DNA of 56,995 nucleotides. It comes from Longimicrobiales bacterium. GTDB lineage: Bacteria; Gemmatimonadota; Gemmatimonadetes; Longimicrobiales; RSA9. A program made the translations under genes and the position numbers. The notes under the pieces are model-generated. The model had not been told where the DNA came from. It ran no database searches and was given only the letters and a program-made list of their open reading frames with translations. The DNA is taken from positions 1 through 56,995 of the forward strand of contig JBDSPG010000045.1 of NCBI GenBank assembly GCA_039912685.1. The letters run 5' to 3'. Below, piece after piece: positions 1 through 56,995 of this stretch (position 1 is the first letter of the stretch; each line of letters starts with the position of its first letter).

Positions 1-671
1 TCCGTGACTTCTTCCGGGCGTTCGTCGATCAGCAGGACGATGAGGTGTACTTCGGGGTGGTTCTCGACTATGGCGTTCGCCATCTTCTGCATCAGGATCG
101 TCTTACCGGCCTTTGGCGGTGACACGATCAGACCGCGCTGTCCCTTGCCGATCGGTACTGCCAGATCCATCAACCGCATTGAGATGTCACCCGCGGCGTT
201 CTCCAGATGCAGGCGCTCCTCAGGATAACGCGGACGCAGATTGTCGAACGCAATGCGATGCTTCGCCTTGTCCGGCTCGTCCATATTGACTTGCTCGACC
301 TTCAGAAGCGCGAGATAACGCTCTCCCTCCTTCGGCGGCCGAACCTGGCCCATCACTGTATCACCTGTGCGCAGATCGAACCGCTTGATCTGCGACGGGC
401 TTACGTAAATGTCATCCGGCCCGTACAGGTAGTTCCAGTCCTGCGAACGCAGGAAGCCATACCCTTCGGGCAATATTTCAAGCACACCCTCGCCGCGCAG
501 CACGACATCGCTGTCCAGCAGGTTCTGCTCGATACGGAAGATTAAGTCCTGTTTGCGGAGGCCTGAGTAGTTGGTGATGTTGAGCTCTTCCGCCATCTCG
601 TGCAGCTCGGCGGCGTATTTACTCTTCAGTTCCGCGATGTCCACGTTTGTGTTCACGTCGGTTTTTACCAT
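1..671 (-). CDS. rho: Transcription termination factor Rho, N-terminal ~223 codons (3' end lies beyond window start)
   Basis: Runs off the edge, so it is absent from the ORF track. Minus-strand translation from ATG (plus-strand cat 669-671) reads [52 protein letters not shown]...[33 protein letters not shown]...[23 protein letters not shown]. This covers the Rho N-terminal and RNA-binding domains plus Walker A. Confidence 0.93.
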
Positions 672-855
672 TTTTGAGCTTGATGAACGGACAGGCGAGC
701 GCAATCGTTCAATTGGATCAGGATAGGACACGACATGCTGATTCGACTGAGTGCAGTCGGCGCGCGGCTCGCGCTCCTAGTACAGCGGGAGGTCCATTTT
801 GTCGTGGGTGAACGAGCACAGTGTAGCATCCCCCAGGGACGCGGTCAAGAGCGGT

Positions 856-1803
856 TCAGAGGACGAACTTCAATGGATTCTTCTTCGCTTCAATGATGAG
901 CGAATCCAGTTGCGCCTTCACACCTTGAAGTGACTTCAGAAGCGCGGAATCCGCACTCATCCGGTGCAGAGTGCCGTTCTCGGTGTTCACCATTTCCAGG
1001 AGCTTCCCGATCGCAGCGGAGAGGCGTTCGGCGTTGCCCTGCATGTGTTTGAGTGATGGCGCGGCTGCGCGCTGGGCACCCGTGAGGTTGGCGGTGGCGC
1101 GGCTGAACGCAGGACCGAGTTCACGGGCCGAACGCTGCAGTGAAGTCAGGTCATTCCTGAATCCGGGGTCCGCCATGAAGTCTGCCGCGGCACCGTTCTG
1201 CAATGCCCCCATGATGTCCGCGACCTGTGCCTGAGCCACCGACATGTTCTGCATGACCGGGGCAAGGGACTTCAAGCGTGCCCGGCCCGCCCCGCCCAGC
1301 GCGGCGATTTCGGTTCTCGCGGAATCGAACGCAGCTCCGATCAGGGTCAATTTCTCGTGCAACCGCGGAATGGTGACGAGCTCGGCGAGGAACAACGTAT
1401 CGTTGGGACCGATGACAGGAAATGCGGCGGTGCCCACGGAGATATCAATTACGGGTGCGCCGATGATGCGAGCGGACGTGACCCGGATGTGGCTGTCTTT
1501 GCGCACCTCGTCGCGCAACTTGTGAGGAAATCGAAGTGTTGCGGCGATATGCGCGAGGCTGTCACCGCGGAACGGCATGAAGCCGACACTGATGACCTCA
1601 CCGACATGCTTGCCGCCAATCCAGACTTCTGCGCCGGCCGCGAGCTTGGGCGCTTCGGGGAGCACCGCCACAATCTCATCCTGATCCTGCAGTGCGGCGA
1701 CGAACGCGTCCATGAAGAAGAGGCCGATGCCGAATACGGTCATACCGAGGATGATGAGTCCGCCGAGAAGCATGTCCCGCCGCTGTCGTTCGAAGGCTGC
1801 CAT
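856..1803 (-). CDS. MlaD/MCE-family protein (single N-terminal TM helix plus MCE domain)
   Basis: 315 aa. N-terminal TM LLGGLIILGMTVFGIGLFF followed by an MCE-like core (VAVLPEAPKLAAGAEVWIGGKHVGEVISV) and a long helical tail. ATG confirmed at 1803. Confidence 0.7.
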   Translation of the reverse strand: MAAFERQRRDMLLGGLIILGMTVFGIGLFFMDAFVAALQDQDEIVAVLPEAPKLAAGAEVWIGGKHVGEVISVGFMPFRGDSLAHIAATLRFPHKLRDEVRKDSHIRVTSARIIGAPVIDISVGTAAFPVIGPNDTLFLAELVTIPRLHEKLTLIGAAFDSARTEIAALGGAGRARLKSLAPVMQNMSVAQAQVADIMGALQNGAAADFMADPGFRNDLTSLQRSARELGPAFSRATANLTGAQRAAAPSLKHMQGNAERLSAAIGKLLEMVNTENGTLHRMSADSALLKSLQGVKAQLDSLIIEAKKNPLKFVL

Positions 1804-1863
1804 GCTATGTTAGCCTTGAACCGCGTGGCGGCATGATGGCGGAATGGAGGCGACGGCGGCAAC

Positions 1864-2676
1864 ATGATTCGACTGGGCCACATCGACTACAGCAACTGCT
1901 TTCCGGTGCACGCACGTCTGCTTGCGGAGCAGACGCCGGCGGACGTGCAGATTCTGACGGGCGTTCCGGCCGTCCTGAACCGAGCGCTCGCAGCGGGCGA
2001 AATCGACGTCGCCCCGTGTTCGAGCATTGAGTATGCGCGACATGCTCCCCACTACCGCATCCTGCCTGATTTCGTCATTGGCTCCGATGGCCCGGTCCAG
2101 AGTATCCGCTTCGACGCGTCCATCGCGCCAGAGCGGCTCGATGGTGCGACCGTCTTTGTTACCGACTCGTCTGCCACATCCGTAGTACTGCTTCGGATCC
2201 TGCTCGAGCGCTGCTGGGGTGTAACGCCGAATTTCGAGACGTTCGACCAGACGCGATCCGACCCGCTCCGTGGTGGCGCCGCGGCAGCCCTTTTCATTGG
2301 CGATGTTGCACTGCTCCGATCCGTCGATGCCGCCCGCTTCACATTCGATCTCGGCGAAGAGTGGACCCGGTGGACCAATCTCCCGTTCGCGTTCGCCGTA
2401 TGGCAGGCACGAACCGGTACATCAACCGACGAGCTCGCGCGACTCACAACACTGCTGCAAGACTCACGCGAGTACTTCCGGCAGAACCGCACTGACCTCG
2501 CTGAGCGCTTTGCTCCGCACTTCCACATCGACCCGCAACGGCTGCTCCGCTATTGGGATTCCCTGCGCTACGACCTGGATGAGAGCATGCGAGCGGGCCT
2601 TCGCCATTTCCTGGCACTGGCCGCCGAGCTCGGTGAAGCACCGCCGGTACCACAGCTCGAATTCGTGACCGTATGA
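1864..2676 (+). CDS. mqnA: Chorismate dehydratase MqnA-family protein (futalosine menaquinone pathway)
   Basis: 270 aa. The N-terminus MIRLGHIDYSNCFPVHARL..., VPAVLNRALAAGEIDVAPCSSIEY and LPFAFAVW are typical of the MqnA/MqnD periplasmic-binding-fold family. Confidence 0.7.
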   Translation: MIRLGHIDYSNCFPVHARLLAEQTPADVQILTGVPAVLNRALAAGEIDVAPCSSIEYARHAPHYRILPDFVIGSDGPVQSIRFDASIAPERLDGATVFVTDSSATSVVLLRILLERCWGVTPNFETFDQTRSDPLRGGAAAALFIGDVALLRSVDAARFTFDLGEEWTRWTNLPFAFAVWQARTGTSTDELARLTTLLQDSREYFRQNRTDLAERFAPHFHIDPQRLLRYWDSLRYDLDESMRAGLRHFLALAAELGEAPPVPQLEFVTV

Positions 2677-2767
2677 CGCAACCCCCGCGCCACGAGCCGG
2701 AAGCGCCGCTGCAAAATCGGACAGGTGACTCTGGACCGCACTACCGCTGCAGCCCTACTCTGTTCTC

Positions 2768-3547
2768 ATGAGCACCCTTGAAAACCCGGTGGCCTGGGTC
2801 GGTCGGGCCGCGATTCGTTCGACGAGCGGGATAGGCCGTTTCGGCACATTCAGCCTGCGGTTCGCGCGGTCCTTCCGGGACGTCGGGACGTGGGCCCGCC
2901 TCGTCGTCATCCAGATGGCAAAGCTGGGCGTGCAGTCCCTTCCCATCGCCCTCTTCATTGCCGTGTTCACCGGCGCAGTCCTCGCGCTGCAGGCGTCCTA
3001 CACGTTCTCGGGGACGGTACCCAAGTATTTCGTCGGTGCACTTGTCGGCAAGACGATCATCCTCGAGCTGGGTCCGGTGCTGACAGGCCTCGCGCTGGCG
3101 GGTCGCGTCGGCGCCAATATCGCGGCCGAAATCGGTACCATGCGCGTCACCGAGCAGATCGATGCGCTCGAAACGCTGGGCTATGATCCTGTGGCGTATC
3201 TGGTGGTTCCGCGAGTCGTAGCGGCCACGCTGATGTTCCCGGTTGTCATCGCGTTCTCGGACGCCGTCGGCATTGCGGGCGGCTGGGTCACGTCGATCAA
3301 CCTCCTGGACATGTCGACACAGGAGTTCGTACGTGGCCTGCGCCTGTTCTTTGTTCCATTCGACGTCCAGTTCTCGCTAATCAAGGCGGCATCGTTCGGT
3401 CTGGCTGTCACTCTCATCGGATGCTTCTACGGATTCGCGACGAGCGGGGGCGCGGACGGTGTCGGGCGGTCCACAACGCAGGCAGTCGTGGTTGGCAGCA
3501 TGATGATTCTCGTGCTCGACGCGTTCTGGGCGGTTGCGCTGCTGTGA
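2768..3547 (+). CDS. mlaE: Mla/ABC transporter permease MlaE
   Basis: 259 aa polytopic membrane protein. LELGPVLTGLALAGRVGANIAAEIGTMRVTEQIDALETLG is the conserved MlaE core. Confidence 0.85.
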   Translation: MSTLENPVAWVGRAAIRSTSGIGRFGTFSLRFARSFRDVGTWARLVVIQMAKLGVQSLPIALFIAVFTGAVLALQASYTFSGTVPKYFVGALVGKTIILELGPVLTGLALAGRVGANIAAEIGTMRVTEQIDALETLGYDPVAYLVVPRVVAATLMFPVVIAFSDAVGIAGGWVTSINLLDMSTQEFVRGLRLFFVPFDVQFSLIKAASFGLAVTLIGCFYGFATSGGADGVGRSTTQAVVVGSMMILVLDAFWAVALL

Positions 3548-3554
3548 TGACGCG

Positions 3555-4301
3555 ATGAGCATCGAGCTGCGCAACGTGCGCAAGGCATTCGGCGATCGCG
3601 TGATCCTCGACGACATCTCGCTCACTGTGAACGATGGTGAGACGCTTGCCGTCATCGGATACTCGGGCGTCGGCAAGTCGGTCCTGCTCAAGAGTATTGT
3701 CCGGCTCCTCGAGCCGGATGCCGGCGACGTTATTGTCGATGGCGAAACGGTGGCTGAGCTGCATCGCGACGCGCTCTATGACTTACGACGTCGCATTGGG
3801 TATGTGTTTCAGTTCGCTGCACTCTTCGATTCGATGACCGTGTTCGACAACGTGGCGATGGGGCTGCAACGCATCAACACACCGCAGGACGAGATCGTGG
3901 AGCGCGTACGGCAGTCGCTCACGCTGGTCGAGATGAACGGGTTCGAGGACAGACTGCCCGCGCAACTGTCGGGCGGCCAGCGCAAACGCGTCGGTCTCGC
4001 TCGCGCCATCGCGACACGACCGAAGTACCTGTTGTATGATGAGCCGACGACCGGGCTCGATCCGGTGACGACGGCTGTCATTGGTGAGCTCGTAATGCGG
4101 ATGGCGCGCGAGCTGAATGTGACGAGCATTGTTGTCACGCATGACATGAAGAGTGCGTATCGGATTGCAGACCGCATCGCGATGCTGTACAAGGGCCGTA
4201 TCCGCTTTGTCGGAACGCCGGCCGAAATCCAGCAGTCCGAGGACCCTGTCGTACGCGGTTTTGTCGAGGGTATACCAGAGTTGGCCCAGGAGGCCGCATG
4301 A
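3555..4301 (+). CDS. mlaF: Mla/ABC transporter ATP-binding protein MlaF
   Basis: Walker A GYSGVGKS, signature LSGGQRKRVGLARA, Walker B LLYDEPTTGLD. The track start 3534 is TTG inside mlaE; the in-frame ATG at 3555 (MSIELRNV) is preferred. Confidence 0.88.
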   Translation: MSIELRNVRKAFGDRVILDDISLTVNDGETLAVIGYSGVGKSVLLKSIVRLLEPDAGDVIVDGETVAELHRDALYDLRRRIGYVFQFAALFDSMTVFDNVAMGLQRINTPQDEIVERVRQSLTLVEMNGFEDRLPAQLSGGQRKRVGLARAIATRPKYLLYDEPTTGLDPVTTAVIGELVMRMARELNVTSIVVTHDMKSAYRIADRIAMLYKGRIRFVGTPAEIQQSEDPVVRGFVEGIPELAQEAA

Positions 4302-5287
4302 AGGGACGTAACGAGGTGGTCGTCGGCGCAGTCATCCTGCTCGGCATCCTGCTTGTGATCTTCGGCACGGTGTGGATGAAGGGACTGAAGCTAGGCGCGG
4401 AGGAGCGCACGATTCAGGCGCGCTTCAATGAAGTCGGTCTGCTTCGGAATGGCGGCAAGGTGAAATTCCGCGGCGTGCCGATCGGCCGTGTTGAAACGGT
4501 TGAGCTCGATGACCGCGGACAGGGCGTGATCGTGACCATGACGATCGACGCGGACGTGAAGTTGCCGGCGGAGCCCGTTGTCATTCTCGCGCCCGAATCG
4601 ATGTTCGGCGATTGGATGGCCGAGATCTCACCACGCGCGAGCCATCCGCTCTACAAGTATGCGGAGCCCCATGGTGCCAACGTTCTGCCTGGCTACACGC
4701 TGCCTGATATATCGCAGCTCACGGCCGTCGCGGATGAAATCGCGCAGAACCTGCGCACGATTTCGGCGCGCTTCGAGATCGCATTCACGGAAGAGACTGC
4801 GAAGAATGTGAGTGAGGCGATCGAGAACATTCAGCTCGTCAGCGAGCAGCTGACGGGGTTGGTAGGCAGTCAGTCGAAGGCAATCGATGAAGTTGCACGC
4901 AACCTGGCAGAGACATCGGCATCAGCGGGAGAAGCAGCGGAAACGATGAACCGCGCGTTTGCTGAGGTAGAATCCGCGGTTGGCGGTGGCAAGCTCACGG
5001 GCATCGTCGAAAATGTGCAGCGCACCACAGCGCGCACCGACTCACTCACATCGATCCTCGTGACGAGTGCGCGCGACCTGCAGCGCGTTGCAAACAGTGC
5101 CGACACCACGTTCCGCGCAATCGGCACCATCGCGCAGCGGATTCAGCGCGGTGAGGGTTCAGTTGGCCGGCTCCTGCGCGATACTACGCTCTATCTCGGA
5201 TTGTCGGAGAGCAGCATGCAGCTGCAGGCGCTGTTGAAGGACCTGCGCGAGAACCCACGCAAGTATATCAATCTGCGGGTGTTCTAG
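4298..5287 (+). CDS. MlaD/MCE-family substrate-binding protein
   Basis: 329 aa. TM VVGAVILLGILLVIFGTVW followed by an MCE core (VGLLRNGGKVKFRGVPIGRVETVEL). ATGA overlap with the mlaF stop. Confidence 0.8.
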   Translation: MKGRNEVVVGAVILLGILLVIFGTVWMKGLKLGAEERTIQARFNEVGLLRNGGKVKFRGVPIGRVETVELDDRGQGVIVTMTIDADVKLPAEPVVILAPESMFGDWMAEISPRASHPLYKYAEPHGANVLPGYTLPDISQLTAVADEIAQNLRTISARFEIAFTEETAKNVSEAIENIQLVSEQLTGLVGSQSKAIDEVARNLAETSASAGEAAETMNRAFAEVESAVGGGKLTGIVENVQRTTARTDSLTSILVTSARDLQRVANSADTTFRAIGTIAQRIQRGEGSVGRLLRDTTLYLGLSESSMQLQALLKDLRENPRKYINLRVF

Positions 5288-5302
5288 CATGCGCGGCAGC
5301 TC

Positions 5303-6535
5303 ATGGCGCTGATCGTCAGCAAGTTCGGCGGTACATCGGTCGGCACACCCGACCACATTCGCAGAGTTGCAGCGCGGCTCGTCCGCTCGCGGAAGGAGGG
5401 GAACCAGGTGCTCGCGGTCGTGTCGGCGATGGGTGACACAACAGACGATCTGATGTCCCTCGCACTGTCTGTAACGCCGGATCCGAGACGCAGACATCCG
5501 CGCGAGCTCGACATGCTGCTGACATCAGGTGAGCGCATCGCGATGGCACTCACAGCGATGGCGATTGCTGACCTCGGCGTGGATGCAATCAGCCTCACGG
5601 GATCGCAGGCCGCAATCATCACCGATGAAACGCATACCGGCGCGCGCATCACGGAGGTGCGAACAGAACGGCTGCGTGAAGAGCTCGATGCCGGCCGCAT
5701 TGTGATTGTCGCGGGATTCCAGGGCGTGAGCCGCACCCACGAAGTGACTACGCTCGGACGCGGCGGATCCGATACCACGGCTGTTGCGCTCGCCGCTGCA
5801 TTGCGCGCCGATCGCTGCGACATCTACACGGATGTGGACGGCGTCTTCACGGCCGATCCGCGTAGCGTGAAGGACGCGCGGATGATTCCTGAGATCGATT
5901 ACGAGGAGATGATCGAGCTGGCCTCGGCAGGCGCGCGGGTGATGCACCCACGCGCAGTCGAGATCGGCGCGCGCTTCAACGTCCCGATCCGCGTGCTTTC
6001 GTCTTTCCGCGACAACGATGTGATCGGAACGCTCATCACAAAGAGGACCGACATGGAACAGGTTGCACTGACGGGTCTCGCATCGCAGAAGGGGTATGCA
6101 CGGCTGGTCCTCCACGGAGTGCCCGCCAATCTCGATGCCATGGGGGCATTGCTTACGGCGCTCGCGGCGAACGGTGTTTCCGTCGACTTCTTCAATTACG
6201 CCGACTCCCTCGACGGCGTGCGTCAGCTACAGGTGACGATCCCGCAGGATGACGCGGAAACGGCTGGTAAGGTAGCCCGGGATATCCTCGGCGAAGGGGG
6301 CCTGCGGGACATCGAGGTGCGGTCGGACCTCAGCCGCGTGACGCTGGTCGGGGGCGGGATGGCCGGGATTCCAGGTGTCTACGCCCGGGCGGTAGAGGCA
6401 CTACGTGGTGAGAACATAGACATTTACGGGTTCTCCACGAGCGCCATGTCGATCTCGGTCCTGGTCGATGCTGAAAAAGAGGAGCGGACCTTGCAATTGC
6501 TCCATACCGCATTTGATCTCTCGGCGGCTGGTTGA
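5303..6535 (+). CDS. lysC: Aspartate kinase
   Basis: 410 aa. [13 protein letters not shown] kinase N-terminus, [25 protein letters not shown]-terminal ACT repeats. Confidence 0.92.
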
Positions 6536-7530
6536 TGAAAGTAGCCTTGCTCGGCGCCACAGGCGCCGTTGGTCGTACAATGTTGCAGGTCCTGTCGGAG
6601 CGGTCGTTTCCCGTCGATGAGCTGGTCCTCCTGGCGTCCCCCAGGTCGGCCGGCGCTCGCATCGCGTGGAGCGGGCGTGACTGGGCAGTGCACGCCCCCG
6701 AACCCGGCGTATTCGCCGATTGTGACGTCGCCCTCTTCTCGGCGGGCGCCGCGCGGAGCCGTGAGTGGGCTCCTGTCGCCGCGGCTGAGGGCGCTGTCGT
6801 CATCGACAATTCATCCGCATTCCGCATGGATGCAGACGTGCCGCTCATTGTACCGGGCGTCAATTCGGCGGCCATGGACGATCGGCCCCGGAGCATCATC
6901 GCGAACCCCAACTGCGCGACCATCCAGCTTGTTGTAGCGCTCGCCGCTCTTCACCGCGCGGGTACGCTACGCCGCGTCAGTGCCACCACATTCCAGTCGG
7001 TATCGGGTGCGGGGCAGAAGGGGATCGCGGCGTTGCGCGAGGAGCTTGCTGGCGGAATCGCAGAGGAGACGCCGTTCGTCGCGAATATCGCCGGCAACGT
7101 GATCCCGTTCATTGGACCGCGTGCCGCTGACGGATGGAACGAAGAAGAGACCAAGGTCCGCGAAGAGACGCGAAAAATTCTCGGACTCCCGCGTCTTCAC
7201 GTGACCGCCACATGTGTGCGTGTACCGGTCGAAGTCGGTCATTCGGTGTCGGCGGTCGTCGAGCTGGAGAATCCGCTCTCGATGGCGGAAGCCGTCGCAG
7301 CGCTTCGCGCACAGCCGGAGACGATCGTGTACGAGGGTGCGGAGGACCCGCTCCCGCGCAGCACCGCTGGTACGGATGCAGTGCGTGTCGGACGCGTGCG
7401 CGTTGATCCCGATGACTCACGCATCGTTCACATCTGGGTTGTGGCCGACAACCTGCGAAAGGGCGCGGCGACCAATGCCGTGCAGATCGCGGAAGAGCTC
7501 GTACGTCGTGATATGCAGGTGCGAGCATGA
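6535..7530 (+). CDS. asd: Aspartate-semialdehyde dehydrogenase
   Basis: [20 protein letters not shown]-binding motif, active-site NCATIQLV, SVSGAG. The track start 6532 is TTG; ATG 6535 overlaps the lysC stop (TGATG). Confidence 0.92.
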   Translation: MKVALLGATGAVGRTMLQVLSERSFPVDELVLLASPRSAGARIAWSGRDWAVHAPEPGVFADCDVALFSAGAARSREWAPVAAAEGAVVIDNSSAFRMDADVPLIVPGVNSAAMDDRPRSIIANPNCATIQLVVALAALHRAGTLRRVSATTFQSVSGAGQKGIAALREELAGGIAEETPFVANIAGNVIPFIGPRAADGWNEEETKVREETRKILGLPRLHVTATCVRVPVEVGHSVSAVVELENPLSMAEAVAALRAQPETIVYEGAEDPLPRSTAGTDAVRVGRVRVDPDDSRIVHIWVVADNLRKGAATNAVQIAEELVRRDMQVRA

Positions 7531-8009
7531 ACGAGCGATCGCGTGGACGGCCGGCCGGACAGGGCCGCAGAGCGCGACGCACGCGGATCGAGACAAGCTC
7601 CGGGGGTGTCGTGTATCGTCCGTTCGCTGCCGAGCCGCACGTGCTGCTCATCCGGGACCCGTACAACAACTGGGGCCTGCCAAAGGGTCACATTGAGGGC
7701 GGCGAAACGCCCGAGCAGGCCGCGGTCCGTGAGGTCGAGGAGGAAACCGGCCTGACCGCACTCGGTGTGGTTGCGCAGCTGCCCACGATTGACTGGTATT
7801 TCCGTGATCGCGGCAAACTCGTTCACAAGTTCTGTCACTTCTTCCTGCTCGAGTCCGCGGACGGCGATACTGCGCCGCAGCTCGATGAAGGGATTACGGA
7901 ATGCACATGGCTGCCATGGCATCAGGCGCTTGAACGCGTCAGCTATGCAAACGCACGCGATGTGATTCGTACCGCGGGCGATCGGCTCGGCATACGTCTC
8001 TCGGCCTGA
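7527..8009 (+). CDS. NUDIX hydrolase
   Basis: Nudix box GHIEGGETPEQAAVREVEEETGL. ATGA overlap with the asd stop. Confidence 0.85.
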   Translation: MNERSRGRPAGQGRRARRTRIETSSGGVVYRPFAAEPHVLLIRDPYNNWGLPKGHIEGGETPEQAAVREVEEETGLTALGVVAQLPTIDWYFRDRGKLVHKFCHFFLLESADGDTAPQLDEGITECTWLPWHQALERVSYANARDVIRTAGDRLGIRLSA

Positions 8010-8016
8010 GGCTACC

Positions 8017-9312
8017 ATGACAGAATCCGACGCGAAGGGGCGCTTCAAGGCGCCGGAGTGGGCGTGGATCTATGCCGCGATCGTTGTCATGGTTGCAGGG
8101 GTCTGGCTGCGCACGCTTGCCGTCGTACCGACATCTCCCGGTCCATTCCTGGGACCCGTCATCGCGTTCGCACTGCTTATTGCACTCCTCCGTCCGTTCA
8201 CAGGTACAAAACGGCACCGCACCCTCATCATTGCCGTGACCGGTATCATGGTGTTGTGGTTGCTGCGTTCGCTCGGGTCGATTCTCGCCCCGTTCATTGT
8301 CGCGTTCGTCATTGCCTACATCCTGCATCCCGTGGTCGACAAGCTCGAAAAGCGCGGCATGCCGCGACTCGCTGCCGTTGCCGTGCTCATGGTGCCGATC
8401 CTTGCGGCCATCGTGCTCGTTCTCGTCTTCGGCCTCCCGGCACTCGCCGCTCAGATCTCATCGCTCATCGACAGACTGCCCGAAGCCGTGCAGCGCATGA
8501 ACAACGCGCTCGATGGGTTCCGCACGAAGCTCGCCCATTCCAATCTGCCATTCATCAATGGCGACCGGATGTCCGCGCAGCTCAGCATCGATGAAGAGAA
8601 GGTCGCCGCGTTTATTTCGAAGCAGCAGGCGGAAATCGCATCGCGCGCGTGGAGTGCTGTACTCGGTGTCGGAAAGGGCCTGTCGTTCCTGCTCACGATG
8701 GTCGGATATCTCGTGCTGACACCCGTGCTGATCATCTATCTGCTGAATGACTACCGCACAGGTACTGTCAAGGTGCGTGACATGATTCCACTGCCGCACC
8801 GCGCGCGTTGGATGGCGTTCTTCACCGAGTTCGATGACCTGCTCTCACGGTTCCTGCGCGGACAGGTCATTGAAGCAGTACTCGTCGGCATCCTGACGTG
8901 GCTCGGTCTGCTCGTCCTGGGCGTTCCCTATTCCGGTCTCGTCGGCACCGTCGCCGGCGTGTTCAATCTCATTCCATACCTCGGACTGGTTGTGAGCATC
9001 CTTCCCGTCATCATCATCGCGGTGCTGAGCGGAGACTTCGTGTCCGTCGTCGCAAAATCAGGTATCGTCTTCTTCATCGTGCAGCTGATCGACAGCACCA
9101 TTACGGGTCCGCGCATTGTCGGCGGATCGATCGGCCTGCATCCGGTGATCGTGATTCTCGCGCTGGCCGTGGGCAGCTCATACTTCGGGTTCGTCGGCCT
9201 GCTCCTCGCCATGCCCGCCGCGATCCTGCTCAAGCTCCTGGTCCGTGACGCTGTCGCGCGGTACAAAGCCTCGCGACTCTATCTCGGCGAGCCGACTGCC
9301 GAAGGCGAATAG
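8017..9312 (+). CDS. AI-2E family transporter (PerM/UPF0118-type permease)
   Basis: 431 aa, about 8 TM helices. FLRGQVIEAVLVGILTWLGLLVLGVPYSGLVGTVAGVFNLIPYLG is typical of this family. Confidence 0.78.
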   Translation: MTESDAKGRFKAPEWAWIYAAIVVMVAGVWLRTLAVVPTSPGPFLGPVIAFALLIALLRPFTGTKRHRTLIIAVTGIMVLWLLRSLGSILAPFIVAFVIAYILHPVVDKLEKRGMPRLAAVAVLMVPILAAIVLVLVFGLPALAAQISSLIDRLPEAVQRMNNALDGFRTKLAHSNLPFINGDRMSAQLSIDEEKVAAFISKQQAEIASRAWSAVLGVGKGLSFLLTMVGYLVLTPVLIIYLLNDYRTGTVKVRDMIPLPHRARWMAFFTEFDDLLSRFLRGQVIEAVLVGILTWLGLLVLGVPYSGLVGTVAGVFNLIPYLGLVVSILPVIIIAVLSGDFVSVVAKSGIVFFIVQLIDSTITGPRIVGGSIGLHPVIVILALAVGSSYFGFVGLLLAMPAAILLKLLVRDAVARYKASRLYLGEPTAEGE

Positions 9313-9415
9313 CCGCAAGCCGCATCCGGGGGGTGAGCGGACGGCCGCCTTCTTGCGCGCCGGTTCCAGCCCACGCTACGATCCGCGCCTTCATGAACCA
9401 AACGAAGGAAATGCA

Positions 9416-10438
9416 GTGAATCAGGCAGAACCCAAAGATATTACGATTATCGGCGGCGGACCCACAGGCTGCTTCGGCGCATTCTACGCCGGCCTGCGCG
9501 GCATCTCCTGCCGCATCATCGATTCGCTGCCGGAGCTCGGCGGTCAGCTCACGGCACTCTATCCCGAAAAATATATTTATGACGTCGGTGGGTTCCCGCG
9601 TATTCTCGCACGTGATCTTGCAGGCAATCTCGCGGAGCAGGGCACACAGTTCGGTGCGGATGTACGACTGGAGGAACAGGTCCTCGAGCTCGAATCCGAC
9701 GGCGATGATTACGTCATCGTAACCGACAAAGGTCGTTATCCAACGAAGACTGTGCTCATTGCCGGCGGCAAAGGCGCGTTCTCTCCGCGTGTACTCGAGT
9801 GCCCCGGCTATGAACCGCTGCTCGGCAAGGGCATCACACATCATGTGAAGGATCCCGCGCACTACGAGGGACGCTCCGTGCTCATCGTCGGCGGTGGTGA
9901 CTCAGCAGTGGACTGGGTGCTCAATCTCAAAGGCAAGGCGAAGCGTCTCATTCTCATCCATCGCCGTGATGGATTCCGTGCACACGCCGCTTCCATGCGC
10001 GAGCTCACTGCGGCCGTCGAGGCCGGCGAGATCGAGCTGCTCACGCACAAGGAAGTGCGCGATGTCCATGGCGATGCATGCGTGACCGGCGCCACCATCT
10101 TCGACAACAAGACCCAGGAAGAGACCACGTTCGAGGTCGATGCCGTCCTCGCGCTCATCGGTTTCAAGCCCGACCTCGGGCCCATTGCACGCTGGGGCAT
10201 CGAGCTCGAAAAACACTCCATCAAGGTCGATAACCGGCTCCAGACCAACCGCCCCAAGGTGTACGCTGCCGGTGACCTCGTCTCCTATGAAGGCAAGATC
10301 GAGCTGATCGTCACCGGTTTCAGTGAAGCCGCCATGGCCGTCAATCACGCTGTACACGACATCAATCCGACCGCCCGCTACAACCCCGGCCACTCGACGA
10401 ACCTGAAGATCTTCAAGGAGCGTGAGGAGACGGAGTGA
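9416..10438 (+). CDS. Ferredoxin-NADP+ reductase, thioredoxin-reductase-like type
   Basis: ITIIGGGPTGCFGAFYAG (FAD), LPELGGQLTALYPEKYIYDVGGFP, VLIVGGGDSAVDW (NADPH), and no CxxC. The track start 9245 (GTG) overlaps the upstream gene; the in-frame GTG at 9416 is preferred and the start is uncertain. Confidence 0.78.
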   Translation: MNQAEPKDITIIGGGPTGCFGAFYAGLRGISCRIIDSLPELGGQLTALYPEKYIYDVGGFPRILARDLAGNLAEQGTQFGADVRLEEQVLELESDGDDYVIVTDKGRYPTKTVLIAGGKGAFSPRVLECPGYEPLLGKGITHHVKDPAHYEGRSVLIVGGGDSAVDWVLNLKGKAKRLILIHRRDGFRAHAASMRELTAAVEAGEIELLTHKEVRDVHGDACVTGATIFDNKTQEETTFEVDAVLALIGFKPDLGPIARWGIELEKHSIKVDNRLQTNRPKVYAAGDLVSYEGKIELIVTGFSEAAMAVNHAVHDINPTARYNPGHSTNLKIFKEREETE

Positions 10439-10535
10439 ACATACGTTTGAAACCATGGGTGGCACATTTCCTGTATCCCCCTGCAGACGCCGTGCGCCCG
10501 ACCGCTGTGGCGTTCTCTCTCTTGAATCGTGGATC

Positions 10536-10931
10536 ATGACAGAATACAGACAGAAGACCATCCTCCTGGTCGAAGACAACGAGGACAACCTGGTCGTATA
10601 TCGGACGATCCTGGAGCATGTTGGATTTCTGGTTGTGGAGGCCCGTGATGGTGAAGAGGGTGTGGCGAAGGCGAAGGAACACCTGCCCGATCTGATCCTT
10701 ATGGACATCTCGATTCCGAAAATGGACGGATGGGAAGCGACGACGCGCTTGAAGGCGAATGAATCGACGCGCGAAATTCCGATTATCGCCCTGACAGCGC
10801 ACGCGCTGGAAGAGGATCGTCAGAAGGCTACCCAAGTTGGATGCGACGGCTATTTAGCGAAGCCCGTAGAGCCTCGGCGTGTAGTTCAGGAGGTTGAGAA
10901 GTTCGTGGGCCCGGCGCGCCCGCCGGCGTAG
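10536..10931 (+). CDS. Single-domain CheY-like response regulator receiver
   Basis: KTILLVEDNEDNLVVY...DLILMDISIPKMDGWE...IPIIALTAHA...GCDGYLAKP. ATG 10536 confirmed. Confidence 0.85.
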   Translation: MTEYRQKTILLVEDNEDNLVVYRTILEHVGFLVVEARDGEEGVAKAKEHLPDLILMDISIPKMDGWEATTRLKANESTREIPIIALTAHALEEDRQKATQVGCDGYLAKPVEPRRVVQEVEKFVGPARPPA

Positions 10932-10932
10932 A

Positions 10933-11592
10933 TCAGAGGGCGATCCAGCGATCGATCGCGCGGAGGACGGCGAGACAGGCCGACTCCTCGAGGGGCCTGC
11001 CAGAATCGATGGGAGACAACGCGGACAGGGTCGCAAACCGACGCCGGACGGCAGCCTCCACGGCAACCGCGACATAACGCCGTCCGAAGAGAACTACAAC
11101 CGACAACCCTTCGAGGGCGAGGACAAGCCCGTCCGATGTGCCTTCCGCAGCGCGCAGCGTCGCGAGTGCCGCCGCCCGTGCGCGACCAGACTCGCTGTCC
11201 ACTTCGGACGCCTCACCCGTAACAATCCCAGCTTCATATGCGAGTCGGACGTTGCAGGTGACGCGGCTGCCTTCCCGCACGAGACTGATGTCCTGCAGAA
11301 TCAGGAATCTTCCGCCCGTGAGGGCTTCCTGCTCCTCGAGGCCGGGAATGGTCGCCGCGACAATACGCAGAACCCGCGGATCCATTCCGACGTCGAACCG
11401 CTCCACAACCTGAATCACTGCATTGCCGAGAATGGTCGAGGACGCGCCGGGTTGCGCGTGAATGCGAAGATCGACGATTTCCCGGTTTTCGATCCATACG
11501 GCCGCGGCGATTACACCGGGCAGCCGCTCGACCTCCGCGATGATGCGGAGCTCGAGGCCGTGCGGTGACCTCTCGAGGTCGGCAGTCGACAT
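10933..11592 (-). CDS. Hypothetical protein, paralog B of a tandem pair (no recognised family)
   Basis: Start chosen at ATG 11592 (MSTADLERSPHG...), 4 nt after the upstream stop. It aligns end-to-end with the 11597-12292 product. The track start 11643 is TTG inside the upstream gene. Confidence 0.6.
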   Translation of the reverse strand: MSTADLERSPHGLELRIIAEVERLPGVIAAAVWIENREIVDLRIHAQPGASSTILGNAVIQVVERFDVGMDPRVLRIVAATIPGLEEQEALTGGRFLILQDISLVREGSRVTCNVRLAYEAGIVTGEASEVDSESGRARAAALATLRAAEGTSDGLVLALEGLSVVVLFGRRYVAVAVEAAVRRRFATLSALSPIDSGRPLEESACLAVLRAIDRWIAL

Positions 11593-11596
11593 GCGG

Positions 11597-12292
11597 TCAG
11601 GCATTGCCGGTAAGCCAGCGGTTGATCGCCTGCAGGGACGCAAGAATGGCGGCTTCTTCCGGTGACCGGACCATGATCGCCGTACCGGTGAGCGCAGTGG
11701 TCTCGCGGCGCATCAGCACGTGTGCCGCCACGAGTACGAACGTCTTCCCATGCGATTCCACGATCGCCACGTCTTCGAGCGCGAGATCACTGCGGTCGCG
11801 CGCGGTTGCAATGGAAGCGATGAGTCCCTTGGCCGCGGCGAGCGCGCGTCCCTGCGGTGTGCTCGCACCGGTGCCCGTACCGATGTAGTGCTCCCGCGCC
11901 CTGCGCACCGTGACGTGGCACACCGTTTCGCGGTTGGTCGCATTCCTGACGTCGAATCCGACATAGACGAAGCGGAGATCAGACAGATCATCGTCGGGCA
12001 GCCCCTGTGGAGTGAGTTGCTCGATCGGCGCATTGACCATGATATCGGGGGCGTTCGTCTGGGCAATGCTGACGATACGGCGGTCGACCGTGATGCCGAA
12101 GCCGGCGCTGAGCGCGGACTCGACGTTGCGAACGATCTGCTTGGGGTGGAGCCGGTCGGATGCGAGCACGTGGATTTCGTCGAGTCGGCCATTCGCGTTA
12201 GTCACCACGCGTGCCGAGATCACACCCGCCAGCCCGGAAAGGAGCTGCTCGATGTCGGCTTCGGGATGTGCGTGGGAATCGGCGAGCGTCAT
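11597..12292 (-). CDS. Hypothetical protein, paralog A of a tandem pair (no recognised family)
   Basis: 231 aa, ATG at 12292 confirmed. Same three-module layout and the same C-terminal motif (EEAAILASLQAINRWL vs EESACLAVLRAIDRWI) as the downstream gene. Confidence 0.65.
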   Translation of the reverse strand: MTLADSHAHPEADIEQLLSGLAGVISARVVTNANGRLDEIHVLASDRLHPKQIVRNVESALSAGFGITVDRRIVSIAQTNAPDIMVNAPIEQLTPQGLPDDDLSDLRFVYVGFDVRNATNRETVCHVTVRRAREHYIGTGTGASTPQGRALAAAKGLIASIATARDRSDLALEDVAIVESHGKTFVLVAAHVLMRRETTALTGTAIMVRSPEEAAILASLQAINRWLTGNA

Positions 12293-12371
12293 GTAGCCCA
12301 GGCGCCGGTGAATACGAACGGAATACGATTGGAAAGTTAGTGTGCAGTGCGGTGCGCCGCCAGTGAGTAGT

Positions 12372-12399
12372 TTGCGACACTTCCCATGCCTACTATACT
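12372..12399 (+). promoter_or_regulatory. Sigma-70-like promoter candidate for trxB
   Basis: -35 TTGCGA (12372-77), 16-nt spacer, -10 TATACT (12394-99), about 45 nt upstream of the trxB ATG. Confidence 0.4.
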
Positions 12400-12444
12400 T
12401 GGCGGAGACTGAAAACGCACCACACCCGCAGCCCCAGAAACGTC

Positions 12445-13455
12445 ATGCGACGCGAGAACCTCCTCATCATCGGCTCAGGCCCGGCAGCATGGACCGCCGC
12501 AGTATACGCCGCGCGCGCGCAGCTGAATCCCATTGTGTACGAGGGTGAGGCGCAGGGCACGATGCTGCCCGGCGGACAGCTGATGAATACGACGGACATC
12601 GAGAATTATCCGGGGTTCCCCGAGGCGGTGAGCGGACCGGAGCTGATGGAGCGGATGAAGGCGCAGGCGCTGCGCTTCGGTACGCGAGCGATCGTCGAGA
12701 ATATTCAGAGCATCGATTTGTCGAAGCATCCGTTCGTCGCGACACCGAGTTACAGTGAGCCGTTCGAGGCACTCTCCGTGATTGTTGCGACGGGCGCGAA
12801 CGCGCAGTGGATGGGTCTCGACAATGAAGTGCGGCTCGCGTTGAACGGCGGTGGTGTGTCGGCGTGTGCTGTGTGCGACGGTGCACTCCCGTTCTATCGT
12901 GACAAGACGCTCGCTGTTGTCGGCGGCGGGGACAGCGCCATGGAAGAATCACTGTACCTGACGAAGTTCGCGAGTGAAGTCGTGATCATCCATCGCCGCG
13001 ATAAGTTCCGCGCGTCCAAGGTCATGGCGGATCGCGTGCTGTCCCACCCGAAGATCCGCGTGCTGTGGAATACCCGGGTATCGGACGTCATCGGTTCCGA
13101 CGTCATCACAGGACTGAAGCTGGAAGACTCGGTCACTGGTGCTGCGAGTGAGATGAACATCGGCGGATTGTTCGTCGCGATCGGCCACACACCGAACACG
13201 AAGTTCCTGAACGGCCAGCTCGAGCTCGATCCGGCCGGCTACATCTGCACACCCCACCCATGGCGCACCGCGACATCAGTCGAAGGCGTGTTCTGCAGCG
13301 GCGATGTCATGGATGCGTACTACCGCCAGGCAGTCAGCGCCGCGGGTACGGGTTGTATGTCGGCGCTCGAGGCGGAGAGATGGTTGGCGCATCATGGGCT
13401 GGGCGAAGTACCGGTGTTGGAGACAGCGGAGTCGCCGACGGGCATCGGCGGGTGA
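12445..13455 (+). CDS. trxB: Thioredoxin-disulfide reductase
   Basis: LLIIGSGPAAWTAAVYAAR (FAD), redox-active CAVCDG, AVVGGGDSAMEE (NADPH), GVFCSGDV. Confidence 0.92.
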   Translation: MRRENLLIIGSGPAAWTAAVYAARAQLNPIVYEGEAQGTMLPGGQLMNTTDIENYPGFPEAVSGPELMERMKAQALRFGTRAIVENIQSIDLSKHPFVATPSYSEPFEALSVIVATGANAQWMGLDNEVRLALNGGGVSACAVCDGALPFYRDKTLAVVGGGDSAMEESLYLTKFASEVVIIHRRDKFRASKVMADRVLSHPKIRVLWNTRVSDVIGSDVITGLKLEDSVTGAASEMNIGGLFVAIGHTPNTKFLNGQLELDPAGYICTPHPWRTATSVEGVFCSGDVMDAYYRQAVSAAGTGCMSALEAERWLAHHGLGEVPVLETAESPTGIGG

Positions 13456-13521
13456 CGCCCGTAGCCGAGCGCGCCCGGCTTGCTCGTTCCGCGTCTTAGA
13501 GCGGGGTTGTCAGTTCGGCGT

Positions 13522-15573
13522 CTAATGACGTTCAGTCGAGTGCGATCTCTCGGATGCCGGATGCAACGGGCAGTACGACACGGGTGGTGCGGCCGCAGCG
13601 AAGTACTCGATACGGATGTCCGCTGGCGGGCAATTCGGCGTCGCGAGGAGCCCGGATGCAACATCGATCGGCATCTGAACGAGTTCAACGGGCGCAGCCC
13701 ATGGCGCTGGCGCGGGACGTTTAACGTAAGCAGCTTTCATGATCGCGGCCCACACGGGTGCGGCGAGGGTGCCCCCGAACGCATTGGGTAGAATCGGCGC
13801 GGGCCGATCGAAGCCGAGCCATACACCGCCGACCAGATCCGGCGTCATCCCCATGAACCATACATCCTTCGCGCCGTTCGTAGTGCCGGTCTTTCCTGCA
13901 GCAGGCAGCCAGAATGCATTGCGACGAACGGCCATGCCGGTGCCGTGATCGATGGCATCCTGCAGCATGCTCGTGGTAACGAATGCAACGCCGGGGTCGA
14001 GGACGCGCGCACCCGCAGTCGGCGCCTGCCACAGCAGTCTGCCATGCGCGTCTTCGACGCGGGTGATGAGGTGCGGCTTCACAAGCAGTCCGCCATTGCC
14101 GAGTGCGGCATATGCAGCGACAAACTCGACGGGCACCACTTCCGCCGCACCCAGGTAGATCGACGGATAAGGCGGTATCGGTGTCGTCAGGCCGAGCCGT
14201 TTCGCGAGTTCCACCACTTTCGCGGCACCAACACGTTCGCCCACGCGCACGGTTCCATTGTTCGACGACAATGCGAGCGCTTCACGCAGAGGCAGACTCG
14301 TGACACTGTCGGGAACGAGATCGTCGGGCTTCCACGTGACTGCGCCCGCGTTCGGCACGCTGACGGGCGTCGTCTCGATGCGCTCGCTGGGCAGCATGCC
14401 GGACTCGAGCGCAGCGGCGTACACGAATGGTTTGAATGTCGAGCCCGGCTGACGCCGCGCAGTGAGTGCGCGATCATACGATGAGTGCGCGAAATCGCGG
14501 CCGCCGACGAGTGAGCGGATCTCGCCGTTGCGCGAGTCGATCACGATGATCATGCCCTGCAGATACTGCGAACCACCCGCGGCCGCGGCGGCGAGCGTCG
14601 CACCTGGCACCGGGTGCTTGTATACGCCGAACGTGCCCTTTTCTACGGCACGGATCTGCTTCACCAGCTCGAGCTGTGACGCGCGCTGAATAGCGGGATC
14701 GAGACCGGTGAATACACGCAATCCCTTTACATCCGCGGAATCGCCGAAGCGTGCGCGCAGCTCACGACGAACGGCAGCGACAAAATACGGAGCAGCGCCT
14801 GCAGCTTCGATCGGTGGTGCAAGCCGGAGCGGTTCGCGCTTCGCGGACGCGGCAGCCCCTGCAGTGATCACCTTCTCTCGCGCCATCACATCGAGCACCA
14901 CGTTGCGCCGCTGAACCGCGCGATCGGGCGCCTTCCTCGGATTGTATCCCTCCGGATTCTTGACGAGTCCGACAATGAGCGCGGCTTCCGCAACAGTCAC
15001 ATTTGCGATCGGCTTGCCGAAATATCCGCGGGCAGCGGCTTCCACGCCGTAGAGGCCGTCCCCCATATACACCTGGTTCACATACATGCGCAGGATGTCG
15101 CGCTTCGTGAACGATTCCTCGATTGCGCCCGCCAGCTTCACCTCGCACATCTTGCGATTGAATTTGTCGGAACGCGGGAGTTCATTGGGAAAGACATTGC
15201 GTGCAAGCTGCATCGGGATCGTGCTGAAGCCTTCCTTCAGCGACAGCGACGTGATGTCCTTCACGATTGCGCGGCCAACGCCACGAAGATCCACGCCCTC
15301 ATGCGTCCAGAAACGGCGGTCCTCGACGGCAACGAAACCGTTGTAGACCGTAGCCGGCACCTGCTCGAGCGTGACGAGGACGCGGCGTTCCTGTGACAGG
15401 TCCGCGAGCTTCGACCGGTCCATTGCATACACACGCGTCGCTTGCGGCGGCTTGTAGCTGCGCAGTGCGGCAACCGTCGGACAATCCTGTGCATGCAGAT
15501 ACGGCGCGGGAACGGTCGCGCCGAGAAACGCCATGATGGCGGAAGAGAACGAAAGTCTGGTGATGCTGGTCAT
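13522..15573 (-). CDS. Class A penicillin-binding protein (PBP1A-type transglycosylase/transpeptidase)
   Basis: Glycosyltransferase motifs EDRRFWTHEGVD and RKMCEVKLA. Transpeptidase motifs STFKP, SSN and KTGTT. Start moved to ATG 15573 (MTSITRLSFSS..., signal/TM) to avoid overlapping the upstream SDR gene. Confidence 0.9.
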   Translation of the reverse strand: MTSITRLSFSSAIMAFLGATVPAPYLHAQDCPTVAALRSYKPPQATRVYAMDRSKLADLSQERRVLVTLEQVPATVYNGFVAVEDRRFWTHEGVDLRGVGRAIVKDITSLSLKEGFSTIPMQLARNVFPNELPRSDKFNRKMCEVKLAGAIEESFTKRDILRMYVNQVYMGDGLYGVEAAARGYFGKPIANVTVAEAALIVGLVKNPEGYNPRKAPDRAVQRRNVVLDVMAREKVITAGAAASAKREPLRLAPPIEAAGAAPYFVAAVRRELRARFGDSADVKGLRVFTGLDPAIQRASQLELVKQIRAVEKGTFGVYKHPVPGATLAAAAAGGSQYLQGMIIVIDSRNGEIRSLVGGRDFAHSSYDRALTARRQPGSTFKPFVYAAALESGMLPSERIETTPVSVPNAGAVTWKPDDLVPDSVTSLPLREALALSSNNGTVRVGERVGAAKVVELAKRLGLTTPIPPYPSIYLGAAEVVPVEFVAAYAALGNGGLLVKPHLITRVEDAHGRLLWQAPTAGARVLDPGVAFVTTSMLQDAIDHGTGMAVRRNAFWLPAAGKTGTTNGAKDVWFMGMTPDLVGGVWLGFDRPAPILPNAFGGTLAAPVWAAIMKAAYVKRPAPAPWAAPVELVQMPIDVASGLLATPNCPPADIRIEYFAAAAPPVSYCPLHPASERSHSTERH

Positions 15574-15595
15574 GATGCGGTCGTACCCCGCAGCC

Positions 15596-16327
15596 TTACA
15601 GGAGTGCGCGACCACCATCAACGACGATGACGTCGCCCGTCACGAAGTCACTACGCACCAGGTAAAGCACGGCTTCCATGACGTCCGCCGGCGTCCCGTT
15701 GCGCGTCAGCACGCGCCGTTCGGGACCGCCCGCTGAATCCTTGCCATCGTGATCCTCGGGTGGCAGCACCGTACCCGGCGCGATTGCGTTCACGCGGATC
15801 AACGGACCGAGCGCGCGAGCCGCCACGCGGGTCAGATGGATGAGGCCCGCCTTCGACACAGCGTGATGCGCGTAGCCCGGCCAAGCCTGAAGACCGGAGA
15901 GATCCGCGATGTTGATAATCACGCCGCCGCCCCGCGAACGCATGGATGGCGTCACAGACTGTGACAGGAGGAAGGGCGCGCGCACGTTCACCGCCTGCAC
16001 GAGGTCCCATTCAGCCGGCGTGATGTCGAGCATGGGCTTGCGATCGAAGCGCGATGCGCTGTTGACCAGGATATCGATCCCACCGAGCGCAACGACGCCA
16101 TCCGCTACCAGCCGGCTGATGTCCGACGGGCTCGTCAGATCCGCCTGGAACGCAGTCGCACGACGGCCCAGAGCTTCGATCTCACGAACCGTCTGGTCGG
16201 CTTCTTCTGCGGAGGCGTTGTACGCGACGACAATGTCTGCGCCCGCGCTGGCCAACCCGAGTGCGATGGCCTTCCCGACACGACGGCCGGCCCCTGTCAC
16301 CAGCGCGACTTTCCCTTGGATGTCCAT
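15596..16327 (-). CDS. SDR-family oxidoreductase
   Basis: 243 aa. KVALVTGAGRRVGKAIA Rossmann motif, NSAS, IRVNAIAPG. Confidence 0.82.
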   Translation of the reverse strand: MDIQGKVALVTGAGRRVGKAIALGLASAGADIVVAYNASAEEADQTVREIEALGRRATAFQADLTSPSDISRLVADGVVALGGIDILVNSASRFDRKPMLDITPAEWDLVQAVNVRAPFLLSQSVTPSMRSRGGGVIINIADLSGLQAWPGYAHHAVSKAGLIHLTRVAARALGPLIRVNAIAPGTVLPPEDHDGKDSAGGPERRVLTRNGTPADVMEAVLYLVRSDFVTGDVIVVDGGRALL

Positions 16328-16425
16328 GGTCGAAAGCTAGTAGCGGTGGTCTGGAGTGGCAATTAAACTCAGCTACGGAGTCGAGAGTACGCGACGCCGC
16401 AGGAGCGCAATCGAAGGGTCGAGGC

Positions 16426-17154
16426 ATGGAATTGCAAAACGGGCTCCACGGTCGGGCGGCGGTAGTAACAGGAAGTACGCGCGGAATCGGGCGGGCCATT
16501 GCTGAATCGCTCGTGCAGGCGGGTTGCAATGTTGCGGTGTCTGGGCGTAATGGGATGGACGCCGAGGAAACTGCGCGCGCTCTTACGGAAACAGGACCGG
16601 GCCGCGCCATCGGTCGCAGCTGCGATGTGCGCGAATACGAACAGTGCGCCGACATGATTGCCGAATCCGTGCTCGCGTTCGGTCGTCTCGATATCCTCGT
16701 GAACAACGCCGGCGTTGGCGCGTTCGCACCGGTCGGTGACCTGGATCCGGCCACGTGGCGTGATGTTCTGGGCACCAACCTCGATGGCGTATTCTACTGC
16801 ACACATGCCGCGCTGCCGCATCTGAAACGCGCGAACGGTGCATGGATCATCAATATCGCCAGTCTGGCCGGCAAGAATCCCTTTGCCGGCGGAGCCGCGT
16901 ATAACGCCAGCAAGTTCGGACTCGTCGGGTTTAGCGAAGCTCTGATGCTCGATGTGCGGCAGGATGATGTGCGCGTTACGTACATCATGCCGGGCAGTGT
17001 CGCAACGGAATTCAATCATCACACGCCGGGGGCCGGCGATGCCTGGAAAATACAGCCTGAGGACATCGCACGAATTGTCATGGATCTGCTCGCAATGCCG
17101 CCCCGTTCACTACCGAGCCGCGTCGAAGTACGGCCCTCGAAGACAAAGCAATAG
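16426..17154 (+). CDS. SDR-family oxidoreductase (3-oxoacyl-ACP-reductase-like)
   Basis: [20 protein letters not shown], catalytic YNASKFG. ATG 16426 was chosen because the longer track ORF overlaps the divergent SDR gene. Confidence 0.85.
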   Translation: MELQNGLHGRAAVVTGSTRGIGRAIAESLVQAGCNVAVSGRNGMDAEETARALTETGPGRAIGRSCDVREYEQCADMIAESVLAFGRLDILVNNAGVGAFAPVGDLDPATWRDVLGTNLDGVFYCTHAALPHLKRANGAWIINIASLAGKNPFAGGAAYNASKFGLVGFSEALMLDVRQDDVRVTYIMPGSVATEFNHHTPGAGDAWKIQPEDIARIVMDLLAMPPRSLPSRVEVRPSKTKQ

Positions 17155-17174
17155 ATCACCATTGTGAGGATGTC

Positions 17175-18599
17175 ATGAGCAACAACGAATACAGAATCGA
17201 AAAGGATTCGCTCGGCGAGATGCGCGTTCCGGCGGATGCACTCTGGGGCGCACAGACGCAGCGCGCCGTGGAGAATTTTCCGATCAGCAACCTTCGATTC
17301 CCTCGCGAGTTCATTGCGGCGCTCGGCATGATCAAGCGCGCGGCCGCGGAGACCAACGCGGACCTCGGACTGCTCGATGCCGCAACGAGGGATGCGATCG
17401 TCGACAGCGCGAATGAAGTCATTGCGGGTGACCTCGACAGCCACTTCGTGATCGACATCTTCCAGACCGGCAGCGGCACGTCGACGAACATGAATGCGAA
17501 CGAGGTGATTGCGCACCGCGCGGTGCAGAAGCAGAAGGGCGACGCGGGCGGCAAGATCCATCCGAACGATCACGTGAACGCGGGCCAGTCCTCGAATGAC
17601 GTGATCCCGACCGCGATGCAGATTGCAGCGTGTATCGCGATGCGCAACGACCTCGTGCCGTCCCTCGAGCATCTGCGCGCATCACTGCTGCGTAAGGCGG
17701 CTGAGTTCGATCACATCGTGAAGTCCGGCCGCACTCATCTCATGGATGCGACACCGGTGAGGCTCGGCCAGGAGTTCGCCGGTTACGCCGCGCAGATCGA
17801 TCTGTCGATCGAGCGCGTCGTTGATGCCGTGCGTGACCTGGCGGAGCTACCGCTCGGCGGCACCGCCGTCGGTACCGGCATCAATACGCACGCAGATTTT
17901 CCGCAGCAGGCGATTGCGAAGCTTACGACCGCAACCGGCGTCGAGTTCCGCGAAGCTCGCAACCACATCGAGCGGCAGGGCACCCGCGACACGGTGGTGT
18001 ATGCGCACGGCGCACTCAACACGATTGCCGTATCAATGACGCGCATCGCCAATGACCTGCGTTGGCTCGGCAGCGGTCCTCGCGCGGGCCTCGCCGAGAT
18101 TACACTCCCGGCGATTCAGCCGGGATCGAGCATCATGCCCGGTAAAGTCAATCCGGTGATTTCGGAAGCAGTGACCATGGTTGCCGCGAAGGTCATGGGA
18201 AATCACACGACAATCACGGTCGGTGGCATGGGCAGCTACTTCGAGCTGAACGTGATGATGCCGGTGATGGCGCATGCACTGCTCGAGTCGATCTCGCTGC
18301 TGAGCGCGTCATGCCGCGTGATGGCGGACAAGTGTGTCGACGGCATTACAGCGAACGAAGACCGCATTCGCGAGCTGCTCGAGGGAAATCTGTCGCTTGC
18401 GACGGCGCTCGCGCCGACAATCGGCTACGACGAAGCAGCCGCGATCGCTAAGCAGGCGTTCAAAGAGGGAAAGACCGCCCGTGCAGTTGCAATGTCCCGC
18501 GGATCCCTGCCTGAGGCGGAGCTCGATGATGTGCTGGATGCGCGGAAAATGACGGAGCCGGGAATTCCGGGTGGTGGCCTGATGCCGGGCGGCGGCTGA
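17175..18599 (+). CDS. fumC: Class II fumarate hydratase
   Basis: 474 aa. ALWGAQTQRAVENFPIS, TGSGTSTNMN, signature GSSIMPGKVNP. Confidence 0.9.
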   Translation: MSNNEYRIEKDSLGEMRVPADALWGAQTQRAVENFPISNLRFPREFIAALGMIKRAAAETNADLGLLDAATRDAIVDSANEVIAGDLDSHFVIDIFQTGSGTSTNMNANEVIAHRAVQKQKGDAGGKIHPNDHVNAGQSSNDVIPTAMQIAACIAMRNDLVPSLEHLRASLLRKAAEFDHIVKSGRTHLMDATPVRLGQEFAGYAAQIDLSIERVVDAVRDLAELPLGGTAVGTGINTHADFPQQAIAKLTTATGVEFREARNHIERQGTRDTVVYAHGALNTIAVSMTRIANDLRWLGSGPRAGLAEITLPAIQPGSSIMPGKVNPVISEAVTMVAAKVMGNHTTITVGGMGSYFELNVMMPVMAHALLESISLLSASCRVMADKCVDGITANEDRIRELLEGNLSLATALAPTIGYDEAAAIAKQAFKEGKTARAVAMSRGSLPEAELDDVLDARKMTEPGIPGGGLMPGGG

Positions 18600-18953
18600 T
18601 CAGGCCTGTTGCCGATCAGGTCTGGGGTACGCGTCATCGTCGCCGGCGGCCATGTGGTGGAGGCCGGCGAGGCGGCGCGCCAGCTCGTCACGGCGCAGGC
18701 GGTTGAGGGTACAGAGTCCGTCCTTGCGACGATCGATGAGGCCGGCTTCGACGAGCACCGCGAGATGATGGGAGACGAGGGAAGGCGACAGCTGGAGCGC
18801 GCTGCAGATCGCGCCGCACGTGAGCTCGGTCTCGCCGTAGGCGAGCAGATCCACGATGCGGTATCGATTGACGTCCGACAGGGCGGATAGAACCCGAACC
18901 ACTTCCTGCGGTGCTGCCAGCTGGGGTTGTTCTTCCACATCTCCTCCGGTCAT
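18600..18953 (-). CDS. ArsR/SmtB-family transcriptional regulator
   Basis: 117 aa. wHTH LSDVNRYRIVDLLAYGETELTCGAICSALQLSPSLVSHHLAVLVEAGLI. Its stop abuts the fumC stop (convergent, 0-nt gap). Confidence 0.85.
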   Translation of the reverse strand: MTGGDVEEQPQLAAPQEVVRVLSALSDVNRYRIVDLLAYGETELTCGAICSALQLSPSLVSHHLAVLVEAGLIDRRKDGLCTLNRLRRDELARRLAGLHHMAAGDDDAYPRPDRQQA

Positions 18954-19019
18954 GCACTGGCCCGCACACGGACCGGTGAACGCGCATGATACCCGTCGTG
19001 TTCGGGAGGGGTCCGCGCC

Positions 19020-19415
19020 TTATTGCGGAGCCGCATCCGCCAGTCGAAGACCCGCCACTTCCTTGATGTCGCCGCCCGCAACCAGCTCGAAATGGTAGAC
19101 ACCGGCGGCAGGGAAGACGACCTTCTCCAGCGGTTGCACGAGCTTCGTTATCGCGCGGCCTGCACTGGGTGGATGGACTACGGTGTGACCTTCGAGACCG
19201 AGGATCTTGCGACCCGATTCGTGCACCAGATCCGCGCGAAACGGCTGATCTCCGGTTTCGTCCGGACCCCATTCCATCACGAACACGACGGTCATGCGAT
19301 CCTGGACGGCCGGGAACGCGGGCGCCCTCAGTTCGTCGAAGATGCCGATGACGTCGAGTCGTCCATCGGGCCGCTCGCGCGCGGCTTCACAGATAACTGC
19401 AAGCTTCAATTCCAT
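19020..19415 (-). CDS. Hypothetical protein (beta-rich, no recognised family)
   Basis: ORF downstream of arsR. ATG 19415 (MELKLAVICEAA...) is preferred over 19454. Coding-like composition; no motif recognised. Confidence 0.5.
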   Translation of the reverse strand: MELKLAVICEAARERPDGRLDVIGIFDELRAPAFPAVQDRMTVVFVMEWGPDETGDQPFRADLVHESGRKILGLEGHTVVHPPSAGRAITKLVQPLEKVVFPAAGVYHFELVAGGDIKEVAGLRLADAAPQ

Positions 19416-19474
19416 TGCAGAAACATGACCGCCATTATACAAGGTGTCAAACACTCAAAAAATGGGAACCTCGG

Positions 19475-20278
19475 ATGTCAATCACAGTTCTCGTGGCACT
19501 CGCGCACCCTGATGACGAAGTAAACTGCGCGGGCACGATTGCAGCACACGTTGCGGCGGGTGATCGCGTTGTCACTCTGCTGCTGACCGCGGGCGAAATG
19601 ACAGAAGCGCTCGGCCCGATCGGGACGGCGGAAGTGGCGCGCCAGCGCACCGTACACGCGCACGAAGCCGGCCGCATCCTGGGAAGCGAGGTGCGCGTGC
19701 TGGACTTCGCGGACACGCGTGTCGAGGTGAGCGCGGATGCGAACTACCGCGTCGCGCATGAGATCGCCGACATCCGGCCCGACATTGTAATCACGTGGGG
19801 CGATGCTTGGGTGCGTGGTCCCCGTCATCCCGACCACCAGGCCACGGGCCAGCTCGTTCGCAACGCCATCACGATTGCAAGGATCGCGAAAGCGATTGCG
19901 CCTGCATCGCCACACCGCGGCGCCGCTGCCGTTTACACGTTGCGTGATCCGCATTCCGTGCTGCCGTGCGCGGCGGTGGACGTGACCGCGCATCGTGCGC
20001 GCATCCACGAGGTCGCCGCGTTCTATCGACAGTACGTGAACTGGCCGCAGGCCGCGTGGCTCGATGGACGGCTGCGGGAAGCGGGCGATCCGTGGAACGT
20101 CGAAATGGCGGAGCTGTTCGATGCGTGGGATGGTGAGGCGGGTCTGGGTACGCGCCTCATGGGAGCAACGGATGCATCGCCACTCGTACAGCGTATGAAA
20201 GCCGCTACACCGCTGGGTAGTAGTCCGGCAGGTGATAGCGGCGGTTCCCCTTCAGCGATTCGCGAAGCATCCGCCTGA
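19475..20278 (+). CDS. PIG-L/LmbE-family deacetylase
   Basis: N-terminal VLVALAHPDDEV motif and the later HPDH; ATG 19475. The 3' end overlaps the convergent gene by 74 nt. Confidence 0.78.
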   Translation: MSITVLVALAHPDDEVNCAGTIAAHVAAGDRVVTLLLTAGEMTEALGPIGTAEVARQRTVHAHEAGRILGSEVRVLDFADTRVEVSADANYRVAHEIADIRPDIVITWGDAWVRGPRHPDHQATGQLVRNAITIARIAKAIAPASPHRGAAAVYTLRDPHSVLPCAAVDVTAHRARIHEVAAFYRQYVNWPQAAWLDGRLREAGDPWNVEMAELFDAWDGEAGLGTRLMGATDASPLVQRMKAATPLGSSPAGDSGGSPSAIREASA

Positions 20279-21041
20279 TCACATCCTCGTCATCACGCTC
20301 GATTGCACCGCCGTCATACGACGGCAGACCGCGCACGTCCTGCTCCGTGAGCGCGGGCGCATGCACGGTAGCGGTGTCTGCGGCAAGCTGAAGGAAACCG
20401 ATCGGCAGGAGCACGGTCCGCCGCTCCGCCGATGTCTCGCCAAGAAGCTGCATCGACAGGTAGCGCACTTTGAGCGCGTGCACGTCCACGACCACGTCCA
20501 CAACGGTGCCCTCCGTGCCATCGCCATCGAGACGGATGCGCCAGCCGTGAATGTCCGGCTCGTCCTCCGCGATGCGGTAGCCATCCAGTGACGCCAGCGG
20601 CTGCAGCGGCCGCGCATCCGCGTCCACGGGCTGCGTTGCAATGATCGGATGCTCGCCGGCGAAAAGCATTCGATGCTCATAGCCCGGATGCGCGTAATAC
20701 CGCTCGCCGTGGTAAATGCGGCCATGTGCGTCGAGCAACGCGTCCTCGTACGGATCGTCGACTGTATCCGACTCGCCGTAGGGTGGGATCTGCTGCAGCT
20801 CCTCTAGGAGTGCGGCGCGCAGCTTCACATGAGGCACGTCGACGGACACGATGCGAGCATGGCCGATCGGGATCAGGACGTGCCGCTGCGGCTCGACAAG
20901 CGAAAGGTCGAGGTAACGCACGAGACCCGTGTCCGCTTCGACCAGCGCGCCATAGAGTTCGCCTACTGGGATCCCCGTCGCATCCGCAGCCGACAGGCCT
21001 TTGAGATCCTGGACCGGACGCAATGGGATCCGTTCGTACAT
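20205..21041 (-). CDS. PRC-barrel domain protein (two PRC-barrel-like repeats)
   Basis: Start at ATG 21041 (MYERIPLRPVQDL...). Repeated pattern G.PVGELYGALVEADTGLVRYLDL / IHGWRIRLDGDGTEGTVVDVVVDVHALKVRYLSM, as in PRC-barrel proteins. Confidence 0.68.
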   Translation of the reverse strand: MYERIPLRPVQDLKGLSAADATGIPVGELYGALVEADTGLVRYLDLSLVEPQRHVLIPIGHARIVSVDVPHVKLRAALLEELQQIPPYGESDTVDDPYEDALLDAHGRIYHGERYYAHPGYEHRMLFAGEHPIIATQPVDADARPLQPLASLDGYRIAEDEPDIHGWRIRLDGDGTEGTVVDVVVDVHALKVRYLSMQLLGETSAERRTVLLPIGFLQLAADTATVHAPALTEQDVRGLPSYDGGAIERDDEDVIRRMLRESLKGNRRYHLPDYYPAV

Positions 21042-21201
21042 GTCTGCCAATCGGCCTTCCCTTCGTTCGTGTTTCCGCTCTCCGATGCAATGCACGTTCC
21101 GAACGTGGTTCGCGCGGGCATTCCTTGACATGCCTCCAGCCCCGGCCTACGCTTCGCCGCCCCCGCCTGAAGGGGCTGCCAAGTCCCGGTCCGGAAGCTT
21201 A

Positions 21202-21675
21202 ATGCGTTATCGTCGCGACGTCTCTGCTGGCATAATCGTCTTTCACAGAACACCCGACGGCTGCCGGTTCCTGCTGCTGCTGTCACGCCTCACGAAACGA
21301 CCGCTCTGGGAGTTTCCGAAGGGGGGCGTCGACGAGGGGGAGACCGTGCTCCAGGCTGCTCTGCGCGAGCTGGAGGAGGAAACCGGCCTGCGGGCGGATG
21401 ACGTCACGATGTGCGAAGGATTCCAGCACAAGGAGGACTACCGCTTCACGTCCGGGAAGGGCGAAGAGCGCGTGTTGATCCGGAAGGCAGTGACGTATTT
21501 TCTGGCAGAGGCAAAGCGGACCGAGGTAACGCTCTCGGCCCACGAGGCGAGTGACTTTGCCTGGCTTACACTGTCCGAGGCGACGACGAAGGTTCGCTAT
21601 GCGGCGAGGCGCCGGATGCTCGAGGCTGCCGCGCGCGCGGGGGGCTGTCTGCCCCCCGAACCGGAGACCGCCTAG
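21202..21675 (+). CDS. NUDIX hydrolase (Ap4A-hydrolase-like)
   Basis: ATG 21202 (MRYRRDVSAGIIVF...). Nudix box KGGVDEGETVLQAALRELEEETGL. Confidence 0.85.
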   Translation: MRYRRDVSAGIIVFHRTPDGCRFLLLLSRLTKRPLWEFPKGGVDEGETVLQAALRELEEETGLRADDVTMCEGFQHKEDYRFTSGKGEERVLIRKAVTYFLAEAKRTEVTLSAHEASDFAWLTLSEATTKVRYAARRRMLEAAARAGGCLPPEPETA

Positions 21676-22232
21676 GACCGGCTGGCCTCGGAGAGGATGC
21701 GCCGGAGCCGCGTGGTCAACAGACCGTCGGTGACCGTCAGAGCCTGGCCGATCACTTCGAACCGCGTATCCCCTGTGAACGTCTCGCCCGCTTCCGTCCA
21801 CAGACGGCCCGTCGGCTCCACGAATACGAGCCGGCCGCAGCAGCGACGGGTCTGATTCCAGCACTGCAGCAGCACACGCCAGGTATGGCCATCGATCGTA
21901 ATCGTTCTCACGTCGACGGTCTCCGTGAAGCCGGCATCATCCCGATAGCCAGGCACCGGGTCGGGCCTTGGCACTGCGACGGCCCGATTCGCTCTCGCCG
22001 GCTCCACCCGCACGATGCCCTGCCACCCGCACGCCAGACACCAGCGTCGCTCGAGTTGGAATCGGCGGAAACGTGGCAACAGCTGAAGCGCCCGGGCCAG
22101 CAATTGGATGGTTTCGCCCGTACAGCGCGGGCAATCGCGACCGGCCGGGAGGGAGCGCAGGCTTACCAGTGCGCTCAGGCCGAGCGGGATCAGAAAAATC
22201 AGAATCAGATACGAGCCAATGAGCCACAGCAC
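21672..22232 (-). CDS. Hypothetical membrane-anchored protein with putative zinc ribbon
   Basis: GTG start. N-terminal TM LWLIGSYLILIFLIPLGLSALV, then CPRC-x33-CLAC. The C-terminal ~100 aa are unrecognised. Confidence 0.5.
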   Translation of the reverse strand: MLWLIGSYLILIFLIPLGLSALVSLRSLPAGRDCPRCTGETIQLLARALQLLPRFRRFQLERRWCLACGWQGIVRVEPARANRAVAVPRPDPVPGYRDDAGFTETVDVRTITIDGHTWRVLLQCWNQTRRCCGRLVFVEPTGRLWTEAGETFTGDTRFEVIGQALTVTDGLLTTRLRRILSEASRS

Positions 22233-22512
22233 GACGCTATCCCCGATGCAGATTCAACTTCCAGGACTCAAGGGGCAAAAAATGGACCTCGCAGGGTGCG
22301 TGAATCGACCCGACCTGCTATGTTTGTCCCGCACCGGTCGCGGCAGTGGCTATGTCTCTTTCTTGACATGGCCCCTGCTTATAGCGCAATTTTATCCGGC
22401 TGGTTAGTCCGCTCCCCAGGGAGTGACCCTGGCGGAGAGCGACGTCAGGAGCTGGGACGGCACGTCGAACGACGTGTCCCGTCAAATTTTGGGACCCTTA
22501 TCGGAGGTAGAT

Positions 22513-22713
22513 ATGAAGCGTTCGTTCTTGACCGTTCTGGCTGTATCGTCGCTGCTCGTGCTCGGCGCTTGCTCGTCGGATGACGACACAACGGCAGACA
22601 CCACCGTTGATGCAACTCTCCCGGCACCGGCACCGATGCCGGCAGATTCCGGCGCAATGATGACGATGGACAGCACGATGACCATGGACTCGACGACGAC
22701 ATCGGGCAACTAA
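22513..22713 (+). CDS. Small Met-rich lipoprotein (66 aa)
   Basis: GGAGG 7 nt upstream of ATG 22513. Signal peptide plus lipobox MKRSFLTVLAVSSLLVLGAC. Mature part ends ...GAMMTMDSTMTMDSTTTSGN. Followed by an intrinsic terminator. Confidence 0.6.
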   Translation: MKRSFLTVLAVSSLLVLGACSSDDDTTADTTVDATLPAPAPMPADSGAMMTMDSTMTMDSTTTSGN

Positions 22714-22736
22714 CCGATTCGGTTTTCTGAGTAAAG

Positions 22737-22772
22737 ACACGGCGCGGATCTTCGGGTTCGCGCCGTGTTTTG
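22737..22772 (+). terminator. Rho-independent terminator
   Basis: ACACGGCGCG (22737-46) pairs with CGCGCCGTGT (22759-68) around a 12-nt loop, followed by TTTTG. Confidence 0.72.
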
Positions 22773-23001
22773 CATCTGGGATGTCAGCAATGGCAGAATG
22801 GGTTGCATGCAGGCATCGATAGGCCATTTCGCCGGATCGTCACGGATGACAGGTTCCTGAACGTTCCAAAGGTGATCGACGCAGAAATTCGGTAAAAAGG
22901 GTCAGGGCCCTGTATTTTTTTCCCGTAATTCGACGGCCGCGCGGGCGGCGGAAATTGCGTAAATGACTATACGCAGGCTACTTACAGAAATACACCATGC
23001 G

Positions 23002-23017
23002 TGGCAGCAAACGTGCT
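23002..23017 (+). promoter_or_regulatory. Sigma-54-type (-24/-12) promoter candidate
   Basis: TGGCAG-N5-GTGCT. GG at 23003-04 and GC at 23015-16 have the canonical 12-nt register of TGGCAC-N5-TTGCA. It lies about 108 nt upstream of ATG 23125. Confidence 0.25.
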
Positions 23018-23124
23018 TTAAGGATTGGCACAACTTGATTAGCCGTGGCGAGCGGGAACTCCGGGGAGACCGCCACGGAAAAGGCGGGCGGTCGTTGATA
23101 CTGACGACCGCTTCGTCTTTTTTT

Positions 23125-23733
23125 ATGACTGTACTGGTTGCACTGCCGCTGCACGGCCAGGCGCGTCTGCAGTTAAAAGCCGGGTTCGCCGCGTCGGGTC
23201 TGGTGCTCCGCGATCAAATCGCAACGCCAGGGCTGCGCAGCCTGCTGGGAAATGGTGTGGACGAAGATGTGAGCGCGCGCTTCAAGCCCGCGGCCATGTT
23301 GGGGCTGGGCGTGGAGGTCCCGCTCCGGCCGGGTACGCAAGTGATGTTCGCGGGCAGCTGGTCAGGTACGACGCTGGAAGCGGAGGACGGCGCGGGCACG
23401 CGTGACGTACAGGACGTGTCCGTGATCCAGGCGGTATTCGGAATGCGACGGATGATCGGCGATTTGCTGGAGGCCAGCGGCGGTTTTGGCGCGATCTACT
23501 TTTCAGGCGACGGTCGCGGACTCATGGCGGGCGGTGCGGATGTGGCGCCGCTTGTGGAGGCAGGCCTGGGCGGTGGTTGGAACAGCGGCGAGCATCGCAT
23601 CCACGTGCGCGCCGTCGGGCAGTTGCACCGCTTCGGCACAGAGGCGATCACGTCGATCGGTGGCCAAAGCGGAAACGTGAAGCGCTACGGCATCGAGGCC
23701 GCGTTCACATGGAAGGGCGCGGTGGCACGATGA
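23125..23733 (+). CDS. Hypothetical secreted protein, possible outer-membrane beta-barrel
   Basis: Alternating Gly/aromatic-rich strands (AAMLGLGVEV, AVFGMRR, GFGAIYFSG, RYGIEAAFTW C-terminus). Start uncertain: ATG 23125, or TTG 23095 which would give the signal peptide ILTTASSFFMTVLVALPLHGQA. The track start 22963 lies in AT-rich non-coding-looking sequence. Confidence 0.5.
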   Translation: MTVLVALPLHGQARLQLKAGFAASGLVLRDQIATPGLRSLLGNGVDEDVSARFKPAAMLGLGVEVPLRPGTQVMFAGSWSGTTLEAEDGAGTRDVQDVSVIQAVFGMRRMIGDLLEASGGFGAIYFSGDGRGLMAGGADVAPLVEAGLGGGWNSGEHRIHVRAVGQLHRFGTEAITSIGGQSGNVKRYGIEAAFTWKGAVAR

Positions 23734-24422
23734 AACCGCTTCGCATGTTCGCGCTCGCCGTAGCACTCACGAGTGGCGCCGCATTCATTTCCGCATGTGA
23801 GTCACCGACACTGCCGCCGCGTTCGACAACTGATGTATACGACTTCCGGCTTCGCAGCGACACGTTCCATATTTTTCACTGGCCTGCCGGCACGGACGTG
23901 CGCGTGTTCATCTACGCAACGAAGCCGGCGCGCGTCGACTCGATGGCCGCGTCGTTCGAGCGCGGTGCTGCGATGTGGAACGCATACTCACTGTTCGGCG
24001 AGTACCAGCTCGTTCGCGCGCAGACTATTGACGAAGCCGACGTCGTGGTTCGCTGGTCCGACGATCTCGCACCTGTCGACGACAGCGAATGCTCGCCGAC
24101 ATTCTCCAGTGGCGTCACCACATTCTGCATCGATGATCTGGATGCCACGCCCCTCCGCCTCGCCACATTCCCGCCGCTCCCTGCCGCGCCCGGCGCGGAA
24201 GGCGTAAAAATGCTCGTGACGATCCTCGCCTCACAGGCGACCATCCCCGGCCGCATCGACCGACTCCTCGCACACGAGCTCGGTCACGTACTCGGCATTG
24301 GGCAACACTCGCTGAACAGAAATGACCTGATGTACGGCGATCCGGTAGTTGACGTACTCAGTCGACGGGATATCGCAACGGTGCAGGTTCTCTACCATAC
24401 CACGGCGGACGTGTTTCCCTGA
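23730..24422 (+). CDS. Zinc metalloprotease lipoprotein (metzincin/matrixin-like)
   Basis: ATG 23730 (ATGA overlap with the upstream stop). Lipobox LTSGAAFISAC. Zinc motif HELGHVLGIGQHS (HExxHxxGxxH). Confidence 0.75.
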   Translation: MKPLRMFALAVALTSGAAFISACESPTLPPRSTTDVYDFRLRSDTFHIFHWPAGTDVRVFIYATKPARVDSMAASFERGAAMWNAYSLFGEYQLVRAQTIDEADVVVRWSDDLAPVDDSECSPTFSSGVTTFCIDDLDATPLRLATFPPLPAAPGAEGVKMLVTILASQATIPGRIDRLLAHELGHVLGIGQHSLNRNDLMYGDPVVDVLSRRDIATVQVLYHTTADVFP

Positions 24423-24440
24423 CCTTGCAGTGTCAGATCG

Positions 24441-24469
24441 TTGACGAGTAAGAAAGGATTCACTAGAGT
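24441..24469 (+). promoter_or_regulatory. Sigma-70-like promoter candidate for the ncRNA
   Basis: -35 TTGACG (24441-46), 17-nt spacer, -10 TAGAGT (24464-69). Confidence 0.4.
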
Positions 24470-24475
24470 CTAGAA

Positions 24476-24675
24476 GCGTCAAGAAACGCACTGAAGGAAT
24501 ACTTTTTGGGCCTACAAGTACAACCGTTGGGGCTGACTCCAGCCCGGGACATCATGCCTCGCGAGAGGAAGGTGGAAGGGGAGGGGTGGTCACCAGTCGA
24601 TAACGACTGGGCTCCAAAAAAACCTTCAGTGCGTTTCGTTCTGGCCCGCCCCGGCATCGGGGCGGGCGTTTTTTT
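24476..24675 (+). ncRNA. Structured ~200-nt small RNA candidate (6S-RNA-like architecture; identity unverified)
   Basis: Perfect 15-bp long-range helix 24483-97/24623-37, extended by a 10-bp helix 24503-12/24610-20. Central GNRA hairpin 24557-68 and an internal hairpin 24594-609. Intrinsic terminator at the 3' end. The 5' end is estimated from the promoter only. Confidence 0.6.
24644..24675 (+). terminator. Rho-independent terminator
   Basis: GCCCGCCCCG (24644-53) pairs with CGGGGCGGGC (24658-67), loop GCAT, followed by G plus T7 (24669-75). Confidence 0.85.
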
Positions 24676-24702
24676 GCCCCTGCCCGGCTGTTGGTCCATA
24701 AT
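24674..24702 (+). promoter_or_regulatory. Sigma-70-like promoter candidate for the pterin operon
   Basis: -35 TTGCCC (24674-79), 17-nt spacer, -10 CATAAT (24697-702), about 48 nt upstream of ATG 24750. Confidence 0.35.
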
Positions 24703-24749
24703 AGGGGTTTAAAAGAGCGGTGGGATCAGTCCAGGGGAGTAGGAGCAAG

Positions 24750-25166
24750 ATGGCACGGGTACGGGTCACGAGAAGGCTGCATTTCGCGGCGGCGCACCGG
24801 CTGCGTCGTGAGGATTGGAGCGAGGAGAAGAATCGCGAGGTCTTCGGACTCTGCGCGAGTCCGAACTGGCACGGTCACAACTACGAGTTGGATGTGACGG
24901 TGGAAGGCGAAGTGGATCCAGCGACGGGCTTCGTGATCGACCTGGGGCATGTTCGGGAGCTGGTGGAGGCGCGGGTCGTAAAGGACTTGGACCATCGCAA
25001 CCTGAACATGGACGTGGATTGGCTCAGCGATGTGAATCCGACGACAGAGAACCTTGTCGTCGGGATGTGGCAAAGGATTGTGGATGGTCTGCCATCGGGC
25101 GTGTGCCTGGCACGTCTGGTGTTGTGGGAGACGCCGCGCAATTACGTGGAGTATACGGGAGAATAG
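24750..25166 (+). CDS. 6-pyruvoyl-tetrahydropterin synthase, PTPS-I-like (COG0720)
   Basis: AGGAG 5 nt upstream of ATG 24750. RRLHFAAAHRL, C-x5-HGH motif (LCASPNWHGHNYEL), DHRNLNMDV...TTENLVV. Confidence 0.85.
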   Translation: MARVRVTRRLHFAAAHRLRREDWSEEKNREVFGLCASPNWHGHNYELDVTVEGEVDPATGFVIDLGHVRELVEARVVKDLDHRNLNMDVDWLSDVNPTTENLVVGMWQRIVDGLPSGVCLARLVLWETPRNYVEYTGE

Positions 25167-25175
25167 GGCGAGATT

Positions 25176-25757
25176 ATGGGACTGCGCGATGTAGAGGTGC
25201 CGGAGCTCGTGGCCGAGCTGCTGCGGCGTCTGGGCGAGGATCCGGAGCGTGACGGTCTGGCGAGAACGCCGGAGCGGGTGCATCGCAGTCTGGAGTTCCT
25301 GACGCAGGGCTACGCGATGTCGGTGCCGGATGTGATCGGGGACGCGATGTTCAATGAGGATCATCACAATATGGTGATCGTAAAGGACATTGAGATGTAC
25401 TCGCTGTGCGAGCACCATCTGCTGCCGTTCTTCGGGAAGGTGCACGTCGCATACATCCCGAACGGCAAGATTGTGGGACTGTCGAAAATTCCGCGCATTG
25501 TCGACGTATTTGCGCGTCGCCTGCAGGTGCAGGAGCGGCTCACGACACAAATCCTGGATGCGCTGGTGGATGTCCTGCAGCCGGAGGGCGTCGGTGTCGT
25601 GATCGAGGCATATCACCTCTGCATGATGATGCGCGGCGTGCAGAAGCAGAACTCGAAGACGATCACAAGCGCGATGCACGGTGCGTTCCTGGAGGACAAC
25701 CGCACGCGCGAGGAATTCCTGCGTCTCACATCGTCGACACATGGCATCCTCGGCTGA
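25176..25757 (+). CDS. folE: GTP cyclohydrolase I (FolE type I)
   Basis: [59 protein letters not shown]. Confidence 0.93.
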
Positions 25758-26472
25758 TCCCGGAGGCGTGCTGCACGGCTGCAGTGCGCTGGTTACGGGC
25801 GGCTCGCGCGGCATCGGTCGCGCGATTGCCGAAGCGCTGGTGTCAGCCGGCGTGCGCACGATCATTATGGCGCGCGATGCCGCAGGCCTGGATGCCACGT
25901 GCGCGGAAATCGGAGCAGAGTCGATCGTTTGCGACGTTGCAGATCCCGCTGGAGTCGAGCTCATGCTGGATGAAATCGTCGTGCGGCTCGCGGGTGCGCC
26001 GGACATCCTGGTGAATGCTGCAGGTGCATTCACGGTTGGCGCGGCGGCGGACACGCCGCTCGCAGTGTTCGATGCAGCGCTCGCGACGAACCTGCGTGGT
26101 CCATTTCAACTGATCGCAGGACTGCTGCCGCACATGCAGACTCGTGGCACGGGACACATCGTCAGCATCGGCTCCATCGCGGGCCGTATCGCGTTCGCAG
26201 GGAACAGCTCGTATTCGGCCGGCAAGTTTGGGCTCCGCGGACTGCATGCCGTACTCGACGCAGAGCTGACGGGAACGGGCATCCGCACGACACTGATCGA
26301 GCCGGCCGCGACCGACACCACGCTGTGGGACAGCATAGATCCTGCTGCAACACCGGGACTGCCGGAACGGAGCGCAATGCTTGCACCTGAGGCCGTCGCA
26401 GAAGCCGTACTCTTCGCGCTCACGCGAGCGCCGGATGTCGCCATCCGCAACATCATCATGGAGCGATCCTGA
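25741..26472 (+). CDS. SDR-family oxidoreductase (candidate sepiapterin/pterin reductase by context)
   Basis: ATG 25741, 17-nt overlap with fol[20 protein letters not shown], catalytic YSAGKFG. Confidence 0.8.
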
Positions 26473-26474
26473 GC

Positions 26475-26861
26475 ATGTTCGTCGTTACAGTGCAAGCCCA
26501 TTATGACAGCGCGCACTTCCTGCGCAACTACCACGGCAAGTGCGAGCGCCTGCACGGGCACCGTTACGTCGTGGAGGTCGCGCTCGCGTCAGAGAAGCTG
26601 AACGAGTCGGGGATTGCATTCGACTTCGTCGACGTCAAGAAGCATGTGCGCGAGCTGGCGAACCACCTTGATCATCAGAACATCAATGACCTGCCGCCGT
26701 TCGATGCGATCGAGCCTTCCGCCGAGAACCAGGCGCGCTGGTTCTATGACGAGCTCGATCGTGTGCTGCCGACTGATATGGCGGCCGCGCTGCTGTACGT
26801 GAAAGTGTGGGAGACACCGACACAATTCGCGATGTATTCCGAACGGAGCCTCTGGATATGA
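26475..26861 (+). CDS. queD: 6-carboxy-5,6,7,8-tetrahydropterin synthase QueD-type (COG0720)
   Basis: 128 aa. C-x3-HGH motif (GKCERLHGHRY), LDHQNIND, SAENQARW. Confidence 0.83.
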   Translation: MFVVTVQAHYDSAHFLRNYHGKCERLHGHRYVVEVALASEKLNESGIAFDFVDVKKHVRELANHLDHQNINDLPPFDAIEPSAENQARWFYDELDRVLPTDMAAALLYVKVWETPTQFAMYSERSLWI

Positions 26862-28798
26862 ATGCCATGACACGCAGGGCGAGATTGATTCGCACGCTGA
26901 TTCTGCCGCTTTCGATCTCGACATTCGACTGTGCGTCGGGTCCCGTCATCCCAGGGCCGGTGCCGCCGCCGATGTCGCGCAACGCGCAGAATCCGCCGCA
27001 GCTTCCGGATACCACCGGCTGGGGCGTTCACGTGCTCGCGCTGGAACGTTCGCTGAGCGGAATGCTTTGGGCGGGCTCCTACGCGGAAGGACTTTTTTCA
27101 CTGGGCACGGACACTGTGCGCAGGTGGAAGCAGTTCATGCCGGTGCGCGGCGACAGCAACTCCATTGGCTCCAAGTTCATCAATAGCATCGCAACTGCGG
27201 GTGACAGCGTCGTATGGTACGGCTCAGTGGGCGATGGCTTCGGTTACACCACGAACCTGGGCCGTACGTGGCACAACTTCGGTGGACAGCTCGGTCGCGA
27301 GTGGGTGTATGTCGCGCCTGACGGCATTGTCGCGCGCGGGGACAGCGTATACATCGCGACTGCGGACGGCATCCGGATCTCATATGACGCGGGCAGCACG
27401 TGGCGCTGTGTCCAGGCTACGGATGCAACAATCGGCGGCACACCGCAGAAGCCGGCGGGTTGCAGCGAGATGCTGCACATCCTGCCGACGAAATACATCC
27501 TATCGCTCGATGTCGCGCGTGATGGTGCGATCTGGATCGGTCATCTGAAGGGTGTCAGCGTTTCGCGCGATGCAGGGCGCACATGGCAGAGCGCAACCGG
27601 CGATCTCGCAGGGAAGCGCGTACGTGCGATCAGAGTCGCGCTCGACAGCACGATATGGGCGGCAACGGAGGACGGTATTTTCCTCGATTCGACGGGTACC
27701 GCAGCGTTTGTTGCTGCAAAAATCACAGTGCCGGGAATGTCGTCGCGCGGGCTGGGCGGTGTTCGCTCATTCGAGCAGGGTGGGCCGGACATTCCGCCTG
27801 CGATCGCAACATCACAGGGTATGCTCGCGCGCGAGGTGGGTGAGCAGTACAGGCTGTACTATCTACCTGCTGGCGAGCTGTTCCGCCCGGCAGCAGACAT
27901 GTGGTCGCTCGCTTGGACAGGGGCGCCGTTCTGGCCGATCGGCGGGTCAGCGGCCGGTCTGAATCGCGTGCTCGCCGGGGAATCACCGACACGGCCGCTC
28001 GATCTCGTGCCAGCCGCAGATGCACCGGCCGCGCCACATCACATGTGGTTCCGCAGGCCGATCGATGACACAGAGGGCAGTCCGTACATCGATGCGACGT
28101 ATCGGTACGGCTCCACAATGGCGGGCAACCTGCAGCAACATCAGGGTGTCGAGTTCAACAATCCAGCGGGTACACCCGTGCATGCGATAGGCGACGGCGT
28201 CGTCGTGTTCGCGGGCAAGGCTGAGGCCGGCGCAAATACGGTTGCAATTCTGCACGACCGTCGCCTGAACGATCAGTATGTGTTTTCCGTATATTTCCAC
28301 AACACGTCGCTGCAGGTTTCAGCGGGCCAGCGGGTGCGCGCGGGCGACGTGATTTCCCGCGTCGGGAACACGGGGCGTGCAGGCAATGACCATCTGCATC
28401 TCGAAGTGCACGTCGCACCGAGCGCGGACTCCTCGAAAATCGTGAATGCAGCAGAACGGTTTCCGCCGTTCACGCGCAACCCGCAGCTGTGGATCGAGCC
28501 GATTCCGGGTACGGGCATTGTCGCAGGCCGCGTAGTCGATGCAGCGGGGATCCTCGTGCAGGGCGCGCGTGTGCACGGTCTCGTGCAGCCGTATCCTGAA
28601 GAGACGCCGTTCTCCTACGCAGAGACGTATCGCGATCGCGGTCGCAGTGATCCGTCATACAATGAAAACTTCGCAGTAGGCGACATTCCGCCAGGCGACT
28701 ATGTGATTGGTGTAGACATCGAAGGCAAGCGGGTGTGGCGTCGTGTTCGCGTCGAGGCAGGCAAGGTCACATTCGTAGAGTTCGCGCCCGCGAAGTGA
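26858..28798 (+). CDS. Multidomain M23-family peptidase (N-terminal beta-propeller-like repeats, M23 domain, C-terminal carboxypeptidase-regulatory-like domain)
   Basis: ATG 26858 (ATGA overlap with the queD stop). Repeated G..W/TW motifs (GRTWHNFG, AGSTWRCV, AGRTWQSA). M23 motifs HQGVEFNNPAGTPVHAIGDGVV and GNTGRAGNDHLHLEVH. GIVAGRVVDAAGILVQGARV near the C-terminus. Confidence 0.78.
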   Translation: MNAMTRRARLIRTLILPLSISTFDCASGPVIPGPVPPPMSRNAQNPPQLPDTTGWGVHVLALERSLSGMLWAGSYAEGLFSLGTDTVRRWKQFMPVRGDSNSIGSKFINSIATAGDSVVWYGSVGDGFGYTTNLGRTWHNFGGQLGREWVYVAPDGIVARGDSVYIATADGIRISYDAGSTWRCVQATDATIGGTPQKPAGCSEMLHILPTKYILSLDVARDGAIWIGHLKGVSVSRDAGRTWQSATGDLAGKRVRAIRVALDSTIWAATEDGIFLDSTGTAAFVAAKITVPGMSSRGLGGVRSFEQGGPDIPPAIATSQGMLAREVGEQYRLYYLPAGELFRPAADMWSLAWTGAPFWPIGGSAAGLNRVLAGESPTRPLDLVPAADAPAAPHHMWFRRPIDDTEGSPYIDATYRYGSTMAGNLQQHQGVEFNNPAGTPVHAIGDGVVVFAGKAEAGANTVAILHDRRLNDQYVFSVYFHNTSLQVSAGQRVRAGDVISRVGNTGRAGNDHLHLEVHVAPSADSSKIVNAAERFPPFTRNPQLWIEPIPGTGIVAGRVVDAAGILVQGARVHGLVQPYPEETPFSYAETYRDRGRSDPSYNENFAVGDIPPGDYVIGVDIEGKRVWRRVRVEAGKVTFVEFAPAK

Positions 28799-28799
28799 C

Positions 28800-29426
28800 A
28801 TGCACATTCTGCTGACGGATGTCCTCGTCTGTCCACGCTGCGGACCTGCTTTCGGTCTGATCCTGCTTGCGGACCGGATCGAGGAACGTCGCGTGTTGGA
28901 GGGCCGTCTCGGATGTCCCAACTGCAGGGAGCAGTACCCGATCACAGGCGGCACCGTCGACCTGTCGGCAGGTGCACTCATGCCGTCGCATGAAAAAGCA
29001 AACGGAGCAGCTGCTGACGATGGTGTGCGCATCGCGGCGCTCCTGGGCGTAACGCAGGGGCCGGCGTACGTGCTCCTGATCGGTGACGCGGCGCGGCATG
29101 CAGCGGGCGTGCGGAACGCGCTCGCGGATGTCGAAGTGATCGCCCTCTCACCTGCGGCGATATCGGACGGCGACTCGAACGGCGACTCGCATGGCCTAAG
29201 CCGGGTGATCGCTGCGCGGGTGCCGGTCACAACCGGTAAAATGTCCGGTGTCGCGCTCATCGGTGCGCGGTCGGGCGAACTGCTCGAGGAGGCGGCGCGG
29301 GCGGTGCGGCCCACGGGCCGTCTGCTGGTCGACCCGGCACCGGCGGACGCTGCCACCCGCCTGGCCCCCCTCGGCCTGCGAATCCTGGCCCAGGAGGGCC
29401 CAGTTCTCCTCGCCATCCGCGGCTGA
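28800..29426 (+). CDS. Trm112-like zinc-ribbon protein with a degenerate methyltransferase-like C-terminal region
   Basis: LVCPRCGP...LGCPNCREQYPITGGTVDL is the Trm112/UPF0434 pattern. The C-terminal part (VLLIGDAA...) lacks a clear SAM motif I. Confidence 0.6.
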   Translation: MHILLTDVLVCPRCGPAFGLILLADRIEERRVLEGRLGCPNCREQYPITGGTVDLSAGALMPSHEKANGAAADDGVRIAALLGVTQGPAYVLLIGDAARHAAGVRNALADVEVIALSPAAISDGDSNGDSHGLSRVIAARVPVTTGKMSGVALIGARSGELLEEAARAVRPTGRLLVDPAPADAATRLAPLGLRILAQEGPVLLAIRG

Positions 29427-29537
29427 CGGCTCCCTCTGAAGGCCGGTCCTGAGAATCGGCCTGCCCGTCTGATTGCGCCTCTCGCGCGCCGGAATCTATC
29501 TTGGTCTGCGCACCTTTTCCCCCCGAGATGACTTGCC

Positions 29538-29963
29538 ATGGGCATCTGGAAAAAACTGTTCAAGGACGACGCTACGGGGCCTGACTACTACCGTGAAGGC
29601 CTCGAGCTGCTGCGTTCCGGCAAGTATCACGAGGCGCTCACGTCCTTCCGCCTCGCGCTGCGTGACACGCCGCGTGACGTGGCAGTTCTGCAGCAGATCG
29701 CGATTGCATATACGCGCATCGGGATGACGGAAGAGGCGGCCAAAACGTACCGGACCGTGCTGGCGACGGATCCCGATGCGTCCGGCGCGCATTACGGTCT
29801 TGCGTTCCTGCTGCTGCGGACCGGAAAGCGCAGTGATGCGGAAGCGCATCTCCGTTCGTTCCTGGCGCTTGCGCCGGACGGGCAGGATGCACAGAAACAC
29901 GTTGCTCATGCGCGTGAAACATTGACAGAGCTTCAGAACGAAGCTGCGGGGAGCGAAGGCTGA
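29538..29963 (+). CDS. TPR-repeat protein
   Basis: 141 aa with three TPR-like helical hairpins (YYREGLELLRSGKYHEALTSFRLAL..., IAIAYTRIGMTEEAAKTYRTVL..., YGLAFLLLRTGKRSDAEAHLRSFL). Confidence 0.7.
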   Translation: MGIWKKLFKDDATGPDYYREGLELLRSGKYHEALTSFRLALRDTPRDVAVLQQIAIAYTRIGMTEEAAKTYRTVLATDPDASGAHYGLAFLLLRTGKRSDAEAHLRSFLALAPDGQDAQKHVAHARETLTELQNEAAGSEG

Positions 29964-30373
29964 TGGCGGACGTATCTGCAAACATTTCGTGGACGGGCGA
30001 ATCACTCACATTCGAGGGCGGCGGCGCAAATGGACCGCGCATCCGCATTGATGGCAGCGGTGCAACAGGACCGTCGCCTTTGATAACACTGCTGCTTTCG
30101 TTTGGCGGCTGCATGGCCGCGGATATCGTGGATATCTCGACGAAGGGTCGTACGCAGTTCTCCGCTCTCGAGGTTGCCATCGAAGGCGATCGTGCGACGG
30201 AAGTGCCGCGGCGGTATACACGCATCGCGATGCGCTTCACGGTTGCGGGTGCGAACGCGGAAGATGAACCAAAGTTCCAGCGTGCGCTCGACCTGTCGCG
30301 TGAAAAGTATTGCAGCGTGCTGCACTCGCTGCGCGAGGACATTGCGCTCGAGTTCAATCTCGAGCTGATCTGA
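29963..30373 (+). CDS. OsmC/Ohr-family peroxiredoxin-like protein
   Basis: 136 aa. Two conserved Cys contexts, SFGGCMAADIV and REKYCSVLHSL. Confidence 0.8.
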   Translation: MADVSANISWTGESLTFEGGGANGPRIRIDGSGATGPSPLITLLLSFGGCMAADIVDISTKGRTQFSALEVAIEGDRATEVPRRYTRIAMRFTVAGANAEDEPKFQRALDLSREKYCSVLHSLREDIALEFNLELI

Positions 30374-30378
30374 CAAAC

Positions 30379-32250
30379 ATGCCTGTCGCAGCGACTACGA
30401 TTGCGTCGGCTTCGGCCGGGTCCGCACCGAATTATGCCGCCACACCGGCCGACCTGCCGGAAGGCACGCTGGTGCAGCTGTTCCTCGATGCCATTGACGA
30501 GTACGGCGCGTCGCCAGCGCAGATGCATGATGACAACGGTACGTGGCGCTCGATCACGCATGACGATATGTACCAGCGGGTGCGGCAGATTACAGCCGCG
30601 CTCACACAGCTCGGTGTCACGAGAGACGATAATGTCGGACTGCTCTCGGAGAACCGACCCGAGTGGGCGCAGATCGATTACGCGGTAATGTGCGCGGGTG
30701 CGCACACCGTGCCGCTGTACCCGACACTGCCCGCGAACCAGCTGGGCTTCATTGTGCAGCACGCGGGCACGAACATTGTCTTCGCATCGACAGCGGAGCA
30801 GCTCGCGAAGCTGATGGAAGTTCGAAACACTGTGCCATCACTGACGCACATTATTGTATGCGACGACGTGCCTGCAGGGCCGGGTGCGCAGACACTTCGT
30901 CAGCTGCTCGAGAGTGTTGCTTCGGTCCCGTCTGATGCGGCGTTTCGTGAAGAAGCGCGACGCGCGCAGCCGTCGGATGTCGCAACCATCATCTATACTT
31001 CCGGCACGACGGGTGTGCCGAAAGGCGTGATGCTCACACACAACAATCTGTACTCCAACGCGCAGGCCGGATTGAGGACCGCTGTCGATGTCGGGACGAC
31101 GGATATCGCACTCAGCTTCCTGCCACTGTCGCATGTGTTCCAGCGCACGGTCGACTACGCGATGTTCCGTGGTGGTGCAACGCTCGCGTATGTCGCGGCG
31201 ATGGACCGAGTGTTGCCGGCCATGGCCGCAGTGAAGCCGACCGTGGCAGTCGCAGTGCCGCGGGTGTACGAGAAGATCTACACCGCGGTCCTGAGTGGTA
31301 CGGGGCCGAAGCAGAAGCTGGTGTTGTGGGCGAGGCGCGTTGCAATGGCGTGGGCGGAAGCGCGACTGACGGCGACGTCGCCATCGTCGTGGTTGAAGGC
31401 ACAGCACGCCGTTGCAGATCGCCTGGTGTTCTCGAAACTGCGCAGCAAGCTTGGCGGTCGCATCCGTTTCTTCGTTTCCGGCGGTGCGCCGCTAGCACCG
31501 GATATTGCGCGCTTCTTCTACGGTGCGGGCGTGACGATCCTCGAGGGGTATGGTCTGACGGAGACGTCCCCGGTGACGAATGTGAACACACCACAGTCGC
31601 TGCGCATCGGTACCGTCGGCCGGCCGGTGCCTGGCACGGAGCTGCGCCTGGCCGAGGATGGTGAGGTGCTCGTGCGCGGGCCCCAGGTCATGAAGGGGTA
31701 CTACAAGAATGAGCAGGGTACGCGGGATGCCATTGATCCGGAAGGGTGGTTTCACACCGGTGACATCGGATCGCTCGATGCGGATGGATTCCTGCGTATT
31801 ACCGATCGCAAGAAGGACCTGCTGGTTACTGCCGGCGGTAAGAACATTGCACCGCAGCCGATCCAGAATGCGGCGAAGGGGAGCCGCTTCATCAGTGAGG
31901 CTCTGCTGATCGGAGACCGCAAGCCGTACGCGCTGCTCATGGCCGTGCCGAACTTCGAGAACCTGAAGATCTGGGCGAAGACGGCCGGGCTCGATTCCGG
32001 TGACATGGACAAGCTGGTAAAGGAACCCGCGGTGCGCGCGAAGTACGAGGAAGAGGTAGCGGCGAGGACCGCATCGTTCGCGCGCTATGAGCAGCCGAAG
32101 AAAGTGCTGGTACTGCCGCGCGAATTCAGCATTGATGCCGGTGAGATTACGCCGAAGCTGAGCATCAGGCGCAAAGTGGTGGAAGATCATTATCGCGAGC
32201 AGATCGAAGAACTGTACGCGGAGCCGGCGCACCCGGACCACCATGACTGA
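30379..32250 (+). CDS. Long-chain fatty-acid-CoA ligase (AMP-dependent synthetase)
   Basis: ATG 30379. AMP-binding IIYTSGTTGVPKGVMLTH, YGLTETS, GWFHTGDIG, GGKNIAP. Confidence 0.9.
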   Translation: MPVAATTIASASAGSAPNYAATPADLPEGTLVQLFLDAIDEYGASPAQMHDDNGTWRSITHDDMYQRVRQITAALTQLGVTRDDNVGLLSENRPEWAQIDYAVMCAGAHTVPLYPTLPANQLGFIVQHAGTNIVFASTAEQLAKLMEVRNTVPSLTHIIVCDDVPAGPGAQTLRQLLESVASVPSDAAFREEARRAQPSDVATIIYTSGTTGVPKGVMLTHNNLYSNAQAGLRTAVDVGTTDIALSFLPLSHVFQRTVDYAMFRGGATLAYVAAMDRVLPAMAAVKPTVAVAVPRVYEKIYTAVLSGTGPKQKLVLWARRVAMAWAEARLTATSPSSWLKAQHAVADRLVFSKLRSKLGGRIRFFVSGGAPLAPDIARFFYGAGVTILEGYGLTETSPVTNVNTPQSLRIGTVGRPVPGTELRLAEDGEVLVRGPQVMKGYYKNEQGTRDAIDPEGWFHTGDIGSLDADGFLRITDRKKDLLVTAGGKNIAPQPIQNAAKGSRFISEALLIGDRKPYALLMAVPNFENLKIWAKTAGLDSGDMDKLVKEPAVRAKYEEEVAARTASFARYEQPKKVLVLPREFSIDAGEITPKLSIRRKVVEDHYREQIEELYAEPAHPDHHD

Positions 32251-32318
32251 CGTTGGTGTGGTGATGTCAATTGGATTCATGAGAGCACACAGGAAGTTGA
32301 CGAGGAATAGAATCGGGT

Positions 32319-33221
32319 ATGCGTAGTCGAAAGAAAAACCGTCAGACCGCGACCTCGGGCGCGGGCCCTCGCGAACAGTCGGATGAAGGCGTTTCGGAGC
32401 GCGCGCAGCAGGCTGACGCGTTTGCCGAGCCGGACGTCACTGCGGGCGTTGGTGCACCTGAAATCGATCCTGTGGTCGAGGCCGCGGTTGAGCGTGTGGA
32501 TGACGTGGGTGCGCCGGGTGCGTCGGATGCGTCGGATGCGTCGGCGGTATCGACCGCTGAAGTGGCTGCTGTTGATGAAGTGGCAGAGGTCGATGCAGAG
32601 CCGATCGCGGAGGTCCCAACGGGCCCAACGCAGGCTGACATCGAAGCAGCGCTCGATCCCAAGGACCTGCTAGTCTACCTGCGTCAGCGTGTCCTCGACC
32701 TGCCGAGCGATGTCGGTGCGCGCACGCGCCTTGGCGAGCTGCATGAAAGGCGGCTGGAGCCGTTGCTCGCGCTCGAGCAGTTCCAGGCGGCGGCGGCAGT
32801 CGATCCGGATAATGCGCAGGCGACGCTTCGATTTGCGCAGGCGCTCACGAACCTGAACCGATTCGCGGAAGCCGAGCGAGAGCTGCGTCGTGTGTTGAAG
32901 CTCGAGCCTGACAACGGGCCACTGCATCTGCAGCTGGGCACGATCAGTTTCCGTCGCGGCCTTTACTCGCAGGCGGAGATCGAGCTGAAGCGTGCGCTGG
33001 AGCTGTTGCCGGACGCGGCGAGCGCATACTTCCATCGCGGCGAGTCGCTCAACCAGCTGAGCCGCATCGATGAGGCGCTCGAGATGCTGGAGCGCGGCAT
33101 CGCGCTGGATCCGAACTATTCGCGCGCGTACTACATCATGGGCATACTGTACGACCGAAAGAGCCGTCCGCAGGAAGCCGGCGCGATGTACAAGAAAGCC
33201 CGCGAGCTGACACGCACGTGA
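32319..33221 (+). CDS. TPR-repeat protein with acidic low-complexity N-terminus
   Basis: 300 aa. Acidic Ala/Asp/Val-rich first ~110 aa, then TPR repeats (LGTISFRRGLYSQAEIELKRAL, YFHRGESLNQLSRIDEALEMLERGI, YYIMGILYDRKSRPQEAGAMYKKA). Confidence 0.7.
   Translation: MRSRKKNRQTATSGAGPREQSDEGVSERAQQADAFAEPDVTAGVGAPEIDPVVEAAVERVDDVGAPGASDASDASAVSTAEVAAVDEVAEVDAEPIAEVPTGPTQADIEAALDPKDLLVYLRQRVLDLPSDVGARTRLGELHERRLEPLLALEQFQAAAAVDPDNAQATLRFAQALTNLNRFAEAERELRRVLKLEPDNGPLHLQLGTISFRRGLYSQAEIELKRALELLPDAASAYFHRGESLNQLSRIDEALEMLERGIALDPNYSRAYYIMGILYDRKSRPQEAGAMYKKARELTRT
32520..32546 (+). repeat. 9-nt tandem repeat, about 3 copies
   Basis: GCGTCGGAT GCGTCGGAT GCGTCGGCG, encoding ...SDASDASA... within the acidic N-terminus of the TPR protein. 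Confidence 0.85.
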
Positions 33222-33757
33222 TCTCCATCCGGCTCGCGGATCTTGCGGAGGTCCGCGCGGCCGGAATCGTGCGACCCGTGTCCGCTGAGTGGCAGGCTGT
33301 CACACCAGCCATGCGCCGTCTCGAGATGGCGGCCGGCGCAGCGCTCGGTGAACACTGCAGCCGCCTCGGCGAGCTGCCCGTCGGGTCCGCAGCCATCACG
33401 ACCGCAGGCAATCTCCCCGTACAATTCATGGTGCACGCAGTGGTACGCTCGAACCAGGAGCAGGTATCGGCTGCATCGGTGCAGCGCGCACTGCAGAACG
33501 CATTGCGACGTGCTGCGGAGTGGGGACTCGACACGATCGCGATTGCACCATTCGGTACGGGTGCCGGAAATCTCGATGCGGAGGAGTCCGCCCGCATCAT
33601 GCTCGAGGTGCTGCACGAACATATGCTGGACTCACGTTATCCAGAGAGCGCGGAAATCATCGTGGACTCCGAGTACGAGCGTGAGGTGTTCGAGCGCCAG
33701 CTCGCCGGTCAGTCCCTGCCGCACCTGTACGATCCCCGCGCCGAGGAGCAGCAGTGA
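33218..33757 (+). CDS. Macro-domain-like protein (divergent)
   Basis: GTG start overlapping the upstream stop (GTGA). AGIVRPV..., VGSAAITTAGNLPVQFMVHAV, LDTIAIAPFGTGAGNL resemble macro-domain strands, but the NAAN/GGG phosphate-binding motifs are not obvious. Confidence 0.55.
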   Translation: MISIRLADLAEVRAAGIVRPVSAEWQAVTPAMRRLEMAAGAALGEHCSRLGELPVGSAAITTAGNLPVQFMVHAVVRSNQEQVSAASVQRALQNALRRAAEWGLDTIAIAPFGTGAGNLDAEESARIMLEVLHEHMLDSRYPESAEIIVDSEYEREVFERQLAGQSLPHLYDPRAEEQQ

Positions 33758-35277
33758 GACTGCGTACGATCATCGGTCCTGCAGTGGTGATCGCGTGGGT
33801 CGGCGTGCTCGGTCTGCATGTGCGACGCGAATACTTCAAGTCATCAACGACGCTGCTTGCAGAGGGCGCGCGATCCCTCGCCCCCGGTCGGTTCTGGTAT
33901 GCGGTGAAGATGAATGACGTGACCATCGGCATGGGTTCGTCCCGTCTCGACACCGTCGCCGGCGGGTTCAACTTCCAGGACGAAATGACACTCGACGTAC
34001 CCGCGCTCGGCACAACACATCGGTCCCGCGCGGTGACCGACCTCACACTTTCCTCCGACCTGTCATTGAAGTCGTTCCGGTTCGACCTTCTCTCGGAGAT
34101 CGGCAATTTCTCGGTGAGCGGATTGGCGGCGGCAGACAGCTCGATTGCGCTCGTAATGGATGCGGGTGGTGAGAAGCAACGCACGAGCATCAAGGCGGAC
34201 CGCGGGCTGTTGCTCGATGCCGCGATCCCGCTGCGGCTCGCAGCAGCGAACGCATATGAGGTGGGCAAAGAGTTCACCGTCCGCGTGTTCGATCCGTCCG
34301 CAATGGCCGCGCGTGATGTGACGATGAAAGTGACGTCACGCGATACGATCATCGTGCCGGACAGCGCTGTGAAGAATGCACAGGGCAAGTGGGTGCCGAG
34401 CCGGTACGACAGCATCCCCGCGTGGAAGCTGGAGCAGCGGTTCGGCGGTGTCATTGTCACGACATGGGTCGACGATGACGGACAGATCGTGCGTGCGACG
34501 AGCCCGCTCGGTTTCACGATCGAGCGAACATACTACGAGCTGGTACGACAGGACTGGAATGCGGGCCGCAAGACTGAGTTGGCTGCCGGATACGGTGCGC
34601 TCATTCAGGGCACAGCGATTTCCAGCAACATCGATGTCGCGGCGCTCGAGGATCAGACCCAGCTTCGCGTGCGCCTGGGCGGTGTCGACCTGCAGGGCTT
34701 CGACCTGGAGGGCGGACGACAGCGGCTGCACGGCGATACACTCGTAATTACGCGCGAGGCGGCAGTGCCACGCGCGCCGTATCAGCTGCCGTACCGCGGG
34801 AAAGACTCGATCGCCATCGAACTGGAGGCGACACCTCTCATCCAGGTCAATGATCCGGAGATCGTTGCAGCCGCGCGTCGGATTGTCGGGAATAACACCG
34901 ACCCCGTGGAGGCATCGCGCCGTTTGACGACGTGGGTGTATGACAAGCTGGAGAAGGATGTCACACTGAGCGTTCCGAGTGCGCGCCAGGTGCTCGACGC
35001 GAAGAAGGGCGACTGCAACGAACACACGGTTCTGTACGTCGCCCTCGCGCGTGCAGTTGGCCTGCCTGCGAGAACTGCGGTTGGTCTCGTGTATCTCCGC
35101 GGCCATTTCTACTACCACGCGTGGCCGGAAGTGTGGCTCGGTGAGTGGGTCGCGGTCGATCCGACGCTCGGACAGTATCCCGCTGACGCGAGTCATCTGC
35201 GTTTCATCCTCGGCGGCCTCGCCCGGCAGGTCGAGCTCATCAGACTTATCGGCCGGCTCCAGCTCGAGGTCATATGA
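33754..35277 (+). CDS. Transglutaminase-like cysteine-protease-fold protein, N-terminally membrane anchored
   Basis: GTGA overlap with the upstream stop. TM IIGPAVVIAWVGVLGL. Cys-His-Asp core KKGDCNEHTVLYVALARAVGLPAR...YHAWPEVW...VAVDPT. Confidence 0.8.
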   Translation: MRLRTIIGPAVVIAWVGVLGLHVRREYFKSSTTLLAEGARSLAPGRFWYAVKMNDVTIGMGSSRLDTVAGGFNFQDEMTLDVPALGTTHRSRAVTDLTLSSDLSLKSFRFDLLSEIGNFSVSGLAAADSSIALVMDAGGEKQRTSIKADRGLLLDAAIPLRLAAANAYEVGKEFTVRVFDPSAMAARDVTMKVTSRDTIIVPDSAVKNAQGKWVPSRYDSIPAWKLEQRFGGVIVTTWVDDDGQIVRATSPLGFTIERTYYELVRQDWNAGRKTELAAGYGALIQGTAISSNIDVAALEDQTQLRVRLGGVDLQGFDLEGGRQRLHGDTLVITREAAVPRAPYQLPYRGKDSIAIELEATPLIQVNDPEIVAAARRIVGNNTDPVEASRRLTTWVYDKLEKDVTLSVPSARQVLDAKKGDCNEHTVLYVALARAVGLPARTAVGLVYLRGHFYYHAWPEVWLGEWVAVDPTLGQYPADASHLRFILGGLARQVELIRLIGRLQLEVI

Positions 35278-36086
35278 TCCGTCTCGAAGGTGTCACAAAA
35301 CGTTACGGCAAGTTCGTCGCAGTAAAGCCGCTCGATCTGCACGTAAAGGCGGGCGAGCTGTTCGGCTTCCTCGGACCGAACGGCGCGGGAAAGACCACGA
35401 CGATCCGCATGGTTGTCGGTGTGCTTCGTCCGACGGCGGGCTCGATCCACATAGCGGGTCAGGACATGCTGCGCGATTCGGTCGCCGCGAAACGACACAT
35501 CGGATACATCCCCGATCGTCCGTCCTTGTATGAGAAGCTCACGGGCAGCGAGTTCCTCCGCTTCGTCAGCGGGTTGTGGGGCCGCGAGGGTGAGGAGGCT
35601 GAAGCGCGCGGCGAAGAGCTGATGCGACTGTTCGACCTGCATGCATGGAAGGACACGCTGATCGAGAGCTACAGCCACGGCATGCGGCAGAAGCTGCTGA
35701 TCAGCTCGGCACTCGTGCACTCGCCCGACGTCATCATCGTGGATGAACCAATGGTCGGACTCGATCCGCGCGGTGCACGACTCATCAAGGACCTGCTGCG
35801 CACGTTCGTTGCGCAGGGCGGCACCGTATTCCTCTCGACGCATACGCTCGAAGTGGCGGAAACGCTGTGTGACCGTATTGCGATCCTCAACCAGGGACAG
35901 ATCCGCGCAATGGGTACCATGGCGGATCTACGCAAAGAGGCCGAGTCGGGCGGAGGCGGCCTCGAGGAGATCTTCCTCAAGCTGACGGGCGGCGAAGATG
36001 TGCAGGAGCTGGTCGCCGCGCTGCGCGGTTCATCCGCCGGCGCTGCGATCGCAGCGGCGTCCGGAAACGACGGAGCCGCGTCTTGA
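35274..36086 (+). CDS. ABC transporter ATP-binding protein
   Basis: Walker A GPNGAGKTT, signature-like YSHGMRQKL, Walker B IIVDEPMVGLD, H-loop LSTH. ATGA overlap upstream. Confidence 0.9.
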   Translation: MIRLEGVTKRYGKFVAVKPLDLHVKAGELFGFLGPNGAGKTTTIRMVVGVLRPTAGSIHIAGQDMLRDSVAAKRHIGYIPDRPSLYEKLTGSEFLRFVSGLWGREGEEAEARGEELMRLFDLHAWKDTLIESYSHGMRQKLLISSALVHSPDVIIVDEPMVGLDPRGARLIKDLLRTFVAQGGTVFLSTHTLEVAETLCDRIAILNQGQIRAMGTMADLRKEAESGGGGLEEIFLKLTGGEDVQELVAALRGSSAGAAIAAASGNDGAAS

Positions 36087-37810
36087 TCGGATTCGGCTCA
36101 CCCGTCACGCGCTGGCGCGAGGCGGGCGTGCTGCATTTGCTGGGTCCGAAGTGGCGCATTTCACGACGTCGCCTCGGCGAGAGCGGCAGTGTTGCGCGTA
36201 CGATGACGCTCGGCGGTGTCGGGCTGATCTTCTGGACCGTGCTGTTCGCGCTCGTATACCGGATGCTCGGCTATTTCCGGAACACGCCCGGCATCGGTGA
36301 CCTGCTCGCGGGAAAGCTGCTCGGCCTGATTCTGCTCGCGTTCCTGTCGATTCTGCTGCTGTCGAACATCATCACTGCATTGTCATCGTTCTTCCTGGCG
36401 CGTGACCTCGAGCTGCTCGCAGCTTCGCCCGTGGACAGTCTGCGCGTGTATAGCGCGCGCTTCATTGAGACCGTCGTCAATTCGTCCTGGATGATGGTGC
36501 TCGTGCTCCTTCCGGTGTTGTGCGCGTACGGCGTCGCGTATCGCGCGGGCCTGTCGTTTGTCGGTGTCGGCCTGTTTGCGTTGCTCTGCTACCTGATCCT
36601 GCCTGCAGTGCTCGGCACGATCCTGACGCAGGTACTGGTCAACGTGTTTCCCGCGCGCCGAGCACGCGACCTGCTCGCACTCATCGCGCTGCTGGGCGCG
36701 GCCGCCCTCATCGCGATGTTCCGACTGCTCAAGCCGGAGCAGCTCGCGAAGCCTGAAGGCTTCGCGAACCTCGTCGACTTCATTGGCGCGTTGCGCACAC
36801 CGCAGTCGATCTGGCTACCGAGCGAATGGGCAGCACAGGCCATTCTGGCACCGCTGAACGTCGGTGACCGTCCGGGCGATTACTTCCCGCTGCTTCTGCT
36901 CGCGAGCACGGCCGCAGCGTTCCTTGTGTTCGGCGCGTGGGTGCACGGCAAGCTGTATGTCGAGGGGTTCAGCCGGAGCCAGGAGGGTGCGGAGCTGAAG
37001 GAAGGGCAGGGCGCCCGCAAGCGACGTCGCATCGAGAACGCTCTGCCCGGAGTAGCGTTGACCGGGCGTACACTCGTCGCAAAAGATATCCGTACGTTCT
37101 TTCGGGATACCACGCAGTGGTCACAGCTCGTGCTGCTCGCGGTGCTCGTTGTTATTTATATCTACAACATCAAGATGCTGCCGCTCTTCACAGGTGAGGA
37201 TGTCGGCTTCTTTCTGACGAATGTCGTGTCCTTCATCAATCTCGGGCTTGCGGGCTTCGTGCTGGCTGCGATTGCAGCGCGGTTCTTGTTCCCGGCCGTC
37301 AGCCTGGAGGGGCGCACGCTCTGGCTGCTGCGCTCATCGCCGCTCGATCTGCGCGCACTGCTGTGGAGCAAATACTGGGTCGGTGTCGTGCCGCTGATGG
37401 TGATCGCTCTGTCACTCACGATCGGCACCAACATGATTCTTCACGTCGGCGGATTCGTCATGTGGCTTTCCGTTGTCACGATCATCGTCATGACACTTGC
37501 GATCGCTGCGCTCGCACTCGGATTCGGTGCGCTGTTTCCGAAATTCGATACGGAGAATCCCGCCGAGATTCCGACCAGCTTCGGCGGCCTCGTGTTCATG
37601 ATGGTTGCAACGACGTATCTCGGTCTGGTCGTAATGCTCGAGGCGTGGCCGGTGTATGCGATTCTGCAGGCAAAGCAGAGCGGCGGCATCCGCGGCGGTC
37701 AGGTCACCATGCTCGTTGTGTGTCTGCTCGTCGTGGCCGGCATGTCTGCGATCGCAATATTCCTCCCGCTCGCGGCAGCCGTGCACCGTGTGGAGGCGCT
37801 CGACCGATGA
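36083..37810 (+). CDS. Polytopic membrane protein, putative permease partner of the ABC ATPase
   Basis: 575 aa with at least 10 hydrophobic helices and no motif recognised by eye. The TTG start overlaps the ATPase stop (TTGA); the start is uncertain. Confidence 0.6.
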   Translation: MIGFGSPVTRWREAGVLHLLGPKWRISRRRLGESGSVARTMTLGGVGLIFWTVLFALVYRMLGYFRNTPGIGDLLAGKLLGLILLAFLSILLLSNIITALSSFFLARDLELLAASPVDSLRVYSARFIETVVNSSWMMVLVLLPVLCAYGVAYRAGLSFVGVGLFALLCYLILPAVLGTILTQVLVNVFPARRARDLLALIALLGAAALIAMFRLLKPEQLAKPEGFANLVDFIGALRTPQSIWLPSEWAAQAILAPLNVGDRPGDYFPLLLLASTAAAFLVFGAWVHGKLYVEGFSRSQEGAELKEGQGARKRRRIENALPGVALTGRTLVAKDIRTFFRDTTQWSQLVLLAVLVVIYIYNIKMLPLFTGEDVGFFLTNVVSFINLGLAGFVLAAIAARFLFPAVSLEGRTLWLLRSSPLDLRALLWSKYWVGVVPLMVIALSLTIGTNMILHVGGFVMWLSVVTIIVMTLAIAALALGFGALFPKFDTENPAEIPTSFGGLVFMMVATTYLGLVVMLEAWPVYAILQAKQSGGIRGGQVTMLVVCLLVVAGMSAIAIFLPLAAAVHRVEALDR

Positions 37811-38625
37811 ACGAGCACAGGGCGAATGCGGAGCTCGCGATTGCTGCGGCGGTGGCGGCAGGCGAAGGGATCATGCGTGTGTTCGGCACCGACATGGAGG
37901 TCACGCACAAGTCGCCGGATCAGCCATTAACGGAAGCAGATCTCACAGCGGACCGCCTGCTGAAGGACATGCTGACGAGCGCGCGGCCCGGGTATGGCTG
38001 GCTTTCTGAAGAGACAGCAGACAGTGCGGATCGGCTGCAACGGGCGTTCGTGTGGGTCGTCGATCCGATCGATGGCACGCGCTCGTTCGTGGCGAGACGG
38101 CCGGAGTTCTCGGTGTCGGTTGCGCTCGCAGAGCATGGCGAGCCGGTCGTGGGGGTCGTGCTCAATCCGGCAACCGGCGAGCTGTTCTGGGCCGTTCGCG
38201 GAAGTGGCGCCTGGCAACGTACGCGCGAGGGCGACCGCCGCATCGCGGTGCGCAAGGGATCCGGTGCGCGCGCTGTGCTGCTCGCGTCACGCGGCGAGAT
38301 CGCGAAGGGGGAGTTCCTGCCGTACGGCGAGCAATGGCAAATTGAGGGGATCGGCAGCACGGCCTACAAGATGGCGCGAGTCGCTGCGGGCCTCGCGGAT
38401 GGGTTCCTCAGCCGCGGCCCGAAGAGTGAATGGGATGTCTGTGCTGGCGCCTTGCTCGTACGGGAGGCCGGGGGTGAAGTGACGGACGCGAACGGTGACC
38501 CTATTACATTCAACCGCGCGGATGCGAATGTGCGCGGCGTGCTGTGTGCGACCGCGGAGCAGCATCCGATGCTGCTGCACATGTCGCGCGCGCAGGACCA
38601 TAGGAAAACGGGAGAAAAGCCATGA
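37807..38625 (+). CDS. Inositol-monophosphatase-family protein (CysQ / 3'(2'),5'-bisphosphate nucleotidase-like)
   Basis: ATG 37807 (ATGA overlap). SPDQPLTEADL, WVVDPIDGTRSF, WDVCAGALLVREAGG. The track ORF start 37363 lies inside the permease gene. Confidence 0.85.
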   Translation: MNEHRANAELAIAAAVAAGEGIMRVFGTDMEVTHKSPDQPLTEADLTADRLLKDMLTSARPGYGWLSEETADSADRLQRAFVWVVDPIDGTRSFVARRPEFSVSVALAEHGEPVVGVVLNPATGELFWAVRGSGAWQRTREGDRRIAVRKGSGARAVLLASRGEIAKGEFLPYGEQWQIEGIGSTAYKMARVAAGLADGFLSRGPKSEWDVCAGALLVREAGGEVTDANGDPITFNRADANVRGVLCATAEQHPMLLHMSRAQDHRKTGEKP

Positions 38626-38816
38626 AGCGTTATGTGTATGCAGCCGCTGTTGTAGCACTGGGACTCGGTGTGGCGCTGGTGTACGCCGGCGTGGTCGCAG
38701 GCGGCGCATTCCAGCCGGGCGTCATCCTGATTTGTGTCGGTATCGCGCTGTTCGTGGCGGGCGCAGTGGTGGACCTCCTGCCCAGCCGCGCGGTCGCACG
38801 TGAGCCCGTTGAGTGA
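38622..38816 (+). CDS. Small two-TM membrane protein (64 aa)
   Basis: GGGAGAA upstream and an ATGA overlap with the preceding stop. Two hydrophobic helices, AAAVVALGLGVALVYAGVV and VILICVGIALFVAGAVV. Confidence 0.5.
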   Translation: MKRYVYAAAVVALGLGVALVYAGVVAGGAFQPGVILICVGIALFVAGAVVDLLPSRAVAREPVE

Positions 38817-39237
38817 AGCGCCGGCCGCTTCGGTGACATTCCGCTTCTGGCGTGACGTCGAGGTGCGGTTTCGCGATCTCGATTCGCTAGGCCACGTTCA
38901 CCATTCGCTGTCGCTGATGTATGTCGAGGAAGCGCGTGCTGCGTACTGGCGCGAGGTTGCCGGTCGCGCGACAGTGGGGGAAATCGACTATGTGATCGGT
39001 GAGGTGCGCATCCGGTATCACGAGCGGATCATGTATCCAGGCAGTGTGCGTGTGGGTGTGCGCGTCAGCAGGATCGGCGGGAAGAGTATCGCAATGGAGT
39101 TCCAGATCCGATCCGAGACGGATGTGCTGCTTGTTTCCGGTGAGACTGCGCAGATCATGTTCGACTTTACAGCGGGTACATCGGCGCCTGTAACCGATGA
39201 TCTGCGGTCGCGGCTGGAGACGTACGAAGCGGGATAG
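38800..39237 (+). CDS. Acyl-CoA thioesterase, 4HBT/YbgC-like hotdog fold
   Basis: VRFRDLDSLGHVHHSLSLMYVEEAR is the 4HBT active-site region. Start ambiguous (GTG 38800 or TTG 38809); the track start 38734 overlaps the upstream gene by 83 nt. Confidence 0.72.
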   Translation: MSPLSEAPAASVTFRFWRDVEVRFRDLDSLGHVHHSLSLMYVEEARAAYWREVAGRATVGEIDYVIGEVRIRYHERIMYPGSVRVGVRVSRIGGKSIAMEFQIRSETDVLLVSGETAQIMFDFTAGTSAPVTDDLRSRLETYEAG

Positions 39238-39257
39238 GGTCCAGCCGCGCGAAGCTC

Positions 39258-41438
39258 CTATTCCCAGCGATAACGGACTGCGACGTTCGCCATAAACCCT
39301 TCGAGCGGAGCCCATACATCGGTGGTCCACCTTCCCGCGGTCGTCGGCGCACGACGTACGAGCGGATCTGTATTTGTCTGTCGCACGTTCAGCAGGTTTT
39401 CGAAATTGGCCACGATTTCGAGTGGCCCGAATTGACGTGCGCCGATTGCCATCAGATACAAATACGGCTTCGATTTGGTTCGATACGGGTTGTCGTCGAG
39501 CTCTTGAACGCCGTACCAGATGCCCTCGACGCCTCCGCGATACACACCAGGTTTCTCGAGCATCAGGTCAGCGCCGACACGGTGGCGGGGAAGCATTGGC
39601 ATGACCTCGCGAACGCCGCTTGTCGCATCCTCCCGGCTTCCGCGAGCGAAGCCGTACGTCGCAATCAGTTTTCCTCCCGTGAAACGCCAGATCGCCAGCG
39701 CCTCGACGCCGCCAACCCGTGACTTGCCTGTAGTGTTCTTCAGAATGGCGTCGCCGCTAGAACCACCGGCATCCGCCAACTGTATGGGATCGACGATTTC
39801 GGAGCCGTACAGCGTCACGAGGACGTCCGCCCTTACGAGCTGACCGTTGACGTCCAGCATCGCGGCGCGGCTTTTCTCGCGTCGGAGACTGTCGTCCCGA
39901 CGCACAGAACGAAGCCCGACCGCTTCTGTTTCCTCGGTGGTTGCGCTTGGTGGAGCGAAGCCGTTTCCCACGCTCGCGCGTACCGACCAGCCGTCGACGG
40001 GTTTAACGAGCAACGCGAGTCGTTCGGTGACCTGGGTTCCTGCTTCCGGGTGCACATCTCCACGCACGCTCGCCGACATTGTCAGTGGACCAAGGCCCCG
40101 TTCACTGGCCACGAACAAACCCGGCGTGGTCCAGCGGTGGTCGAAGGCGTTGTTCAGGTCATTCTCGAAGTCGTCGAATTGCAGCGCGGTTCCCACCACC
40201 GTCGTAGCATTTTGACCGGCGAATAATCGCGTGAATTCCAGGAGGCCCGCCGACGTGCGATCATTTTCGATCGGACCGGGCCCGAACTCACGTTCGCGCC
40301 AGTTTCTGGACAGCGCCATGCGACCGGCAACTTTGCCGCCGTCCTTGAGAGAGATTGCGGCAGATCCGCCAACATCTGCACGACTGCTGCGCAAAGCTTC
40401 CCGGAACGACAGACCATTGGGAGCGAGCGCATCACCGAGCGTACCACCAACGCGATCGTCGAAGCCGTAGCCTGCCGTCAGGAAGAGCGATCGTCCTCCA
40501 TCATCAAGAGCGTTGAATCTCGGGCGCACACTCCACCGCCGTGCCTTCGCCTGGTCAGCCCACCCGTCGCCATCGATATCTTCTGCGCCCTGAAGGGTGC
40601 CGGCCGCCAGAAAGGAAAGGCCAGCGCCGGTTCCCAGCTTGCGGCTCAGCCACGTCGCAGCATCGGTGACGCTCATCGTTCGTCGATTGAGGAGAACTTC
40701 GTTCCTGCCACTGGCCGGTTTGGAGATGAGGTTGATTACGCCGCCCAGAGACTGTCCGCCGTAGAGTGAAGAAGCCGCGCCCTTGATGATTTCGACACGC
40801 TGCAAGTCCACTGGAGAAATGTCCAACGGGCCTAACGCACTGGAGCTCCCGCCGTACAACGGCAGACCATCCGCGAGCATTGAGGTGTATTGACCCGGCA
40901 GGCCGAGAATCCGCACACTGCCGGTACCGAGTCCGGGTGCTGCCGCATGTACGCGCAGGCCGGGCGTTTCATTGAGAAGCATGGTGACGCCACTGGGCGA
41001 CATCAGCGTGTTCTCGTCCACTTCCATTTCATCGATCACTTCGACACGCAATGGAGTGTCGCCGGCAGGGCGCTCGGTTCTTGTGGCTGTAATAATGATG
41101 GCGTCCATCTCCATTGCCATTTCCGCCATGGAAACGGAGACGCGAACCGTGACAAGGCTGTCGCGAACGACACCGACAGTGATCTGAGCGGGAGTGAAAC
41201 CGTTCCTGGTGATGTCGATTGTCTGACGCCCCGTCGGAAGCACGAGGTCCGCCTTACCGGTGGAGTCAGTGATCGCGAACTTCCTGGCTGACTGCACGCG
41301 GAATCCGCCCAGCATCCCCATCGATTCTTCCACGATTACCCGTACCGTGCTGCTGTCGCGCTGCTGCGCGACGAGGGCTGGTGCGAGGAAAGCCGATACT
41401 GCAGAAATAAGTATCACTGCAATGGTTGAACTACGCAT
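39258..41438 (-). CDS. TonB-dependent receptor with N-terminal carboxypeptidase-regulatory-like domain
   Basis: ATG 41438 ([25 protein letters not shown] signal peptide). Plug region IIITATRTERPAGDTPLRVEVI...LLNETPGLRV...VRILGL, then a long beta-barrel. Confidence 0.87.
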   Translation of the reverse strand: MRSSTIAVILISAVSAFLAPALVAQQRDSSTVRVIVEESMGMLGGFRVQSARKFAITDSTGKADLVLPTGRQTIDITRNGFTPAQITVGVVRDSLVTVRVSVSMAEMAMEMDAIIITATRTERPAGDTPLRVEVIDEMEVDENTLMSPSGVTMLLNETPGLRVHAAAPGLGTGSVRILGLPGQYTSMLADGLPLYGGSSSALGPLDISPVDLQRVEIIKGAASSLYGGQSLGGVINLISKPASGRNEVLLNRRTMSVTDAATWLSRKLGTGAGLSFLAAGTLQGAEDIDGDGWADQAKARRWSVRPRFNALDDGGRSLFLTAGYGFDDRVGGTLGDALAPNGLSFREALRSSRADVGGSAAISLKDGGKVAGRMALSRNWREREFGPGPIENDRTSAGLLEFTRLFAGQNATTVVGTALQFDDFENDLNNAFDHRWTTPGLFVASERGLGPLTMSASVRGDVHPEAGTQVTERLALLVKPVDGWSVRASVGNGFAPPSATTEETEAVGLRSVRRDDSLRREKSRAAMLDVNGQLVRADVLVTLYGSEIVDPIQLADAGGSSGDAILKNTTGKSRVGGVEALAIWRFTGGKLIATYGFARGSREDATSGVREVMPMLPRHRVGADLMLEKPGVYRGGVEGIWYGVQELDDNPYRTKSKPYLYLMAIGARQFGPLEIVANFENLLNVRQTNTDPLVRRAPTTAGRWTTDVWAPLEGFMANVAVRYRWE

Positions 41439-43884
41439 CCCGTGACCTCTTTTTCGCCGCTCGCGGCAACACTGCTTCACCCGTTATCGACATTGTCGCA
41501 GCTGACACCTTCCTTTTTGCCTTCTTCTGCCTGAGCAGCGCCAGCTGAACTACATCATCCATTCGATCCACGAAACTGAAACGGATGCGCTGACGCACAT
41601 CGAGCGGCACATCGCGCAGGTCGCGTTCGTTGCCGGCAGGTAGAATGATCGCACGGATTCCCGCACGATGCGCCGCGAGCACCTTCTCCTTGACGCCGCC
41701 GATCTCCAGGACCTTGCCGCGCAGTGTGACTTCACCGGTCATCGCGATATCGTGACGCACTGGCCGGCTGGACAGCGCTGATGCGATTGCGAGTGTGACG
41801 GCGATGCCCGCGGAAGGGCCATCCTTCGGAATCGCACCGACGGGGAAGTGCACGTGCACATCCGACTCGCGGAACTCTTCAACAGAGATGCCGAGCGATT
41901 CACTGCGGCTGCGGACGTACGAGTAAGCAGCATTCACCGATTCGCGCATCACCTCGCCAAGCATGCCGGTAATGATGAGGCGGCCAGTGCCGGGCATGCG
42001 CAGTGCTTCAATGAACATCAGCTCACCGCCGGCCGCGGTCCACGCTAGACCTGTGACCACGCCGATCTCGGGCGCGCTCTCTGCCGGTGTCGGCGTGTAG
42101 CGCGGCAGGCCGAGGATCTCCTCGATGCGAGCAGCGTCCACCATCCACGTTGTAGTGTCGTCCTGTGTGCGCGCGCGTGCGCGAGTCCGAAGGATGGTCT
42201 CGAGCGAGCGCCGCATCGCGCCCATGCCGGCATCACGCGCGTACCCGTACGCAAGGTATGTCAGTGACGCGCGCGGGAACTTGATGCCGCGCTCCAGGCC
42301 GTGCTCGTCCAGCAGTTTCGGGATCATCCGATGCTCCGCGATCTCGACTTTCTCTTCCGGCGTGTATCCCGCGATGCGTATCTCGACCATGTGCTCGCGC
42401 AGGTCGCGCGGCACGCGGTAGAAGTCCTGTGCCGTCGCAATGAAGAGGACATCACTCAGGTCGAACGGGATGTCGAGATACCTGTCAACGAAGGTTTCGC
42501 GTGAATCCCAGTCGAGGACCTCCTCCATCGCTTCGACCGGATCGCCCTCGACTTTGCCGAGACCAATTTCATCCATCTCCTCCAGAAGGAAGAGCGGGTC
42601 GCGCGCGCCGACATCGCGCAGCGTGGAGATGATCTTGCCGGGCGCGGCACCGGCCCGCGTACGTCGAGTGCCAATGATCTGTGGTTCGCCATAGCTGCCG
42701 AGTTCGAGTCGAGCGAGCGGACGACCGAGTCCGCGTGCGAGCGCCATTGCGAGCGCGGTCTTGCCGACATCCGGTGGACCGACAATACACGGAATGGGGC
42801 CGCGCAGATCGCCGCGTAGCTTGGCCACGGCGAGATGATCCAGCAGGCGGTCCTTCTGCTCGTTCAATCCGAGAAGCGACGCATCGAGTACTTCCTCGAC
42901 ATGTGCCAGGTCGAGGGTTGCCGGTCCGCCTGCCGCGCGCTCGCGCCACGGCATGTGTGTCAGCCAGTCCACGTAGCTGCGGATCTCACTGCTCTCGGGG
43001 CCACCCGGCTGCACAGTGCGGAGCCGCTCGATCTCGGCCCGCGCGGTCGCCACTGCGCGCATCGGCAGGTCCGCCGTCTCAATACGTCGCAACGCATCGA
43101 TGACCTGGCGTTCCAGAGGATCGATGTCGCCAAGCTCCGCCTGCAGCAGTTTGATGCGCTGGCGGATGTCCGTGGATCGCTGCGCCGGACTCTGCGGTGG
43201 AGCGGGTGTGTCATCGGCCGACGCAGGTTCAGCGGCATCTTCGCGCGGCCGGAAGTTCGTCAGCTGATTCTCGAGTTCCGTGCACGCGAACGCGAGTCGC
43301 TCGCTCACGGACAGGCGCTGCACAATTTCGTCCTTGCTGGCCACGGAGAAGTTTGCAAGGGTTGCGACGAGGTCGGCGAAGCGGCCGGGGTCGCCCAGGT
43401 TCATACGCAGGATGCGCGGCACCTCGAGCGGAATGCGCTCCACTTCCGCGGCCAACGCTTCGAGCGAGTTGAGGATACGCGCGATCATGTTCTGCGCGTC
43501 TTCCTCATCGGCCGGCTCTTCCTCGACAGACTCGTAGCTCGCTGTGTAGTAGCCTTCCATCTCGTTCACATCACTCAGGCGCACGCGCGCGATGCCTTGC
43601 ATCGTGGCCTGCACGGTTCCACCCGGAAGGTTCAGTCGGTCCGAGATCCGCGCGGCGACCGCGATTTTTTCCAGCGACTTGGCGTCAACCGGATCATCAG
43701 GCCCGCCTGGCGCGATGACTACCGCAACCGTCAGATTCGGATCCTCGTTCGCGCCGAGCATATCGAGCGTGCTCGGCATACCGATCTGCACGCCGATCAC
43801 GCCCAGCGGATAGACGGTGGTGCTACGCAGCGGAATGAGCGGGATACGCTCGGGGCTCTTCTTCCGTGACTTCCGTGTCGCCAT
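41431..43884 (-). CDS. lon: ATP-dependent Lon protease
   Basis: 817 aa. LON N-domain [16 protein letters not shown], Walker [11 protein letters not shown], protease [12 protein letters not shown] and the [15 protein letters not shown] region. Confidence 0.95.
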
Positions 43885-43898
43885 TCGTCTCCAGGAAT

Positions 43899-44723
43899 TT
43901 ACGGTTTCAGGCGCAGCAGGCGCTGGGCATTGCCGTGCATGATCGAGTCCAGAGCTTCGGCGGGGAGACGCAGTGCCTCGATGGCATCGGCATTGGCCCG
44001 CGCAGACCGTGGCATAGCCGGCCAGTCACTCCCGAACACCATCTTCCGGGCGATCCGGTCAAGGCTGGGGAAATACTCGCGGAGCTTCTCCGGCACCAAC
44101 CCGGCCACATCGATGAAGAAGTTCTTGTGGTGCATGGCGAGGAATGCGCATGCGTCATACCAGAACCCGCGTCCGCCGTGGGCCATTACCACACTGAGCG
44201 AGGGGAAGTCGACGGCGACGTCATCGAGGTGGATGGGATCGCAGTATTTCAGTCTGGTGCCTGGAATGACAGAGCTTCCGATATGCAGAAGAACAGGGAT
44301 CCCATGCTCCGCACAAATCTCGTACAGTGGGTAAACACTGCGATCGTTCGGATAGTAGAACTGATACGACGGGTAGAGTTTCAATCCGCGCACGCCCGTC
44401 GCAATGTATTTCTCGAGCAACGCTGCGGGCTCTGTATCGGAGACAGGGTCGACGGATGCAAACGGCAGAAAGAAACCGCCGCTTTCACGCGCGAGGTCTA
44501 TGACTGTTTCCGTGCGCACATTGCCGGACGTCGCCGGACAATGTTCGGGCAGCAGGACTGCGTGCTCGATACCTTGTGATCGCAATTCGGCTGCGGCAAA
44601 GCGGATATCCGTGAGCTTGTCACCGTGCTCGGAAACAGCGGGCGAAATGGATCGAATGAAGGAAGCAGTTGCGGGCGCGAGCTCATCCGGCCGCCATGGG
44701 TGAGTGTGGAAGTCGATCAGCAC
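43899..44723 (-). CDS. Amidohydrolase-family metal-dependent hydrolase (TIM barrel)
   Basis: GTG start. IDFHTHPW (HxH), VLLHIG, MAHGG, FGSDWP. Confidence 0.8.
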   Translation of the reverse strand: MLIDFHTHPWRPDELAPATASFIRSISPAVSEHGDKLTDIRFAAAELRSQGIEHAVLLPEHCPATSGNVRTETVIDLARESGGFFLPFASVDPVSDTEPAALLEKYIATGVRGLKLYPSYQFYYPNDRSVYPLYEICAEHGIPVLLHIGSSVIPGTRLKYCDPIHLDDVAVDFPSLSVVMAHGGRGFWYDACAFLAMHHKNFFIDVAGLVPEKLREYFPSLDRIARKMVFGSDWPAMPRSARANADAIEALRLPAEALDSIMHGNAQRLLRLKP

Positions 44724-44727
44724 GACG

Positions 44728-45117
44728 CTACCGGCCGCCCGACATGCGACGCTCCCACTCCTTCACCGATTCGCGGTCCAGGCCGCGGAAGAAACGATCG
44801 AGACGCCTCGCGTTCACACCGAAGTCGGTGAACGCGGCGGGTGTGCGGGCGTGCGCATCGACGCGAGTCTGTCCCTCCGCGTCCAGCGCCACACGCACAA
44901 CCACCGTGCCGTTCAGCTTCTTGTACAGGCCGCGAACGTCGGCATTGATCACGCCTTCCTGATCATCCGCGGTGTCGAGCGACCAGCGCTTCGACTTCTC
45001 GCGGATGATCCGGAGCGCGCCCTGCCACACATCCTCGAAGGGAATGGCATACGTGCGACCCTGCAGCCTGGTGTCCGAATGCTCAGGACTCGTCGACAGT
45101 GTCTGAGATCCCTTCAT
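44728..45117 (-). CDS. Hypothetical protein (possibly DUF1499-like)
   Basis: 129 aa with coding-like composition, tightly packed between neighbouring genes. The family assignment is only a recollection-level guess. Confidence 0.45.
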   Translation of the reverse strand: MKGSQTLSTSPEHSDTRLQGRTYAIPFEDVWQGALRIIREKSKRWSLDTADDQEGVINADVRGLYKKLNGTVVVRVALDAEGQTRVDAHARTPAAFTDFGVNARRLDRFFRGLDRESVKEWERRMSGGR

Positions 45118-45126
45118 TACGCCTGA

Positions 45127-45834
45127 CTACTGGATGCGGTAGACAATGTTGACCGATGCGCCGATCTGGAGGGTGCCACCCTCGACGGGTGTCGACTCTG
45201 CCTTCGACATCGCCGCATCCCTCATGTACATCACCGGCCGGGGCGGCTGCGGGTTGTAACCGTCGACGTTGATCGCCTGTGGCACACCGAGCGTCTGTCC
45301 TGCTGCGCGCGCGACCACGTCTGCTTCCTGCTTCGCACGCTCGATGGCTTTCTTCAATGCTTCCAGCCGCGCACTCGACGCATCCTTGAGACCGAATGTC
45401 AGGTTCGACACGCGGTTTGCACCTGCGCCGAGGGCAGTGTCGATGGTCGGACCCACGCGATCGATCGCATCAAGCACCACCTGCACCTGGTTCACCGCGC
45501 GATACGCGACAATGCGCGGCTCGCGGTTGTTCTCCTGTGCATACTGCGGTTGGAGCTCGTAGGACACCGTCCGGATCTGGGTCGCCGGGATGCCCAGTGC
45601 CTTCAGCGCCGCCACCATTCGGTCCATTTTTGCAGCATTCGATGATCCAGCGACCTTGGCCGTCGGGGCTTCGCTTTCAACCGCCAGCAGAAGGACGGCC
45701 TGGTCGGGCGCGCGCTCGACCGTGGCTGAGGCCGAAATGCTGAGGGTCCGCGGCTGCTCGGGAGCAACCTGCTGGGCAGAGGCCGACACCGGTGCCGCGA
45801 GTATCAGCGCAAACAATAGACGTTTCATTTTCAT
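45127..45834 (-). CDS. SIMPL-domain (DUF541) periplasmic protein
   Basis: Signal peptide MKMKRLLFALILAAPVSASA. LSISASATVERAPDQAVLLLAVE... and ...VSYELQP...YRAVNQVQVVL are typical of SIMPL/26-kDa periplasmic proteins. Confidence 0.78.
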   Translation of the reverse strand: MKMKRLLFALILAAPVSASAQQVAPEQPRTLSISASATVERAPDQAVLLLAVESEAPTAKVAGSSNAAKMDRMVAALKALGIPATQIRTVSYELQPQYAQENNREPRIVAYRAVNQVQVVLDAIDRVGPTIDTALGAGANRVSNLTFGLKDASSARLEALKKAIERAKQEADVVARAAGQTLGVPQAINVDGYNPQPPRPVMYMRDAAMSKAESTPVEGGTLQIGASVNIVYRIQ

Positions 45835-45989
45835 TTCTCCTGTTCCAGAGCATTCACACTATAGATACGCCCTTCAGGACGCGCGAGCCCCGGCCGCTTG
45901 CACACCTGAGCACCTTTTGTATGAAGGCTCAGGAATTGCTAAGTTCGCCCCTGAAAGTAGACCCGGTCCACTCGAATGGGGAAGCACCT

Positions 45990-47009
45990 GTGAAAGTCAT
46001 CATCCCGCTGGCGGGCAAAGGCACCCGCCTCCGTCCTCATACCTACACCACGCCAAAACCCTTGCTCCGGGTGGGGGGCAAGCCCGTGATGAGCTATATC
46101 CTGGACGACCTGGCCGAGCTTGGTGTCGATGAGATCATTTTCATCACCGGCTACCTGAAGCAGAACATCGAGCAGTACGTGGCCAAGGCATACCCGCAGT
46201 TCAAGGTCCAGTATGTCGAGCAGCCCGTGCAGAACGGTACGGCGGGCGCTGTTTGGCATGCGCGCGAGTTCATCGACAGCGATGTCCTGATCATGTTCGT
46301 CGACACGCTCTTCGATGCGGATCTCACACTGATCAAGCGACTGCCCGCCGACAGTGCAGGCGTCATCTGGGCCAAAGAGGTCGAGGATTATCAGCGCTTC
46401 GGTGTCATTGTGCGCGATGCAGACAACAACATGAAGCGCATCGTGGAGAAGCCGACGGATGCCGTGTCGAAGCTCGCGAACATCGGGCTGTACTACATCA
46501 AGGACTGGCAGTTGCTGTTCAAGGGGATTGACGACGTGATGAGGGGGCCGGCCGGCAAGACGTCCGAGTACTACCTGACCGATGCATTCCAGTACATGGT
46601 GGACCACGGCGCGAAGATCAAGGTCGAGGAAGTCACGGGCTGGTATGACTGCGGTCAGCCGGACACGTGGCTGGAGACGAACCAGCATCTGCTCGAGAAC
46701 AAGGGTCGCGCACTCGCGCCGCAGGGCGGGCGCAACGTGAAGATCCACAAGCCGGTGCGTGTCTGTGAAGGCGTCACACTCGAGAATGTCGAGATCGGTC
46801 CGAACGTGACCATCGAAGAGGGCTCGGTGCTGCGCAACACGAAGGTGCGCAACTCGATCATTGGGATGAACGCTACGATCGATGGCGCGACGTTGCACGA
46901 TTCATTGATCGGTGACAACACAGTCATCCGCAACATCAGCGGTGTGGTCAGCCTCGGCGATCATTCAGAAGTTGATGGCGCGGCCGTGCAGCAGGGCGGA
47001 ACAGCGTAG
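45990..47009 (+). CDS. Sugar-phosphate nucleotidyltransferase with C-terminal left-handed beta-helix
   Basis: VKVIIPLAGKGTRLRP (GxGTRL) N-terminus, from GTG 45990 (alternative ATG 45921). C-terminal hexapeptide-like repeats (VEIGPNVTIEEGSVLRNTKVRNSIIGMNATIDGATLHDSLIGDN). Confidence 0.8.
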   Translation: MKVIIPLAGKGTRLRPHTYTTPKPLLRVGGKPVMSYILDDLAELGVDEIIFITGYLKQNIEQYVAKAYPQFKVQYVEQPVQNGTAGAVWHAREFIDSDVLIMFVDTLFDADLTLIKRLPADSAGVIWAKEVEDYQRFGVIVRDADNNMKRIVEKPTDAVSKLANIGLYYIKDWQLLFKGIDDVMRGPAGKTSEYYLTDAFQYMVDHGAKIKVEEVTGWYDCGQPDTWLETNQHLLENKGRALAPQGGRNVKIHKPVRVCEGVTLENVEIGPNVTIEEGSVLRNTKVRNSIIGMNATIDGATLHDSLIGDNTVIRNISGVVSLGDHSEVDGAAVQQGGTA

Positions 47010-47012
47010 CAC

Positions 47013-48200
47013 TCAGTCGAAGACGGCGCCTGTGACTGCGAGTGTAAGCAGGAGCAGGCGCCGTATTCCCGCCGTTCCATTCTCATTGTCGAACCACTCA
47101 TCTGTCGTGTGCATGCCACCCGCATTACCGCCGGCACCCACTGCGATCGACGGTATGCCCAGCGACATCGGCACATTCGCATCGGTGGACGAACTCACCA
47201 GTTCCGGTTTGATGCCACAACGCTCCGTCGCCATTACGGCATGACGCACGACATCGGCATCCACGGGCGTCATGCCGCCCGGACGATCACCGATAGTGGT
47301 AATCTCATAGTGCAGCGGCGCCGTGCCATCGCGGCGTGCTGCGTTCGCACCAGCCACGGCAGTCGCAACCGCTGTGCGCGTTGCAGTCTCGATGCGTCCG
47401 GTCTCAGCGCCTTCCTCACTCCGAATATCGATCTCCACCCACGCCTGCTGCGGTATCACGTTGATGCCCGTACCGCCTTCGACGCGGCCTGCACTGAAGG
47501 AAGACCGCGGATACTGCGCGAGCGCTGCCGCGTTGGCGAGCGCCGACGCGAGCGCGTGAATCGGATGGGCGGAGCCGCGGTCGATCCATGAATGACCGCC
47601 CGGACCATCGATTGACACGCGCAGGCGGCGCGATCCCACGGCGCGGTGCACGATGCGGTCAATCCCCGCACCGTCGACTGCCACGAATGCGGCTGCTGTG
47701 ACGTCGCCCGAAAAAAGTTGTTTCACTCCGCGCAGATCACCGGCGCCCTCTTCACCGACAGTCCCGACAAACCAGATCGGGTGACGAGTCACGATGCCGG
47801 CGGTGTGCAATGCACTGGCGAGGCGAATGAGCGCAGCCTGGCCGCGGCCGTTGTCCGAGATGCCCGGCGCACAAATCCGCGGACCATGATGCATGACATC
47901 CAGTGCCGTGTCCGCCGCGAACACCGTGTCCATGTGTGACGCGAGGATGACGGGCGGCAAGGTGGCGTCCTGGCCGGTACGCGTGGCGATCACGTTCCCG
48001 ACGGGGTCAGGCGGCGAGACCGTCAGACCCTGTGCACGCAGGCGCTCCGAGAGCCAGACGCCCCGCGGACCTTCCGCGCCGGATGGCGCCGCGATCCGAG
48101 TGACCGCGATCATATCGGCTACCGTTTCGGCGTCGCTGGCATCGATGTGTGCGATCGCCGCGGTGACGCGGGGGTGCAACGCCATTTCCGTCATTTCCAT
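47013..48200 (-). CDS. M20-family metallopeptidase (peptidase T / tripeptidase-like)
   Basis: ILASHMDTVF, DNGRG, GTVGEEGAGDLRG. Start uncertain (ATG 48200, 48194 or 48185; the longest ORF starts with TTG 48272). Confidence 0.78.
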   Translation of the reverse strand: MEMTEMALHPRVTAAIAHIDASDAETVADMIAVTRIAAPSGAEGPRGVWLSERLRAQGLTVSPPDPVGNVIATRTGQDATLPPVILASHMDTVFAADTALDVMHHGPRICAPGISDNGRGQAALIRLASALHTAGIVTRHPIWFVGTVGEEGAGDLRGVKQLFSGDVTAAAFVAVDGAGIDRIVHRAVGSRRLRVSIDGPGGHSWIDRGSAHPIHALASALANAAALAQYPRSSFSAGRVEGGTGINVIPQQAWVEIDIRSEEGAETGRIETATRTAVATAVAGANAARRDGTAPLHYEITTIGDRPGGMTPVDADVVRHAVMATERCGIKPELVSSSTDANVPMSLGIPSIAVGAGGNAGGMHTTDEWFDNENGTAGIRRLLLLTLAVTGAVFD

Positions 48201-48289
48201 CCAATCCTCCAGCCCGGCCTGTCCATGCGTTGACAACGCGGCTTCACGCCGGTCATTTTCGTTGGAATCCAAGGAAAGCGCGAGGGGCC

Positions 48290-49546
48290 ATGCAGGAGAA
48301 GGACCTGATCTACGACTGGAATTCAGCGGGCGACGCCGTCGATTACCGCTCCCTGAAGACCGTGGAACTCGATGATGAAACTCTGCGGGACGGACTCCAG
48401 TGTCCTTCCGTCAAGGACCCGACAATCGGTGACAAGATCGAGATCCTCCACCTCATGGCGGAGCTCGGTATTCACACGGCGAATATCGGACTGCCCGGCG
48501 CGGGTCCGCGTGCGGCCGATGATGTGCGCGCGCTCGCGCGGGAGATTGCAAGCGCGAGGATGCCGATCGGCGCGAACTGTGCGGCGCGCACCGTACGCGC
48601 GGACATCGAGCCGATCGCGCGCATCACGCAGGAAACCGGTGTTGCGATCGAGGCGTGCACATTCATCGGTTCCTCACCGATCCGTCAGTACGCGGAAGAC
48701 TGGACCATCGACCGCATGCTCGCCGCTGTCGAGGATGGCGTCAGCTTCGCTGTGTCAGAGGGCCTGAACGTCATGATGGTGACGGAGGACACGACGCGTG
48801 CGCGGCCGGAAACATTGCAGCGGCTGTACGGCCTCGCGATCGACCTCGGCGCGAAGCGCATCTGCCTTGCCGATACGGTGGGACACGCAACGCCGCAGGG
48901 CGTGAAGCAGCTCGTCAGGTTCGTCCGCGATGAGATCGTGGAGCCGTCAGGGAAGGACATCAAGATCGACTGGCACGGACATCGCGACCGCGGGTTCGGG
49001 CTCGCCAACACGTTTGCAGCGATCGAGGCTGGCGTCGATCGGGTGCATGCGACTGCACTCGGCATCGGCGAACGCATCGGAAATACCGAGATGGATCTGC
49101 TGCTCGTAAACCTCAGCCTGCTCGGCATGCATGACCGCGATCTGCTCCGGCTCGGTGATTACGTCCATGCTGTGGCGAAGGCTACGGGCGTTGAGATTCC
49201 GCCCGGCTACCCGGTGTTCGGCGATGATGCATTCCGCACCGGCACCGGTGTACACGCCGCAGCGATCATCAAGGCACAGATCAAGGGTGACACCTGGCTC
49301 GCGGATCGCGTCTACTCCAGCATTCCCGCATCCGAGCTCGGACTGAAACAGCGCATCGACATCAGTCACGTGAGCGGCATGTCAAACGTGAAGTTCTGGC
49401 TCACAGAACACGGCTATGACGCGACGAACGACGCGTTGTGCCAGCACATATTCGGACTCGCAAAGACTACATCGCGCGTACTGCTCGACGAGGAGCTGCA
49501 CGCCGCATGTCGCTCGTTTTCTCAGGGAGTGGAGACCAACGCATGA
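48290..49546 (+). CDS. 2-isopropylmalate/homocitrate/citramalate synthase-family (DRE-TIM) enzyme lacking the LeuA regulatory domain
   Basis: ATG 48290. DETLRDGLQ, ICLADTVGHATP, WHGHRDRGFGLANTFAAIEAG, GIGERIGN. Confidence 0.8.
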   Translation: MQEKDLIYDWNSAGDAVDYRSLKTVELDDETLRDGLQCPSVKDPTIGDKIEILHLMAELGIHTANIGLPGAGPRAADDVRALAREIASARMPIGANCAARTVRADIEPIARITQETGVAIEACTFIGSSPIRQYAEDWTIDRMLAAVEDGVSFAVSEGLNVMMVTEDTTRARPETLQRLYGLAIDLGAKRICLADTVGHATPQGVKQLVRFVRDEIVEPSGKDIKIDWHGHRDRGFGLANTFAAIEAGVDRVHATALGIGERIGNTEMDLLLVNLSLLGMHDRDLLRLGDYVHAVAKATGVEIPPGYPVFGDDAFRTGTGVHAAAIIKAQIKGDTWLADRVYSSIPASELGLKQRIDISHVSGMSNVKFWLTEHGYDATNDALCQHIFGLAKTTSRVLLDEELHAACRSFSQGVETNA

Positions 49547-49950
49547 AGTACTGGGCATTTCTCGCCGACCCCGAAGACTTCGGTTGGAACGAAATGGAGA
49601 AGGACGGCAGCGCTGTGTGGGATGGTGTCAAGAATGCCGTCGCTCAACGCAACCTGCGCACGTGCGAAAAAGGTGATCGTATTGCGATCTATCATACGTC
49701 GCCTGACAAAGCGTTGATCGGCATTGCAAAGATCACAGGTGTAGCACGGCCTGATCCGAAGGCGGCGGAACGTGTTGTGGTTGATGTCGAGCCGGTGAAG
49801 AAGCTGAAGCGCGCGCTACCGCTCGCGGAAATGAAAGCCGATGATGTGCTCGCGGGAATGTCATTCGTGAAAATGCCGCGCGTCGCTGTGCAGCCTCTTA
49901 CAGCTGCACAGTGGACACGCATCCTTGAGCTGACCGGAACGAAAGGCTAG
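49543..49950 (+). CDS. EVE (PUA-like, DUF55) domain protein
   Basis: ATG 49543 (ATGA overlap). MKYWAFLADPEDF...AVWDGVKNAVAQRNLRTCEKGDRIAIYHTSPDKALIGIAKI matches the EVE-domain N-terminal pattern. Confidence 0.7.
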   Translation: MKYWAFLADPEDFGWNEMEKDGSAVWDGVKNAVAQRNLRTCEKGDRIAIYHTSPDKALIGIAKITGVARPDPKAAERVVVDVEPVKKLKRALPLAEMKADDVLAGMSFVKMPRVAVQPLTAAQWTRILELTGTKG

Positions 49951-50336
49951 CCGTTGCGCCGAATCATCGGCGGGTAGCCGTCGATCAGTCGCTGTACGAG
50001 GTCGGGGAGTGCGCAGATGTCGATCGGCTTCTGCAGGTACGCATCCGCGCCCGCATCCTTCCAGGCAACATCCGACTCATCGAACGAGCTCACCAGGACT
50101 ACCGGAACGTCCTTCAGCGCGGGGTCTGAGCGCACGGCCCGCGCGACTTCCTGACCGTGCAACAACGGCATCAGCACGTCCAGAACGACCGCGTCCGGAC
50201 GAACCTCGCGGATACGTTCCAGGGCGTCACGTCCATCGTACGCGCTGTACACTTCGAACCCTTTATGATCAAGCATGTAGGCGAGAAGCTCAGCCGTCAT
50301 CGGCTCGTCATCCGCCACCAGCACCCGCTTTTTCAT
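49947..50336 (-). CDS. Single-domain CheY-like response regulator receiver
   Basis: ATG 50336 (MKKRVLVADDEP...). DAVVLDVLMPLLHG, VPVVLVSS, YLQKP. The stop overlaps the EVE stop by 4 nt (convergent). Confidence 0.85.
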   Translation of the reverse strand: MKKRVLVADDEPMTAELLAYMLDHKGFEVYSAYDGRDALERIREVRPDAVVLDVLMPLLHGQEVARAVRSDPALKDVPVVLVSSFDESDVAWKDAGADAYLQKPIDICALPDLVQRLIDGYPPMIRRNG

Positions 50337-50466
50337 CTCGAACAACCTCCCCAGCGCACACTGCCGCCGGGCAACAAGGACGGCACTCTCTGGCCGTCTC
50401 CAGGTCGTTACAAATAGGCATCTTACGTGCCAATCCGGCCGAGAATGTCCTCTTCGGGGCGTCGGG

Positions 50467-51789
50467 TCAGCCGGTCAAGTGGAAGAAGACATTTGCGACG
50501 GAGAAGTACAAAACGACGCCGGTGGCGTCCATGATCGTGGCGACCATGGGGCCGGAAGCGGAGGCAGGGTCGAGGCCGAAGCGGCGGAGGACGAAGGGAA
50601 GCATGGAGCCGATGAGGCTTCCGACAAGCACGACGGCGGTCACGCTGATGGAAACAGTCAGTGCGAAGTCGGTGAAGTCCTGTAGGACATCGAAGTGGAG
50701 CCAATGTCCGATGAGGACGCGGGCGGTGCCAATGGAGGCGAGGATGGCGCCGAGAGCGAGGCCCATGGCGATTTCGCGGCGAGCGACGCGCCACCAGTCG
50801 CGGAGTCGGACTTCACCCAGCGTCATGGCGCGGATGACCAGCGTGGAGGCCTGAGAGCCCGAGTTTCCGCCGCAGCTGATGACCAGTGGCAGGAACGCGA
50901 TGAGCCCGGCGACCTTACCGAAGTCAGCTTCGAATCCGCTGAGCACGCGGACCGTGATGAGTCCGCAGACAAAGAGGATGATGAGCCACACGACGCGTTT
51001 GCGGAGGAGCAGTCCGAAGGCGATGCGCAGGTACGGCTCATCGAGCACCTCCATACCGCCGTACTTCTGGATGTCCTCGGTGGCTTCTTCCTCGACAACG
51101 TCAACAATGTCGTCGACAGTAATGAGGCCCTGCATGCGGCCCTGTTCATCGACAACCGGGAGCGCAATGACATCCTGCTCGGCGAAAATTCGAGCTACGG
51201 CTTCCTGGTCCATCTCCTCGGGCACCGTAATGATGTCGGTCTCCATGACATCACGGACGAAGCGGTCACCGGGTGCAGCGAAGAGCTCGCGGAAGGTTGC
51301 AATACCGAGCAGCCTCTGCTGCGCATCGAGAACGTAGACGTAATAGATGGTCTCGATCTGGAGTGCGCTGCTGGCCTGCCGGCGGAGGTAGCTGATGGCT
51401 TCGTCCGCGGTCATGTCGGGGCGCACGCGTGCGAAGCGCGAGCTCATGAGGCCGCCGGCCTCGTCCTCCTCATACGCCATCAGCGCGGATACTTCCTTGC
51501 GCGTAGCGGAGTCGAGGACGGCGAGAAGTGCATTGCGGTCTTCGTCCTCCTCGGTCTCCTGGATGACGTCGGCGGCGTCATCGGGGGCAAGGAGTCGGAG
51601 CCAGAGTCGGCGCTCGGCAGTGGTCATGAGCAGGAGCAGGTCGGCTTGGTCCCGCGGCGCCAGGTCGAAGAAGAACTCCTCGCCATCCTCCGCATCGAGC
51701 CTGCGGAACTCGGCGACACGCGCATCGTTCGCGATCTGCCACCAGGCCTCTCGCAATCCGACGGGGTCGTTGATCCGGATTTCCTGCAT
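50467..51789 (-). CDS. mgtE: Magnesium transporter MgtE
   Basis: 440 aa. MgtE N-domain, tandem CBS, TM domain with GGNSGSQAST and LDPASASGPMVATIMDATGVVLYF. Confidence 0.92.
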   Translation of the reverse strand: MQEIRINDPVGLREAWWQIANDARVAEFRRLDAEDGEEFFFDLAPRDQADLLLLMTTAERRLWLRLLAPDDAADVIQETEEDEDRNALLAVLDSATRKEVSALMAYEEDEAGGLMSSRFARVRPDMTADEAISYLRRQASSALQIETIYYVYVLDAQQRLLGIATFRELFAAPGDRFVRDVMETDIITVPEEMDQEAVARIFAEQDVIALPVVDEQGRMQGLITVDDIVDVVEEEATEDIQKYGGMEVLDEPYLRIAFGLLLRKRVVWLIILFVCGLITVRVLSGFEADFGKVAGLIAFLPLVISCGGNSGSQASTLVIRAMTLGEVRLRDWWRVARREIAMGLALGAILASIGTARVLIGHWLHFDVLQDFTDFALTVSISVTAVVLVGSLIGSMLPFVLRRFGLDPASASGPMVATIMDATGVVLYFSVANVFFHLTG

Positions 51790-51962
51790 GCGGTGCCTCG
51801 GGTGAGAAATGGCTGGCCGATTCTAGCGGAGCATGTCGGCGTGAGCAAGCATTCTTGAGTGCGACAGAATGGCGGCGAGGACGGTACGATCGGTTCGGCC
51901 CGATCATTGCCCGGGATGGGCGCCACAAGTTCGTTTCCCTAGCAACGGTCGATAAACAGGCA

Positions 51963-53492
51963 GTGAACGAAACCTTCCCCATTCGTGTAGCCGCGATCGA
52001 TGTAGGGTCGAATGGCATCCGGTTTCAGGCCGCCGAGTTCCTGCAGCCTGAGCACTACACCACGCTGGAGCAGGTGCGCACACCCGTGCGTCTCGGCCAA
52101 TCAGCCTTCAAGGAAGGCAAGCTCGACAAGGACACGATGGATGCTGCCGTAAATGCGATCGTCGGGTACGCGGAGCGTGCCGCGACGCTGAACATCCAGG
52201 CAATCCGTGCAGTGGCAACCAGCGCAGTTCGCGACAGCTCGAACGGTCGCGAGTTCATTGAACGTGTCAAACGCGAGACAGGTATCCGACTCGAGACGAT
52301 TTCCGGCGCAGAAGAGATGCGGCTGGTTCACCTTGCAGTGCGCAGCCGGATCGACTTGCGCAAGGGCCACTGGGTCATTGCCGATCTCGGCGGTGGCAGC
52401 TGCGAGACCGCAGTCGTCGATGACAAGACCGTGCGCGACACAGTATCGCATGCAATCGGAACCGTGCGACTGCTCCAGGAGCTCGGTGGCAGCGATGCCG
52501 ACGAAGAGTTCGAGCAACGCGTCGAGGAGTACGTGAACGCGGTCCGGCTCCCGATCCGCCAGAAGGCAGCCGGCTTCGTGGCAACCGGCGGTAACATCGA
52601 GGCGCTCTCCAAACTCGCCGCGGCCGACGCCGATGATGACGGCGTGTCGGTGATTCCTCTAAACGTGCTCCGCTCCATACGCAAGCGGTTGTCGCGCCTC
52701 ACGTTCGAGGAGCGGGTCGCAAACCTCGACCTGCGCGAAGACCGCGCGGACGTAATCATTCCGGCAGCGATCGTGTACGAACGCATCTGCGTGAAGAGCG
52801 GCGTTGACCGGATCCACGTTCCCAATGTCGGAGTGAAGGATGGGATCCTCCTAGACCTCGTGGATGACATGATCGAGCATGTGCCGCACGCGAAGCGGCA
52901 GGAGCAGGTTATCGCGAGCGCGGCGCTCGCAATTGGCAAGCGATATGGCTTCGAGTCGCCGCATGCCCGCCAGGTTTCGCGGCTCGCGCTGTCGCTCTTC
53001 GACCAGCTCGCGGGTCTGCACGGCTTGGGTGAGACCGAACGGCGGATTCTGCTGGCGGCCTCGCTGCTGCACGATGTCGGAGCGTTCATCAACCAGGAGA
53101 AGCATCACAAGCACTCATACTACATCATTACGCAGACGGAAATTCCGGGCATTGACGCTGACGAGCTGGAGATCGTGGCGCAGGTCGCGCGCTACCACCG
53201 GAAGGGAGAGCCCGCATTGCATCACGACCCATACGTCGACTTGTCTGCAGGGGATCGCATGCGCGTGTGCCGGCTCGCTGCAATCCTGCGCGTTGCGGAC
53301 GCGCTCGACCGCGAGCACCGCCAGGCAGTCAGGACGGTTGAAGTGAAAATTGGCGATGACGCCGTCATCCTCGAGATCACAGGCAAAGGCGACCTGTCAC
53401 TCGAGCGGTGGGCACTGGACAAGAAGGGGAAGATGTTCGAGCGCATCTACGAGCGTGCATTGCACGCGCGCCGGACCGGAAGCCGCAAATGA
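51963..53492 (+). CDS. ppx: Exopolyphosphatase / guanosine pentaphosphate phosphohydrolase (Ppx/GppA) with C-terminal HD domain
   Basis: IRVAAIDVGSNGIRF, ADLGGGS, and the HD region LLHDVGAFINQEKHHKHSYYII. Start uncertain: GTG 51963 is preferred and the track start 51855 is TTG. Confidence 0.85.
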   Translation: MNETFPIRVAAIDVGSNGIRFQAAEFLQPEHYTTLEQVRTPVRLGQSAFKEGKLDKDTMDAAVNAIVGYAERAATLNIQAIRAVATSAVRDSSNGREFIERVKRETGIRLETISGAEEMRLVHLAVRSRIDLRKGHWVIADLGGGSCETAVVDDKTVRDTVSHAIGTVRLLQELGGSDADEEFEQRVEEYVNAVRLPIRQKAAGFVATGGNIEALSKLAAADADDDGVSVIPLNVLRSIRKRLSRLTFEERVANLDLREDRADVIIPAAIVYERICVKSGVDRIHVPNVGVKDGILLDLVDDMIEHVPHAKRQEQVIASAALAIGKRYGFESPHARQVSRLALSLFDQLAGLHGLGETERRILLAASLLHDVGAFINQEKHHKHSYYIITQTEIPGIDADELEIVAQVARYHRKGEPALHHDPYVDLSAGDRMRVCRLAAILRVADALDREHRQAVRTVEVKIGDDAVILEITGKGDLSLERWALDKKGKMFERIYERALHARRTGSRK

Positions 53493-54163
53493 ATCAAACA
53501 GATGATGGACTGCTGATCGCCGTCGAGGGGCTCGACGGATCCGGCAAGTCGACACAGGTGCACCTGCTGCATCAATGGCTCGCAGGACTCAAGTTGCGGG
53601 TGCACTTCACGGAGTGGAACTCGAGCTCACTCGTGCGCGGAGCGACGAAGCGCGGCAAGAAGCAGCAGCTGCTCACACCCACGACGTTCAGCATGATTCA
53701 CGCAACGGACTTCGCGGATCGCTACGAACGGCAGATCCTGCCGATGCTGCGCGGCGGATACATTGTGCTGTGCGACCGTTACATCTTCACGTCATTTGCG
53801 CGTGACGCCGTGCGTGGATGTGACCCTGAGTGGCTTCGTAATGTGTATGGGTTTGCCCGCGTGCCCGATGTCACGCTCTACTTCCGTCTTCCTCTCGAGA
53901 TCGCGCTCAACCGCATTCTCGAGGGACGACCACGCCTGAAGTACTTCGAGGCAGGGATGGATCTCAACCTCTCGCCCGACATAACGGAAAGCTTCCGCAT
54001 GTTTCAGGGCCGCGTGCGCGATGAATACGAGAAGTTGTCTGCAGAATTCGGATTCCAGGCGCTCGATGCAACACGCGATGTCCACACGACGCAGAAACGC
54101 GTGCGTCAGCTGATCGGTGAGCGCATCGAGATGGCGCGCTACCGCTCGAGGGTGCCCCAATGA
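53489..54163 (+). CDS. Thymidylate-kinase-like P-loop kinase (intact Walker A)
   Basis: ATG 53489 (ATGA overlap with the ppx stop). IAVEGLDGSGKSTQ, DRYIFTSFARD; 224 aa. It lacks the canonical Tmk AYQ motif after DRY, so I do not give it the symbol tmk. Confidence 0.72.
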   Translation: MNQTDDGLLIAVEGLDGSGKSTQVHLLHQWLAGLKLRVHFTEWNSSSLVRGATKRGKKQQLLTPTTFSMIHATDFADRYERQILPMLRGGYIVLCDRYIFTSFARDAVRGCDPEWLRNVYGFARVPDVTLYFRLPLEIALNRILEGRPRLKYFEAGMDLNLSPDITESFRMFQGRVRDEYEKLSAEFGFQALDATRDVHTTQKRVRQLIGERIEMARYRSRVPQ

Positions 54164-55068
54164 TACGCAAACGCTGCTTCGGCCCACCGCCGCCAGAGCT
54201 CGACCTGGCATCGCTCAAGGGTCTCCTGCTCGTGCTGGAAGGGCCTGATTCTTCAGGACGGTCGAGCCAGATCGACCTGCTCGCGCAGTGGCTCGAGCAA
54301 CAGGGATTTCCCGTCGTCGTCGTCGGCCTCAAGCGTTCCGCGCTCGTAGGAAAGGAACTCGAGAAGGCGAAGGATGGGAATGTTCTGAGTCCGCGCACGA
54401 TGTCGCTTTTCTATGCGACAGATTTCTACGATCAGCTGGAAAACACGATCGTACCGGCGCTCCGTGCCGGCGCGGTGGTATTGGCAGACCGGTACATCTT
54501 CACGCCGATTGCGCGTGACATTGTGCGGGGTGCGGACCCGGACTGGCTGGATTCACTTTATTCCGGCGCCATCGTGCCTGATGCCGTGTTCTATCTACAG
54601 GTTTCGACGCGCATGCTGGTCGATCGTACGCTCACGTCACACGGTGGTCTGGACTACTGGGAGAGCGGCATGGACCTCGGCATGTCGCGCGACTGGTTCG
54701 GCAGCTTCCTGCACTACCAGCGGAGGTTGCGCGATCAGTTCAGAAAGTTGCACGACCGATACGAGTTCACACCAGTCAACGCGAATCGTACCATTCCAAC
54801 CATCCACGCCGAACTGCGCGAACGTGTGCGGCGTGTACTCATGATTCACTACCCCAATCACTCTTTCCGTGATGGAGCTCGCAATGGCAGCCCGAAAAAC
54901 AGCGAAGTCGAAAGCGGCGTCAAAGACGCCCGCGGCCCGCAAGCCAAAAAAGCCGGAAGCAAAAAAGCCGTCGTCAAAAAAGCCGTCGTCAAAAAAACCG
55001 CAGCCAGAAAAACCGGAAGCCCGGTCCGGAAAACGGCTGGCAACCGAGGCGGTCGCAGCGGCCGGTGA
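54160..55068 (+). CDS. Thymidylate-kinase-like paralog with degenerate Walker A and Lys-rich C-terminal tail
   Basis: ATG 54160 (ATGA overlap). LVLEGPDSSGRSSQ replaces GxxGxGKST; DRYIFTPIARD is shared with the upstream paralog. The tail ...AKKAGSKKAVVKKAVVKKTAARKTGS... is encoded by the 15-nt repeats. The extent of the 3' end is uncertain. Confidence 0.62.
   Translation: MIRKRCFGPPPPELDLASLKGLLLVLEGPDSSGRSSQIDLLAQWLEQQGFPVVVVGLKRSALVGKELEKAKDGNVLSPRTMSLFYATDFYDQLENTIVPALRAGAVVLADRYIFTPIARDIVRGADPDWLDSLYSGAIVPDAVFYLQVSTRMLVDRTLTSHGGLDYWESGMDLGMSRDWFGSFLHYQRRLRDQFRKLHDRYEFTPVNANRTIPTIHAELRERVRRVLMIHYPNHSFRDGARNGSPKNSEVESGVKDARGPQAKKAGSKKAVVKKAVVKKTAARKTGSPVRKTAGNRGGRSGR
54946..55020 (+). repeat. 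Five tandem imperfect 15-nt (5-codon) A-rich repeats
   Basis: AAAAAAGCCGGAAGC / AAAAAAGCCGTCGTC / AAAAAAGCCGTCGTC / AAAAAAACCGCAGCC / AGAAAAACCGGAAGC. Read directly from the sequence. Open in two forward frames. Confidence 0.9.
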
Positions 55069-55075
55069 GGCCGGC

Positions 55076-55396
55076 ATGGGAGCACGGCAGCAGCGGCGCA
55101 TGGATGCGGCACAGGACCTCACCTTGGAGCTGGAGCACCTGCACCACTCGCTGGACGAGATGGTCGATCGTTACCGCGTCCGGATCGGCGCCCAACTGGT
55201 CGACCTGTTGCAGCTCGTAAAGGGGGACGCCACCCTGGGCGAAAAGCCGAAGCCTGTGGGCGCCAAGTCGACTCGCCGAATGCTCGATGCGATCCGCAGC
55301 GCCGAGCTAAAGCCGAAGAAGGGTCGCGCGAAGGATTTCACGCGCCTCCAGGACCTGGTGGGCGAACTCACGGAAGTATTTCCAAGGGAGGAATGA
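55076..55396 (+). CDS. Hypothetical protein (106 aa by the conservative start; alternative 170-aa form with a Lys/Pro/Ala-rich N-terminus from ATG 54884)
   Basis: GGTGAGG 5 nt upstream of ATG 55076, which lies 8 nt after the stop of the upstream gene. Predicted helical (DLTLELEHLHHSLDEMVDRYRVRIGAQLVDLLQLV). No family recognised. Confidence 0.5.
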   Translation: MGARQQRRMDAAQDLTLELEHLHHSLDEMVDRYRVRIGAQLVDLLQLVKGDATLGEKPKPVGAKSTRRMLDAIRSAELKPKKGRAKDFTRLQDLVGELTEVFPREE

Positions 55397-55411
55397 ACGG
55401 GAGTGGTCCGA

Positions 55412-56131
55412 ATGAGCACTGGCTCGAAGTCCCCCGTTCGCGTCCTGGTTGTTGAGGACGAGAGAGATATCGCGGCTTTGGTCGCCTATCACCTGACCAA
55501 GGAAGGCTACAGGGTCCGAACTGCCGAGAGCGGACAGGAAGCTCTCGAGGTTCTGGCGGCAGACCGACCCGACCTTGTCATCCTCGATCTGATGCTCCCC
55601 GGTTTTTCCGGTTACGAAGTGCTCGCGGAAATGCGACGCAGCACCCATGCAGCGGAGTTGCCCGTTGTCGTGTTGTCGGCGCGGCGTGACGAAGCAGATC
55701 GTGTAAAGGGTTTGGAGCTGGGGGCCGACGACTACATTACCAAACCGTTCAGCCCGCGAGAGCTGGTGCTGCGTGTCGGTGCAGTGTTGCGCCGTGCGCA
55801 GGCGCCGGCGGTTGCAGGTGCGTCCCGGGTCATCACGAGCGGACCGGTCGCGGTGGATCTGAACGCGATGAACGTCACACTCGACGGCCTGTTTCTGGAG
55901 CTCACGCCGACGGAATACAAGCTGCTCGTGACATTGATGGAGCGTCGAGGCCGCGTGCAGTCACGGAAGCAGCTGCTCGAGACAGCGTGGGATATCAACG
56001 CGCAGATCGAGACGCGCACAGTGGATATGCATGTGCAGCGGTTGCGCGCGAAGCTGGACCCGCATGGCGATATGATCGAAACCGTGCGCGGCTTCGGCTA
56101 TCGCTTCAAACCCCCGGAAGCTGAGAGATGA
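55412..56131 (+). CDS. OmpR/PhoB-family response regulator
   Basis: GGGAG upstream of ATG 55412. VRVLVVEDERDI...DLVILDLMLPG receiver. wHTH LTPTEYKLLVTLM...TVDMHVQRLRAKL...IETVRGFGYRF. Confidence 0.88.
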   Translation: MSTGSKSPVRVLVVEDERDIAALVAYHLTKEGYRVRTAESGQEALEVLAADRPDLVILDLMLPGFSGYEVLAEMRRSTHAAELPVVVLSARRDEADRVKGLELGADDYITKPFSPRELVLRVGAVLRRAQAPAVAGASRVITSGPVAVDLNAMNVTLDGLFLELTPTEYKLLVTLMERRGRVQSRKQLLETAWDINAQIETRTVDMHVQRLRAKLDPHGDMIETVRGFGYRFKPPEAER

Positions 56132-56995
56132 GGCAGTACCGAACACCTGTCATACTCGCCTTCCTGGCAGCTGCCGGTTGCGTACTGATCACGATCGCCG
56201 CACGACAACTCGCCCTCCAACACCTGACGGACGGCGCAGGCCTTACGCCGGGCCAGCTCGCTGATGCGCAGCGTTACCTGCGCTATCAGTTTCGCGCACT
56301 TGGCATTCTATCGGGCACTTCGGCATTCCCGTTCGGCTGGCTGCTGGGTCGATTCCTGGGCAAGCCGCTCGACGCCCTCCGGGCCGATCTCGTAGCGGGC
56401 AGAATCGCAGGAGGGGAGACCGTGAACGTGACACCGATGTGGAGCCTCGAGGCGAATCAGTTGCGGCACGCGGCGCACCGCTTCGAGGCCGGGCTCATCC
56501 GCCGCCTCGATCTGCTCGAGCGCGGGTCCGCAGATCGGACCCGCCTGTTGAACACCGTTTCCGAAGGACTGCTGCAGCTGGATGCCGACAGCCGGATCGT
56601 GCAGGCGAATCCGGCCGCAACGAAGCTTCTCGGTCTGCCGGAAGTCGTGGGAGGCAAGGCGCTCGTGTCGCTCGTCCGCAATGTCGAACTGCGCGAGATT
56701 ATCATGAACGCAGCGGCGGGCATTCCGATCGATGGCGCTGAGGTCACCCTGGAGGAACGGCGCCTGTTGATCAGCGCGACGCCGATCCCATCCGCCGATG
56801 GCGATTCACGCCTCACATCCGTCCTCTCGATCGCCGACCTGACACAACTGCGTCGCCTCGAAGGCGTGCGTCGAGACTTCGTCGCCAACGTCAGTCATGA
56901 GCTGAAAACGCCGCTCACTTCCATCCATGGGTACGCGGAAACATTGCGCGCTGACGATGACCTGCCCGTGGAAATGCGACATCAATTCCTGGACG
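56128..56995 (+). CDS. PhoR-like sensor histidine kinase (N-terminal 289 codons; continues beyond window)
   Basis: Absent from the ORF track because it runs off the edge. ATG 56128 (ATGA overlap with the regulator stop). TM MRQYRTPVILAFLAAAGCVLITIAA, PAS-like LLNTVSEGLLQLDADSRIVQANPAATKLLGL, H-box RRDFVANVSHELKTPLTSIHGYAETL. Confidence 0.85.
   Translation, partial: MRQYRTPVILAFLAAAGCVLITIAARQLALQHLTDGAGLTPGQLADAQRYLRYQFRALGILSGTSAFPFGWLLGRFLGKPLDALRADLVAGRIAGGETVNVTPMWSLEANQLRHAAHRFEAGLIRRLDLLERGSADRTRLLNTVSEGLLQLDADSRIVQANPAATKLLGLPEVVGGKALVSLVRNVELREIIMNAAAGIPIDGAEVTLEERRLLISATPIPSADGDSRLTSVLSIADLTQLRRLEGVRRDFVANVSHELKTPLTSIHGYAETLRADDDLPVEMRHQFLD

What the first reader, a model, noticed from the sequence alone, without database searches (positions are those of the whole stretch)
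24441..24702. Promoter- and terminator-bounded ~200-nt structured RNA with 6S-RNA-like architecture upstream of the pterin operon
Read directly from the sequence:
- Promoter: -35 TTGACG / 17 nt / -10 TAGAGT.
- A perfect 15-bp long-range helix, GAAACGCACTGAAGG (24483-97) with CCTTCAGTGCGTTTC (24623-37).
- After a small internal loop, the helix extends: TTTTTGGGCC (24503-12) with GGC(T)CCAAAAA (24610-20).
- An apical hairpin CCTC-GCGA-GAGG (24557-68, GNRA loop) sits exactly at the midpoint.
- ACTCCAGCCC (24536-45) can pair with GGGGAGGGGT (24578-87), and CATC (24550-53) with GGTG (24571-74).
- This leaves two unpaired strands of about 22 nt each (24513-35 and 24588-609). The second carries its own hairpin CAGTCG-ATAA-CGACTG.
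- The RNA ends in a 10-bp GC stem plus T7 terminator.
The overall layout is closing stem / large central bubble / terminal stem, which is the established architecture of 6S RNA. A separate TTGCCC-17-CATAAT promoter-like element sits between the terminator and the PTPS gene, which favours an independent sRNA over a leader. An alternative local hairpin GGGCTG-ACTC-CAGCCC (24530-45) also exists. So does a purine/GGA-rich tract, GAGGAAGGTGGAAGGGGAGGGG, that could instead pair with the terminator arm GCCCGCCCC. Identity is therefore open: 6S, another protein-binding sRNA, or a new class.
Basis: partly seen in the sequence, partly recalled or inferred. Interest (0 to 1): 0.72.

Follow-up and report, generated by a model that had tools for sequence, protein, structure and literature searches.

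The report
6S RNA gene of Gemmatimonadota
This is most likely the 6S RNA gene, a small RNA that mimics an open promoter and sequesters RNA polymerase, in a poorly studied phylum where the standard Rfam model misses it; it is ordinary in kind, but it usually sits just upstream of a pterin-synthesis operon.

Summary
Window 24483-24637 (+) forms a long irregular hairpin. It has a sigma-70-type promoter upstream (24441-24469) and an intrinsic terminator downstream (24644-24675).

The RNA is not a one-off. It is conserved in 50 of 54 Gemmatimonadota genome loci and in about 115 metagenome contigs. Covariation is strong: 35 of 47 pairs show compensatory changes, and 89.6% of cells are paired against 42-54% in slid controls.

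The architecture is a closing stem, a 16/15-nt central bubble flanked by invariant G-C pairs, and an apical stem. The bubble-edge motifs are UUGAGCC-N-A-Y-R and GGCUUCAA. Rfam 6S (RF00013) is the only family that hits repeatedly: 13 family members score 18.8-34.3 bits, all below the 46.4-bit gathering score.

All of this points to 6S RNA. The pyrimidine that aligns with E. coli U44, the pRNA start, is conserved in 47 of 47 sequences.

The RNA also occurs with a convergent gene or an unrelated gene downstream, so it is a free-standing sRNA and not a dedicated leader. Still, 82% of loci found by searching for the RNA itself have PTPS or GTP cyclohydrolase I directly downstream, usually with no recognisable promoter in between. 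This resembles the proteobacterial ssrS-ygfA arrangement.

Verdict: a new member of a known kind, of modest interest.

The parts
24441..24469 (+). Promoter of the RNA gene: -35 TTGACG (24441-46), 17-nt spacer, -10 TAGAGT (24464-69). The predicted transcription start is near 24476.
   Evidence: Consensus scan. A site matching at least 9 of 12 positions lies at the equivalent position in 25 of 46 homologous loci, against 0.3 expected from shuffles (sequences). The transcription start is inferred.
24483..24497 (+). Closing stem, 5' arm. It pairs with 24623-24637.
   Evidence: Perfect 15 bp. All 15 family-level pairs of this helix show compensatory changes (helix 1).
24503..24512 (+). Helix bordering the bubble, 5' arm: TTTTTGGGCC (family consensus UUUUUGAGCC). 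It pairs with 24610-24620, with T24613 bulged. Under the 6S model this is the predicted pRNA template stretch.
   Evidence: G35-C151, C36-G150 and C37-G149 are invariant or nearly so, and A-U to G-C swaps occur at columns 34/153. It aligns with E. coli 6S CCCCUGAGCC.
24513..24528 (+). Central bubble, 5' strand: TACAAGTACAACCGTT. C24515 aligns with E. coli U44 and is the predicted pRNA initiation site.
   Evidence: Unpaired in the consensus structure. Column 39 is A in 46 of 47 sequences, column 40 is a pyrimidine in 47 of 47, and column 41 is a purine in 46 of 47. E. coli U44 is the pRNA start (PMC1874619).
24529..24546 (+). Internal stem on the apical side of the bubble, 5' arm. It pairs with 24578-24594.
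   Evidence: Helix 3: 15 pairs, 10 with compensatory changes, 89.2% paired. G58-C129, G59-C128 and G60-C126 are nearly invariant.
24547..24577 (+). Apical stem-loop: CATC 24550-53 pairs with GGTG 24571-74, and CCTC 24557-60 pairs with GAGG 24565-68. The loop is GCGA.
   Evidence: Helices 4 and 5. The CAUGCC...GGAAG motif matches the Rfam 6S consensus and E. coli 6S.
24578..24594 (+). Internal stem, 3' arm: GGGGAGGGGTGGTCACC, including the conserved GGUCACC.
   Evidence: helix 3. It aligns with the CCCACC segment of the Rfam 6S model.
24595..24609 (+). Central bubble, 3' strand. In this lineage it can form its own hairpin, (CC)AGTCG-ATAA-CGACT(GG).
   Evidence: The segment folds at -11.3 kcal/mol. 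A comparable hairpin is found in only 16 of 47 family members, and there is no fixed-column covariation.
24610..24637 (+). 3' arms of the bubble-bordering helix (GGC-T-CCAAAAA, 24610-20) and of the closing stem (24623-37).
   Evidence: The bulged U (column 152) is invariant in 47 of 47 sequences.
24644..24675 (+). Intrinsic terminator: 10-bp all-GC stem with a 4-nt loop (24644-67), followed by the T7 run.
   Evidence: A GC-rich hairpin followed by a T-rich tail of variable quality lies 0-10 nt after the closing stem in most homologs.
24674..24702 (+). Second promoter-like site, TTGCCC-17-CATAAT, upstream of PTPS. It is lineage-specific and may not be functional.
   Evidence: A comparable site is found in only 2 of 46 loci, against 0.2 expected.
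24750..26861 (+). Downstream pterin operon (context only): PTPS (24750-25166), GTP cyclohydrolase I (25176-25757), short-chain dehydrogenase (ORF 25681-26472), and a second PTPS (26475-26861).
   Evidence: Pfam matches: PF01242 at 2.6e-33, PF01227 at 8.1e-77, PF00106 at 1.6e-43, PF01242 at 2.9e-38.

Best explanation
The element is the 6S RNA (SsrS) gene of a Longimicrobiales-type Gemmatimonadota bacterium.

It is transcribed from its own sigma-A/sigma-70-type promoter, starting near 24476, and ends at the intrinsic terminator near 24675. The RNA folds into a rod: a closing stem, a 16/15-nt central bubble and an apical stem. This shape mimics an open promoter.

By analogy with characterised 6S RNAs, it would bind the housekeeping RNA polymerase holoenzyme in its active site and sequester it when nutrients are scarce. 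On outgrowth it would be released when the polymerase uses the 5' bubble strand as a template for a short product RNA. The predicted start is opposite C24515, giving 5'-GUAGGCCCAAAAAG-3'.

Shown here:
- the conserved structure, with covariation;
- the conserved promoter and terminator;
- the 6S-type motifs;
- that the RNA can stand alone.

Inferred, not shown:
- RNA polymerase binding;
- pRNA synthesis;
- co-transcription of the pterin operon by read-through of the terminator.
For: 1. Family and structure.
- nhmmer and covariance-model searches find the RNA in 50 Gemmatimonadota genome loci.
- A motif scan that started from the RNA itself found it in metagenome contigs.
- 47 pairs are 89.6% paired, against 42-54% with slid partners. 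35 pairs show double changes. The covariation score is 0.424 against 0.09-0.14 for slid controls, and no shuffle of 500 reached it.

2. 6S-defining layout.
- Closing stem, central bubble and terminal stem, with invariant G-C pairs on both sides of the bubble. This is the published consensus description (PMC4064990, PMC3299989).

3. Rfam RF00013.
- It is the only family that hits repeatedly, always exactly on the element and mostly over the full model length.
- Scores: window 18.8 bits; L054 34.3, L057 30.9, L053 29.2, L033 28.9, L009 27.8, L035 24.1; L094 and L138 32.8, L199 27.5, L106 23.4, L121 20.1.
- The best E-values are 0.003-0.006, after correction for 4227 families and about 120 kb searched.

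4. Motifs shared with E. coli ssrS.
- UGAGCC-N-A-Y-R at the 5' bubble edge. The Gemmatimonadaceae version, UGAGCCGAUA, is identical to E. coli.
- GG(C)UUCAA at the 3' edge, and CAUGC...GAAGCC in the apical region.
- The position aligned to E. coli U44, the pRNA start (PMC1874619), is a pyrimidine in 47 of 47 sequences. This fits purine-initiated pRNA synthesis (PMC3299989).

5. Reciprocal search.
- The Gemmatimonadota model R1 ranks the annotated E. coli ssrS first in 49 kb searched on both strands, with a full-length alignment. The score is weak.

6. Stand-alone gene.
- In L008 the RNA is inverted and converges on the upstream gene.
- In L097 and L105, and probably L086, L146, L168, L169 and L190 (gene orientation not checked in these), a Na/Ca-exchanger gene on the opposite strand follows the RNA.
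- In L161 and L187 the next gene is on the opposite strand. In L120, L180 and L197 a cytochrome b gene follows.

7. Strand.
- The promoter and terminator orientation is conserved.
- There are many G-U pairs, for example UG in 17 sequences at columns 11/173, GU in 15 at 12/172 and UG in 19 at 64/123. These would be C-A mismatches on the other strand.
- The model scores 124 bits on the + strand and 20 bits on the - strand.
Against: - No family member reaches the Rfam gathering score of 46.4 bits. The window's own hit is 18.8 bits with E = 0.11, even in a 501-nt search, and it disappears in a whole-window scan.
- The reciprocal search is not robust. R1 gives 11.6 bits, E = 0.11, rank 1. The richer model R2 gives 11.0 bits, E = 0.52, rank 4.
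- No expression data, RNAP-binding data or pRNA data are available.
- I could not scan any whole Gemmatimonadota genome, so a second, canonical 6S gene elsewhere is not excluded.
- The tight linkage to the pterin operon (82%) and the lack of a recognisable promoter in between (44 of 46 loci) leave room for an additional cis role.
Confidence: 0.85

Rival explanations
1. A cis-acting leader or riboswitch. It would sense a pterin-, folate- or GTP-related signal and control the downstream PTPS/folE operon through the terminator at 24644-75.
For: - Position: the RNA lies directly upstream of PTPS or FolE, on the same strand, in 50 of 54 genome loci. In the search that started from the RNA itself, this holds for 84 of 102 informative loci.
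- A terminator sits between the RNA and the operon.
- No sigma-70-like promoter is recognisable between the terminator and PTPS in 44 of 46 loci.
- Known riboswitches do control folE and queD-type genes (general knowledge: THF-II, preQ1).
Against: - No riboswitch family matches, even at E <= 10.
- The closing stem is 25 bp of very stable pairing. It does not overlap the terminator, so no expression-platform competition is visible.
- The terminator sequences differ between lineages, so the proposed pairing between the purine tract and the terminator arm is not conserved. That tract is also the 3' strand of a covarying helix.
- At least 9 confirmed family members have a convergent or unrelated downstream gene, or none on the same strand: L008, L097, L105, L161, L187, L120, L180, L197, L175.
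- The conserved nucleotides match 6S positions rather than forming a junction or pocket.
Confidence: 0.05
2. A lineage-specific trans-acting sRNA that has a rod shape but is not a 6S homolog and does not bind RNA polymerase. Examples would be a base-pairing sRNA or an RNA that titrates a protein.
For: - All Rfam 6S scores are below the gathering score.
- The reciprocal model search is statistically insignificant.
- Long hairpins with an internal loop can arise independently.
Against: - 13 family members hit RF00013 and no other family recurs.
- The matches fall on the functionally critical bubble-edge motifs and apical motif, not only on generic helices.
- The pyrimidine at the U44-equivalent position is conserved in 47 of 47 sequences.
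- No other 6S candidate was found in the sequence available.
Confidence: 0.08
3. A DNA-level element, such as a palindromic repeat, a MITE or a protein-binding inverted repeat, rather than an RNA.
For: - It contains a perfect 15-bp inverted repeat.
- Both strands fold equally well: z = -6.05 and z = -6.23.
Against: - It is single-copy in the window and single-copy per locus.
- It is orthologous across a phylum, with compensatory changes and many G-U pairs that work on one strand only.
- It is framed by a conserved promoter and terminator.
Confidence: 0.02

Closest known systems
6S RNA / SsrS (Rfam RF00013; E. coli ssrS, B. subtilis 6S-1)
   Same: - Core of about 155 nt (about 200 nt including the terminator).
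- Closing stem, large central bubble and apical stem.
- Invariant G-C pairs on both sides of the bubble.
- UGAGCC-N-A-Y-R at the 5' bubble edge, with the Y aligned to E. coli U44.
- GG(C)UUCAA at the 3' edge.
- CAUGCC...GGAAG apical motif.
- An optional hairpin in the 3' bubble strand.
- Its own sigma-70-type promoter.
   Different: - It scores 18.8-34.3 bits against a gathering score of 46.4, so Rfam-based annotation would miss it.
- The closing stem is shorter than in the model: about 12 model positions are deleted in the window's alignment.
- The bubble-bordering helix has an invariant bulged U where E. coli has a G-U pair.
- It ends in an intrinsic terminator. The E. coli 6S 3' end comes from processing of a transcript that terminates in ygfA in a rho-dependent manner (PMC3299989).
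The ssrS-ygfA (fau) arrangement of proteobacteria
   Same: A 6S gene lies immediately upstream of, and on the same strand as, a gene of folate/pterin metabolism. The linkage is conserved across a large clade. In most loci no recognisable promoter lies in between, which suggests co-transcription.
   Different: - The partner genes are PTPS, GTP cyclohydrolase I and a short-chain dehydrogenase, not 5-formyl-THF cyclo-ligase.
- No fau homolog was found in the window or in any of the 200 loci by tblastn.
- A hairpin terminator lies between the RNA and the operon.
Ms1 RNA of Actinobacteria
   Same: A rod-like RNA with a central bubble that is associated with RNA polymerase (PMC9130861).
   Different: Ms1 is about 300 nt, has extra terminal hairpins, binds the RNAP core and is restricted to Actinobacteria. 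Neither the sequence nor Rfam links it to this RNA.
Riboswitches upstream of folE/queD-type genes (THF-II 'folE motif', preQ1 classes)
   Same: The genomic position, upstream of GTP cyclohydrolase I or PTPS genes, with a terminator in between.
   Different: - No model matches.
- This RNA is much larger and rod-shaped.
- There is no overlap between an aptamer and the terminator.
- The RNA also occurs without any downstream gene.

Membership tests
6S RNA (SsrS, RF00013) | The score reaches the curated Rfam gathering score (46.4 bits). | tested here: not met
   The window scores 18.8 bits. The best homologs score 34.3 and 32.8 bits. There are no hits at gathering in the window or in 40 loci. The hits do recur: 13 family members match, always on the element, with best E-values of 0.003-0.006.
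6S RNA (SsrS, RF00013) | A largely double-stranded rod made of a closing stem, a large single-stranded central bubble and a terminal stem-loop. | tested here: met
   The consensus structure is supported by covariation: 35 of 47 pairs have compensatory changes, and 89.6% of cells are paired against 42-54% in slid controls. The bubble is 16 nt and 15 nt in the window.
6S RNA (SsrS, RF00013) | Conserved G-C pairs flank the bubble on both sides (PMC4064990, citing Barrick 2005). | tested here: met
   Closing-stem side: G35-C151 in 47 of 47 sequences, C36-G150 in 47 of 47, C37-G149 in 46 of 47. Apical side: G58-C129 in 46 of 47, G59-C128 in 42 (plus 5 G-U), G60-C126 in 43.
6S RNA (SsrS, RF00013) | A conserved sequence block at the upstream edge of the bubble, containing the pRNA start (CR I, U44 in E. 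coli; PMC1874619). | tested here: met
   UUGAGCC is invariant or nearly so. It is followed by N, then A (46 of 47), Y (47 of 47) and R (46 of 47). This aligns with E. coli CUGAGCC-G-A-U44-A.
6S RNA (SsrS, RF00013) | Reciprocal detection of a bona fide 6S by a model built from this family. | tested here: inconclusive
   R1 ranks E. coli ssrS first of 63 hits, with a full-length alignment, but only 11.6 bits and E = 0.11. R2 ranks it fourth, at 11.0 bits and E = 0.52.
6S RNA (SsrS, RF00013) | An independent, abundant transcript of about 150-200 nt. | tested here: inconclusive
   The conserved promoter (25 of 46 loci with at least 9 of 12 matches, against 0.3 expected) and terminator predict an RNA of about 200 nt. 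The RNA occurs without a downstream gene. No expression data are available.
6S RNA (SsrS, RF00013) | Binds the housekeeping RNAP holoenzyme and templates pRNA synthesis. | not testable with these tools
   This needs RIP-seq or co-purification, and small-RNA sequencing on outgrowth.
Riboswitch / cis-regulatory leader | Always located in the 5' UTR of a regulated gene on the same strand. | tested here: not met
   Family members confirmed by the model have a convergent gene, an unrelated gene or no downstream gene in L008, L097, L105, L161, L187, L120, L180, L197 and others. 11 of 102 loci found from the RNA itself have no pterin gene downstream, and in 7 it lies 1.4-7.2 kb away.
Riboswitch / cis-regulatory leader | An expression platform whose terminator competes with part of the sensor. 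| tested here: not met
   The closing stem ends at 24637 and the terminator starts at 24644, so they do not overlap. The candidate anti-terminator tract lies in a covarying helix. Terminator sequences are not conserved.

The most novel reading that the evidence does not exclude
In Gemmatimonadota the 6S gene and the pterin operon (PTPS, GTP cyclohydrolase I, a sepiapterin-reductase-like dehydrogenase, a second PTPS) may form one transcription unit. The operon would be expressed mainly by read-through of the 6S terminator from the 6S promoter.

If so, this is a second and apparently independent case, after the proteobacterial ssrS-ygfA pair, of 6S RNA being coupled to pterin/folate metabolism. 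It would point to a functional link between the growth-phase control of RNA polymerase and GTP-derived cofactor synthesis, not to a historical accident.
Probability: 0.3. Interest if true: 0.5.

Novelty: new member of a known kind. Interest (0 to 1): 0.3.

Why it matters
Practical value. Rfam-based annotation does not call a 6S gene at this locus in these Gemmatimonadota: all 13 family members that match score below the gathering score. The alignment and model made here (A3, R1/R2) would fill that gap for a widespread soil and water phylum, and could extend the RF00013 seed.

Biological value. The role of the gene co-transcribed with E. coli 6S, ygfA, has been called enigmatic and an open question (PMC1874619). 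A distant phylum also keeps its 6S gene glued to pterin/folate-type genes, but to different ones. In most loci there is no visible promoter in between. This gives a second, comparative handle on that question. It does not change what is known about how 6S RNA works.

Tried and rejected
- Rfam at gathering on the window and on 40 loci found nothing relevant.
- The anti-hemB, toxic-sRNA, AgvB, suhB and Trp-leader matches at E <= 10 cover only the terminator hairpin and were dismissed.
- The MIR1858 and mir-2576 hits in L010 are a (GGGAGT)n/(ACTCCC)n palindrome downstream of the RNA, not the RNA itself.
- The reciprocal search of E. coli with R1 was suggestive. With the richer model R2, ssrS fell to rank 4, so I count this test as inconclusive.
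- The 3' bubble hairpin as a family feature was rejected: 16 of 47 sequences, 40% paired at fixed columns.
- The local hairpin at 24530-45 is compatible in most sequences (77% paired) but has little covariation. It may be an alternative conformer, but this is not established.
- A separate PTPS promoter as a general feature was rejected: 2 of 46 loci.
- A repeat or MITE was rejected: single copy.
- Linkage to ygfA/fau: tblastn found no hit in 200 loci or the window.
- Three of the metagenome pattern matches (L082, L165, L201) are chance hits, not family members.
- Literature searches for 6S RNA together with Gemmatimonadetes or Gemmatimonas found nothing. Wehner 2014 and Barrick 2005 are not held in the library. 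I therefore could not check whether a Gemmatimonas 6S candidate was already listed there.

Full report
**Observation**

- a TTGACG-17-TAGAGT promoter-like site at 24441-69;
- a perfect 15-bp long-range helix, 24483-97 with 24623-37;
- its extension, 24503-12 with 24610-20, with one bulged T;
- an apical CCTC-GCGA-GAGG hairpin at 24557-68;
- a 10-bp all-GC terminator stem with a T7 run at 24644-75.

The promoter/terminator scan finds both signals independently. The 202-nt stretch folds at -98.5 kcal/mol, z = -6.05 against dinucleotide-preserving shuffles. The reverse strand folds about as well (z = -6.23), so folding energy alone does not choose a strand. The 15-mer arm occurs nowhere else in the window.

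**Is it conserved?**

The downstream gene is a 6-pyruvoyl-tetrahydropterin synthase (PTPS). It is followed by GTP cyclohydrolase I, a short-chain dehydrogenase and a second PTPS. Using PTPS as bait I fetched 80 genome loci. The closest are Longimicrobiales and other Gemmatimonadota.

nhmmer with the window RNA finds a homolog just upstream of PTPS in about 40 of them. A covariance model built from 41 sequences (A1, R1) finds it in 50 Gemmatimonadota loci at 73-155 bits, and in none of the Bacteroidota or Rhodothermales loci. Four Gemmatimonadota loci lack it within 3 kb: L006, L020, L032 and L039.

**Structure**

On the model-guided alignment A3 (47 sequences), a 47-pair structure is 89.6% paired, against 42-54% when the 3' partners are slid by 1-3 columns.
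- 35 pairs carry compensatory double changes.
- The covariation score is 0.424, against 0.09-0.14 for the slid controls.
- None of 500 shuffles reaches it.

Every pair of the closing stem covaries. The layout is:
- a closing stem;
- a small internal loop;
- a 10-bp helix, UUUUUGAGCC with GGC-U-UCAAAAA;
- a central bubble, 16 nt and 15 nt in the window;
- an interrupted stem;
- an apical stem-loop.

G-C pairs directly flanking the bubble on both sides are invariant or nearly so. Abundant G-U pairs, together with 124 bits on the + strand against 20 bits on the - strand, fix the + strand as the RNA strand.

The alternative local hairpin at 24530-45 is sterically possible in most sequences but has little covariation.

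**Identity**

No Rfam family reaches its gathering score. At relaxed thresholds one family recurs, always exactly on the element and usually over the full model: 6S/SsrS, RF00013.
- Window: 18.8 bits.
- Six of 16 genome loci: 24.1-34.3 bits.
- Six of 17 metagenome loci: 20.1-32.8 bits.
- The best E-values, 0.003-0.006, are already corrected for 4227 families and about 120 kb searched.

All other weak hits are terminator look-alikes or low-complexity miRNA models.

The aligned positions are the ones that matter in 6S RNA. The 5' bubble edge, UUGAGCC-N-A-Y-R, corresponds to E. coli CUGAGCC-G-A-U44-A. In Gemmatimonadaceae the decamer UGAGCCGAUA is identical to E. coli. The 3' edge GGCUUCAA matches E. 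coli GGUUCAA. The apical CAUGCC...GGAAGC matches the 6S consensus.

E. coli U44 is the pRNA start and lies in the conserved CR I block (PMC1874619). The aligned column is a pyrimidine in 47 of 47 sequences. That is expected if the polymerase initiates a product RNA there with a purine (PMC3299989).

A reciprocal search of 49 kb around E. coli ssrS with R1 puts the annotated ssrS first, with a full-length alignment, but at only 11.6 bits and E = 0.11. With a second model carrying all 47 pairs (R2), ssrS is fourth (11.0 bits). I treat this test as inconclusive.

Taken together, membership of the 6S family by the curated Rfam threshold is not met. Every structural and motif criterion I could test is met.

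**Stand-alone sRNA or leader?**

A sigma-70-type promoter (TTGAC-17-TAnnnT, or a TATATT -10) sits at a fixed distance upstream. 25 of 46 loci match at least 9 of 12 positions, against 0.3 expected. A GC-rich hairpin with a T-rich tail follows the closing stem in most loci.

To remove the bias of having fished with PTPS, I scanned metagenome contigs with a motif taken from the RNA itself. There were 120 matches. Three are chance hits.

Of 102 informative loci:
- 84 (82%) have PTPS (75) or FolE (9) within about 520 nt downstream on the same strand;
- 7 have them 1.4-7.2 kb away;
- 11 have none.

R1 confirms the unlinked loci as genuine family members, at 52-132 bits.
- In L097 and L105 the next gene is a Na/Ca-exchanger gene on the opposite strand. 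L086, L146, L168, L169 and L190 look similar, but I did not check the gene orientation there.
- In L008 the RNA is inverted and converges on the upstream metalloprotease gene.
- In L161 and L187 the next gene is on the opposite strand. In L120, L180 and L197 a cytochrome b gene follows.

In those loci the RNA, which keeps its full structure, promoter and terminator, cannot be a 5' leader. Also, the closing stem does not overlap the terminator, and the purine tract proposed as an anti-terminator is the 3' strand of a covarying helix. A dedicated riboswitch is therefore unlikely.

**The pterin linkage**

The gap to PTPS is often only about 60-150 nt. In most genomes the pterin operon therefore has no recognisable promoter of its own, and may depend on read-through from the 6S promoter.

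This resembles the proteobacterial ssrS-ygfA unit, whose meaning is still described as enigmatic (PMC1874619; the linkage is summarised in PMC4064990 and PMC9130861). Here the partner is different, and no ygfA/fau homolog is present in the window or in any of the 200 loci. Co-transcription is an inference and was not tested.

**Verdict**

The element is very probably (about 0.85) the 6S RNA of Gemmatimonadota, a new member of a known kind that Rfam's threshold misses. I could not check whether earlier 6S surveys already list a Gemmatimonas candidate, because those papers are not in the library. I also could not scan whole genomes for a second 6S gene. Interest is modest. The most interesting residue is the conserved coupling to the pterin operon.

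Noticed in passing
L060:2840-2900 and L064:2828-2909 (Bacteroidota loci; PTPS starts at 3001): In two Chitinophaga/Bacteroidetes loci a different structured RNA lies directly upstream of the PTPS ortholog, in the position the 6S-like RNA occupies in Gemmatimonadota. It is Flavo-1 (RF01705), scoring 48.8 and 55.9 bits, above its gathering score of 42. Flavo-1 was not detected in the other Bacteroidota loci scanned.
   Followed up: no
L010:2757-2944: Between the RNA's terminator and PTPS in this MAG there is a palindrome of about 190 nt, built from tandem GGGAGT hexamers and their complement ACTCCC. Rfam picked it up as spurious MIR1858 and mir-2576 hits. It lengthens the RNA-to-PTPS gap to 265 nt.
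   Followed up: no
L008:1732-3246(-), L097:4290-5525(-), L105:921-2141(-): In a subset of lineages a Na/Ca-exchanger family gene (PF01699) is inserted between the RNA and the pterin operon, on the opposite strand. In L008 the RNA itself is inverted relative to PTPS.
   Followed up: partly
window 24750-25166 and 26475-26861: The operon carries two PTPS paralogs with different active-site spacing. The first reads C-ASPNW-HGH (Cx5HGH), which from memory resembles the eukaryotic BH4-type PTPS. The second reads C-ERL-HGH (Cx3HGH, QueD-like). Together with GTP cyclohydrolase I and a short-chain dehydrogenase, this suggests a tetrahydropterin pathway of the BH4 type plus a QueD-like activity (translations, Pfam).
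   Followed up: no
window 23727-24422 (+); also L008:617-1270, L115, L188: The upstream neighbour is a small HExxH protein that matches matrixin (Peptidase_M10) only weakly: 21 bits against a cut-off of 24. It appears to have a lipoprotein-like N-terminus. It is also the upstream neighbour of the RNA in several related loci.
   Followed up: no
L120, L180, L187, L197 (metagenome contigs): In one sub-lineage the RNA sits downstream of a gene that looks like a class II fumarase (judged from the sequence only, not checked with Pfam). In three of the four loci it is followed by a cytochrome b gene instead of the pterin operon. This is a second recurrent context for the RNA.
   Followed up: partly
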